DNA of 64,000 nt, taken from contig JAPEUD010000071.1 in assembly GCA_026026165.1 (NCBI GenBank), positions 1 through 64,000 of the forward strand, given 5' to 3'. Source of the DNA: Sarea resinae (Eukaryota). A program made the translations under genes and the position numbers. Below, in pieces: positions 1 through 64,000 of the stretch (position 1 is the first letter of the stretch; each line of letters begins with the position of its first letter). The notes under the pieces are model-generated. The model saw nothing but the letters and a program-made list of their open reading frames with translations, ran no database searches and was not told the DNA's origin.

Positions 1-1415
1 GTCGGACGGCGGAAGAGCTGGATCCTACCGATCCAGATGCTGTCAGGCTTTGGTATGATATGGCTAGGCGGGAGGGCGGAGCAGATGATGAAAGATGCTG
101 GAGCCAATGGCGGGGCAGGTGTTTGGTCCTTCACTTGGTGGTGGTTTTTCTTGGTTTTCATGTGTGCTACGCAAGATATCGCTGTGGATGGTATGCACTT
201 CCGACTAATAGTCCTGACATCGACAGACCGCAAGACTGACCAAGATCACAGGTTGGGCGCTAACACTCCTTTCTCCCCAAAACATTTCCTATGCCTCTAC
301 CGCCCAGACTGTAGGCCTAACCGCCGGCCAATTTCTTTCCTATACCGTGTTCCTCGCCTTCAACGCCCCAGACTTTGCAAATCGCTGGTTTCGTTCCTCC
401 CCAAGACCTGAAGGCGTCATGACCTTAGGCGGCTACCTGACCTTCTGGGGCTGGGCCTACATCGTCGTGACCATCGGCCTTGCGTTACTGAAGCGTGAAG
501 AACGCACCAAAGACCGTGATGGCATCAGCGAGGTCTACAAAGTCATGTGGGGCATCCTGAAGCTGAAGAATATCCAGACGATAATTGTCCTTCATCTGAT
601 CGCGAAGATCGGCTTCCAAGCCAACGATGCCGTCACGAATCTTAAACTCCTCGACAAGCATTTCAGCCAGGAAGACATGGCATTGACGGTGCTGATCGAT
701 TTCCCCTTTGAGATCGTGCTTGGCTATCTGGGTGGTAAATGGTCGGCTTCATATCCGCCTATGAAGCTGTGGTGTTGGGCGTTTGTGGGCCGTCTTATCG
801 CGGCTCTCGTGGCTCAGTTCACTGTCATGATCTTCCCCAAGGACGGCGTCACGACCTGGTATCTGTTATCGGTCATAGCGTCTCATGTCTTATCCACGTG
901 CACGGGCACGATCATGTTCGTCGCCATTGCAGCTTTCCATGCTAAGATCGCCGATCCTATTGTCGGTGGCACGTACATGACTCTTCTAGCCACGTGAGTC
1001 CTCCCTCTCTCTCCATCCTGCTCTCCCCTTTCCCGCAAACCCCCATAATACTAACATTCCGCTCCCCAGCGTCTCCAACCTTGGCGGCACGTTCCCTCGC
1101 TTCTTCATCCTCAGACTCGTCGACTTCTTCACCGCAGCAACGTGCACATTCCCTCCCTCCCAAGACCCCAGCAAGACCCCGACCCCATCGCCCTTTCCCT
1201 GCGTCCTCGAGGCGGACAAACACCGCTGTGTCGAGAGCGGCGGCAGCTGCAACATCTACCGCGACGGCTATTACATCACCAATATCGCCTGCGTGCTCGT
1301 TGGCGCCGTGAGCTTCGTGCTCTTCATCCGGCCGGCGGCGGGCATGTTGGGCGCGCTGCCTTTGCGGGCTTGGCGCTTGAGCGGGGCCAACGGGGGCGGT
1401 GGCACGAGTCGGTAG
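1..1415 (+). CDS. Acetyl-CoA transporter (AT-1/SLC33A1, Acatn family), 5'-partial; exons <1-190, 252-993, 1070-1415
   Basis: Spliced translation gives ..RRKSWILP..FMCATQDIAVDGWALTLLS..YASTAQTVGL..GGTYMTLLATVSNLGGTFP..DGYY, typical of the AT-1 family. GT-AG introns at 191-251 and 994-1069; TAG at 1413-1415. Confidence 0.9.
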
Positions 1416-2018
1416 ATTGCTGTATGTTCTGTTCGTTCTGTATTATCGTTTCTTTCGATTCCAGCTTTGTTGTTTTCCTTTTGCGGTTCATTAGTATGTT
1501 GAGCGGGTCCCTGAGACGCGGACTGCGAAAGATCGAGCGAGTTTGAGGCTTTGGGATTATGGTGGATGGGTGGATGATGGGAAGACTCGACGGGATGGCA
1601 TGGTATGGCAAGGCGCCTGCGGGCCACTCACCGCAGTGTATGTAAATAGTAGATCGTGGGCATCGCATCAGTCGGAAAAAAATAGTCAAATAGACTCCAC
1701 GGTGTAACAATAATATACCCTCCAAAGCAAATTGACTTATTCGTTTGGTGCGATCAATTTCGTAGACATTGGTGGAGAGAGAAAAAATGTTGCAAGGTAC
1801 AAATAATCCCGAGACACCGCACCAGAGAAATCCGACATCTCCGTGGATTTCCTATCCTTGGCCCCAACCCCAGCCCCGGAAGCCCAGACTACTCACCCGA
1901 CCCCTAGACGCCTGATAAGAGAAAGAACGCGCGACGACGATGACGACGACATAGAATTGATGAATGCGCCTGCATGTGGAAAAGAAAAGCAAGTACGATC
2001 CAAAAGATGGGGAGGGGA

Positions 2019-3735
2019 TCAGAGATAACGACTGCGCAGCGCCTGGCTAATGGTGCTCATGCGGCTGGCCATGCCACCGTGTTGCATGTTACTCAATAGG
2101 GCCTCTTCGAGGGCCGACTGAGTGACGCTGGCATCTGGAAGCATGAACCACAATAGTCAGCTCGATTCCACTCCAAAAGACATGGACACGCATACCGTCT
2201 AAATCGCTGAAACTACTGCCCATACTAGGTGTCCCGTCACTTCCCTCCCTCGTCGTGCCCCGCCTCCTCGGACTGAGTCCCGCCAACTCGGCAGCCCGTC
2301 GTGGACTCAGGGGTCCCGGCGGCCGCTGCTGGCCTTGCAAACCGCTCGCACCACGGGCCGGACTAGCTGCAGCGGCTTGCGAGCTGCCAGAACTGGCCGA
2401 CGAGGCTCCAGCTTCGATCCTCTCGAGCGTGCGGCGGTGGGCGTGTTTGTGGTGATGCGCTGGATGTGGTGGCAAGTCTGACGGGTGGCGGAGGGTAGCA
2501 CTAGGGTCATGGGTGGCTTGATTCGGCGGATTTGAAAAGGGGAGGAAAGCGGGAGTCTCGTCGTCGTCGTCTTCCTCGCCGTAGTCTTCCGCGAGACGGC
2601 CAACCGCGGCTTTCTGGGATGCAAAACGTGGCCGTTGGCGCAGAATTTGACTCCTTAGGTTTCGCGGCGCGGCAGCCTCCGAGTCCGAAGACGAGGACTC
2701 TTCCGAGCTTGAGATTTCTGCTTTTTCGGAGGGAGAGCTATTGGATAGGGCTTCAATGCGGTGACGGGGCCCCGAAGGAACTTGTGCTGTTGCTTTTGCG
2801 GCGGTTTCTGAGCGCAGTGCGGGCGGGAAGGAACTCCTAAATGAACGACGATTGCGCTCGCGGAGGTCAGGGGTGGCGATGTGTCGACTCTGAGTTGCAG
2901 TGGTCGTTGAGGAGGTACGGGAGAGATGCGGCGCTAGATGGCGTTAGCAATAAGCAACGGCGAAAATAACCCGACGAGGCATCTCACCGGTTGACTTCAT
3001 GGGTGTATTTGGTGTGCTGGCATCTCCTCTAGGAAAAGGGCTTTCTCTGGATCTAGTGGAAAGTGCAGACGGCACGCGTGGGCCTGAAATGAATGAGCGT
3101 GATATCCTATTGTCTGCAGGCAGATCAAACCTACCAGCACCGCCACTCCCTGCTCGCCGCATTCCGTGGCTTCCGGGCATTGCGCCCCCGGATCCCGCTT
3201 GAGCTGGTGTCGTAGTTTGTGCGCTTCCAACCTTTCTCATCTGTGCTCGCACTTGTGAAAGCTGACGTTCATACAGCCATGCTGCTTGTTGCAGTAGGAA
3301 GGGAAGAGAGACTTCAAGGTCGTCGGCGCTATCGGTCACGCTTTAGTCAAGGCGGTGGAACAAGGATGATTGCAGACATACAGTTCCTTCCCTTGAGATA
3401 GTCAGTATTTTCAAATAGACAAAGACAGAGATTGGAATACCCACAGTCGATATCACTACTGCGTGAGGCTTGAGAAAGTATCTGCCACAGGGCCCGATCT
3501 TTGGCCGCGTCCCAGGCAATCTGCTTCCATTAGTGAATGAATCATATCATTCGGAATACTTTCAACTGACGGGCAGAGGATCAACAAAATCCCCTCGTGG
3601 GAATGGTACCCGTACGAGGACAGTGAAATGGACATCTGACTCGAGGGGGGCTTGTAATTGTGGCCGACGGTGCTTGAGGCCGGGAAGCTCTCCCGCCAGT
3701 GGACCACCTGGCACTGGAGCTTGGGGTGAAGGCAT
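2019..3735 (-). CDS. ATG29: Autophagy-related protein Atg29, multi-exon
   Basis: N-terminal HFTVLVRVPFPRGDFVDP..WDAAKDRALWQILS..DIDWKELADDLEVSLPFLLQQAAWLYERQLSQVRAQMRK and C-terminal SMGSSFSDLDDASVTQSALEEALLSNMQHGGMASRMSTISQALRSRYL* match Pezizomycotina Atg29. ATG at 3735, TGA at 2019-2021. Confidence 0.88.
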
Positions 3736-6095
3736 TCTCGCGATGCGATACTTCCAGCGACGCAGGAATGGATCAGGCTGTGAGCCAGGTTAGAGAGCTG
3801 TAGAGCGAGCCATGGGATATCATCAGTGGACGTCAGTGAGCTCTAGAGGGCTTCGTACCGTCACGATTGCTGTCTGGTCGAGCTTCCAATAGCTTTTATC
3901 ACGAGTAGGCCAGCCGAGCTTCGATAGGCGCCCGGCAGCTGACTTGACAGGTACAGAGTACCCGCACTCGAAGCAAGATACCTGACGACCAGCCCACTTG
4001 GTCGTGTAGACCAGGTCATCTTTCCGCGAAGCAAGTACGAGGTACCAAGTACGAAGTACTGAGAGAATCTCCTTGTCGACTACGGATCCCCCCGAGGCAC
4101 AGATTGGGTGCCTCAGCTCTAGGTAAGAATTGAAGCATTGATTTAATATCGACTAGGCCTGAAAGTCACCAAGCAAGGCCAGCCAGACCCTTTGCAAGAG
4201 ACTCACGAGTACGGTAAGCTTCGCGCCAATTCGAAAGATCCACAAGCGGCATACGATCAGCCGCGGTCGCATCAATAGCATGGTCGGCATGGATCATGCA
4301 TCGAGGAGCCGCTTGCCGGAACCAGCAAAATATAGTTAGATAGTTCAAGTTGCACTCGTTCTGGGCCGAATGAGTGCAATCCCATCTAGAATGCGGACGG
4401 TGCGACATGCCACATCACGATGCCATCGTATCTCCCTAATCTCATACCCAACAAGCCTCAATCAGCCCAACATCGGCTTACATTGCGCATGACGGGCTGC
4501 GTAGTGTGGAGAGAGATGCAGCGAGGGAGACTCATTTGATTGACGGCAAGGCAGACTATTTCGCTTGTTGGTGCCCGATCTCGATCTGGATTTCGCTCTC
4601 CTCGCAGAGCCAGAGGGGCCCTACTATTATTCTACGCAGCAGCGGCCTCCCAACATTGGTACTCGACCGGGGCGAAACAAGCGATGAGGATCTGATCGTT
4701 TATCTGGTGTAGCTCGGAATTGATCATCATCCCTCAAAGCACGGGCCATAGCCGGCTCCATGGCGGGGAGCTTGCCTTGGCGATTGCAGATAGGTAGTGC
4801 AGTGGAGTCGGGTGGAGAAAGCTTGATGGGTCGATCCATCGGGGCTTTCCTCGACGAACAGAGACTTGGAAGACGATCGTTGTAATTAATCTCCTGCCCC
4901 GTCCCCGTACTGGAACACGAGAATTTCTTTTCTTTGAGAGGGTCTCGATTGATACCCCTGGTTCGGGGATCGATACTGTGCTCTATATTGCCCTTGACCC
5001 GACAGATCTCGAGGGATGGCATCCATGGATGGATGACGATACCTCCATTCCACAGGTAGAGCACGGGGAGCAAGACAGCTGGAGGTCCACGTGGGGATGA
5101 GTGCTGTGTAATCTGCTATGCATGCATGCGTGGCTTGTCCGCTCTTCCAGGTCGTTCTTACATCAAATGGATTGTTGCCGTGCTCGCCAACGCCGTGGTA
5201 ATGGCCAAAGGAAATGCTTCGTTTACCGGCGCCTGCAGCAGGCGCATGCGGGCGGCTCCCGACTCGACACCCCACGATCATGTCAGATAATATCCGCGGA
5301 TCACTGATCACTCACTGATGACTGATTCTCCTTTTCGCCCGATGGACTTTCGTGGAGACTAACCCTCCCCATATGTGATCAGGTATGATTGCAGCTGGAC
5401 GCTCATTTTACAGTGGGTGTCTGATAACCCACCCTTTGTTCACCTTGTTACCTCCCTTCGTTGTACTATTTTACCCCCTCATACTCATCAGTGATCGTTA
5501 TTAAACAACCTACGTGATCCACCTTCGGACCCGCCATTTGCTATACCAACTATTCTTTGTCCTTCCTCATCAATCTCCAATCCGTATCTCGCTCCCGCTT
5601 CATTTCCAGGAGACAAGCCAGTCGTGTGTTATACCTCGAATCCCTCCCAACATCTCTCGTCTCCTTTGTCTCGAGTCAGGTCGAGCCTTATCCAGTCCCA
5701 TTTGAGACGACGCTACTAGTCTCGACAGCCGTCGTGTCTTTGTTTGAGTTTCCGTCGGTTCCGAGGCAGTGGAACAGAGGTAGAGGCGCAAGGTACAGAC
5801 AGTTACCGAGGGCTTGGACGGAATTAGAGCACGAGTTCCACGAGTGAGTCCTGGAGAGCCTAGGAAGTGCGCTTTTGCAAGCCCGTCTTCCAAAGTCCAG
5901 ACAAAGAGACAATGGACTAAGCGTCCTGTATCAGGTCATCCTCCCTCGGCCAGCTCACCAATTCGCTATTCCGCAAGCATGGTGGGACCGAGTATCCCGG
6001 TGCAATATCAACATTGAGGCGCTACAATAATCATTGTCCGATTCCTTCAAACGTGAGCTCGCACGGGCCTTTCGATTGTTGCGGCTTCATCTTCA

Positions 6096-8009
6096 ATGTT
6101 TTCAGCCAGCTCTTTACTCCCAGACATCTATATTTCTGAGGCTGTCGTCATCACAGCATGCTCAAAGCAAGATCGATGCTACTCTCATGGACCTGGGCAA
6201 TTGGCTCAAATGGATAATTCGAAGAGATCATTAGCCGCTGAAGTGCGACGCACTTTACCAACGGCATCAGCTGTCGACTCTGATCATCAAACGTACTCTG
6301 GGAGAGTTCTGCAGCTGGGCAATGGACAGACAGAAGAAGAACTGGACAGACAGATTTTCCGCCAGGCCAGGGAATTGGGGATCTTGACGATAGCCCCTGA
6401 GAAAATCATGCGCCCAAGGCTTGTGAGCACCGCAGAGTCTGCCTTTACTGTAGCATCGACCCGTCGCAGCTCCACGTCAACAGCTTCTAGGGCGTCAGAG
6501 TCCACCGGCTACACTTCCCACGGTTCCTGGGATCATCCACGACTGTCGAACATGCGACCATCGACTCCGGCGTCCATCGCACAAAATACTATCTCTCCAC
6601 ATTCACCGTCGCTGGATGAATATGATGACTTGCTGTTTCGCATACAATCTCGAGCAGCAACAGAGGTGCCCGTAACTCCCCGAGGATCTACAACATTGCC
6701 ATTGTCTCTTCTTTCTATACCATCTAGGAGACCGTTCAGCATGAGGAGGAATTTCCGCCGTTTTTCATCTCTCAAGAAGCCAAAGATTAAATATCCACCG
6801 AGCAAGTATGTGGTGCGGACATCAAAATCCCAACTAATACTGACTATCGAATGTAGTTCATGTACATCCTGCAGAGATGATGCCTGCCACGACAAGACCT
6901 TCTTTACCCTCCCATGCTCTCATACATATTGCTATACATGTCTCCGCATTCTTGTCACTAAGATAGTCAAAGATAAATCTAGGCTACTTCCAAATTGCTG
7001 CGGTTACAGCCTACCTGGCAGAGTCATCAAAGCCGTCTTAAGCGAAGATGAACAGCTACAGCTTTTGATTACAATGCGGCAGCAGGTGCCTTTGTGGAAA
7101 GATGAAGCTTTCAATTCCAAGCCATTCCGTCTCGAGGAATCGAACAGGATTGAGGCGTCGGAGCTAATACTACAGGGTGGAGGGGAAACGATTGAGGCTG
7201 AATCAACTTTGTCGGACACGCCGGACGCAGCGGCTCCCCTGACCGCCAAGCACGAGACCGAAGCAACTCAGCGTAGTCTCGAAAACGACAGCCTAAAGCA
7301 CCTTCGGGCCCAACAAGTTGATGAAAGGGATAGACATTACGAGTACCAAAAGGACAGGGAACGGCTCATGCGAGCCAGGCATGATGAAGAACGAAAAGGA
7401 GTCCTGAATGTCCATGCCCGACTGGAGCAAGGGATGCAGGAGCGGCACTCAAAAGCTGTCAACGATCTTGAAGACCATCACGTCTCAGCAGAGATGGAGC
7501 TGCGGGAGAACCTTGATCAGCAGCAGCGTTCGTGCCTCGTCCGTCTTCGCCATATGGAAGCCTACTGCCATGGCATGAATGACGCCGGCACTTTGCCTAG
7601 TCGTACTGTCACCGAACGTGACATACACGAGCTTCAACAGCAATATAAAGTCCGAGACGGCATGGAGAATGTACATCAGTCTCGAATCAACGTACTCCGC
7701 GAGAAGCAGGCACAGCAACTGGATGCTCTGAATGTCAAGCAGAAGGAGGAGGGCGAAACGCTATTAGTTCAATCCAAGTTGGAGTTCGAAATGCTGGAAG
7801 CTCGATTCGCCGCCGAAGAGGCGGAATTTGCTGCTTTATACAAGGAACGCCGTCACCGACTTGAGCTGAGATGGGCAATTGACGAGAAGCTGGCCAGACT
7901 CAAGCTTGCAAAGGATCAAAGCACTCAATTCGGGGCTTTGCCGCCGATTGAGTGGCCCCGGGAAATCGACCATTCGCTCCAAATCGTCGATGCTCTGCAA
8001 CAAGCATGA
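6096..8009 (+). CDS. RING1-like plus coiled-coil protein related to fungal IBR/RBR-domain proteins (start may be ATG 6210; probable in-frame intron 6806-6856)
   Basis: 637-aa ORF with CTSCRDD..LPCSHTYCYTCL..PNCCG and a long C-terminal coiled coil (LEDHHVSAEMELR..RLRHMEAYC..HQSRINVLREKQ), as in fungal 'IBR domain' proteins. Confidence 0.7.
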   Translation: MFSASSLLPDIYISEAVVITACSKQDRCYSHGPGQLAQMDNSKRSLAAEVRRTLPTASAVDSDHQTYSGRVLQLGNGQTEEELDRQIFRQARELGILTIAPEKIMRPRLVSTAESAFTVASTRRSSTSTASRASESTGYTSHGSWDHPRLSNMRPSTPASIAQNTISPHSPSLDEYDDLLFRIQSRAATEVPVTPRGSTTLPLSLLSIPSRRPFSMRRNFRRFSSLKKPKIKYPPSKYVVRTSKSQLILTIECSSCTSCRDDACHDKTFFTLPCSHTYCYTCLRILVTKIVKDKSRLLPNCCGYSLPGRVIKAVLSEDEQLQLLITMRQQVPLWKDEAFNSKPFRLEESNRIEASELILQGGGETIEAESTLSDTPDAAAPLTAKHETEATQRSLENDSLKHLRAQQVDERDRHYEYQKDRERLMRARHDEERKGVLNVHARLEQGMQERHSKAVNDLEDHHVSAEMELRENLDQQQRSCLVRLRHMEAYCHGMNDAGTLPSRTVTERDIHELQQQYKVRDGMENVHQSRINVLREKQAQQLDALNVKQKEEGETLLVQSKLEFEMLEARFAAEEAEFAALYKERRHRLELRWAIDEKLARLKLAKDQSTQFGALPPIEWPREIDHSLQIVDALQQA

Positions 8010-8621
8010 CTCCACGTGGCTACGAGAGCCTCAAGTCATCGTGGTGTAGTTTTATCTGTTGGTAGCAGGGCTACTCCCTACCTCCTATAGGAGAGCTTAA
8101 CGAGTGTGCTCGGCCTTTGGCGTTTTCCACTTTTAGTGTTGTTCCCTGCTGTTTGATATCGGAGCGAGACTTGGCTTCTGGTTTGGGTGTTCGGCGTGAT
8201 TGTCTCTTGTTAGCATCCTGTGAGCTGAGCATTCGCTCCCTTCTATATACCCCTAGGGCATGCTTTTGATTGCTTTGCTCTGCTTGCCCTTTTACATCTT
8301 TTCGGACCTCTAAAGCTAGAGCCTCAGCACCTCACAGCTGGATCGACAGGCGGAGCGGGAAATTATACTTATCTACCTCAAAGAGTATGAAATATCATGC
8401 ATCCTCAAGAAAATCTAGTCCCGGTCATGATTTCAAAGTCTCACATTTTCTCTGTCTCGCATAGAGTTGAAGGAAGAGAGACATCACGAATTTAGATATC
8501 AAGCCATGGAACATCCGATCGATTGCATTGATGTTTGTATTTCACCATGCTAGTCTCATTGCCACTACATCTGCATCAAAGTAAATAGGTTTGACCGTAG
8601 CATCCTAGTTGGGTTCATACC

Positions 8622-9273
8622 TTATGAGGTCTTCTCGCCTCGAGCTACCCCCACCGGGATGCGGTCTCTCCCTAAGAAGCCAAGGAGATAGAGAGTACGG
8701 ACGGTCCAAAGAAATGCCTGATCTTGAGCGTCATCCAACCACGCACGAGAAGGGCAGAACAGGAAGAAATCAAGGTGACTCACGGTGGTGCCAATGTTGC
8801 CCCAAGCCATGGCATTCCAGCCGGCGACATCGAAGTACTTGTCCCGCCCCAGCACGTGATAGGTCACGGCCAGATGGCCAATGTCCCCGAGCCAGCACGC
8901 GAAGATGTAGTTGCGCGCGATCTTGGGATCGGTCGTAGCATACAGGACCAGGACGCCAATGATGCCGAGCAAAAGGTAAGTGTTGCCGAGCTGCAGGGCC
9001 AGGACATGCTCATTGGGATTCAGGGCGTGGGGCAGGGTGTCAATGATCTGCTCGGTCACGAAGAAGTGGGGGGACAGCACGGCGCCGACGAAGCCAGCGA
9101 CGCTGCGAGGGGTGGAGGAGAGGATGTTAGGAGTCTTTCCGGGGGAGGGAGGAGGGGCAAGGGGGGGTGTGGGGGAGAGAAGAGAAGGGGGGGGTCTGTC
9201 TGGCTGCTTACAGGGACAGTGGTTCGAAGACGGTGAAGACAAACTTGGGGATGGGCGGGAAGATCGAAGTCAT
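8622..9273 (-). CDS. Small conserved fungal multi-pass membrane protein; exons 9273-9212, 9102-8784, 8717-8622
   Basis: Spliced: MTSIFPPIPKFVFTVFEPLSLVAGFVGAVLSP..QLGNTYLLLGIIGVLVL..WLGDIGHL..WNAMAWGNIGTTAFLWTVRTLYLLG. Canonical introns at 9103-9211 and 8718-8783; about 4 hydrophobic helices. Confidence 0.8.
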
Positions 9274-9534
9274 GTTGGCCGTTTGACGGTTGATGTTTGA
9301 TGATTTGGATGTCTCCTACTGGTGCGGATGTGAGGTCGCGTCCACTGCTCTGCCTGTTCGAACGGGATCAATCCAACACATTCGGCAGGTTTGGGATGTC
9401 GAGGATCTGGGGAGGATTGGGATATCGATTCTACGTAAGGGACAGCCCGTCGACACCACACCTCACTTGACCTCAGCTCAGATCGGTACTGGGCAGTACC
9501 AAGTTCCAGTACCGTCCTGTACTTCGTACCTTGC

Positions 9535-9572
9535 CTCCAGTGCTCCAGTGCTCCAGTGCTCCAGTGCTCCAG
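9535..9572. repeat. (CTCCAGTG)n 8-mer tandem repeat followed by a (CT)n tract
   Basis: About 4.7 copies read directly, in the divergent promoter between the 9273(-) and 9925(+) genes. Confidence 0.9.
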
Positions 9573-9924
9573 CTCTCTCTCTCTCTCTCCCTCTCTCGCG
9601 CGCGCTCTCTCTCCCTTCCCGATCATGTTCCAATGCCGCCCACGACGCACTACTCGACTGCGCGGTACGGAGTACGCATACGACCACCTTTACCTACTCC
9701 GTACCCACTGGCTGATCTGAGTATTCAACACTACGACCAACTCTATTAGTCCACTACCGTTCATCCACCGTCCACCATCTCCACCACCTCCACCACTCTC
9801 TGCCCTTGTCCGTCACTGTTCACCCACGCATCGCTTGTATTCCCCGTGGCATTGTTAAATCCATTCCAACACCCGTCTTCTCCAATTCGCTCCGAGAGAC
9901 AATAATGTGACTGTCAAATCTCTG

Positions 9925-12399
9925 ATGATGGCTTCAGAGCCTCGCCTCGACTCGCGACTCAACAGCCCTCGGACCCTGATCAAGAGCATTTCGCAGCACG
10001 GGTCCCTGCAATTGCCACCACTACAGGACCCAAGACCCTCGTTCACGTCGAGCAGACCATTGCCTCTGGAGCCGAGCACCAACACCAACAATGATCCCAG
10101 TGCCGATGCTTCGAAGCTGTCGGGGAGGGGCGCCACGGGCAAGATCAAGGCGCGGACGGAGCGCGATCATGCCGGAGGAAGATCCGGCGGAAAGGTGCTA
10201 GTCAAGCCGGTGACAGAATTAAGTCTCAAACCCGCTACGAGCCGGATCGACGGCATCGGTTCCAATCGTCGTCCAGTCGGAATTATTGGGAAGACCGACA
10301 AAGCTGGAGATGGCGACCGTGCCAATGCTCGTCAAACACCGAGTCCGCGGAAACGACGGCGGGTTGAAGGCGTCAATCACCTGGCCGATTATGTGCAGCT
10401 CCCGAAACCTTCCCCACAGAAAAACAATCAGCCTCCCCTGTTCAAGGCGCCTGCGATTCTCAATGGATTGAACGAACCACCACCGAACGCTGCGCTGTTT
10501 CCGCCTATAGCCCCAAACGGTTTCCGTGGGCTTCGCGGGGATTCCGAGCTCGGTGGTCACTCAAAGTCACAATCCAGAGGCGTTCCCGGGATTGCGCCGA
10601 GGAATACGAAAAGTGCTTCTACGGTCAAGGCATCGAATAAGCAAAGCAGCAGACCGAGGAGGAAATGGACTGATCAGGAGACGGATGATTTACTGCAAGG
10701 GGTTGCCATGTTTGGGGTCGGCAGTTGGAAGAAGATACTCTCGCATTCGGAATTCAGTTTCAACGGTCGGAGTTCAATTGATCTGAAGGACAGGTGTGTA
10801 TGATCCATTTGGATTCTTACTACTACTAATACTACCAGGTTTCGTACATGCTGCCCGGAAGAGTATCGCAAGCATCTCAAGTCTGATGGGCTGTCTGGAC
10901 CTCGCTTTGCTGGCATGAACAGTGACCCTTCCAAGCCGGTGTCGAGCATGCTTACGGACAACATTCTGATATTGCCGGAATCGCCTTCTTCAGAGTCACC
11001 GCCGTCCAAATATCGCAAGTCCCGATCTCATCGTAGGAAACCCGAGGATCTTGCTCGGCTGGGCATTGAAGCTCCCTTCCCCAAGGCCACTCGACGCGAG
11101 CGACGTGCTTTTACGGAGGAAGAAGATGCTGCATTGTTGAGGGGCTTCGCAAATTATGGACCGCTTTGGAGCCGGATTCACGCCGATAAGGAATTGAACC
11201 TGGGAAGTAGACGCGCTACGGATCTCAGAGACCGTTTCCGTAATCGATATCCCGAAAAATATGCCGAAGCAGGATTCAAAACGCGGCCTCGAGGATTCCC
11301 GCAGCCTCCCCCCCGCGCTGACGTCTTAGAACAGCAATCGGCTCCTCGTGTCTCAACCGAAGCCGCATCGGCTGCGGCGACATTGGCCAAGGAAAAGGCC
11401 CGACAGAAAGAGGAGGAAGCAAGGTCTAAGGAGAGCACGGAAGAGGCCCCCGATGCCACTGATACGGGCGACGATACCGAAGATCAGCAGATCGGCGTCG
11501 ATAATAGCATCTTCGAATGGGCTGATAACACGCTACCTCCTTTCCAGAATACTTCTGCCGACGACACCGACCTGCAGCGTGCATTTCTCGAAAACATCTC
11601 CCCTCTTGTCAACTGGAATAAGCCGCCTTCGTCCATGGCGTCCAACCCTCCTTCCACTCTCAATCCCATCAAGCTCTCCCAGGTGCTGAATCACAATGAC
11701 TCGACACCAAGCAACGAACATTCTAGCACCACATCCACCTCAAACTCCTTCCAATCACTGGCCCTCACTCGTCCATCCATACATCGCTCACAATCTCGCG
11801 GCCGTCATCAACAACAGAACCCCTTCAATCTTCCTCCGCCAACGGACCTTTTCTCCGTCGACGTTGGGCCCAATGCTAACAGCTCCAATGGGATGAACTT
11901 GCTCGACTCGTCGTCTTCTCTGCCTATCTTTGCCCTGAAACCGCCCTCCGATCTCCTCCGACGGCCTCAACTACCGCCAAATTCTCTGTCGTCCTCGTTT
12001 CCTCTCCATAATAGCAATTCTCTCCATAGCACATATACCCATAGCGCCAACGCCAACACCGGCGGCGGCGCCAATAACGCCAATTCTGCGTTCCCATCCA
12101 ACCCGAACTCAACCCTTAATATGGGTTTGAGCTTGCCCATGAATATGAATACGTCCTCCCTGCCCGTTAATATGGGTATGAGTCTCGGCCTCAACCTGGG
12201 CATTGGTATGGGTATGGGCGGCGTGGGAGTGGGCATCGGGGGCGGTGCATTGGGCTTGGAGCCACAGTCAGGTGGGCCGCTGCTTTGGGAAGATATGGCT
12301 ACGCATCCGATATTCGAGCTTGATGGTCCTAGTAATGTTGGGGGCGGGGGCGGGGGCGGGGGCGGGGTCGAGAGGGAGGATTCTGGACCCCGCGGCTGA
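9925..12399 (+). CDS. TAY1: Double Myb/telobox-domain protein, Tay1/Teb1 type; exons 9925-10793, 10839-12399
   Basis: Two TRF-type Myb repeats: RRKWTDQETDDLLQGVAMFGVGSWKKIL..RSSIDLKDRFR (joined across the 45-nt intron 10794-10838) and RRAFTEEEDAALLRGFANYGPLWSRIH..RRATDLRDRFRN. The model gives 810 codons in frame. Confidence 0.78.
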
Positions 12400-12404
12400 T
12401 CAAC

Positions 12405-12429
12405 TGAGTGAGTGAGTGAGTGAGTGAGT
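12405..12429. repeat. (GAGT)n microsatellite just after the Tay1-type stop
   Basis: About 6 copies read directly. Confidence 0.9.
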
Positions 12430-13204
12430 GTGCGTATTTAGGCTTTTGGTGTGTTTTCTGCTATCGGTACGAACTTTGGTAAAGGGCTGGACCGGGCGCG
12501 AACTGGAACGGACGTCGTACGGATATCGGGGAAAAAATCGGCATCGGTATCGCTTGATTGCGGGAACGAGCGTCTGCATCTCGGAGCAGTATTGCTACTG
12601 ATACTTGGCGTCATCGCAATAGGGAACTTTTGGCTGGGCTGGATGTGGGGGCGGCATCGACAGGATGAGCGATGGCTTCTTCCAGATCTCATCGGATTTC
12701 AGTCTGGTACTCGCTTCCATCACTGGTCGATAGCCCGGCTTTCAGATGTTCCCTTCGGAGACCCCTTCGGGCCCCAAAAATCTCGTGTGTGTCTGTCTCT
12801 GTGTGTGTGGCTTTTTCATGCCTTGTATGACTAGGGTACGGGTGTACGAGTTTCTATGTACGATGGATGATGAATGAGGATGATGGGGCGGCCGATCTCA
12901 AAGAAGTCGACTCCGAGAAATACCTGATTCGAGGCTTTCCGGCGCATGTTTGTTTGTTCAAGTATGTCCTTTTCTAGCGGAACCCCGTCCCTTGGGTATA
13001 TTCTGTCTAGCTATCTATCCATCTATCTATCTAGGTAATCCAATGACTGTCCCAGGTAATCTTAATTTGTTCTCTGTGTGGAATCTATGTTTGTTTGTAG
13101 GACGAACTGTGCTTGCTTGCTTGCTTGCTTGTTTGTTTGATTGATGTCTCTTCTTTGCGTGACGTTATTGTTGATGTTCTTTGCTTGATGTTCATGTTGA
13201 TCTT

Positions 13205-13262
13205 TCTTGTCGATCTGTCTTGTCGATCTGTCTTGTCGGTCTGTCTTGTCGATCTGTCTTGT
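13205..13262. repeat. 13-bp minisatellite TCTTGTCGATCTG x~4.5
   Basis: Units at 13205, 13218, 13231 (one mismatch), 13244 and a partial at 13257. Confidence 0.9.
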
Positions 13263-14124
13263 TTGTTTCCTGTTTGTGTTGTGTTCATTTGTCTGTTTGC
13301 TGGCTCCCCCCCCCCCAGACTAATATAGTATGGTATGGCATGGCATGGTATGCTCAGACGGGAACTTCCGCCCCTCTTAGATGTATGAACGCATTCCACA
13401 AGACATGACAAGACAATATATGACGACACAAAACAACATGACAAGACAACATATGACAGCACACGAGGACACGAACGCACGACAGCACGCACGATAACAC
13501 GCACTCGCTGTCTAAGGCAGATAGACAGGCAAGCAGACAGACCTTCTCGCTATCAAGAAGAAGAAGAAAAAGAAGAAGTCAAATCCTGATTTCCAATAAC
13601 AATAACAACAACAGTCACAGTAACGGGCCCCAGGTTTCGTTCTCTCTATATCTAATCTCATATGATAGATGGATGGATGGCTTGGGTTTTGTCTTCCTGA
13701 CGACCGAATGAAAGAACGGACGAACGGACAAACGAGCAGACAGCGGGAATGAACATGGCACATACTAATATATTTGATCATCGATGGATATCTGTCGTCC
13801 ACCACCATCGCCACCGCAAGTGGAAAGGCAGGATATAATTAGCACAGCACGGCACGGCGCAGGACAGCGCAGGGCAGGACAGCAGCCCTAGTGTAGTAAG
13901 GCTACACCTACCAACCGTTTTCTTTGTTAGTTCTGCGCTCTCTTACTTTCCTCTTCCCCTTCTACCTTCTTCTTATTCTTTGTCGGCTCTATAGATAGAT
14001 AAAACGGCGAGGCGACGGAGCCCCGGGTTCATCGTCCACGCCTCTCGAGCCTTTGAAGGCTTGCTAGCCTCGTGCGCGCAACGCGGCCTTCTTCCAGCAG
14101 CCGGTGGGCCACAGTGTCATCATA

Positions 14125-15645
14125 CTACGTGTCGGCGTTGCGGGTGACGGTCTCGGTGGCTGTGTCCTTGGTCGTCGAGGGGCCGTCGAGATCGACGTCG
14201 GATAGGTTCGCCATTTCGCTGCGTTCTGGTGAATTGGCTTGCTGTGGTCCTTCTCTGGCAGCGGCGGCGACGGCGGTGGGGTTGGTGTTGGCGTGCGGGT
14301 TATATGCTAGTGGGGAGAGGTAAAGAGGCGCTGGCGGAGAAGGCCGACGAGTCGATTGAGGGCGGTGGGAAGGCGCGTATGCCGGAGAGCCGGGTGGAGA
14401 GGGCCGGGGCCGCCGCGGCGGCGGCGGTGGCGGATGACGACGGTGTTCGAAAGGGTGGTGCGCGGGCATGAGATACGGCGCCTGATGCCGCTGAAGGGGG
14501 CCTCGGTGGAGCGGATGGATGTTTTGTATATCGTACGGAGAAGGCGGAGGCACGTCAAGGTCCGAGATGGGGTCTTCGGCCAGGCTGAGCGGCCGGGGCG
14601 TCGGTGGCCCGACCTCCATGTCTGCGTCGCTGTTTTCGGCCCGCTCTTCCTCTTCCTCTATCTCTTCTTGTTGTTGTTCTTCTTCGGGCCGCTCGGCGAT
14701 CGCGTACGTTGCGCCTCTGAACGGCGACCTGATTCTTTCGCTTTGTGAGCGATGGGGTTGACCGGTCGGCGCGTGCCTGGGAGAGGTGCGGAGGGAGAGA
14801 TGGAGAAAGGGGGATGAAGAGGCGGAGTGGGGTCTTTGTGAAGAGGGGAGGCGGCTGGGTTGGTGGTGTGTGGGCTTCGGTGGTAAAGGGGGCGGGGTGT
14901 CTCCTCGCAAAGCATCCAGACGGCGCAGCATCTCCGCCGTGCTTGGGATACTGCTGCTGGCCGCTTGCTCTCGCTCGCCGCTGTTCTGTTGTCGATTAGG
15001 TCGGTTGCCCTGGTTAATGAATTGGTCCATTTCGATATCATCGTTCTGTTCTCTTCTACTCTCTCCTCCTGCACTGCCTCCTCGATCTCGGCCTACGCGG
15101 AAGGGATTACTGTGGGATGCTGTTCCTCTTACGATCCCTGGGGCAGGCAGCTGGAGCCCCCAGGCTCTGACATCTTCTCTCGACAGCTGGGAGCGGGGTG
15201 ATAGTGTCAGGGTCTCATGCACCGCTCTCTGCTGCCCCGGACGATGATACGGATGCTGCGAGAGGAAAATAGGCACTAATTCCGAATCAGCATAATCATC
15301 AACGGCACGAAATTGAACCCGCTTGGCGGTCTCTCTGTTACTGCCCTGTCTACTTCCATTCCTTGCCTCCCTGCCCCTATCTCGTACATCACCAGCCCAC
15401 CTCGCTCTTTCGGCTCTATACTCTGCTCCGAGGCCCGACTCGCCGCCGGACTCTTCTCCTCCGTCTCTGTCCCTGATCTGCCCGGCCCAGAGCAGGCTAC
15501 GGCGCCGCGTCCCTCTGTTGCGGGCCGTATCTCTGATCAGCTGGCGCCGCTTGTGGCCCTTGCGGTAGCGAGCGACGGCGAGAATCAGGAGGGCTAGGAG
15601 GATGCCACCGCCAGCAATGTAGAAGGGGAGCGGGGAGAAGGCCAT
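14125..15645 (-). CDS. Orphan 506-aa protein with an N-terminal TM/signal anchor and a Pro/Arg/Ser/Glu-rich disordered body
   Basis: Intronless ORF. MAFSPLPFYIAGGGILLALLILAVARYRK is a hydrophobic anchor followed by a basic patch. A pyrimidine-rich leader lies upstream on the minus strand. Confidence 0.65.
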   Translation of the reverse strand: MAFSPLPFYIAGGGILLALLILAVARYRKGHKRRQLIRDTARNRGTRRRSLLWAGQIRDRDGGEESGGESGLGAEYRAERARWAGDVRDRGREARNGSRQGSNRETAKRVQFRAVDDYADSELVPIFLSQHPYHRPGQQRAVHETLTLSPRSQLSREDVRAWGLQLPAPGIVRGTASHSNPFRVGRDRGGSAGGESRREQNDDIEMDQFINQGNRPNRQQNSGEREQAASSSIPSTAEMLRRLDALRGDTPPPLPPKPTHHQPSRLPSSQRPHSASSSPFLHLSLRTSPRHAPTGQPHRSQSERIRSPFRGATYAIAERPEEEQQQEEIEEEEERAENSDADMEVGPPTPRPLSLAEDPISDLDVPPPSPYDIQNIHPLHRGPLQRHQAPYLMPAHHPFEHRRHPPPPPPRRPRPSPPGSPAYAPSHRPQSTRRPSPPAPLYLSPLAYNPHANTNPTAVAAAAREGPQQANSPERSEMANLSDVDLDGPSTTKDTATETVTRNADT

Positions 15646-17666
15646 GGCTGTTTAGTCAGTCGGGCAGATAATTCAGAGGCAGAGGAATGGTTGAGGAGGT
15701 GTGTATGGCGGAGAGAAAGGAGAGGGAGAGAGAGGAGACCGAGAGGAAGATGATATAAGGAGAGTGTGAATGAGGAGAAGATAATGACGTCCTTTTTGAT
15801 GGTGAGATAACAGTCTGTCAGAAACTTGGTAGTGATAGTCTTAATACCAAAGACAAAAAGGCAGAAAGCTCGTCGCTGTTGAGCAGAGAACGGTGTCTGT
15901 GTCTGTGCATGGTCAATATGGTCTCGTAGCTAGCTAGGAGGGGAACGATATTTTGTGATATGGCAGGCTCCAAAAGTGCGTCACAAAAGTGGCGTCACAG
16001 GGACAGGGCGTCACTGCTTAGGGGAGAAGAGCCTCTGAGGGCATAGGGGAGAGGAACGTGAATATAAGCTCTGGCACATTCACGTTTTGTCACGGCGCAT
16101 TCAGGGCGCATGAGTCTGTGGGTGTCTCTGCTCTGTCAGTGCCTGCATTGAGCCCCAAGATATCAGATTTTGGTATTAACAGACACCTGGGACATTCCGC
16201 AGAGGTACTGTAGCACTGCGATTTAGTATGGAAGATTGTGCTGCGAGTGCAATATGCTCCGAACGTCTGCATTGATATCCAAATCCATAGGACTGTCAAA
16301 GAGCCCGTAGGCAGTGCACAGACCATAAAGCCTTGACTCTCTGTCGTGACTGAAGGGAAGGGCCAAGGTTTCCGCATAAGACAGAAGAAAGGCCACAAGG
16401 TAGGAACCACTCTCGAAACAAACATCAGCTCTCTCCATCTGAGCCGCGGCCAGGTAGGAATTGCGATAAGGCACTGATACAGCATCACCAGACCCCGACC
16501 AGAGAAAGAGGAAATACTCAAGCAAGTGCTGCAAATGATTCAGACGGCAGTAAAACGACACGAAAAGAATGGCTTGCACAGATCGATCATCTCTGCCGCG
16601 TGCCGCCGTCGCGGCTGCTACTGCTGCTGCTGCCAAATCCATGGCTCCTCTACCGTTCAAACATTAGCGATCTTCAACGTCTCATGATCAATGCAAAGAG
16701 TTTCCTGCGTTTTATCGTTGAACGTCTACGATTTTCAAGCCGCAGACCGCCACATTCCCAGGTGTCCAATGGGCTGGTCGCTCCCCAGGAAGCTAACTTG
16801 GAAGTCTGGACGTTTATCGGCGAACGTCTCTAAAAACAGCTCAGCCATACTGCGTACAGTTCCCGGGAACGTGGACGGCATGGGGCATGGGGCATGGGCC
16901 ATGGAGTGACACCAGCAGCGACGAGTACAGCGAGGTAAGGAGGTCGATATCAGTGGGAGGAAAACGGCCCGCATCGCACGACACCGGGCGTCGTGCAACA
17001 CATCGACCACCAGCGTCCTTGACGGCTTTACGTTCCGACCAATCCTGCGCGCATCAGGGCGCTGTTGCGCACGCAGGACGGGACTTTTGGACTTTTGGAC
17101 TTTTTTCGTCGAACGTCTATCGGATAATAACAGGCCACCTCCACGGACGAGCCTTCAAGGTTCCAGCCATCCATGGATGGAATGTGCCATGCTTGTTTCT
17201 GGAGATTTATCGTCGAACGTCTCTGGCGGAGAAAGCCTCGCCCGGGCTGTCCAATGGCTTTGCCGCGTCGGGCATCTTGCCAGTCGAGGCAAACACATGG
17301 ATGGAGCCCTGGAGATCTCGATCCCTCGTGCCTGGGAGACGTGCTTGCTTAGTCAGACACTCCATCCACGTCCATCCACTACGGCGGTCCAGGAGAGCCA
17401 GCCAGGAACTCGCCATCACTTGCATACCCGAAGTCGTTGGTAGCTTATCCACGACGAAAGAATCCATCCAGCTCCTTGCCGTCTGACAATTTCGGCCATC
17501 TCCAGAGTTATTCGGCCTTGGTAGAATCGATATCTCAGTCAATTCGACACACCGCAGCATCTCCGCCGGGTAAAAGCCTCCAATTCCTTGGGGAAAACGG
17601 AGCAGAATCGAAACAGCTGAAAAGGAAAAGCTCCACACGCGCAGGGCCAACAAGAGGATCCTCACC

Positions 17667-18332
17667 ATGTTCTCGTTCTTCCAACGAAAACCGAGTCAGA
17701 GCGCAAGCTCAGAGACATCGGCCCCTCTAGAATCGCCAGCTTCACAACAGGCCGAGCGACCACCACCACCACCACCACCAACAACAACACCAATTCTTAC
17801 CACAACGACTACCACCACCACCACCACCAACTCCCCCCAAACAGCCGACTTCACCACCGCTCCCTCCGCTCCCGCATCCACCACCACAACCCCGTCAAAT
17901 CGTCCCCTATCCCTCTTCCTAGGCGGTATTGCCTTCTTTGCCCTCTCGACCCTAATCACGAGACGCTCCCTGCACCGCCGCCGCCTGGCCACGAAACCCG
18001 CATTCTACCACCCCAACTCGCACCAACCGACGGACGTAAACGGCGCCATAGAGGCCTTCGAGGCGCTCAACATCGCCACCATCAATGTGTTCTCATTTGC
18101 CATGATGGGCGTCGGCGGCCTGTGCTGGAAGTTCGACATTGGCAGTCTGGAGGATCTGAAGAGAAGGGTCCGGGGCGGCTTGGGCGTGGATGGGTCGGGC
18201 AAGAGCGAGCAGGAGGCCGAGGAGGAAATTGAGGAGTGGCTCGTGAGCGTGTTGGCAAGGAAGGATGACAAGGAGAAGAAGAGAGGGGAAGGGGAGCAGG
18301 TCAGGACAAATGAGAGAGGTGCGTCGAGATGA
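17667..18332 (+). CDS. AIM11: Aim11-like (altered inheritance of mitochondria) two-TM protein
   Basis: LSLFLGGIAFFALSTLITRRSLHRR..NGAIEAFEALNIATINVFSFAMMGVGGLCWKFDI..EAEEEIEEW matches filamentous-fungal Aim11 homologues as I recall them. Confidence 0.7.
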   Translation: MFSFFQRKPSQSASSETSAPLESPASQQAERPPPPPPPTTTPILTTTTTTTTTTNSPQTADFTTAPSAPASTTTTPSNRPLSLFLGGIAFFALSTLITRRSLHRRRLATKPAFYHPNSHQPTDVNGAIEAFEALNIATINVFSFAMMGVGGLCWKFDIGSLEDLKRRVRGGLGVDGSGKSEQEAEEEIEEWLVSVLARKDDKEKKRGEGEQVRTNERGASR

Positions 18333-18981
18333 GAGAGCATCGTAGATGGGTGTTAGTGTGCGATACTGATGAAATTGGCTACAAAATGCATATACGGGCA
18401 TGGTGATGGTTTCTATTGTATATTATCGTCTCCGAAATAACATAGCATGAGGCCGTGGCGGGGTTTGGCTACCTGATAAAATTCTATAGCTGGAACCATC
18501 CACTGATTCCGCAAGCACTTCCGGTGGCAGAGAAACAGAAGAGGGTATTAATCAAATTCTCACGCCATCATAACAAGAACCGTGACAGGGGCAGCCCACA
18601 AAGACCTGTCGAGACCGAAAGCCACGGGATGAGAGTAAACTGGAGTAAGCCTAGCGGAAAAGGTTCAATAGAGAGGTATTGAGCAACCAGACGTGGAAGA
18701 AGATGTTGCAAGGATAAGTAGGCAATTCGAGATGAGAAGGATAAGTCAATGAAGCCTGACGCCAAACGCTGGAGCTGAGAGAAACCGCCGAGATTAGTAC
18801 AACGCAGAATAGATAACCTTCTTTTGAGAATCCTCCGAGAGAGCCTGCCCATCACAACGTCAAACCAGAACGGCAAAGAAAACACAGAACGCCTACAAGC
18901 GCCACTCGCTTTGACACCCAGTTCTAGTAACATATGTACTCCGCTTGTCGTCTTACTACTTCTCGGTCCAGAGCACCTAGA

Positions 18982-21937
18982 TTAGATCGGCGGACCACGA
19001 GGCTCCGAAGGCCTCGGTTGTCCATCTGATGGCATATTCCATTCATCGGTATATGGACCAGACTGTTCGCCCTCAAGAGGTTCTATGCCGTGCTCCATTT
19101 CAAAGGCAGAAGGAAACATTGAGCTGATATAAGGCGAGACATCCATTGCATCATTGTCGATGGGGTCGGGGGCGGGAAGATTGAACAGAAATCCATCATA
19201 GGCTGTGTATATGGGCGAGAAGAATGTCATCCCAGCATCTGGCTGTGATTCTCTAAAGTACGCCTCATTGGTCATTTGCGGCTGGAAGGGTCGTGAATCG
19301 TCACGCCGGAAGTTTTGGCCCTCAGCGGAAATACCAGGCGCACGAGGCGTTTGAGTTGATCTGGTTTCTGCGGGCGGTGGATTAGGTGTTGCAGCAGAAA
19401 CGTCATGCATGCCAGCCCCCAAATGCCCAGCAACCTTCTCAAGCATGGTACGGGTCATAATCCATGCACGATGAGCCGCAGTGTTCTCCGAGGACATAAA
19501 CCTAAGCCACTGAACCGATTTCTGTGCAGATCGCAACAATTCGCCGGCCTGATCAGGCATGTGGTCTGATCGGAAAGATAATTCCAGCATGAGCACCGTA
19601 GCAGATTGCACGATGTAATGCAGCACACACCACCAAGGGCCAGATTTGTACATCTGTACTGGATCCACATCATCTGGTAGAAGTTCCATGATCTGTTGAG
19701 CGGCCTCTGTGCAAGCCTGTGCAGTGGCACGATTGAATTCCTTCGAGTCCTCCGACTGTCGAGGCATGCGTCTTTCAATCCGGCATAAACAAGGGCGGTT
19801 AATCATGATCTTGGCGCTGTAGTAGGCGAACGCCAAGCACTGTCGCTGTTGAGTGAATTCCTCCCCGGCCTGCTCCTTTGAAAACGCGAGGTCCGTCGGG
19901 AGACCAGACTCCCACTTTTCGAGCTTGATCTCCATCTCCGTCATGTTGCTTTGAACCATCGCCCATGACATGGCGCCCGTTACCGGACAGTACAGTCGAT
20001 CCAATATTTCTTGTGTGAGCATGCTCAGCTGAATTTGACTGATAAAATATAGAGCATTGCTTGCAAGCTTTGCCCTTGAAGGCTGGGGGCTATGAGTGGT
20101 CCCAGAAGACGAGCTCGGGCGTCTCATTTGCGAATGATGTGATGCAGAAGACCGAGTGGGCAACGCTACTTCCGCAGATCGAGGGTCAATTATGGTAGGG
20201 TAGAGGTCGGGCTTTCCAGCATGGTCATAGATCCTCTCCGAGGCAGGAAACAATTCCTCATCTAGAGGTACTGGTAGAGGCGTAGTACAGTCGGCTTCAG
20301 ATATCCCGCTGGGCCTGCCGGTCATGACACCGAGGATCCTCTCGACTGAATACACGGCCCACCACATTCTCGAGCGAATCTCTCTCGATGGTTCTGATTG
20401 CGATTTGTCCTCATTTCGAAGGTTCAGACCGAGCGTTACCGACTGTCGAAGAGCCATACCGCTCATATTATAAGCGCTAGCAGTGAAACCAAGTCAGTGC
20501 TTATTACCCGCTATTCACCTCGACTGAAAGGTACGTACTGGTTGATCTGGTTCGTCGAAAGTAGGTAGAGAGCGAAGAGACCGGTGACCTGAATCTGCTG
20601 AAGGTCGGGGTGTTCAAAAATACTATCGCTGTTCATTCCAAGAAGTCGAGCCCTTGTAAAGTATATCAGATGATCGCGTTCGTCGCCGCTCCACTCAGCT
20701 TGAATGAGATGAGAGAACTTCGCGCCGATAGCAAAGATGAGATTCAAGATCGCAAGCCATTTAGGACCTGGTCTGGCCTGCGAGCCTCCCGACCTTAAAC
20801 TGTCGAAATAGGTAAGATATTGTGTGGCGAAAGAGGCCTTTCCAAGGAATGGAAAGGCAAATTGTACGTGAACCATATAGCAATTGAGCAGCATGTCTGC
20901 ATCTTGCCGAGTTGGGAGCTCGTATGGCTCAACTTGATCCGGAATGGACAATGTCATGTCGTCAAGATGATATGTTGCATCACTCAAATACACATCCCCC
21001 CTAGAGGCCCTCGTTTCCCAAGACGCGGTGGCATCGGTGCCCGTAGCCGACGGTGATTCGGCCTTATCCTGGGCCCGTCGTGCTTCTGCACCCGAGGAGC
21101 CGTAGGCAGCATTCTCCTTCAGACGTTGCATCCAACGAACTTCAGAGTTCTTCCCTAGATATCCGGTCGCACGCACGTTCTCGGTACGATTAAAGTCTTC
21201 ATCAATTCGGTCGATAGACTCATTTGAGCCAACCGTGCCTGCTGCAGCTTCCATTTCCTGCGCCTCATCATTGTTCCCCGGTCCGTCGTCTGGCTTGTGC
21301 CTTTTCTTCGAGAACGATGCGCGTGGTTCTTCGTCTTCGTCTTCGTCTGGGATGGTATCCTGGGATAATTGTTAGCGACAGTAGCAGTCTGTACGGAGGG
21401 TCCACAAACAAGGATCAGAGCCTTTTCGATGGACTCCTGATCGTCCGAGCCTACACGGATGCTCAGGTCCCGTAATAGCGTTTCGTACTCTGCATTCTTG
21501 GCCACCATCGCTCCATATTCTCTGGCAGGATGTCAGAAGTGAAACCTGAGTGTCAGAAGAGTGACAGACCTCTTCACTCGATCGCGCTTGCCATCTGCAT
21601 AGACACAGGCAATATCAAAGTCTTGACAGTGTTTGCATTCAGGCCGTTCTCCGCTACATTTCGTCTTTCGATGGCGACACGGTTCACATGCATGGCTCAC
21701 GCGGTGTCTGTCGCCGATTCTGGGCGAGCCTATGCTCATGGCGTCCTCACTTGATCTCCTCATCCGAGGAATGGCGACTTTGGGAAGTGGTTGAAATGGG
21801 ATTGCCGGATGTTGTTGGGGTCGATGCTGCAAAGAAGGGGAATTCTGGTTTGATTCTGACGCTTGTCTACCTCCTCGTGAGGTCGACCCTGACGACCTGG
21901 ATGGTCCCACGGGATGACGTTTGGGTCTGTGAGGCAT
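18982..21937 (-). CDS. Zn(II)2Cys6 fungal transcription factor with middle homology (Fungal_trans) region; 4 exons
   Basis: HACEPCRHRKTKCSGERPECKHCQDFDIACVY binuclear cluster; GYLGKNSEVRWM; EIRSRMWWAVYSVERILGVMTGRPS; PWWCVLHY. First intron at 21522-21569; further introns near 21360-21410 and 20477-20538. Confidence 0.92.
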
Positions 21938-24859
21938 GGCCGACGCGTCTTCTGCGAATGGGCAATTGACGAGCGCTTCGGTTACGGCAAGGGAGATGCA
22001 GTGACCAAGGCGCGATGCCCAATGGTGATGGGCTCAGAGTGTGATTCGATAGGTCTTCGCAGGACGAAACGGTCGTGTTGAGCTTGGGCAATGTTGAGGC
22101 GGTCAATGGTGGCAAGCCAGAGGGCCATGCTTATGGTCTGTCAGGACACCTGGCCCGCAAGAAGCAGAGAAGCGGAACGATGAGGTGAAGGGTCTGCGTT
22201 CATTGGAATCGAACAAGCAAGGGAGGAGGAGGATGAGAAGGAGGGCGGCTCGTCCGGGTATGGAGCTGGTTGCGATGCGGTGGTTGCGATATCTCTGATA
22301 GCGTACTTGGGACGAGATGGAGGGAAATGGGATCGAGGGATTGTGACATGGTGACGCCAGGGCGCTGAGGATTCCGCTATTTAATATCTAAACCCTACCT
22401 GCCTACCGATAGAAGACAGATCCCACTGCGAGAAATGTTTCCATGCGTATCGAATCCACACAAGTGAGTAAATCTTGGGCCCCGCGGGCGATCGGGATGA
22501 CACAAATTCCAGATTGTCATGCAACGGCAGCTACCTATACCTAGTACCATAGTCCAGAGTAGTCCCGCTAAGGCACTATCCATGAGTACCTACAGTAGCA
22601 GGTCGCACCAAAGAGGGTCCACCTAGGACCATTTGGTAGGACGGATCCCCGCTATCGCGTTCAAGACCGAGGAAGGGTGCGCTCGTCAGCACTGCAGTGG
22701 ACGGGGACGTCTCCGAGGAGCTCTCGGCCAATCATTTAGATGAGGTCGCGCTACTGCCATTGGAGGGCCAACTCCGACGAAGACACTGTCCGGCCGCGTA
22801 CTCCGTACCGGGTACTCGAGCACGGTCCGAGAATCCCTCCAGCCCTGCTGGGCTTGGTCCGCCGAGTTCGTACACGGTACATACTCCGTAGTACCTACTT
22901 CAAGTCGTTGATAGTGGAGTCCCGTGTTTTGCTGCAGAATGGGCGCTCGTTTTGAAGAGAGCTAGAGCTTACTGCGTACCTACCTACTCTATATGCGCCT
23001 GTGGGCACAATTCAAGCCGTGAATTGTTGAATGACCCTTTTCGGTACGGATGACTCGGTAATCACAGGCACTGAAAACTAAGATACGGGGGACATCCGGG
23101 GCGTTTTTCGGTGAGCATCCGCCCGCTGCTTGTCATGAAGCCAAAGTACGGGCTGTACTGGGGTATGGTATACTCTTTCGACTTCTTGCCATCAGAAAAA
23201 TAATACTGGGTACTGGTGCTATCGAATCAAATGAAGACGTCTGAGACTTTACTCAGCGGCACGCATCATCCGAGCGATGACGGTTCGACAATGATTTATA
23301 CGTTGACGTTGCGGGAGCTATATTACATCTCGAGATCGATTGACCCCGAACACGCCTCCCCTATCCAAGCTTGGCACTTTTCGTTTGAAGCGCCAAATAC
23401 TTCAAAGGTGCTATCGCTGACAGGACAGGGGCGAGTAGGAGGCCCTTGGCACTTTCAACCGGCCGGCGAAGGCTTCAGGACCCGGGAAGAACGGCTTACT
23501 ACCTTGTGATGGCAGAAGCCAAGATGTAGAGCGCTTGATGGCTAAGCCGCCTCGCCCACCAAGAGGAGGGACATCGGAGCTCATATCGCCCTATAAATCG
23601 GCAGGATCCATTTAGAGAAGGTATGGACAGGGAGAAAAGAGGTAAATGTAGTCAACTTGGTAGGTACTAAGCAGCTAGAAATGATCCATTCCAACATCAG
23701 TATTACCTAGTTCACATAAGGTACAAGAATGCCAGAGCGTGTGGAGAAAGACTTTGTGATGCCCCGAGCAGTGTCCCGGAAACTTATGTCTTTGACTGAT
23801 GACTTCGTTCTCGCTTTCACCCTCACATCCCGGAGGATCTTTGCCCACCCACAACTGAGATCAGCGCAGAACCTCGTAGAAGAGAATTGTAATAGAGAAG
23901 GACCAACTTAACACTCTCTAGTCCTCAGGCTCCCGTATCGTTCCTTCGAGCTGTGAAAGTTGGGTAAGTTTGGTAGGCGCTTGCAGTGAACGGGATACGT
24001 ACGTCCCAGAAGGGTGAGAAACGAAGCAAACACGGTCAAAGTTTCAGAGCCTCAACAAAGCCCTAAAATGACATCGTCGACGAACTGATTCACTAATAGC
24101 GACGATATAGCAGTCGCTATGTTGGGTTGCAAACAAATGTGAATCTCGGGTAAGGCCCACGGGTATTTGATTAAGCTGGACACTCTCGCCCGCACTCTTG
24201 CTTTTTCTTCCATCCACTCTTTCTTCATCTACCCGAATACAATACTTCTTCGATCCAACTTTCCACGCCCATAAGGTGAGTTCTTCCTGTCTTTCAACTC
24301 TTGAATAGGACGACTTCATTCGCCAGACAAACTTACATCGTTTGGTCTTAAGCTTCGAACAAGGTGAGTTGGCAATTTCCTACTTTCTTCAAACTCCAAC
24401 TCAAATACCTTCATCTTGTCATCCCTCCGGCATCTCTGCTTGGTGTTTGGCAAAAGCATTCTCCTCGTACCATTGACACTATCTTCTCCGTTCGCCTCTG
24501 GGCGGCAGCTTTTCTTCTTTCCGCTTTACATTCAGGAATTCTTATCACCGCAACGCCAGCGTGGTGAGCTCTCAGCCCTACACTTCTGTAACATTCTCCA
24601 CACTGGCCAAGTGAGGTTAGGTGAGAGAACTCAAGAAATCAAACTTCTAGAGCGATTCTGAGCCTAGCGCCATCCGTCGGCGTCCTCACTTGTTATCCTA
24701 TATCAGCAAAAGAGAGATCATTTCAGTCTATTGTGTCATGTCCACTTCCTAAATGGCTCAGATCTTTCTTCAATTTCCTTCACGGGCATGGCTTTTTGAG
24801 AAAACACTTACCATTTGCTGATTCGGGACTCAGAATAGAAAAAAGCGATCAATAAGAAT

Positions 24860-27098
<2,239 letters not shown>

Positions 27099-27643
27099 AA
27101 CTGCAGATGCGAGATACAATGGGCTCGAGGGGTCACAACTTGGCTTTCGACTGTTGTAGCTATGGCAATTTTTCTGTCTTTCAAAAGATTCAGTAAGCTG
27201 GAAGTACTCTAAAATGAATTAAAGGTGTCTGATCATTTCGATTTTGCCGTGCTATTTGACCGAAACGTCCGCCACGTCGGAGACGTAAGCTGTAGGCAGT
27301 AAAGTGGTTCTACCGTTGAAGCAGGCAAAGGATGCCCGATTGGAATGATAGACTGGTTCTTACAGTGGAATGAGTCGGGAACTCATCAGCAATACTGTAA
27401 TCTTCCCGACGCGTCGTGAAGCACCGTATGACTAGCCAAGTGAATATGAGCAATGCGCGAAATCAGGACGCGGACCATTGACGTGCCCTAACGCGTGACT
27501 GGGCAGGCCCATAAAGGGGCTAAGTGTAAACCATTCGACGACATAATCACTTCAACGTCTCATACTGACCGACTCCGCAACCATTGCCACTCCATCGTCC
27601 CATTCTGACCGACTCGGCGCTGCGGTGCTTAGTACACTGAGCG

Positions 27644-29909
27644 ATGGACTTAGTCAAGACATCTGACCATCAACGGTCACCCAGTCACAGTTCACAACAA
27701 GATCGTCACTCTGAAGCTGACCGCCCATCCCATCGGACCGTTAGGGTTGTACTGCCTCCCCCGAAGGCTCCCAGGGGAGACTACCCGTATTACGACAAGC
27801 CACCTCCGGGGCCTCCATCCACGGACGTTGGGGACTCGCCCCAGATCCTAACGTTTCAATTGCCTTCTTCCGCAGCTCAGGGCGATCACTTTCTGTATCC
27901 ACCTCCTGAGCTGCAACAGGTCCGTCCATACCCCGCTCCGGAGCTACAACAAAGTGCTGCGACACCCACCCATCCTCAACACCCGGTCCATTCGTAAGTT
28001 CAGCCTGGTTGAGCAGCTGAGGTGGCGGCTGAACTGACGCGTCTGAGCCCATCTAGGACGTGGTTTAAGGTTGATGTACTCAGTAGAGGATTTGCCGTGA
28101 AGTTTCCCCCAAAGTGAGTTTACACACCTGATCGAAAGTTGTGGGATTGTATTATAGCCTGACGCGCGGCAATTTCTCTAGAAGCCAGAGCAGAATAGGA
28201 CCGAGTGTTCCGGTATTCATAGGTAAGGTCAATTTCTGTGACTAGCATCGGACCTCTTCCTCTCAGCCTCGAGTCGTCCAGAAAGGATCATCCCTGTGGA
28301 AAGAATCGAGAACAGAGCAGCGCCTCCCATAAATCCTCTTCCATCCAGTCTGAGAGGCAAGGGGCTGACCAAGCGTTCACCCAGGTCGTAAACAGATCGG
28401 AACCCAGAACCCCATCATCGGAAGTCAAGGCAATTCCTTATTCCCGGGAATTACACCAGCAGATTCTCAACTTTTCCGGAGTTACAAGAAATCACCTCTA
28501 TCACAGTCTTGGACACCGCCATCATCGCCAATGGCATCCAATCAGAGAAACGGGTCGGCTTTTGGCTCCAATCCAGCTAATCCGCAACAGCAGATGCTTG
28601 GCGTACGTCCGAACGCGGATTTCACCGCCAGCATGGGTCCCACTCCGGTTCATCCGTACGCCATTCGTGCTCGAGAGATCGCGGCGGCTCGTGGGACAAT
28701 CGACGTGGAGCAGCTGACCAAGCTCCTAACGCCAGCTGGGTGGGAAGTTGGTGACCCTGTCATCGACGAAGCTAGCATTGAGCGTCATTATTATACTGCA
28801 CGTGGGCATGAAATGGCTTTGCTTGAATATCAGATGAAGAGCATCCAGCCAGCGTCGCTATATGATAGAGCGGTAGGAGACAGAGAGAGACAGCACAATT
28901 GGGATACCCGCTATGAAACTGACCTCTTTATCTGGCGTGAAAGACTTGAGGTCTGGAATCGTTTTGGTAACCCTGATGCACCGGTGCCCGCTCGACTGAT
29001 GGTGGGTCAACCGGCACCACATCCACCAGTACTCGATCAAGTCCAACGGATTCCCCAGAACTCAAGCATCCCCAGGGCCAGACAGGACTCCAACGCAAAC
29101 TTCAGTGGTGGCCATACACCGACAGTAAATCAACAAGTGCAACGGCAGAAGGGGCAATCGGTAAAGAAAAACGAGACAAACACCACTAAAGGCCGATCTA
29201 AGAAACAGTCCGAGGTCAGCTGGTACCAAGGAGAATTGAAGAGTTCCAACTTGCCGACTTCAGTAATTGGCGGCGAAGCTCTAAAAGAAGGAGAAATTTG
29301 GCGTCAGACATCGAAGGCACAGAGCGACGCGGGCGCCATCGCTTCGTCCCCGCCCAAGAAGACACGTCGTAGAGGCGAGAAACTTGATTTCGACGAACAG
29401 AAAGGCTTTGCGATTCCGAGTGCTACTGCAACTGGGCTCCTCAGCAAAGGCTACGCCACCGAGAAGTCTTCCGCCTCGGACTGCCCGGAGACAGACGCAC
29501 GTGGGACAGTGGCAACATCTTCTGAACAGAGCTTTGGCGAAGGCTCACAGTTGGGTCGCCCGATTGGAGGACCGGTGGGCTACTTTGATGTACCTACAAC
29601 CGGAAGCCAGGTACGCTCTTCTCCGATGAGCAAAGCCCTGTTTCTGCTAATCTTTGGACTCATCCATAGGTTGCTGCGTCCGCAGGAAGATCTGCCTATC
29701 GCGGCCAAGATAGAGTAGCCCATGCTGCCGAGACCAATGCCTCCAATGGCCCTGTTGAGCTGAGTGAGAATCAAGGAAGCCCAGGCATGGAAAATCCCAG
29801 AGGCGAAGATTTTGGCGCAGCTCCCGGTCAAAAGCGCAAGCTTACAGGTCGTGGATCGCGAGCCAAGCGCGCGAAGGCTGGGCAAGATTGGGCCTCCGGC
29901 TCCCAGTGA
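27644..29909 (+). CDS. Orphan ~637-aa protein; exons 27644-27993, 28057-28113, 28182-28222, 28385-29610, 29670-29909
   Basis: Four GT-AG introns join five exons into one stop-free frame (1914 nt). The C-terminus has an NLS-like QKRKLTGRGSRAKRAK. No family recognised. Confidence 0.6.
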
Positions 29910-31941
29910 GGTTGTCAAATGTCCCAGGAAGTCTGTCCAGACCCCGCTCTGCACATTGTCTTTCTTTTCTCCGTTGCAACATAGTTCAAGAGTACTTGCG
30001 CACGTCGCTGTATTCGATCGCAACCTTCTTCGTTTTCCCTACTACTTTCGTCCAAGCTACACCTCATGGGGTAGCCATCGAAGTTTGGAATCAGCCGCGA
30101 ATGCATCGAACTCTTCGCAAAGTTTGACGCGTTCTGGGTTGAAGTTTCCCCCAAACTTCGGTTTTCTTCCCTTGTCAGCCATGTTCCCTTTCGAAACCTG
30201 GCCTTTCCTTAAGTAACCTGTCATCTTTCGCTTTCCCCTTTGCTCATCTTCACACCGACTCCATCGCGTGGACAGGAACCCATTTTGTTACAAGCCAAAG
30301 GAAAGTCGAAATCCCAGCCCATGCATTTCGGCGATGATGTGGGTTCGGACTTGGCTCGCCAACAATATGCGGTCACTTTAAGCTCCGTCGCGTTTCCGGA
30401 TACGGATTAGACGTGAGATCTGCTGCCGAGCGCTCCGTTGCTAGCACCTCTCGCCTTCTATCGCGCCTGTCCAGCCTCGGCCATTCTCGGTCCGTCATCG
30501 TGGCCAGGCCTTTTCGTCGAGTGGTTTTCCTTTCGTTACACGTCTCGCATCACTTGCAACTGCGACAACGCTGCCTATCATGTATCGTGGCACTGACTCC
30601 CGAATTTTGTCGAAAGGGATTTATCCATGTACCTGAATCGCAACACCTAAGATTTTCTTAGCTATGATAGAAAGACCTATACAGGAGTAGATACCCTGGC
30701 AGGCATCAAGTCGAAAAGGAATAAAAAATGGTGCTATCAGAAACGGTTGATGTCTTCGCAGCAGACTTCCTGCTCGTCTGCTTATGAACTTGAACTTCTT
30801 CCATCTAGGACTGATGCGATGCTGCGATGCGAACAACCACTATTTCTGCTAGAAAACTATAAGAATAAGGCATATGTTGATCCTAACCCAGACTCTGGAA
30901 AGATATTCCAAGACCAACACTATTATCTCAAACATCCTCTGCAAAGGGAGGCTCTTATATTTTTTTTTCTTCCTCTTCTTGGTACAGTAAGTCGTGACAA
31001 TAACCATGCCATACCAATTTCCAATTTACTCATACACACACACCCATAAAATCAAAACAACCCACTGCACCAAAACCCATCATCCAACAACTACCTACAC
31101 ACTTTCCAGCACAGTCTAATTCAGTCAACCACCAGTCCAATCCAACCCTCGTATCTCTCTCTCCCTGCAGACCGTCATTCTCTTACCCTCCGCCCCGCGC
31201 CCGTCAGATACGAACAGATACAGACGAGTCTAGAACGGGCTGGCAGATCGGTAGCCCAACTATGTCTATACTCCACCCAATCGGCTACAGCTGACCAGAC
31301 CGACAGAAATAGAGATAAAGGGATAGCTTGTTTTCCCCAAGGATCGGACATGTTCTGGGACTTTCTGATAGCCTGCTACGCTGGCAAGAGGAGAAAGGAA
31401 GAACAAGAGTGGTGCAGGCAAGGGAACGGCGGGCGCAGCCGAAGTAGGAACCACCCCCCTTCCCTATCCCTGTTTCTCTTTCCGCATGCATGATCTGTAG
31501 TATAGTTTGATTCCGGAGCTAGAAAGGCCGGATAGGGACGATCGAGACAAGAGGCCCGCTCTCCCACCTAAAATCACCTATGGATCTAGAGCGCGAGAGG
31601 AACGGCATAGAAGGTTTTCGATTACCTGGATAGAGTCATAACCTATAGGCGCGCGCATTCGCGCGTGAGAAGAGGCCAAAGAAAAGAAGGGATTGAATAA
31701 AACCACCCATCCGAACGAAGCTCCAAGCCTACTAACGATTCCCTAGAAGAAAAGAACAGCGGATCATCGGGCCTTCGTACGACATCCCACCCCCCAGACC
31801 GAAAACGCCTGCATTGACCCACTCAAACTCATGCGCCTCACATCAAAAAAGATCCAGAGATCGGATCATCCAACCTGCGCCCCAGACTCGGGAGAAAAGC
31901 AAGAGGGAGAAGGAACTCGGAACGGAGAAACGGAAAACACA

Positions 31942-34900
31942 TCAGTCGTGGGCCCTCGCGCTCGCTTGTTGGTAATCGATTCCCAGCTTATGCAATCTCT
32001 CAATCTGGCCGCGGTTCAGCTGGATGAGTTCGAAATTCCAGGGCAAGACTAAGCCAGACCTATGCCATTTCGAAGGAGCTGTTAGTCCCGAAATTTCGAG
32101 AAAAACCAGATCAAGAGCGTGTAGAATTTAAAAGGGCGGAAGGAGTCTTACTTCAAGTAATCGAATTTCATATTCCTGGCCTTATCCTTCAATCCCACTT
32201 GCCCTCTCCCCTCTAGTAGGGGATCATTCAACCGATCAATCTTCGCCCATGAGGTCCCGTATTCGGGGTCCTCGATCAGCTCGATGAAACGGCTGCACGC
32301 CTCTGCGGACCACGGTCGTCGGGTCTGCACTTTTGCTGCTGTGCGCGTCGCCACGACGCGTTTTGCTTCTTCGTTGACGCATTGGAAGTCAGGGTGTTGG
32401 TAGGGTGTGGGTCTCGGGGCTTGTGAAGAGCGATTGTGGGCCATGACGGCTTCGACGACTTCTTGGTTGGGGCTAGAGGCGGGGGTGGACTCATTTGGGC
32501 GAACGCGTATTCGTTTGGGTGACCGGGGGGGCGGCGACGTGGTGGATTGTAGCCTGGGAGCGGGCGGAGCCCTGTTCCGTCTGTTAGGGTCGACGGGCCG
32601 GTTGTCTTGTTCCATTTCTTCTTCCTCATCATCGTCTTGCTCGACCGGCCTGGGTCGTTTACTGCGTGAAAGGCCACCCTGGCCCGACGGAGGAGCTTGG
32701 CTGTCGTCCAATCCATCGCCGAATGGGACCCTCTCAGCGTCGGGCTGACGCTCAATGAAAGCGCGTTTCCTTGATGTCGAGTTTCGAGCTCTGGGCTGGA
32801 AGATGTTCTCTTTGTTCTTGTCTTTCTGAATAAGCTTGTATTTCCCGAGGGCCTGCTGCGAGGACGGCAGGGCAATATAAGTATCTTGCAAGGGCTCGTC
32901 CTCGTCATCCATATCCGGAGGCGGCCATGCATCCATTTCATCCTCACGAGCGGCAACCTCCTCAGTCGGCTTTGACGGTGCGGTTGACGGGCCAGGTGAA
33001 GCATGATGCCGCGGTGAGGTTCTTTGGGGCTGCGATGAAGGCTCAGCTAAAGTTTCGATTCGGTCGTTACGGGGAGGTGCTTGTGGAGTTGCCGGTTTCG
33101 GCGGTCGCGTCGCTGATCGAGGATTGGCTTCGTATTTTTTGAGTAGCGATATCGCAGTTGGAGAGGAAAATCTATGTCAAACGCATCAGCCAAAGGCAAA
33201 ATCACACAAGAATGTAGGAAGATATTCAAGCCGAGGCGCCGGATAAATCTTGGTGGAAGAAGTTCAAAAGCCGACTTTGCGGAAACTCACACTTTCTTTC
33301 CAAGTTTGCCCTCAATTTCAACCGCTGCCGCTAATCTATTCCGAGGACCCAATGAAGGAGGTGCCGATGCAACCTCATTACTAGCTGCCGCCGCGTCGGC
33401 AGGCCTGCGCTGCATTTCCTGCTCAAGAAGGTCCCTCACGGCTTCCGCACCACCTTGAGCGTCAAGGTGCCTTTCAATTTCGTCCAGGCGTTGTTTACTC
33501 CAAGATACGACTTCAGCGATGAAGTCAGTCCAAGGGAAAGCTTCCTCAAGTCGCTCAAGATCGGCATAATCTCCAGAACGTATAGACCGTATATCTTCGG
33601 GGAAGAACTCGCGAATGTATTGGACGCGCTGGTGGACGAAACGAGTGAATTCTTCAGATAGCTCGTTCTCTGCGCCCCCCAATCCGCTAATGTCCCAGCC
33701 CCTGACTTTCCCATTCCGAAGCGTATCCTCTTGTTGCGAAAGTTCCAGGCTTCTTTCAACGGGGGCTTCGAAGAACACTTGGGTCAAAATCCTATCGGGG
33801 TCGTAATTAGGAGCGGATCTCAAGCGAGCAAGCAGCACGATGAGAAGCTGAGTGCGGATATTCAGCGCCAAGTCAAACGTCTCCTGGAGGAGTTTGCTAC
33901 TGCCTGGATTAGCTCGGGAGTCATCTGAAGGCCGCATTAGACTGTCCAGGAATGGCGTAGGAAAAATGCGATCGAGTAGTTGTGTGACCTGATAAGCATC
34001 CTGAGTACCGCCTTGCATAGTGAGAACTCTGCTCACGAGAGTCGCGATGTTAGCCTTCTGCAGGATCACATCCGGCCTCCAGGGACCAACGCCAATGTTA
34101 TTTGCGGACATTTCTTGGAGAAGACCTCTTAGAATGATCGAAGTCTTGATATAGTGTTCACTGCCGAAGACTTCTTTCACCGTCTGGAAATTGCGTTCCA
34201 TACGAGCAAGCCGCCGACCTGTGGTAGAACCCGGAACCTGCAAATCTTTCGCAATAGAGGTCGCAATATCGTAAGGCGAAGCTTGCTTCGGCGCAATGAT
34301 CTTTAATACAGACTCTGACGCCTGTGATAAGTCTGGGAGCGTCTCCAACAGCTCTCGTGGGTCGAGCTCGCTCAGCTCTTGAGCCGAATAAGTTGTCTGC
34401 CCGGTAGCACCAGAGACGACCGAGTAGCCTGGGGACTGAGATTCACGTGCGGGTAGATCCTGATCATCCTCTTCGTCATCTTCGTCCTGATCATCCTCTT
34501 GCTCGTCGTCCTCATCGTGTCCTTCGGCTGGATGTCCTTCGGCAATGACTTCAATTTGATCTTCCACGCTCTCCTCTTCAACATTTGGGTACTCGACAAT
34601 AGCCTCTTCGGCAACAGACGAGAGTGCTAGATTTCAGACATGATCAGTCGCCGCGACTAGGAGGTGGATGAACTCTTCACCAACCTTTCGCACCCTTCGA
34701 CTTCGGGATCTTGGTTCCTGCCTTGCCCTTTTGACCAGCCCGACTCCCCAATCTTTCCGCGCTCTCTGCGCTCTCCTGTCTCACGCCGCGACGGGTGGCC
34801 CTTTTGACTTCGTTCCGGGCAGGATTTCGACTGCCAAGCTCCCGACTTTGGCTCCTTGTCTTTCTATTCGCGTTTTGCTCTGGGCTTTGTGATGAGGCTA

Positions 34901-34988
34901 CGACAGTTCGACGGGTCACCGGTGGCTTCGGTGGGGACTGGGGATTGTCGCGCCTGCTGAAAGACCGCGTCGCGACGCGATCAGCCAT
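31942..34988 (-). CDS. TRF/Tbf1-like protein with a single C-terminal telobox Myb domain; exons 34988-34685, 34626-33291, 33171-32152, 32059-31942 (925 aa)
   Basis: C-terminal RRPWSAEACSRFIELIE..YGTSWAKI..RGQVGLKDKARNMKFDYLKSGLVLPWNF. Basic N-terminus, acidic stretch and a ~330-aa helical central domain. Three canonical introns give 926 codons in frame. Confidence 0.8.
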
Positions 34989-36069
34989 GATGTGAGTATC
35001 TGGATCGGGTCTTGATCGGTATCAGAGATTTCACGCTCTCGTCGGCTTGTGTTCAAAGCATTGAGTCGAGGGAGATGTAGCGAACGCCAGCCTGCGATTG
35101 CTTAGGCCTGCGCAGTCTGCGGATTGTGCTGTTCGAAGTTGGCGATGATGCTTGTTGTTGTGATGGACGAAGACAGCCCGCAGGCACACACTAAGACATT
35201 GATGTACTGCTACTGGAGTACCTACTCTGGAGTACGCTGTACTCACGTATTCCGTACGGTACTATGTACGAAGTACGAGTTGTCGGTATGGACGTATGAA
35301 GTACCGTACTGTACTATGTACCCACGTCTTTCCTGCGAGACTTCCATGTTGCCATTTCCAGGTCGATCAGAGTAGCGGACTCGTGTCCTGAATTCGTTGT
35401 TCGGGAGTGGAGAATGTAGAGATGAATATCACGTCAATCAATTGTGGACGATTCCGACCATGAGAACACAAATCATCTCTGCATGCGGGAGTCCAGCTGT
35501 GGCCCGTACTGGGTACTGGGTACGCGTCGATACGGAGTCCTACGGAGTCCTACGTAGTACTTCCTCCTTCCATGGATATCGATATAGAATAGAAGTACCT
35601 ACAAATAGATCCTCCTCTTTCTCTCCCCTAAGCGACCTTGCCGCATAGCGTAGCCCCCTACTACTCCGGAGTACGCTTGGTAGATCGACGTTTAGGCCAG
35701 GTACGGATACCTGGGTCAAGCTGCATTCTTGTCGTTTGCGAGTCGTACTTGGTACTTCTCACCCATCCGTATATGGTACTCGATGTACGTGTACGGATCC
35801 AGGACGATCTCGAACTTCATGCAACACACGACCGAGACAATAATAATCCACTTCACTCCCTGCTTGCCCTGCACCCTTTCATCATCTCCTCGTTGAGGCG
35901 TTTGGGATCAACGGCCTCTTTGACATTACAAGGAGGTGCATCTCTCAGTACTTTGTCCACTCAACCAGCAGCCGTCTCGTCAAATCGACCACATCTCCTC
36001 AAGTCTGCGTCCACGCCTCAATTCCCCGAACCCTTTTTTTCCAACCAACTTCTCCCTTTCGTCGTTACG

Positions 36070-37874
36070 ATGAAGTGCAGGCGGCGAGCCTCTCCGCTGA
36101 TACTTCTCCTCCTGCCAGTCCTCTCTTCGGCCCTCGCCGTTGGCAAGGTCGGCCCCGCGAGCGCTGCTGACGAAACAGACCCATCTGTCGCCTTGCCGCA
36201 AGCAGCCCGAGAAGCTGCGGTGGTGAATTCGGCTTCTAGCAGTGCACTTCCCGACCCTCAATTGGCGGTATTGAGGTCAGATCGCGGTTTGAAGGATACA
36301 CCAGTCGACGGAAAAGACGGCAAGCCTCACGCGGGACCGTGGGTGGAAACCGCTGCCGAAAGGGAGCGGAAGAAGACAAAGGCTGGAGACGAAGAGGATG
36401 CACTCTTTCCTGGCAAGAAGCCGGGGCCGAAGCCAGCAAAAGACACTTCGACTGATGGGGTCACCGTACAAGGGCCACAGATACCAGAGACGAACAATGG
36501 AGTCATGGACGACCCTAATAGGGCCGGACCCAAGCAGGGGACCACCGGTACTGAGGGCGGAGTTTCCGAGAAGAATAGAGACCGGAAGGCTCAGGAGGGG
36601 CAGACTGGCGAAAAGGCGGAGATGAAACCAGATCCTCCCAAAGAAGCTCCACCATTGCCTCACAGCGAGCAGGAGAAAATAAAAAAAGGTGGTGTAGAGT
36701 CTGCAGAGAAGGAAGTTTTATCTGCCGATGATGAAGAAAAGCCGAGAGCACCCGGCGGCCTTGAAGTATGTCAATGTGGAACGATCGAATAGCCTGCAGA
36801 GATAGGAATCTGGTTTGCTGACTTTCTTATCATTTCAGAAGCCTACCGACTTGCCGAATACGCCACATAGCATCCCGCAGCCTCTGCCGCCGACCACACC
36901 GAAGAAGGATGATCCACTTGAAAGAGCCAAGTCCGATGATCGAACCAGCATCACTACACCAAGTACGGACTCTGACGAGCCGGAAGCTATCATACATCCA
37001 GAGCATTCCTTTTTCCTCTCGTTCACGATGATATTATTCTCGGAGATTGGCGACAAAACCTTTCTTATTGCAGCCCTTATGGCCATGAAGCATCCACGTA
37101 TCGTTGTCTTCTCTGCGGCATTTGGTGCGCTTATTGCCATGACCGTTCTATCTGCAGTACTTGGACACGCCGTCCCAACATTGATACCGAAGCGCTACAC
37201 GAACGCATTGGCCGCTATTCTCTTCCTCGTTTTTGGCTTCAAGATGCTTCGAGAAGGCTACTATATGAGCTCTGAGGAGGGCGTGGGCGAGGAAATGAAG
37301 GAGGTCGAGATGGAACTGGAGGAAAAGGAGGAACTAGATCGGAAGCAGAGCCGACGTCGTTCTTCCATTTCTCCATACGTGCTAGAAGCTGGTCGGGCAG
37401 GGAACCGGAAGTCTCGGTCAAACTCCCGACTACCTTCACCACGCAGCCCATCTTCTTCGCCATCTCGATCCCCTTCACCTGGCCGAGTTTCTAGTCTCTC
37501 CTCCATGATGGCTGGCTTCTACAACCTCTTTTCCCTCCTATTGAGTCCTGCCTGGGTTCAGACTTTCGTGATGACCTTCTTAGGCGAGTGGGGTGATAGG
37601 AGTCAGATTGCGACGATTGCAATGGCTGCTGGTCAGGATTACTGGTGGGTCACAGGCGGTGCGGTGAGCGGACACGCAATCTGCACTGCAGCCGCCGTGC
37701 TCGGAGGTAGAGCTATTGCTGGCAGAGTCAGCTTGAGAGTTGGTAAGCAGTCAATCGACATTCCGGATGGTTAGATCGGGCACTGATTGAATTGTGACAG
37801 TAACCCTGGGGGGTGCAATTGCTTTTGTGGCCTTTGGCTTGATCTACATGGTCGAGGCCATCTATACACCTTGA
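36070..37874 (+). CDS. GDT1: GDT1/TMEM165 (UPF0016) Golgi Ca2+/Mn2+:H+ antiporter; exons 36070-36765, 36839-37742, 37801-37874
   Basis: Both family motifs are present: SEIGDKTF and GEWGDRSQ. N-terminal signal peptide MKCRRRASPLILLLLPVLSSALA; 558 codons in frame. Confidence 0.92.
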
Positions 37875-40539
37875 ACATTCTTCGTCCTAAAGGGAACTTC
37901 CAGTATACTGAACAGTGAAGGGACACCCGTCTGACTTGACTCTTTTGCATCATTTCCTCTCCCCTGCCGCCATTAATGTATAGTCTCCACATGCCGCAGG
38001 TGTCATGTCTTTCCGACCCTCGTCGCATGCATCAGATGTGTTCTCCCAGTCTCCACATTTCTTGCTCCTTTTTGTTCTACGAAAGGACTTTTTTCTCCTT
38101 CGGACCTCGGCGAACAAAAACAAATTTTCGGCGAACATGGTGTTCTCTTTGTTTGTTTATTCTTGCATCATTGGTTTAGTTGGTGACGGAGGGCGGAGTA
38201 GGTACGAGTCCGCCCGGGGGGCTCTAGCTCTGTTAAGGTAATCGTTGTTCATTTTCCGTCTAACCAAAAAAAGCTCGGTTTGCTTTATCGGCCCGTGAAT
38301 GCTGGGCGCGTACGCGAGTTTTGAGGGGGGAATAGTCATACTTGTCAGCGTGGTACTATCTACCGTCTACCTCATCTCTCTGTCTTTAGTCGTTGAAATC
38401 GGTGGGATGAGCATCTGCAATGGAGGCTGTGCGTGGTGGGCAGGGGATTGAGGGTGGGATTTGGTTTTCGTACTCGTCGCAACAAGCATTGGCACAGGCA
38501 AAGGCGGCTTTGTCGATTTCCTTGTTCCTATGGATATAGCAGTCGTGTGTCATCGGCCAATTCCATTATCTTGTACGATACTCGTCATAACTTCCTTATC
38601 GTTTGATTCCCTGCCGTCAGAGAACTTTGTAATCAAAGATGTGATGGAGAGAGAAGGAGAATCAGATTCGAGTTCGAGGGTAGACTGCCCATAGGATAAC
38701 AATGCGTAAGCGGCTTGCCATCGTACCGTATCTTAAGACAGAAGTTACAAAGTACTTTGTGCTTTGTACGATTTGAAAAGGCTCCCTCGCAGCTGAAGGG
38801 CCTCGCTAGACGACTTAGACTTAGACAGAGCAGCGCGAAAGACAAACGGGGAAGACCATAAGAGATCGTCGATAGATGGCCCTGGAGAAGCTGCTCGTCG
38901 CTCCAATTCAGCATACATGGCACGCTCTCTGAAGATTCAAGGTCGGATCTGTCTCGACTTTCCTTGGTGCTAAAGGTCTAGACCAAGGCGCCTATAGAAA
39001 CTTCCGCTCGACGCCAAAGCGCCGGCTGTGCATTGCGAGCTGGAGAGTTGCGAGAAAATGAGTTTGAGAGAAGCTCGAAAGGTAAGGTATATTAGGCTAC
39101 CAAGGAAACAGTATCTGAGAAGAGGGTCAAGACGAAGGCTACTAGTGATCTCGATTCAAGACTCTTTCTTGTACAATTGCCTAACTACTCCTCTTCTTAC
39201 GCCCGGCCAGACTTCCAGTCAAAAATCGAACAGATGCATAGTTCTTCGACGCTGTCTCTCGAATGAAGCGCCGTTATGACCAGGGCTCTATCGCTCGACT
39301 CGCGCCAGATCAAATCAAGCCCTGCGTCGCGTAGTCGGCCAACGATCTGTGGAATGATGGCGGCGATGGGGAAGTTGCGTATATCCTGGCCAAGATGGGG
39401 GACCAAATGGGGGAAAAGATAATACATGCGAAAGGTACCGATAAGTCTGGACGGTATGAAATTTCTGGTCGTCGTCACAGCGCAAGACGTTGAGGAAAGA
39501 GTCGAGGGCAAAAGATAGTGACGGTACTGTTTAGCTTGCAAGGCTGCATTAGATGAAAATTCCCGTCAGAAAGTGGTTTGGACGCCTTCATTCACGACAG
39601 ATCTTGATCTTTATGCATTCGGATTTCCCAAAGCCTTATACGTTTTCTGAGGTGAGTAGTTACGTCTTCTTAAGCTGGGGGGCTTTTCCTATGAGACGAG
39701 GCGATTTCACAAGCGAGCGGACAATCAAATCAAAGGTACCTTGCCCTGTCCTAAGACGTCTTGCGCTTTGTAGGACTTATTGTGCGCACTCCTTTGGTTT
39801 CCCCATGCTAAACAATTCCTAGATTTACCAATCTAATGGCTACCTCCTAAGAGAATCTAGTTCGTGAGTCGCGAGCGAACGTCTTGACTTAGCTCTCGGA
39901 AGATACAGTCTGCCTTGACTCCTTGATCTTTTTCTTGTCATCGTCGCGATTCTTAGATCTAGACATCTACCGCCCAGATTCTAAAGCACCTACCTGCCTA
40001 CCTGCAAAGGACCAAATCCCACGACGGGCGTGCCGTTCCCTGGTCCCGTGCTTTCTTTATATTTACCTTCCTACCTTACCATCACCATCTGAAATCTCGA
40101 GGCCCCTTTCCATCTTCCGTCTTTCGTCTGCCGTCCATCTATGCCTTACGTTACGTTGCTTTGCGTTTTACGCACGCTCGTAACTACCGAAAAATCCACC
40201 TTACCTAAGAATGCCTAACTAAAACAACCCCGACGTGCTAAGCAACGAGCCGCGGGATAGGGACGGGGACGGGAGTTATATTAAGGTTGGCCTACTACTG
40301 CGGTAGCTTAGATTTGATTACCTAAACGCCATCGTGTCCTATTCTATCGTATCGAAGCGAGCGAGCGGGCGGACGGGACGGGTGGAAACGCGAGTTAGAG
40401 TTAGACAGAAAGGCGGCAGTTGATGATAGGAGTTAGCCGACGTCTTAGCTACCGACCTGTCTGTCGTGTCCGCTGTCGCGAGGGTAGAGATATTCTAATC
40501 AGGGCGCGTGTCTCTGTTTCTATCTCTTCTTATCTATCT

Positions 40540-41230
40540 TCTTCTCTGCTCTCTTTCTCTCTTTTTTACTAAAAGCTCTTTAAGGAGTTGTAGAGTAATG
40601 TTCCTCTAGCGACTAACATGACTGATTCGCTAACTAGGTAGAATATAATGATATCTCTTAGATATAGCATGTTAAGGAAAGATAGTATAGACTTCTACTT
40701 ATCTTTCTACCTAAGTATTACCTACACTTATAGTAGTCTTAAGAGCCTATATAGGTAAAAGCTAAGCTAGGTACTACTAGAAGCTGATATACTATAATAT
40801 CTATACCTATATACTTTAGCGTCAAAGATTATTTTTCTTCTCTAACCTAACCTAGCCTTTTGTTTCTAGTCTAGGGTTAGGGTTAGGGCTTTACTAATAA
40901 AAAATATTAGTAACCTCTTACGTTAGCTATAGTACCTAGATAGATTAGCTATTAAGTATAAGGAGAGAAAAGAGAGCGTTTTATTTTTTTAGGTTTAGAA
41001 GGTTAGTAAGCAAGTCTAGCTATATTATATGTTATAGAGAGGTTAGAAGAGAAGCTTTGAATTAGCTGCGAATGTCTATATGTTTGGCAAGTATCTAGAC
41101 ATCTATAGGTTTTGCATAAGGTTCTATATCATAAGCTAAATTAAAGAGATAAGGAAAGTCGTTAGAAGTCTAAGAAATTTCTCTAGATGAAAAGGCAAGA
41201 CCGAGACAGTGTCTCCCGACTCTAAAAAGG
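40540..41230. other. AT-rich, TpA-enriched RIP-like degenerate patch
   Basis: Visibly saturated with TA/CTA/TAG and depleted of CA/TG relative to the flanks; no credible ORF. Confidence 0.7.
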
Positions 41231-41274
41231 TTTCCGAAATAAACAAAGGAATAATAGCAGTCCCCCGCTCTTTT

Positions 41275-43574
41275 TCAAAAGCTGAATCGCGAAGCTCGGC
41301 CGTCCCTTGCAGCCCTTGCATGGTTTTTCAGCTCAAAAGTGCTGGCAGTGATGATGATCTTGAACCGCTCGCAATCTGGATTTCGGGTCTCGAGCTCTTC
41401 CTCAATGAGTTCTTCAATCTCTTTTTTGATCTTCTCAAACTTTTCATCGTCATCCTCTCTCCCGATCGTCCACGGTACGGACACATATTCGGATTCGAGC
41501 TCGATGTCGACGGCCTCGAGCGATCGAAACGGCTGCGTCGTCAAGACCAATTCGAAAATCGACGAGCGCGTCTGCTCGAGAAGCCTGACGCCCTGCAATC
41601 TTTTTCTCTGTTTCCTTTGCGCAGCCTTGTGTACGTTGACCCAGATAGATATCTGGGGCGCGAGCTCTGGTTCGAGACTCTGTTGCCGGAACTGCTGGGT
41701 ACGCCTTGGTTCCGGACCTGTGGAGTTGGATTCCAGAAGAGGAGAGAGGCCCGTCCCGTCACTTGTGGTGTTGTCATCGGGCGTGACTGAACTGGATTGT
41801 TCTTGGATGCGTCGGCTTGGTGCCGTGCGCTCGGTTGCATACGCCGGTATATTCGTGCCGTTCGTAGGTGATGGCGACGTTTTAGGCACATCGCTCCGAC
41901 TATTGGCTTCATGATCGCTAGATCCACCAACCGATCGAGTCTGTGCATCAACACTCGACTTTACCCGCTGTAGATGTAGTAAGGTCTCTAAAGATGGTAA
42001 AGGAGTCCCTCCTACTGAGCTTGCGCTGTCGCCCTCATCCTCTTCACTGACTGACTCGACTCGACTATGATTGCATGCGGCGTTGACTGAGTCTACGCTA
42101 GGTGTGCTGAAGTTCTGTTTGGTCGAATCTTCGGTGGCCTGGCGCTGCGTCATCGCACTGGTCGAGTCTAATGGCTGTATAGCTCCGCTCTCGGAGTCAT
42201 TCTCATTTTGACAAGGGCTTCTGTCTAGAGATGCGCGTTTCTTGTGCCTCTTAGGAGAGCCGTTGTCATCTAGAGTGGCATGTGTGGTGGAGGTAGATAA
42301 CACGGCCAAACTTGGATTCACCATATCCTCTGTCGATGCTATGTCCTCTGTTGATGTCCCTGTCGGCCTTGGTATTGCACCTTCTGACAACACAGCGTCA
42401 ACTGACCTCTGCCGCTTTCTCATGCTCGGAACGTTGAAACTTAGGATTCGACGATCCTGAGAGGAGAAGTTTTTGTCAGATATCGTCCAGGAACATTCGG
42501 GGGGCACTCACTTGATGCTCTGCATGCTCCGGATGCTCTGAATTCGGTTGAAGATGAGTTCCCTCTTGAGCAGAGCCCGCTTCAGGCGAAAGAGGGTTAT
42601 GGAGTTGGTTGATGCGGCCAGGTGCTGATCCCGGTACACGAAGCATGCTATTCTGCAAGATAATCTTATTTACTTGCTTCTCTTGAAGTGAAGAAGGATC
42701 AAGCGGAACACTAGCTCTATTCGGCCCGGGATATGGTGTAGAATATGCCGCTTGAGATTCTGTGCTTGTACCTCTACTCCTGTATGAGCAGTCAGCACGA
42801 TGTGTAAAGTCTGCTTCGGATGTAGGAGGCGCACAAAGGAGTAGGGATTTCATCTGTCATCCTGCTAGGGACCATCGGAGCCGTTGGAGCTCTAAATCTA
42901 CCTGACCACGCTGCAGCAGGTCTCTCATCAGCAACGGTGCTTGACCTCGTACTCATTCGAGTCTGTGGTCTCATGCTGTTATTTTGAGAGTCAACCACAT
43001 CATCTGGAGACCTCCGAGGGAAAGTACGCTGTTTCGAAGTTAGCGGTTGCCTCTCTAGGGGGATAAGAGACTCACTATGTCGTCGCCTCGAATTGGAGAA
43101 CCTTCATTCCTTCTCTCATCGTCGACGCGATACCTTTCATTCCTCTTCCTGTAAAAGTTCTGAGCAGCCATTATATTACTCACGCCGTTAGTTATGCTGC
43201 TCGGTCATTTCAGTCTTCAGGTCAACACTTGTTCTGTACAAGATCACCACTTACGTTTCCTTATCCCGTGGATACTCTGGTCGAGTCGAGCTGCCACTAG
43301 GAGGGCAGAGGATAGTATAAGGTGGTTGCCAAATCAACTTGGCTGGATCAATCGTTGCTTCGTGAGTCTGGCAGCCATCTTCCAGAAAGGTTCGAGTCAT
43401 TTCCCTAACCTTGTCTGACTTAGGATCTTGCATGATAGGAGAGCTCTCTTCTAGCGAATGAAGTTTCTGATAGTATCTGCGCCACTTTCTCACACCGGCA
43501 ACAAATTTTGACTGATTCTCTTTCCGAACGCCGAGCGCATTGCAAAGCCGACTTATTTGGCGTCTGTTAACCAT
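41275..43574 (-). CDS. Orphan ~694-aa protein; exons 43574-43255, 43196-43076, 43028-42835, 42779-42512, 42456-41275
   Basis: Four GT-AG introns join several ORF-track fragments into one frame (2085 nt). Folded-looking N- and C-terminal segments flank a Ser/Thr-rich disordered linker. Confidence 0.7.
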
Positions 43575-44878
43575 TGCAGCTCAAGGTAAGAGTAGCATTA
43601 GGAGGTAAGCTAGTAGAGATCCATGTGCTCTAACAGGAAGAGAGACTGATTCTTCTTCTAGACATTGCATATCAACGAGAGAGAGTATAGAGAGAGCGGG
43701 GGGGGGGCAAGAAACCCTACAAACCGGGCCACACAGTACACACCTAATAGATAGAGCAAACTACCTTAAGGAAGGGTTCTAGCCGCCCGTCTCAACTAAG
43801 AACTCACTAGGCAACCATGCACGCGCGCAGCCCGCCAGGCCGCTGTCTGCCTAGGCACACTTTGTTCTGTATTTAGAGCGATTGCAATTAGTAGGTTTAA
43901 GCTTGATACCCGTTGCTAGGGGGCGCAACTCTCGATTCCTATGCGATAACTATGAGACAGATATTGATATTAGCATTAGGCAATGGCCCAGCATAAACCT
44001 CGAGCTGTATGCACAACGCCAAATTCGGACATCGACACTGCATTGCGAAAATGCCTCGTTTGTCCTTTTGAAATTGCGATCCAGGATCTAAGAGAGCCAT
44101 CAGCCGATTGCGCCCAGAATGGGCGATCTGAACACCGAACGACTCTGATGTCTGTTAAAGCACTCAAGAAACGAACGATGGCATCTGACTACCTCTCAGC
44201 TGAACTGACTCGAGGAGATCTCGATGTAGACCGATCGGCAGACATCAAACAGCCACAAAGAACTGTGCATGCAATGGCCCTGTTTTTCAAGCACAAAAGA
44301 AAGCAGGCGGAAGGCGTAGCTGTGGGGCAGAAGATAACGCTTAAGCCAATTCGGGCGCTATCAATAGCAATGTAGGTAGTAATCGCGATTCGGGTGCTAC
44401 TCCCCCGAACAAATGGGCGCAGCAGTCTTGCAGCTGCAGGCTTGCGCTCCTTCGAGAGCTACTCGAAATCACTTTAATGTTCTAGATCACCGTCTTCGTT
44501 CCCGTGGTTGCCCGATTGTCATGGCTGTTCTAATAGGGATCGGTTTACTGTCTATGCTGGATCAATAGAGCAGATCCAAATATAATTGCACAAGCGATTA
44601 AGCCGTCGAGACGCGCGAGAGCGAACTATGAAGCAGTACTGCGTCAGTACCGCGTTCTAGCTCGACACTTACCCAATAATCTGCAGCACGATGGTTGCTA
44701 GTCCTCGGGTACCTTATCTGACTCCACGAGGTACTTTGTAATACATCGTGCTAAAGCCCGAGGGCTTGATCGCCAAGCTCTACGCCCTAGCTGGTTTAAT
44801 TAACTGGCCATCTCCAACACCTCCGCCCACACTTTGATGCTGTAAGGCTCCTCGTTGATCTACCTGGCACACTGCTCT

Positions 44879-46277
44879 ATGTCAAGCCCACGCTTTCCCC
44901 CTCTGCTCAGCCCCTATTGCGCGTACCCCTGCCTCGCCTCTTCCGCCGGCTCACTAGTCCTCCTCACTTCAGTTCTGGGTGCATCTACGAATTGGCTGGT
45001 GTTGAGATTCGTGCATTATGCGTTAGCCGCTAGTGTGACAGGAGCGAAGAGTAGTGCTGGCAGTGCTGGCAGTGGCGGCCGTGATGGCGTCGATGGCGCC
45101 ATTGGCAGCGCAGGGATGGAAGAGCAAGCAGGTGGTCGGACGAAGGTGGTTGTGCTTGTCAGCTATTTGAGGGATTGGGAGTTTTGGCGGGAGGGAGGCC
45201 GAAGATTGGTATGCTCCTTTATCCTTCTTTGCTCTGAAATTATCACTCGAACACGTCGTGAACGTCTGCGCCGAAGCCTTGTTAGCACTGCTCTTCAAGA
45301 TTTCCGAAGATGGGCCAGAGGTCGGACGAAAGCTTGGACAGGACGAGGAATGAACGTGCTTCAACAAATGATCCTCATTTGATGTACTAGTCTTTTTTGC
45401 TCTGCTGTATATTTGTTCCTCGATTCGGGAATTTTTCTTTAAAGGTGTAAAAATATACCTTAAATGAAATCCCAACTAACCGCCTCTCCTGCCGCCCGCA
45501 GGGACTCGACCTCCCCCGTCTGGCCTCAGAATCCCGCTTCGTTTTCATCGACGGCCTTACAAATCTTTTCTTCACCTCTCCTTCCACTGCCCATTCTACT
45601 TCCTTTCCCACCGTCCCGCCTCCTACCAGTGGGGCTCAGAAGATCACCAGCCCCTCCCCGAAGCAAATCACGAAGACCATCCTCAGCCAAATTGACATCT
45701 TAAAGCAAACCAACGACATCATCCTCATTCTCGACGCTCCAGATCTCCTACTTGCGGCAACAGGCGCAGGCCCTGGTAGCACAAGCGTGACGGAGCTGGG
45801 CGAAGCAATCCTCGATCTCAGAGAGGTATGTTCTACCATCCTCCGTCCCTTTCTTATTCTGTCCCAAACGCAACATTCTCTTCGAGCCTCGAAAGCACCA
45901 CTGTTCGAGAATACTGACCCCGGAACCAGCACGCACACTCTACAATTCTCACTCTCAACGCCGATACGCCGCTCGTCCAGCCCCCAAGCACACACCCCAC
46001 TCCCCTCGAATCGAATCACGCCGCTTTTCTACTATCTCAAGCTCATTCTGCCAATCTTTCGCTGTCGCTACGTTTACTGGATACCGGTACCGCGAGAGAC
46101 GTAAGCGGTGTGATGAGGGTGACTGTTGGTGCGGATGATGGAGCAAGTGTAGCGGAATCTACTGAAGGGAAAGGAGAGATGGGAAACCAGAGAGAAGGAA
46201 CGGAAATAGTCGAGAAAGAAATGCTCTATTTTGTGGGTGGGGACGGCGGCCTGCGAGTGTTCGAAAGGGGAGAATAA
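44879..46277 (+). CDS. ELP6: Elongator complex subunit 6; exons 44879-45208, 45502-45825, 45930-46277 (333 aa)
   Basis: LVLLTSVLGASTNWLVLRF..VVLVSYLRDWEFWREGGRRLGLDL..FVFIDGL..ILILDAPDLLLAA..SLRLLDTGTARDVSGVMRV..EMLYFVGGDGGLRVFERGE*. Confidence 0.85.
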
Positions 46278-48070
46278 GGATTTGGTTAAGTAAGCACCAC
46301 TGACCCTGCCATCATCCGGTCCAGTCCATTGCACTCAAATGCATACTCGAATGCATTGGCCCAGGCAACCCAAATGATCGAAGGGCACATCCAGAGACTC
46401 TACGTGCTGCCCTGCAGATGGGGCCATCGGCAGCTTCAGCCTAGTCATACCCGCCTGCCCGCTGTAATGCCTCACTGTTTCTCTCGCTAGCTTATCCCTT
46501 TTCCACATGCTCAGGGCCGATATACCAGTAGAGCTTTGCTAAGGGCTGTTACGCCTACCCTTCTTATTCTAATAACCACGTTCATAATTTCAACCTCGAA
46601 TCATCGGCATGGAATACAAATGATCCGGAGCAGGGCATGATCGATACAGCGGACATGGCAACTCGTTCTCCATTCCTTTCTATATGTATAGACTCTTCAC
46701 CGAACAGACGGCTGGATGGCTGGATGATTGGGTGTGGAGCCCCCGAAGGAAGAGGGATCAGATTTACCGGCGTTTCACTTGACGCTTTACGAAAGGTTCA
46801 GGTGTATGGACATAGTTAGAAATTGCACCGGCAAAACGGATGAAGGAATTTAGGTAGTTCGATTGATTTGCTCATGCTTGTCTATTTGCTCGCTCAGCCA
46901 ATTAGCTAAGTTGACGACTGGTCCTGTGTCCAGTTGGTGTGTTCCTGAGCCTAAGCAAGCCGGGAGACCCAATCCTTCTCGCAGGTAGATGGCATTTCCA
47001 TTGCGACCCAGTGTCGGAAGCCAGCGTTCTTCAAACACGTACTTGACACAGCGATATGAGCAGTCCCCGCCAAGCACAGCAGGGATCTAGGTGTCGGGCA
47101 AGCGTTTGTTGTTTATTGAGGCACAGTGAGATTGAAATAAGTCCTTTACCTGCTCAAGATTCAGCTTGCTTGGACGGATAACACGTCGGTACATACGAAG
47201 ATCATGCTTCAAGCCATAGTGCTTAAACCTCACAGTATGCTTACATAATCTTCGTCGCCCATCAGACTGGACTCTCCGGACCATTGGACCAGTGGGCTAC
47301 TACCGGCAGCATTTTCAACATATTCATCTATTTTATCAAGGCCACGGGAGGACAGGACGAGCAGGACCGTAGTTCGGAAGACCAGACCTGTTTCTTTACG
47401 TGTAATTTGAGTCGGAAGAGCCTCAAGATCAAGGGCGTAGATGGCTTCCGAAAGTGTGAGGACCGAAAAGGCAAAACAGTTTCCATGTGAGCCATAGATC
47501 CAAGAGTCTGCTCCGTGATACTCTTACTATTCCGGACTAATAGGCCATGCTTTATTTTGCCAACTACCTACAATAATATAGCAGCTGGAGCGCGCCTTGA
47601 CTGCGCAGCACGGAGGAGGGTTGAAGAGCGAAAGGGCACGTAGTTTGCCGTAGCGTACAGCCCGAGCGAGGCATGGATGGATAAATCCATGGGTCGACGC
47701 AGAATCATCCGTCCACCGTAGCGTAATCTTCTTGAATAGGCGAAGGCGACGGAAGCGAAGATCCCGTGTCCTACAGCGAACCGGTACCTCCTCGGATGAC
47801 TTCTGCAAGCTATTCGGACAAGTACCGAGTACGAGGCCAGAGATCAGGGCTTAGACCTGCTTTGCCCTCCCACATTGCTTCCTTTAGCGAAACATCGAAT
47901 TCGCGACCAAGCAGCGGACGACGACGACAGCACCAGCGAACTCGACAATCACGACAACCGCTGAGCCACGAAGGTACGCTTAATCGCATATTTGATCCCT
48001 CCTCCAATATTCCTTTCTCTGGCCGTCAAGCCTTTGCTAATTCGACGGTGCCAACAGTTCCTGATTCAAG

Positions 48071-48719
<649 letters not shown>

Positions 48720-49060
48720 GCTCGAAGATGAATTTGGACGTGGATTGGGGGAGGGCGATGGGTGATGGGTGATGGGTGATGGGGTTGAGGGGCCGATTGG
48801 GATGTGTTTTCGCAGCGCTTTATCATGCTGGAATGTATAGCTCGATCAACGTCCCGAGGCGGGATCTATTCATGAAAAAAAACCGTTTTCCTTCGTTTTC
48901 CCTCCGTCTGCCATCTGCCCTCTGCCCCGAGGATCAATGGCCGAGTCCCGAATGAAGGAGGAGCCGACGACGACTTGGGGCTTTCAGAGCAAGTGAAGTG
49001 CTTTGCCTTTCAGCTGGAAAGTGCAGACAACGTCCGACTCCAGAGTCGCATCCAGTGAAC

Positions 49061-49216
49061 CCGTCATCTTCGTGAAATGCTCTCCCTCTGAGGTAGGAGT
49101 CGTGCAACCAAGGTCCCTTCTCTCGAGTTAATCATATGAAATGCTCTCCATTTCAGCTCGAAAGCGCAACCAAGGTCCTCTCTCTCGATGATCCCGTGAA
49201 AAGCCGTCATCTTCGT
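49061..49216. repeat. Degenerate ~63-bp tandem duplication bounded by a 13-bp direct repeat
   Basis: TGAAATGCTCTCC at 49073 and 49137; GCAACCAAGGTCC at 49104 and 49166; CCGTCATCTTCGT at 49061 and 49204. Confidence 0.8.
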
Positions 49217-50361
49217 CCATTTCTGCCAAACCCCACCCCCACCACTAATAGCACAGCACAGCACAACCCCGATCTTACATGGTGATTAGACGTGCCTGAT
49301 ATGATACACCGCCCTATGGCTGAGGTATCTTCTTCGTTGTTCCTGGGCGTGTGCTTATGTTTTCGTGTTGCTTATACTTATATCGCTCGAATGATACATT
49401 TGTCGAGTACTTGCACTACCATCATCATTGTTATCATTCTCATTCTCATCATCAGATATTGTGCTGTGCTTCTACTTCTGCATTTGCATTTGCAATTGTC
49501 CTGGCTTGCCCCGCCTTGCCTAGGTAAGCTAGCTACCTAGCTAGCTACTATGTACGTGTGTACATGGGAGAGCGAAGCACACTCTCAGGATCAAGCCGCT
49601 CAGGCCCATGTCAAAGTTCACGTTATATATTTACCACCAGGGATGACCCGTTCGTTCGTCAATTACGTGCTGCATGCCCCATGCTGCGTGCCCCAATGGC
49701 CCCCATTCCTATGCCTATGCCCATGATTATTTCATCATCGCACACCCGCTCGTAATCTAATTTCATAATCATGCATACATGCCTGCAGGCGTGCAGACCA
49801 GGCGTGCAGGCTTGCGTCTGTCGTTCAGATGAGAGATACCGGTTCCCGGTGTGACCGCGTATCCCGGACTTCCTCCCCTGCCCTCTTTCCCCCTTTCCGC
49901 CGCCGTCTCTCCCTCGTTCGTTTCCTCCCCTCTATCGTTCGAGGACACGAGCTCCGTCCCTCTGCAGAAAACAAAGAAGAACAGAAAAGCGCAAAAGTAA
50001 AAGCAAAGGCAAAGGCAAGAGCAAATGCAGAAGTGGTATATGCAAGCAAGCGAGCACCTGCCATCTCCGTAGCATACGAATCCGTGCAGTCCTGAAAGCC
50101 TGGAGATCAAAAACAGCAACGTCGCCATGGGAATCTTTGCCGCCCACCCCGCTCCCGCACCCGTCGACTTTCCCGTCGACTTTCCCATGGATCTATTTAA
50201 AACAAAGAGCCCGCCTCTCCCGAGCCGATTCGTGGCATGAAGTGACGCTAAGAGGGAAAGAGCATATTGGCTAATGGGAATGAGAAGAGTGAAAGCAAAG
50301 AGAACCATCCGTGGCCATAAATGCAAAATTCAGACGCTGAAGAAAACAGAGAGAAAGAAAA

Positions 50362-53300
50362 CTACGCCTTCCTCGCCCTGAACAATCCCAGACTAAGACT
50401 GGTGTCGTTGATACCCACATTAGGCGTAGGTTCGGGTAATATTTCCCACGGCCGCAGATGAAATGGCACGAGGTTCCCTGCGCCTTCTCCTGACGCTCCT
50501 CCTCCAGCGACTGATGCTCCGGCTGCACCGGCACCATTCGAGCGTGATGAAGTGGATGTGGTGGTATGAGCAGCAGACGATCTTGCGAAGAGCCAATCGC
50601 CTGGTTCCGGGATGGAGGCGTACAGATATGTGAGGCGCGGATCTTGCGGGTTGTGCTGTTTCAAGAGCGTGGCTATGTGGTTGTGCGTGTCTTGTGGGAG
50701 GTCTATTTTTTATGTCAGCCAACCGACCATCGCCAGTCTAGAAGCGGAGACATACCATCTGACAAGGCCGCCGCGACGTCGAATATATACTCAACAAGCG
50801 CATAATCACTCTGAAGGTGTGGATCCACGAGGAGTGCAACAACGGCTAGTGATAGGCGAATTTGGGCTTCCGAGTCTGGCGCATTGGCGTTAATGTTGGT
50901 GCTGTTTGTGGGATGTAATGCTGTCGTGGTGCCGCCCGAGGGACTACTTGTAGACGAAAAGATGCGACCATGAATGATGATGAGGCGGAGAAGTATAGTA
51001 ATCCTTCTCCGCGTTAGTATGTACTTGGCGGGCAATCATGTGTACCGGAGCTTACCATAGACGAGGATTCGTTGGCTCACTTGTGCTCTGTAGGGCAGAG
51101 GTCTGGGAGTCGAGTAGACTCTCAAGAGCGTTCAGCTTGGCTGTGATGATGGGGGCTAGCTGCCAAACTTCAGGGCCGTTGACGCTATATGCGGTGGCTT
51201 CGATGACAGCAAGATATCTGTTCATCAGTGCTTCGGTCAAGGCCTGGCCGTCGTCGGCGGAGGCGGTCGCTGTCTCACGGCCATTTGGTGCGCCAGCTAG
51301 GAGTCGCTCCACAGCGTGTTCGTGGATCTATGATAATCAGTATCGAACCATCTCAGAAAAAGGCTTCCGACCTACCTGGCGCTCCATCCGCTCATCGAGG
51401 ATCGTCAGCAGACTGGCCCAATGCGAACGATCACCATCCTCCTCCGACTCAACGGCATCAAAGAAGGACCTGATCATGCTATCGGCCACTATGGCATAGG
51501 CTTCCGAGTCCGGCTTGCAGTCCCTCGCAAAAACGAGTTGGAGTCTCAATTGGCAGATTGGTAGGTTGAAGTCATCTATCATTTGTACGATCTTGATAAT
51601 CTCTCCTTCCGACTCGGTGTTTTTGAGATCTAGAATGGTCAGTCCAAAATACACGCAGCAGATGTTGGAAAGAAATACCGTGGCATTGTTGAGGATCGAG
51701 AAGATGGTCAAACATCTCCTTCGTGTACGCCGCAACAATCGATGGCGCCGATTCTAGACCCGTAATGAGTTCCGTTTGAACTGCAGCGCTATAATCGATC
51801 ACAAGCTTCTGGGCCATGGAGATGAAGGAAGGGCTTGCCAAAAGGGACTCAAGCTTTGATCTTATATCCTCGTCTACGCTCGCAGAGCCTTGACGAATGG
51901 CCTTGCGTATGACGTGGAACAACTCATGCGGATTATCTGCCATAAAGCGTTGCTGTTCCAGTTTGAAGCGATACGATTCCTTGAAAGTCAGTAATGATCG
52001 CCATCAACAATAGACCGATGAACCTACATAGTCGTGAGGGCCGAGATCCAACAAGACGGCGCTCGTCGTAAAGATAGCTAAAGTCTCCAAGGCCACTCTG
52101 GCTGCTGTGGAAGAATCTCCGGATAGAACACTGGTCTCGAAAGTCTTTGCCGAGCACATTGCCACGGTGCTGAAAGTGATGCAACCTGAGCTGATGAGAG
52201 GCTTGAGCACCATGGAGAAGTTTGGTCGAGTTGTAGAGACCAAAACTTGGCCTAACCATCGGACGATGAGTTCATCAAAACTTTCTAGATTGACCAGTCT
52301 CAACTTTGACAAGGATGCTCCGAGACCACTAGGGGGCTCCTCATTTTTTGTCCAATAAGAGTCCATCTTTCCTATGATAGACTCGAATAATCGAAGAAGG
52401 CTATGCTTATCCATGCTCATGCCACTCGATAGCAGTCGCTCGATATCTTCGCTGAAGTCGGAATCTGCGGATTGCAGAGCGTCTACGACATGATCGGACA
52501 CAGGCGAGCAAGCTGCAACAGCCGGCCTTTGGTTCTGCTGCTTGAGATCCTGGAACAAGAGCTGAGTGTTCCCCTCCTCCCCGGGAATCCGAGAACCTAA
52601 TCCAATGAGTGACACGAGCAACAGTCTTTCGGGTGACTGGCCAGTCCTGAGAGACTTATAGCGTTCTAGCACTCGCTCGAACAAGTCTTTCCCAGCGCCG
52701 ATAGCAGCAAAGGTTTCATAGTGGCAATTGAGGGTGTCTGCAATCGATGCCAGTATCACAGGGTCCTCGGAGCTAGCGACAGCTTGGAGGATATCTGCGA
52801 GCATCGAAAAGTCCTCCAGATCCTCTTCGAGAATTGATCTCACGAGGTTGAATTGAGATAGGGTGATGCCTGGGCCATTGGGAGCCATCGTATCCTTGGG
52901 ATCATATCTCGAAATACTACTATTCTATCAGCTGTTGAACATACCGAATGGTACCCAAACTTACTCATATTTTTGCGGGTGATAGCGGACCACTTGCTCT
53001 CGTAACCACCTACTGATTTCAGCCTTCACTGCCCTGCTTGTGGTTGAAAGTCCAGGGGGTATTCTTGCTAGATCGGCTTGACCTATTGGAGCCTCAGTCG
53101 TGTATGACCCTGAAAATCGCTTCAAAATTGATGCTTTTGCTTCATTGATGGCTTGTGTCTCTGTCTCTAGATGGAACCCTGCCTGTCCGAGGAGAGTCTG
53201 TCTGAGATTCAATACGTGCGCTGGGAGGCCGTGCGAGGGTATCTCGGCAAGGAGGCGAACATCGCAAGGATCATTCTGCAACGTATTAGAGTACATGTGA

Positions 53301-55508
53301 TGTGAAGAATAATCTCTGACACCTACAAGACTTAGCTGGTGATAGCCCCGAAGAGCACCTGTTGCAATCAGCCATTCAAGATAATCTCCAACGCGAAAGT
53401 GTCTGGATCTGATAAGCTCAGATATCACGTGGTAGACATTGTTCTTTTCGAGTCCAGCGAGTTCCTTGGAATTGGAAAGGAAGTTCATGAGCGCATATTG
53501 GATGCTAGTGCCGCTCCTGCTCCAGAGGCGAAGGAGGCGCGCAGTAAGGTATATTCGGTACATGCCATGTCTGTATGGTGAAGAAGCCCATTCCAAGAGG
53601 ATAAGAATGACCCCCTGGTCGCTTAGGCCGGTAGATGAACACAGCGCGGAGAGATGTCCGAGATGAAAGGGGGGGCTGGCGCTGTCAAGGATTTGAATGA
53701 TGCGGCGACGTGGAGTATCTCTGCAGACTCTTGATCTCAGTGAACCGCTAGAAAGACGGTCGAGCCGCCGGTGCCAGTCCTGTATAGCAGGAGCCAGTGG
53801 CTCGAGCGCTGGCAAAGATTCAGGCCAGATTTCTGGCAAATCGAAGCAGCCACCCCGAGATATGCTCAGCCTGGTCACAAGTTCCGACAATCGCGTTACG
53901 ATGGGGGCCAAAACGTCATTATCTTCGCTGGTTGATGCCTGCGACTCCTGAATTAGCTTTACGGTGGATTTCTGATAGGCTGGCCGCCCACCTTGTGGAG
54001 TTTGGAAAGCAGTGCCTCGCCAAGGCGCTTCTCATAACGGCGATCGCGGATCATATCTTCCCAGTAGATCTGCAAGATAAGAAGCCAGATCGGGATCGTA
54101 TCGGGCGTTGATCCTTCCAGAGATTTGAGGATAAAGTTCAGGTATTGTCTCTTATCTAATAGACATTCGGCGTAGAATTGTGATGATAGTCGTATGCTGT
54201 GAAGAACGCATGTTAGCAGATACTCCCGATGACAGAGTTGAGAGAAATTGAAAATCCTTACACATAAGTGACCCGGGCTTTCCAATTAGGAGTGCCGCAA
54301 TCACTGATGACGTGGTCGATGAACTGCTCGACAAAGAGAGTCCAGTCCCGGATATATTTTGCCTCACCTCCCATAGCGAAAGCTCCGTTGACTCCTTTTC
54401 TTTTGAAAGCGCGTATCTCATTCGCGCCGACGCATTTCGCCAGCCAAACGGCTCTCGAGGTGGGAATGTTCTTGCTTAGACACTGCTCCAATAGGACTTT
54501 GCCCCTGATCCCATGGGGAATGGTTCGGCTGAGTCGGCGTAGAGGAACGGTGCAGTTGGCCAAATCCCGAAGCCATGCTTCCCGTTTGGAGTCGGTCAAG
54601 GTAACCCTCGGTGGTGGCTTGAAGGTGGAAGGGGCTGTCACCCGATCTCGTTCCTGCCGTTGCTCCAACACCGAGACGAACAGCGACGATAATGTGTGCA
54701 CTCCTGCCTTGTGCTTGAAGATGGGTAACAACGCTGGCTTTGCCGTGCCCGTTTCACTCTGTGACACTGGGGGCTTGTCGTAGAAGCCTTGCTTGGTAGC
54801 ATTTTCGGAGAGGACGTCTTCGGCATGGTTTCCGGTCCAGGGGAAAAAGTCAGAAGTTTCTAATATCAATCAGCACTGGCATTCACCGTCGGGCAGGCTG
54901 CGGGAAGTCTTACTGTGTTTTGAGAGGTGAGGCGCGGTTGGAGGAGGCTCTAGAACGTAAGGCTTCATCGATGGGGTTTCCTTGGTCGCTTCACGCCCCG
55001 CTCGCAACTCTCTTCGATCCTTCTGTCCCTTCCTACCTCGATACATCGATGGCCTCAGAGGCAGTGGAGGAGGAGAGCGCGGTCCCGACGAAGGCACTGC
55101 TGGCGTATCTTCGGCGGCCTTTGCTGCTGACGGCGTCTCGCCATCATGGCGAAGTCTCCCAACGTTAGCAGACGTTTGGACCTTCGCTGGCGCCTGCGAT
55201 GCTTCCCGTCCCTCACTGTCTCCGCGACCGCTGCCGGGCTCATGTTGGGCTTTCACTTGTGCGAGTTTCGGAGTCGTGATGGGCGCTACCGTGGGACGGG
55301 GCACCTGCTGCTTGGAAGAAGCACGAACATCGACGACCGATTGATCGGCATCCAAGGTCAGGTCAATGATGGTCTCCGGTGGCCGTCTCAGGCCATTGCC
55401 CGCCGGGCGAGCAAAAGCGCTGGCTCGACCTGGGGCCTTTGCGATTGCGCCTCCGCCGAGCGGGGGTGGGTGAGGCCGTTGTATCCCCCCAGCAGATCGG
55501 GAAGTCAT
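50362..55508 (-). CDS. SRB8: Mediator kinase-module subunit Med12 (Srb8), multi-exon
   Basis: Med12 N-domain DFFPWTGNHAED..FKPPPRVTLTDSKREAWLRDLANCTVPLRRLSRTIPHGIRGKVLLEQCLSKNIPTSRAVWLAKCVGANE and C-terminus PFHLRPWEILPEPTPNVGINDTSLSLGLFRARKA*. Start ATG at 55508 inferred. Confidence 0.92.
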
Positions 55509-56284
55509 CACGCGAAAGATGGACTCATGTTGGCTGAAAGTGCCGTCGATATCGGATGCCTTGCTCGTCGGCGGTGTGGAGAAGCATGAAATTAGAGGGA
55601 GAAGAACAACACTCAGCAGAGAAGAAGAAGACGAAGAGGCCAGGTGGTACAGAGAGGCAAGGAAGGCATGCGGTAGATAGCGAGAATGCTGCAAACACGG
55701 TGGATAGGTGCATGTAGGGCATGTAGGGTAAGGTAATCTGCACGACTCACAGGGCTCTCACGGTGATTGGGGATGGATGGATGCTGGCTGCCACGGCCAG
55801 TGCTACGGAGTACTGCCAGTGCCAGTGCCAGTGCCAGGGCTCGTTCAGTGGGTTCGGGGGCGGGCAGGGCGGATACTTCAGTAGGGACGAAGTACACGGT
55901 ACGGGCAGGAGACACCAGACCGGGGGTGTCTCGGTGGCTCAGTCAGCGGCAGAACGGCAGATCGACGAATGGATTCACGGATCCATGGGGGGAGACACAC
56001 GCACCCTCTCTACTCTACTCACTACTACAAGTAATACTTTACTCCGTACTCGGCTCACCCGCTGCTTATCACAGGAACAGGGCATGCATCGATCGAGGCA
56101 TCACCCGCAGCGGAGCACATACATACCGAGTATAAGCCTCCGGCTCAATCGTGGGACGACCCAACCTGGAAGCACGGTGAGCTGACTAAGCCATCGAGTG
56201 GGCGCCCACCTCCACGCCAGCTTCCTTTCCATTGAATTGCCCGATGATGCATCTGCGCGGGCTCCCACTTGGTAAGGTAATGGA

Positions 56285-56331
56285 AGGTACTCGGTACTCG
56301 GTACTCGGTACTCTGTACTCTGTACTCTGTA
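56285..56331. repeat. (G/T)GTACTC 7-mer tandem repeat in the SRB8/Asterix divergent promoter; a (GCCAGT)n tract lies at 55815-55836
   Basis: Read directly. Confidence 0.85.
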
Positions 56332-56728
56332 CCTTCGTCGTACTTCACTTCGTATGGGTTACCAATTCAGTGGTCGGCTCAGTCAACGTGTAACCCCACG
56401 TAATGTGTAACTTGCCTACCTACCGAAGGAGCTGGAGCTTCCCGAGTCGATAAACAAGGTACGAAGATACCGGATCAATGAACCCTCTGCCTCGCCGTAC
56501 CCCGTCCCGTCCCGTATTCGACCCTCTAGCTACGGGGTCCCAGATCTCCAGATCCCTGACAGATGGATGATCTTATTGAACGATCCGTCTCTCGTCATAC
56601 CAAGAAAGTCAGACTCGCCCTCACCCTCGCCCTCTGCCTTCGCACTCAGAACTGTTGAACCTGCTGCATCTCGAAGAGAATCTGTCGGACGTATAGCTTC
56701 ATAGGTGATCAATCGACGGGCAGGCGCC

Positions 56729-57598
56729 ATGGCGAGCAAGAAGGACATGCGGAGGGATGACCTCGGTGAGCAAGCACCACTCCGCTCCACCCTCCCTTCT
56801 GTACCACGACGCCTGCTCAATTGGCTGGCTGACTGGCTTTCTGGCGTCTGACTGACCGTGTCTGTCCGTCTCCTGCAGTGATTCCCTATCAGGAGCCCGA
56901 GAAGGAAAAAGGCGACGGGGATATCACCAGTCTGTCGCTCCGATCACCTTGCATTCCCGTCATTTGAGCTGACAGACAGCATCAAAGGCATGATGTCGAG
57001 CACTCTGCCGATGGCGGCGGTACGTTGTCCATGGCCACCCCATTGCCATCCCCCACATCATCGACGGCCTTCTTACTGACCTGACTCGGGCTATACTTAG
57101 ATGTTCACCCGACATAAGTGCGCATGCTCCTCTCCACCCACTGGCTACTTAAACAATGAAGTCTTGCCCGTAGAATGCTGATAGCTGCTATCATTTAGGC
57201 TTATTGCTTGGTAAGAGAGTTCGAAGATATTCCTTGCTGCAATGAATTCCTCCCTAATCTTCTCCTCCTACCAGGGTCGCCCTCGTCTTTTCCTTGCAAC
57301 ACTGGCTTGCCGAAACGCGGCAGCAGAAGAAGACCGCCTCGACCCCAGGCTATTTCGCCGTCTTGATGTCCCGTACGTTTCCTGACTATGGCATGATCTC
57401 GATGAGCTGATGCTGATATACTTTCTGTAGTGATGTCTGTTGCCGTGGTTAGTCTCACGAGCTCTGCATTCCCTCGCTGGTATCAAACAACGCTTACTGA
57501 AATGTTCGCAGTCATATTTGCCCCTTTTCCTACCGCCGCCACCGGGAATGAGAGCTACCACAGGAACAGAAGCACCCGGCCCTGTACCGCTAACTTGA
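56729..57598 (+). CDS. Asterix/WDR83OS (PAT intramembrane chaperone subunit) homologue, 116 aa, 8 exons: 56729-56765, 56879-56929, 56988-57019, 57101-57117, 57199-57210, 57275-57372, 57431-57447, 57512-57598
   Basis: Spliced: MASKKDMRRDDLVIPYQEPEKEKGDGDITSMMSSTLPMAAMFTRHKLIAWVALVFSLQHWLAETRQQKKTASTPGYFAVLMSLMSVAVSYLPLFLPPPPG.. The D-x-RR-x-D..Y N-terminus and three short TMs fit the family. Exons total 351 nt in frame. Confidence 0.82.
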
Positions 57599-57681
57599 TG
57601 CACTCGGCATTACTTCAACTATCTGTATAATATCACGTCATCACTCATCCATCTAAATATCTATCCATCTATTCATGGCCC

Positions 57682-60600
57682 TCATCTTTTCCCCTTCGAA
57701 GACCTCAGACTAACTTTCCTTCCACCCCTTCCACTATCGCCACCTGTACCAGATTCCCTGACTCGCCCACTCCTCCGTTTCTGGACCCAACCCGGTCCAG
57801 TAGGTAAGCCGATGCTGTCGCTATAGTCGCCATCATCATTGTCGTCGCTCATGAGTAGTGCTGGTGGTGGTGAAGGAGGTGGAGGTTGGACGGGGTCACT
57901 GGACATTGTGAGGTCGATTACAGGAGCTGTTTCTGCTGATGAAGCGGGTGCGTGGTTGGTTGCGTGTAGAGTCACAGGAGCTGGTGCTGGGAGGGCATCG
58001 TCGTCAGCGGCGTCATCAGACTGGTCGTCGTGGACACTGCTGACGGAGTCGCGGCGTTGGTGATGAGAGGGAACGTCCGTCTTTCTTGTTGTGACTCTGC
58101 CGTTGTAGGGTGGTGATGAGGTCGTGATGGGTGGAATGGCTTCTTCTTCTGCTTCTGCTCCATCGCTGTCTTCGTCCTCTCTCCCGTCCGACGACATGCC
58201 GATGGATGTGCGAGCGGTTGAGAAGACGGCGTCGAGGGTGGGCAGTTCGTTATCCGAAGAGGCGCCATCTAGCTGGGGTCTAGATCCAAACTTTCTTGTG
58301 GGGGAATTTCGGGCTTGAGGCTGTACTGTTTCTGTTGCTGCCACGGCTACCGGATCAGGTGTGTCGGAGAGGAACAACGATTCGTGAACGGCGGGAACCG
58401 AGCGAGGCATATTCACAGATTCGTCCTCATCTGCCTCTCTATTCTTGATGTCGTCGACAGCGGGAGAGATAGCTCTTGACAGGGAGGGAATGGCAGTTAC
58501 TGCATTAAGACTACGACCATTTGTAATCTCGCTAGCGATGTTGGAGACAGCATTGCGTGACAAAGAATTTGACGATGGACTCGAACCGTGCAGAGACTCG
58601 GAAGCTCCAGCATAGCGAAACGCCGATGAAGGGCTTTCCTCCACCTCCATATCGTCATGGCTATCGGATGGGTATGTTCCATTCGCCGCATATCCCTGCG
58701 ACTCGTCCGTCGAGAGCGGACTCGCCGATCGGCTCTCGAGACCCCGGGCGAATGTCTGATCGATAATAGCGATACCTGAGCCAACACTGGACCGAAACCC
58801 CGCGTCCCTCATCAAGTCGGAATATTCATGCTGAGCCTCCTGCGTGATCGAGATCGGATCCGCTCCACTATCGCCCTGGTTGTTTTCATCGCCGCTGTTA
58901 GCTTCGATCTCAACTGCTGGAGAGACGATTCGATCATCTGCTGTACCTTCTGCGTGCTCGCTCTGGCCAATTACCTCACTCGAAGGGTCTTGCGGTGCGG
59001 AAGAAGGTTCGTCTTCAGCCGCACCTAAGAGCTTCGGATCGATAAGCTCGCCGAAAGGAAGCTCGAGAAAGCCGGCGTCTTCGGTTCCGTCGTCGTCGTC
59101 ATCGTCGTAGCCTGGCATTTCGAATTTGCCGTAAATTCTCTGTCCGGTCTCCTCATCGAACGCTCGCTCTGACTGGGGCCGGTCGCGCTTGGCGAGTCTC
59201 ATGTTCAAAGTCCCGTCTGCGAGGATCACTTCCACCTTTGATGTTCGATAGACTGAAATCTTGGGTTGCCAGCCCGTGGCTTCAGACATGTCGAGCTGCT
59301 TGAAGGTGATTACCGAGCCGGGCTGTATATCGTCCAGGCCGATGGTTTTGTATGTAGAAATGTCTGCTGGTACCGCAGGAAGGTCATCCACTCCAGGGAC
59401 ACCAGCCGAAAGCCCATCAGCATCCATCATCAGTTGACTGTTGATAGCATTTGCGTCTTGATCACTGTCAACTCGTCTGACTTTGGGTTGGAGTCCAGAC
59501 TCTCCTGGCTCATCGTAATTGAGTTCTTCGATCGCATCCTCATAATGTCCGTTCATCTCATGACCGTCGTCGTAGCCTTCTTCTTCCTCTTGATAGTAAC
59601 TTGACTGGTTCCTCTTGCGTTTCTTTCCTTTGCCGCCTCTGCGAGCGGATCTGCTGCTCGAGTATTGCTGCTGCGGATCCCAGCGCTGAACGAACGGGAA
59701 AGGTGGAGCGCTTAGTTCGACGCCATCCTCACAGCACTCCACAGCCTTCAGAATTATCTTCTTTTCCCATTCGCCATCTCCATCTTGCAACTGCTGACCT
59801 GGGGCAAGTTCGACATTTCCAGCATCATTGGTGGTATTATCGTCCGCTTTCTCGGCCACAGCGTTCTCTGTATCTTGCTTCCCCTTCGATCCTGGCCTCG
59901 CATTTTTCATCAAACCCTGCTTGATCTTCTCCTCCTCCTCCTTGGTCTTCGGAGTGCGGAGGCCTAATGAGCTGAAAAGCATGCGCCGAGAACTACTAAC
60001 ATTGAGAGTAGCACGGCGGCGTGTTGGGGCTACTACATTTGATTCGCCAGAGGTGATCGTATCAGATGTTGAAGATGCAGGGCCGTCAGCATGCGGTGCT
60101 ACATTCTGATGTTCTGTTGCCTCCTCAGGAGCCTCTTTTGTCGCTTTAGCAGTCGTGATTGGTTCTTTAGAATCGCGCGTTTTCTGCCTCTTCTTCTTCC
60201 CACTACTCGGCTCGACTTCAATCCCACCCGAAGCGATGTCTCCTAACAACTTTTGCCGTCTGGCTTCAAATTCCTCGTCTTCGTTTCGGGTCTCTGATGC
60301 GCTAGCTGGTTCTGTACTTGCATTGATAGGTGTTGATGTACCCGACTGAGCAACTTTGCTGCTTGCAAGGCCAGATATTGAGATGGCAGGTTGCGTGGCC
60401 TTCCACTTTTCGTATTCTTCGCGGTTGGCGTTAGATGGCAAGACACCTTTGCTTTTAAGAGCCTCGATTTTCCGGTGGATTCTTCGCCTCTCGTTCCGCT
60501 TCTGCGTTGCACGTTCTCCTTGGCCAGGTGGCTTTACTGATGCTGACTTCTTGGTTGGTGTTTCCTGCGGTCTCGTTGGCTCCAATTCTTTTTCGGCTGG

Positions 60601-61794
60601 CTCTTTGGCCTTCACGGGAGTCGACCGAAGTTCCGAGCCCTTGGGCTGTGGAGGTAGACGAGAAGAGAGTTGTTCAGGCTCGGAATCCGATTCTGATTCC
60701 GATTCCGATTCCGAATCCGAATCCGAGTCTTCCTCTGAAGAAGATTCATTCTCGTCGCTTTCGGAATCGCTGGACGAAGATTCCTCGGCGCTACCGCTGT
60801 CATCGCTCTCGTTGCTTGTGCCAGGCTCATCTTGCGTTCCCTCCTCATCAGTTCCTGCAGCGGCCAAATCATCGGCCATCATCGAATAGTCCCGTTCCGC
60901 CAGCGTTTCATCCTCGTCTGTCCTAAAAGCGCCAATATCAGGATCCAGGCCACTCAATATATTGTAAGAATCCTCAAATCGGACCCCCTTGTTGCTGGAA
61001 TCAGATCCTGTCCGTTCTAGGCCTTGAGATTCGGTTGATCTCTTGGTAAGTGCCCCTCTCAATTGTGTACGCCTCGACCGTCCGATTCCTTCGTCAAGGC
61101 TCTCTGCAGCTTCTAGGCCGGGTGACAAAGTCTCTGGAGATTCTTCTTCATCATCCAGCATTTGTGAGCCATCCTCCTCATCGTCTTCAGAGCCTTCTTC
61201 GGGCGAAAAATCGTCATCTTCGTCCTCTTCGTCATCCAGGTCTCCATCCCCATCAGTGATAGTCAGTTGTCTTTCTCCGAACATCGGCTCGTTGTCAGCA
61301 TCATCATCTCCACCGTAAGTGAGTCTCCTTCGCTTCCTTGGCGGTATTGTAATTGGTGGGCGATCCGCATGTCGAAGAAAAGGCCTGCCAAACGCAACTC
61401 CATCGATCAAGTGCTTGCCATCGGAGGATATTTGATGTCGTCCAGCGAGTCTCCTCATGCGTAGATCGGACGTCTGGAGTGGACGTATTCTGCCTTGTAT
61501 GAGTGGGTGTTAGAGGAAATGCGATTTCAGGACCTACGTGACTTCATCATCATCCTTGAGAACACTTTTCAGCTCTGAAAAATGGAGGCATTCAAATCCC
61601 CGAACCTCGACGATATAATCCTCTAGACCCCAGTCCTCCGCTTCGAGGGGAATGATTCCATTGACCTGGTCCAGTAGTTGCGAGATCGTGTGATTGGCGG
61701 TCGCCGATCCGTGTGTCTGCGGGAGATCTGCAACAATCCAGAGGACCTGGCTGGGGGGCAATTCATGACGGAGCACCGTCAGTCTCAGCCTCAT
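57682..61794 (-). CDS. Coilin-like protein (N-terminal ubiquitin-like domain, long acidic/basic IDR, Tudor-like domain); exons 61794-61538, 61489-57682 (1354 aa)
   Basis: N-terminus MRLRLTV..VLWIV..TISQLLDQV..VLKDDDEVTIRPL. Tudor-like IQPGSVITFKQLDMSEATGWQPKISVYRTSKV..GKFEM..FGELIDPKLL. Intron at 61490-61537. Confidence 0.75.
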
Positions 61795-63320
61795 CTTGTC
61801 GATGGTGATGTATCAATTGAGACGCATTTTGGTGTAGATGTTTGATCGAGGCAAAGCGAGGTTGCTAGCTACAGTCTACGACTACCTATGACTACGGGTC
61901 TCGACAAGGTTTCGCGAGAAGCGCCTCGCCTCGCGCGTCACACTTTAAGCGTGCTGGGTCTAGATTATTGGGCCAATATAAGGTATCTGATGGCGAAATT
62001 GGCCATTCACTGTCCATAGTATCAGGGACCATTCTTGATCGACCCTGGAATCATTCAGGTTATTGTCCATGCGGATCCGGTGAAATTGTCTGCAGTCAAC
62101 TATGTCGGCCTCACTTGCACCCGAGTGCAACGAAGTCAAGGAGTGAGTCAGCCTCGCCATGTGAACGGCATATTGAATTTAGCTAATGGCACTGCGAACA
62201 GGCGCTACGACAGCTGCTTCTTAACCTGGTACAGCGAGAGTAATATCCTTGCCGCTCTAGAATCCATGATCATTTTGACTGACATGAGAAGAATTTCTTC
62301 GAGGCAACTCCAAGACAGACGAATGCGAATCACTATTCAAGGAGTACCGATCTTGTCTAACGGTGAGCTTTGCACTCGCTCCTTGCGTCTGATCTAGAAC
62401 TATCAGCTAAATTTTGAACAGAAAGCTCTAAAGGAGAGAGGAGTTGATGAAATGATCAAGGAGGCAAGGCAAAACAGCAAAGAAGCCGACGCGGAGAATC
62501 TAAAGCGCAGCTGTAAGTCAAGCAACTCCGCATATACCTCGCTGTTGCTTATGGTACTAGAACACAAGATCTATCGTCTCCTTTGCATAATGTACATTAA
62601 CCAGGCGCTTACGGTCAAGCTCTTTCTCGTTATTCATATCTGCGGACTTCTTAAGTTTCCCCGACAGCCCTTGGGGATATTCTCGTCAAGGGGCTCAGCA
62701 TCAAGGCATGATACTGTAAGATAGGCATCAAAACATCCTAGACGAATTAAATATACCTTCATGTAGGACTTGCATTACGTTCTCCTCCTGAAATCAAGGA
62801 ATGTCATTCTCATCGCTGGCTTGGTTCTATCTGTGTCTGGAACGACTACTATTATTCTATAATGATCCCGAATATATTTATCACATTTGTTAGATAGTAA
62901 GTCAAGTTACTGAATCATATATCTGAAAGCTTAAGATCCATGCTCTCATAGAGCCTACCTATATTAAGCGTGTCGCAATAAAGCAGGCAACTAGGCATAA
63001 CCCAGTGGTGCAAGTTATAGCAGGGTTTGCCCTAGTTAAGTACCGTTTTTAACTCAAGTTCTAAGGCGTTCCTGTTGCAATAGTAGATACACTTCCAAGA
63101 GGCATTAGCAAGTTATCTGCCTCAAAGCACCAAAGCCATACGAGGCAGCCTGCCGTCAGCTCGCCTGATGTGGAGTGAAAGCCAAAAAATACTCCCAGTG
63201 CGAACCTCCCATGCGCATCCCCATGCCATACCCAGAACGCCTCACCCAGGACCCCAATCAACGCAAAACTGGCACCACATACACCAACGCATGATGAGCA
63301 ATACAAAGTCTCTAATCTAA

Positions 63321-64000
63321 TCACTTAGTGCCCCTGGCACCCGCCGGCGCGCCCGTCCGTCGCTTATTCAAGACTCTACCTACAGCATCGCGGACCTCGG
63401 GGTCAGCTCGCACGGTGTTCTGAACGAGCCAGTCTCTGAATTTGGCTTGCACCTCAGCAAGCGCTTTGTCGTCGCCGGCAAATGGCGCCATCTCCAGCCC
63501 CATCATTCGTGAGGCCTCGAGATGGGTTTGGCGGGTAGTCTGATCCAGACGGTCGAGCTGGTGGCGTTGCTGAGCTTGCGCTTGGGCCGTATTGTTTTGC
63601 GGAAGGCTGCTTGGACCGGAAAGCACGGGGCCGAGCTGCGAGAGGAAAATGAAGAAGGTGATGGTGATTTTGCGCGCCAAGGTCAGGATTTGGAAGGGGA
63701 GGTAGGCTGGGTGGGCTATCAGGGTCGTGAGGAGCGGGTTAAGGAACTTGGCGATGAGAGGTGGGAAAACGGGGCGCGATATGACGTAGAATTCGAACGT
63801 CAGTAAAGATGCAAAGGCCAGGTAGCGCCACTGATACGAATGTTAGCGAGACTATAAGGGAGAAGTCTGGATGGAAGCTCGTACGTAGCGTCCCCATTCC
63901 AGATATCCCAGCATACTCATGCCCGCCATGAAGATGGCGCTGCCCACGTAGTATGGAATGATCCCCTGGATGCCCATGGACAGGTAATCACGGATTGAAT
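63321..64000 (-). CDS. 3' part of a membrane protein resembling fungal membrane-associated DnaJ chaperones (J domain would lie outside the window)
   Basis: SIRDYLSMGIQGIIPYYVGSAIFMAGMSMLGYLEWGRY|WRYLAFASLLTFEFYVISRP..YLPFQILTLARKITITFFIFLSQLGP..WLVQNTVRADPEVRDAV. One intron at about 63833-63886. Confidence 0.62.

Follow-up and report, generated by a model that had tools for sequence, protein, structure and literature searches.

Does the large minus-strand gene at 57682..61794 of a 64,000-nucleotide stretch of Sarea resinae DNA (the window, meaning the whole of that stretch) encode a coilin? To our knowledge, coilin was considered absent in fungi before the recognition of Mug174 in fission yeast (2022-2024). 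An initial annotation read the gene as a coilin of filamentous fungi, with two compact domains in an otherwise disordered protein. Our analysis makes it probable that the gene is the Pezizomycotina form of a coilin/Mug174-type nuclear scaffold, in an expanded version.

Gene model and layout of the protein

The window contains the minus-strand open reading frames 61534..61794 (MRLRL...DDDEVT) and 57682..61458/61509, and the minus strand here carries a two-exon gene (exons 61794-61538 and 61489-57682, separated by a 48-nt intron) with a spliced CDS of 4065 nt, equal to 1354 codons plus stop. The spliced product is identical, letter for letter, to the public entry 'hypothetical protein M1819_006351 [Sarea resinae]' (1354 aa), which bears out both the length first claimed and the forecast that such a protein would be labelled hypothetical. 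All of the strings that the initial annotation quoted from this protein are present, including VLKDDDEVTI, which spans the splice. The DUF7357 profile described below runs unbroken over the junction, with positions 1-79 in exon 1 (E 1.3e-30 for the exon 1 part alone) and positions 80-131 in the first part of exon 2.

61538..61794, minus strand: exon 1, codons 1-85 and two bases of codon 86, MRLRL...DDDEV(T)
61490..61537, minus strand: intron, 48 nt, GTAGGT...CTAAC...CAG in sequence
57682..61489, minus strand: exon 2, including the stop codon at 57682-57684

The features of the encoded protein, from the N-terminus to the C-terminus, are as follows.

61324..61794, minus strand: N-terminal DUF7357 domain, residues 1-141, spanning the intron
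60547..60849, minus strand: tract rich in serine and acidic residues at ~300-400 (S 25%, E 23%, D 10%)
59935..60507, minus strand: three short islands of conservation within the disordered middle, from a conservation scan of a 31-sequence alignment
59662..59763, minus strand: KKIILKAVECCEDGVELSAPPFPFVQRWDPQQQY at residues 662-695, a conservation island and the family's most strongly conserved linear motif
59602..59655, minus strand: basic patch SARRGGKGKKRKRNQS, residues 698-715, with an island at 708-715 in the conservation scan
59023..59373, minus strand: coilin-type Tudor-like beta-barrel, residues ~792-908, a confident predicted fold
57685..59010, minus strand: Ser/Asp-rich tail of 442 aa, residues 913-1354 (S 16%, D 10%, E 7%, K 2%, R 6%)
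57892..57924, minus strand: near-invariant motif PVIDLTMSSDP, residues 1275-1285
57781..57804, minus strand: C-terminal motif PTGPGWVQ, residues 1315-1322, picked out by sequence conservation

Both of the stretches that were modelled, at the N-terminus and at the barrel, are predicted to fold, in keeping with the two compact domains first proposed; elsewhere in the protein, conservation is confined to short islands. In the stretch from residue 146 to 660, where disorder was judged from composition and low conservation, these islands are residues 414-423 (T.KRN.RRR), 493-508 (FEA.R..LL..IASGG) and 580-604 (SSRR.LF.SLGLRTPKTK). The Ser/Asp/Glu tract noted upstream of the barrel is there, and the tail, put at about 450 residues, measures 442. 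The most conserved linear motif has no confident fold by itself (pLDDT 55-63 in the model), and W660, V669, E670, C671, P682-F685 and Q687-Q693 are invariant in 73 sequences. The RGG/basic patch assigned to the region before the barrel was found as SARRGGKGKKRKR at residues 698-710, where its KKRKRN core is conserved and its RGG is not: this is the single RGG in SARRGGKGKKRKR of the window protein, the family consensus contains no RG run, and the notion of an RG box does not extend to the family. The conserved basic patches PRKRRRL (137-143) and KKRKRN (708-713) are of the nuclear-localisation type. Within the tail, D1278, L1279, T1280, S1282 and D1284 are kept in at least 90% of sequences, and PVIDLTMSSDP is, judging by its letters, a putative SUMO-interacting motif.

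The Tudor-like barrel and the N-terminal head

The barrel is predicted to adopt a Tudor/SH3-like fold with an acidic insertion of ~40 residues, forming a long loop, between strands 3 and 4. The string QPGSVITFKQLDMS...WQPKISVYR...GKFEM...ELIDPKLL lies at ~59029-59328, inside the interval 59025-59390 to which the coilin-type Tudor domain had been assigned. The window protein itself scores 13.1 bits against Tudor_Coilin (PF23086; E 0.12, profile positions 16-49 only), below the Pfam cut-off of 27 bits. Its relatives match in 15 of 31 cases and, in an every-third sample, in 28 of 40, eight of them at 27 bits or more and 12 of the 40 without a match. Among 41 diverse family representatives, 21 match at E<=0.01 (14 of these with E<=5e-6, the lowest being 3.3e-15), about 14 are at or over the cut-off and 20 lack a match. 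Over the motif and barrel (residues 652-912), relatives sharing 42-55% identity with the window protein reach up to 38.8 bits in one sample and E 3.3e-15 in another. The sampled matches mostly cover profile positions ~4-16 to 103 of 105, and they always fall at the homologous position, outside low-complexity sequence; PF23086 is the sole Pfam family to recur there among the sampled relatives. Taken over the orthologous group, these data support placing the segment in the family of coilin Tudor domains, with the window sequence itself sub-threshold. If the Tudor_Coilin seed already includes this fungal family, the matches show curated membership and do not independently tie the barrel to coilin of animals or plants. 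DUF7357 is present in all 41 of the diverse representatives scanned for Tudor_Coilin, and thus the head and Tudor domains travel together.

Structural comparison with models of both domains (Foldseek/VIA-align) agreed with predicted ubiquitin-like and Tudor/SH3-like folds and returned no chain described as coilin among the matches listed (at most 50 each), from a library which may contain no coilin domain. Spindlin-2B (5lug), EDC3 LSm (2vc8), HTATIP (4qqg) and SMN (4qq6) share an SH3-like barrel with the window protein at 7-14% sequence identity, and the acidic insertion of ~40 residues between strands 3 and 4 sets the window barrel apart from Tudor, Spindlin and LSm barrels.

At the other end of the protein, residues 1-137 match DUF7357 (PF24054) over the complete profile (positions 1-131 of 131) with 189.9 bits and E 2.2e-56, above the Pfam cut-off of 27 bits. 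The ubiquitin-like fold claimed for the N-terminus agrees with the beta-grasp predicted for residues ~1-91 at the extreme N-terminus, and a ubiquitin-like fold at the start of the protein is also how the coilin N-terminal domain is described in PMC9556525. A conserved extension of ~50 residues follows, in which a helix (92-101), a hairpin carrying the near-invariant GRHQIS.DGKHLIDG..FGRP motif and the basic PPRKRRRL patch are predicted in that order. R2 and D83 are invariant residues of the head.

The profile link to coilin that had been anticipated for this domain did not materialise: Coilin_N (PF15862) was absent from all 109 sequence scans (none of 31 and none of another 41 sequences at E<=0.01, and none of 37 at E<=10), in which HMMER filters conceal most matches with E above ~0.1. 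A language-model search with residues 1-141, in which DUF7357 clusters were skipped, placed Coilin_N clusters at ranks 2 and 3 with scores of 0.79 and 0.77, which fall under the trust level of the tool. Because Coilin_N never matched, we infer the kinship of the head to the coilin N-terminus from its predicted fold, its position and this weak lead. An 86-column head profile gave no match to PDB sequences at E<=10, and a homodimer prediction for residues 1-141 returned a score of 0.00, which is no answer and speaks neither for nor against binding.

The family beside coilin, Mug174 and Eas1

By an exhaustive search with the head profile, the DUF7357 family comprises 604 or more clusters (50% identity), the best 150 of the 604 matches all having E<=5e-44 and 123 being weak, with E between 1e-10 and 1e-3. 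Family proteins range from 660 to 1900 aa, with tails after the barrel throughout. An N-terminal search among proteins shorter than 743 aa gave 360 matches, and the 120 listed all carry DUF7357. A 380-column profile of the motif and barrel was searched against proteins of 209-665 aa, scoring only the 8000 candidates that shared most words (E<=10 relative to 5.8 billion sequences); its 20 matches are all family fragments with E<=2e-33, and among the candidates scored it brought up nothing of coilin or Mug174 size, nor Mug174 itself. In some relatives from lichen fungi, the annotation shows an N-terminal fusion to RPA43. We searched the window with RPA43 parts by tblastn and found nothing, and such a fusion is therefore not part of this locus.

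Coilin (human COIL and Arabidopsis; PF15862 and PF23086) and the window protein have in common an N-terminal ubiquitin-like domain, a disordered middle and a Tudor_Coilin-type barrel, the barrel likeness holding at the level of the orthologous group; the same order of head, disordered middle and Tudor domain is given for coilin in the accounts of PMC10473218 and PMC10494742. In both proteins, the middle is not conserved and contains basic patches of the nuclear-localisation type along with serine-rich and acidic stretches. There are also clear differences. Coilin has Coilin_N, whereas the window family gave no match to it, and the conserved extension of ~50 residues distinguishes the window head from that of coilin. 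Coilin ends with its Tudor-like domain, whereas the window barrel is followed by 442 further residues; the RG box is a coilin feature that the window family does not conserve, and several invariant linear motifs of the family are unknown in coilin. At 1354 aa, the window protein is more than twice as long as coilin, for which PMC11347179 gives ~80 kDa. The name coilin, as first proposed, is thus favoured by the Tudor group, the ubiquitin-like fold and the layout, and disfavoured by the Tudor score of the window protein, by the Coilin_N scans and by the lack of a conserved RG box.

Mug174 of Schizosaccharomyces pombe is accepted as a fungal coilin on the basis of its head, disordered middle and C-terminal domain and its partnership with Tgs1, as described in PMC11347179 and PMC9666668, which also report two distal folded domains and a nuclear localisation signal in the middle. 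By that published description the window protein resembles it in being fungal, in having two distal folded domains and in having been long missed by sequence searches. The function of Mug174 is known by experiment (Tgs1 binding, nuclear foci, snRNA capping and quiescence), and the account of PMC11347179 demonstrates that it gathers in nuclear foci and binds Tgs1, Sm proteins and snRNAs. Eas1 (SPAC18G6.13), a member of the Tgs1-Eas1-Mug174 assembly, is described in PMC13473130 as sharing only the N-terminal fold of Mug174, which indicates that the head can be a separate module in fungi. Since the window protein has a Tudor barrel in addition to the head, it is more like Mug174 than Eas1, as far as the description of Eas1 goes.

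Alternative readings and proposed roles

A less likely alternative is that the family is a distinct fungal nuclear hub which shares only a domain with coilin and whose main job is, for example, nucleolar, chromatin-related or SUMO-linked. The head belongs to a Pfam family of its own, DUF7357, and never to Coilin_N, and the motif and barrel profile recovered family fragments only. The most conserved parts (GRHQIS.DG.HL.DG..FGRP, AVECC..PPFPFVQRWDPQQQ, VIDLT..SSDP and GPGW) are family-specific and have no known coilin counterpart, and an architecture of 1354 aa with a 442-aa tail is different again. Against these points, coilin and Mug174 are defined, as presented in PMC10473218 and PMC9666668, by just such a succession of ubiquitin-like head, disordered middle and coilin-family Tudor domain. 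No Pfam family other than Tudor_Coilin recurs at the barrel in the sampled relatives, and no second gene of this kind that might be the 'real' coilin appeared among the sequences examined. That the likeness is due to chance or composition, in a disordered protein that is not related to coilin and merely has two small folds of common types, is very improbable because the Tudor_Coilin matches of relatives are strong (up to 38.8 bits and E 3.3e-15) and consistent in position, spanning nearly the whole profile outside low complexity, even though the window protein scores below threshold and a full-length family profile matched only low-complexity serine runs in the PDB.

Returning to the coilin/Mug174-type scaffold, a more specific proposal, which we put forward tentatively, is that DUF7357 could be the N-terminal domain of coilin in filamentous ascomycetes, overlooked for a long time, and the family an enlarged Cajal-body scaffold with added partner-docking modules. 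By analogy with human coilin and Mug174, the head would multimerise and perhaps engage a Nopp140-type chaperone, the disordered middle would drive condensation and nuclear import, and the barrel would hold Sm/snRNP cargo, with the protein acting together with the cap hypermethylase Tgs1 in snRNA and snoRNP maturation at a Cajal-body-like focus. A Cajal-body function for the family is something that we infer purely from this analogy. Candidate docking modules are the invariant head extension, the AVECC...PPFPFVQRWDPQQQ motif and the VIDLT motif in the 440-aa tail, which is SUMO-interaction-like. These extra modules suggest a larger hub with additional partners.

Aspergillus nidulans is said in PMC11964246 to lack canonical Cajal bodies, which counts against the coilin reading. 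PMC13689312 reports that UniProt already gives the name 'Coilin' to a Talaromyces marneffei protein, which may belong to this family. Among the matches listed for fungal coilin literature since 2022, only this Talaromyces omics paper concerns a coilin from a filamentous ascomycete; the literature searched yielded nothing on DUF7357 and no experiments on such a coilin. In practice the novelty is limited, since part of the family already bears the Tudor_Coilin label and one Talaromyces protein is reported to bear the UniProt name.

If the coilin reading is true, moulds, which are sometimes said to be without canonical Cajal bodies, would assemble a coilin-based and possibly SUMO-regulated body for RNP maturation. 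The gene would then offer a concrete means to study Cajal-body-like condensates and the maturation of snRNAs and snoRNAs in model moulds and in lichen-forming and pathogenic fungi, and its strongly conserved extra motifs would point to partners that have not been seen in studies of animal coilin.

Gene model and N-terminal head domain

The gene lies on the minus strand as two open frames, which splicing joins into a product of 1354 codons and a stop:

61534..61794, minus strand: first open frame in the reading of the window
57682..61509, minus strand: second open frame in the same reading
61794-61538, minus strand: exon 1, joined to exon 2 on splicing
61537-61490, minus strand: intron of 48 nt (GTAGGT...CTAAC...CAG)
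61489-57682, minus strand: exon 2

Two independent checks confirm this two-exon model, since the DUF7357 profile continues across the splice junction (positions 1–79 in exon 1 and 80–131 starting exon 2, by Pfam) and the spliced product is identical to the 1354-aa public record from the species (P0003, 'hypothetical protein M1819_006351 [Sarea resinae]'). The name of that record is as the initial annotation had expected for such a protein, and all the strings it quoted from the window were found where it had placed them. Next to it downstream, and also on the minus strand, lies a Med12/SRB8 gene of the Mediator complex (window 52007-54869), recognised by two matches:

54261-54869, minus strand: Med12 match (E 3e-30)
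52007-52924, minus strand: SRB8 ARM-like domain (E 1.5e-42)

The protein clearly belongs to DUF7357 (PF24054), whose profile covers residues 1–137 at 189.9 bits in a Pfam scan. A model of residues 1–146, folded with a 37-sequence alignment (pLDDT 80), contains strands at 2–7, 15–20, 60–64, 67–69 and 84–89, helices at 37–47 and 92–101, and a small hairpin at 104–114 after the second helix. By this model the head is a ubiquitin-like fold to which the family adds an extension of its own. This added section shows the strongest conservation in the head, with G102, R103, Q105, D109, G110, H112, L113, D115, G116, F119, G120, R121, R125, R129 and P130 invariant in 31 sequences, and is followed by a basic PPRKRRRL patch.

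A coilin-type N-terminus had been proposed, and the modelled ubiquitin-like fold at the protein start agrees with this, but the Coilin_N profile (PF15862) was unmatched in Pfam scans of family sequences (0 of 31; 0 of 37 with the limit relaxed to E≤10; 0 of 41). The sole positive hint toward Coilin_N comes from the ESM Atlas, where Coilin_N clusters rank second and third for residues 1–141 when DUF7357 clusters are skipped, with scores (0.79 and 0.77) below the level which that tool treats as more than a lead. Both R2, in the first strand, and D83, just before the last, are invariant in the DUF7357 family, and we presume, partly from the human sequence, that they would correspond to coilin R8 and D79. 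The coilin N-terminal domain is reported to adopt a ubiquitin-like fold that multimerises via R8 and D79, and to bind Nopp140 via R36 (PMC9556525).

The Tudor-like barrel and its profile matches

The model of residues 652–912 (window 59011-59793, minus), folded with 72 relatives, contains a five-stranded barrel at residues ~792–908 (pLDDT 92–97), in which a long acidic loop separates strands three and four. The AVECC...PPFPFVQRWDPQQQ motif upstream is undocked from the barrel in the model (pLDDT 55–63). Foldseek with this model gave no match at E≤1e-3, and VIA-align returned SH3-like barrels with scores within the range that the tool calls common, which therefore establishes the fold class and nothing further.

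The initial annotation had proposed a coilin Tudor-like domain here. This stands at the level of the orthologous group; the window protein itself matches Tudor_Coilin (PF23086; cut-off 27 bits) below threshold, at 13.1 bits (E 0.12, profile positions 16–49). Relatives with 42–55% identity to it over residues 652–912 carry the match at the homologous position. Among full-length orthologues, 15 of 31 match at E≤0.01; when every third entry of the first match list was sampled, 28 of 40 matched, all at E≤0.011 and mostly from profile positions 4–16 to 103 of 105, with 12 lacking a match and 8 of the 40 reaching at least 27 bits. For diverse 50%-identity representatives the count is 21 of 41 at E≤0.01 (best 3.3e-15), 14 of them at E≤5e-6, approximately the cut-off. 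Members chosen for a precomputed Tudor_Coilin label, a biased sample, all match (21 of 21, up to 38.8 bits). No other Pfam family recurred at the barrel position in the sampled relatives. DUF7357 is present in all 41 diverse representatives, and head and barrel are therefore a fixed pair. The label is already precomputed on many relatives, and the family is not wholly new to databases; if the PF23086 seed includes this fungal family, the matches would represent curated membership as opposed to an independent bridge to animal or plant coilin.

Linear motifs and family distribution

Outside the two folds, the middle and tail contain the following:

Between head and barrel, minus strand: acidic stretch
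Residues ~300–400: serine/acidic tract (S 25%, E 23%, D 10%)
Residues 414–423, 493–508 and 580–604: three short conserved islands
Between the two folds: KKRKRN basic patch
Residues 662–695: very conserved motif before the barrel
After the barrel: Ser/Asp-rich tail of 442 residues with two conserved motifs
Residues 1275–1285 (window 57892-57924, minus strand): PVIDLTMSSDP, nearly invariant
Residues 1315–1322: PTGPGWVQ, conserved motif in the tail

The tail is essentially the ~450-aa extension that had been described behind the Tudor-like domain. An RGG/basic patch had also been noted; RGG is present in SARRGGKGKKRKR but absent from the family consensus. PVIDLTMSSDP fits the pattern of a SUMO-interacting motif and is a candidate for one; Cajal body formation is reportedly regulated by coilin SUMOylation (PMC11827600).

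A search with the barrel region found 933 clusters (90% identity, E≤1e-3), and an exhaustive head-profile search found 604, 481 and 285 representatives (50% identity) at E≤1e-3, ≤1e-10 and ≤1e-30, respectively. Named members include lichen-forming fungi, Pseudogymnoascus, Xylona, Morchella, Dothistroma and Apiospora, together with Alternaria, Pyrenophora, Bipolaris and Parastagonospora, which we take to be Pleosporales. The last four and allied genera (P0126-P0155 and similar) have a short form of ~660–740 aa that retains the head and a PPFPF..WDP motif, together with a barrel that has diverged further. Tudor_Coilin was found in 5 of 37 sequences of a head alignment with short forms, a set that includes N-terminal fragments lacking the barrel.

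Some records are unusual. Six relatives from lichen-fungus assemblies (P0007, P0052, P0060, P0072, P0077 and P0107) have an RPA43 OB domain (PF17875) annotated before DUF7357, accompanied in some by SHS2_Rpb7-N; here the gene caller has probably run neighbouring genes together, and tblastn found no RPA43-like sequence in the window. Extra domains lying in the tail or fused on in other relatives (UBA-like at 770–809 in P0043; RPT, PF13446, at about 1150–1306 in P0004 and P0008; BRCT and GTP cyclohydrolase II in one representative each of alignment A7) are either real or gene-model fusions. P0250, a clear family member of 599 aa (E 1.2e-57), has the record name 'MAG: hypothetical protein, partial [Acidobacteria bacterium]'; its likeliest source is a fungal contig that was sorted into a bacterial genome bin. 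Database names among P0138, P0139 and P0162, including 'Nop14 multi-domain protein' (Pyrenophora) and 'clumping factor b protein' (Apiospora), look like low-complexity artefacts.

In the literature searched we found no mention of DUF7357 and, among the papers listed, no study of coilin in filamentous ascomycetes. PMC13689312 gives the name 'Coilin (A0A093VAG7)' to a protein of Talaromyces marneffei that may belong to the DUF7357 family.

Relationship to coilin and Mug174

Like coilin, the protein has a ubiquitin-like head at its start, a disordered middle and, in the same order, a barrel of the Tudor_Coilin family, as far as coilin is described in PMC10473218 and PMC10494742. The middle combines basic patches of nuclear-import type with phosphorylatable acidic serine runs. 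Fission-yeast Mug174, reportedly recognised as a coilin homologue by structure only (PMC9666668), has the same layout. Because this layout is that of both coilin and Mug174, we favour, with some reserve, the reading that the gene is their Pezizomycotina counterpart; what the analysis shows of it is the architecture, the folds and, for the orthologous group, its membership in the Pfam family.

In the main rival reading, which we consider less likely, the protein would be a nuclear hub in its own right that has just the barrel family in common with coilin. It would account for a head lacking Coilin_N signal and for the strongest conservation falling on motifs with no known coilin counterpart, whereas the shared order of head, middle and barrel argues for the coilin/Mug174 counterpart. 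Unlike coilin, the protein lacks a Coilin_N profile match, an RG box and a terminal barrel, and its Tudor_Coilin assignment comes through the orthologous group. Because the likeness to coilin is thus partial, we class the protein as a coilin variant in expanded form and not as a plain member.

Mug174 is reported to gather in nuclear condensates that depend on Tgs1 and to bind both Tgs1 and U snRNAs; snRNA capping, splicing, meiosis and quiescence reportedly require it (PMC11347179). By analogy, the head of the Sarea protein would self-associate as a ubiquitin-like domain of the multimerising type, and the protein may form condensates, bind Sm proteins or snRNPs and act in partnership with Tgs1.
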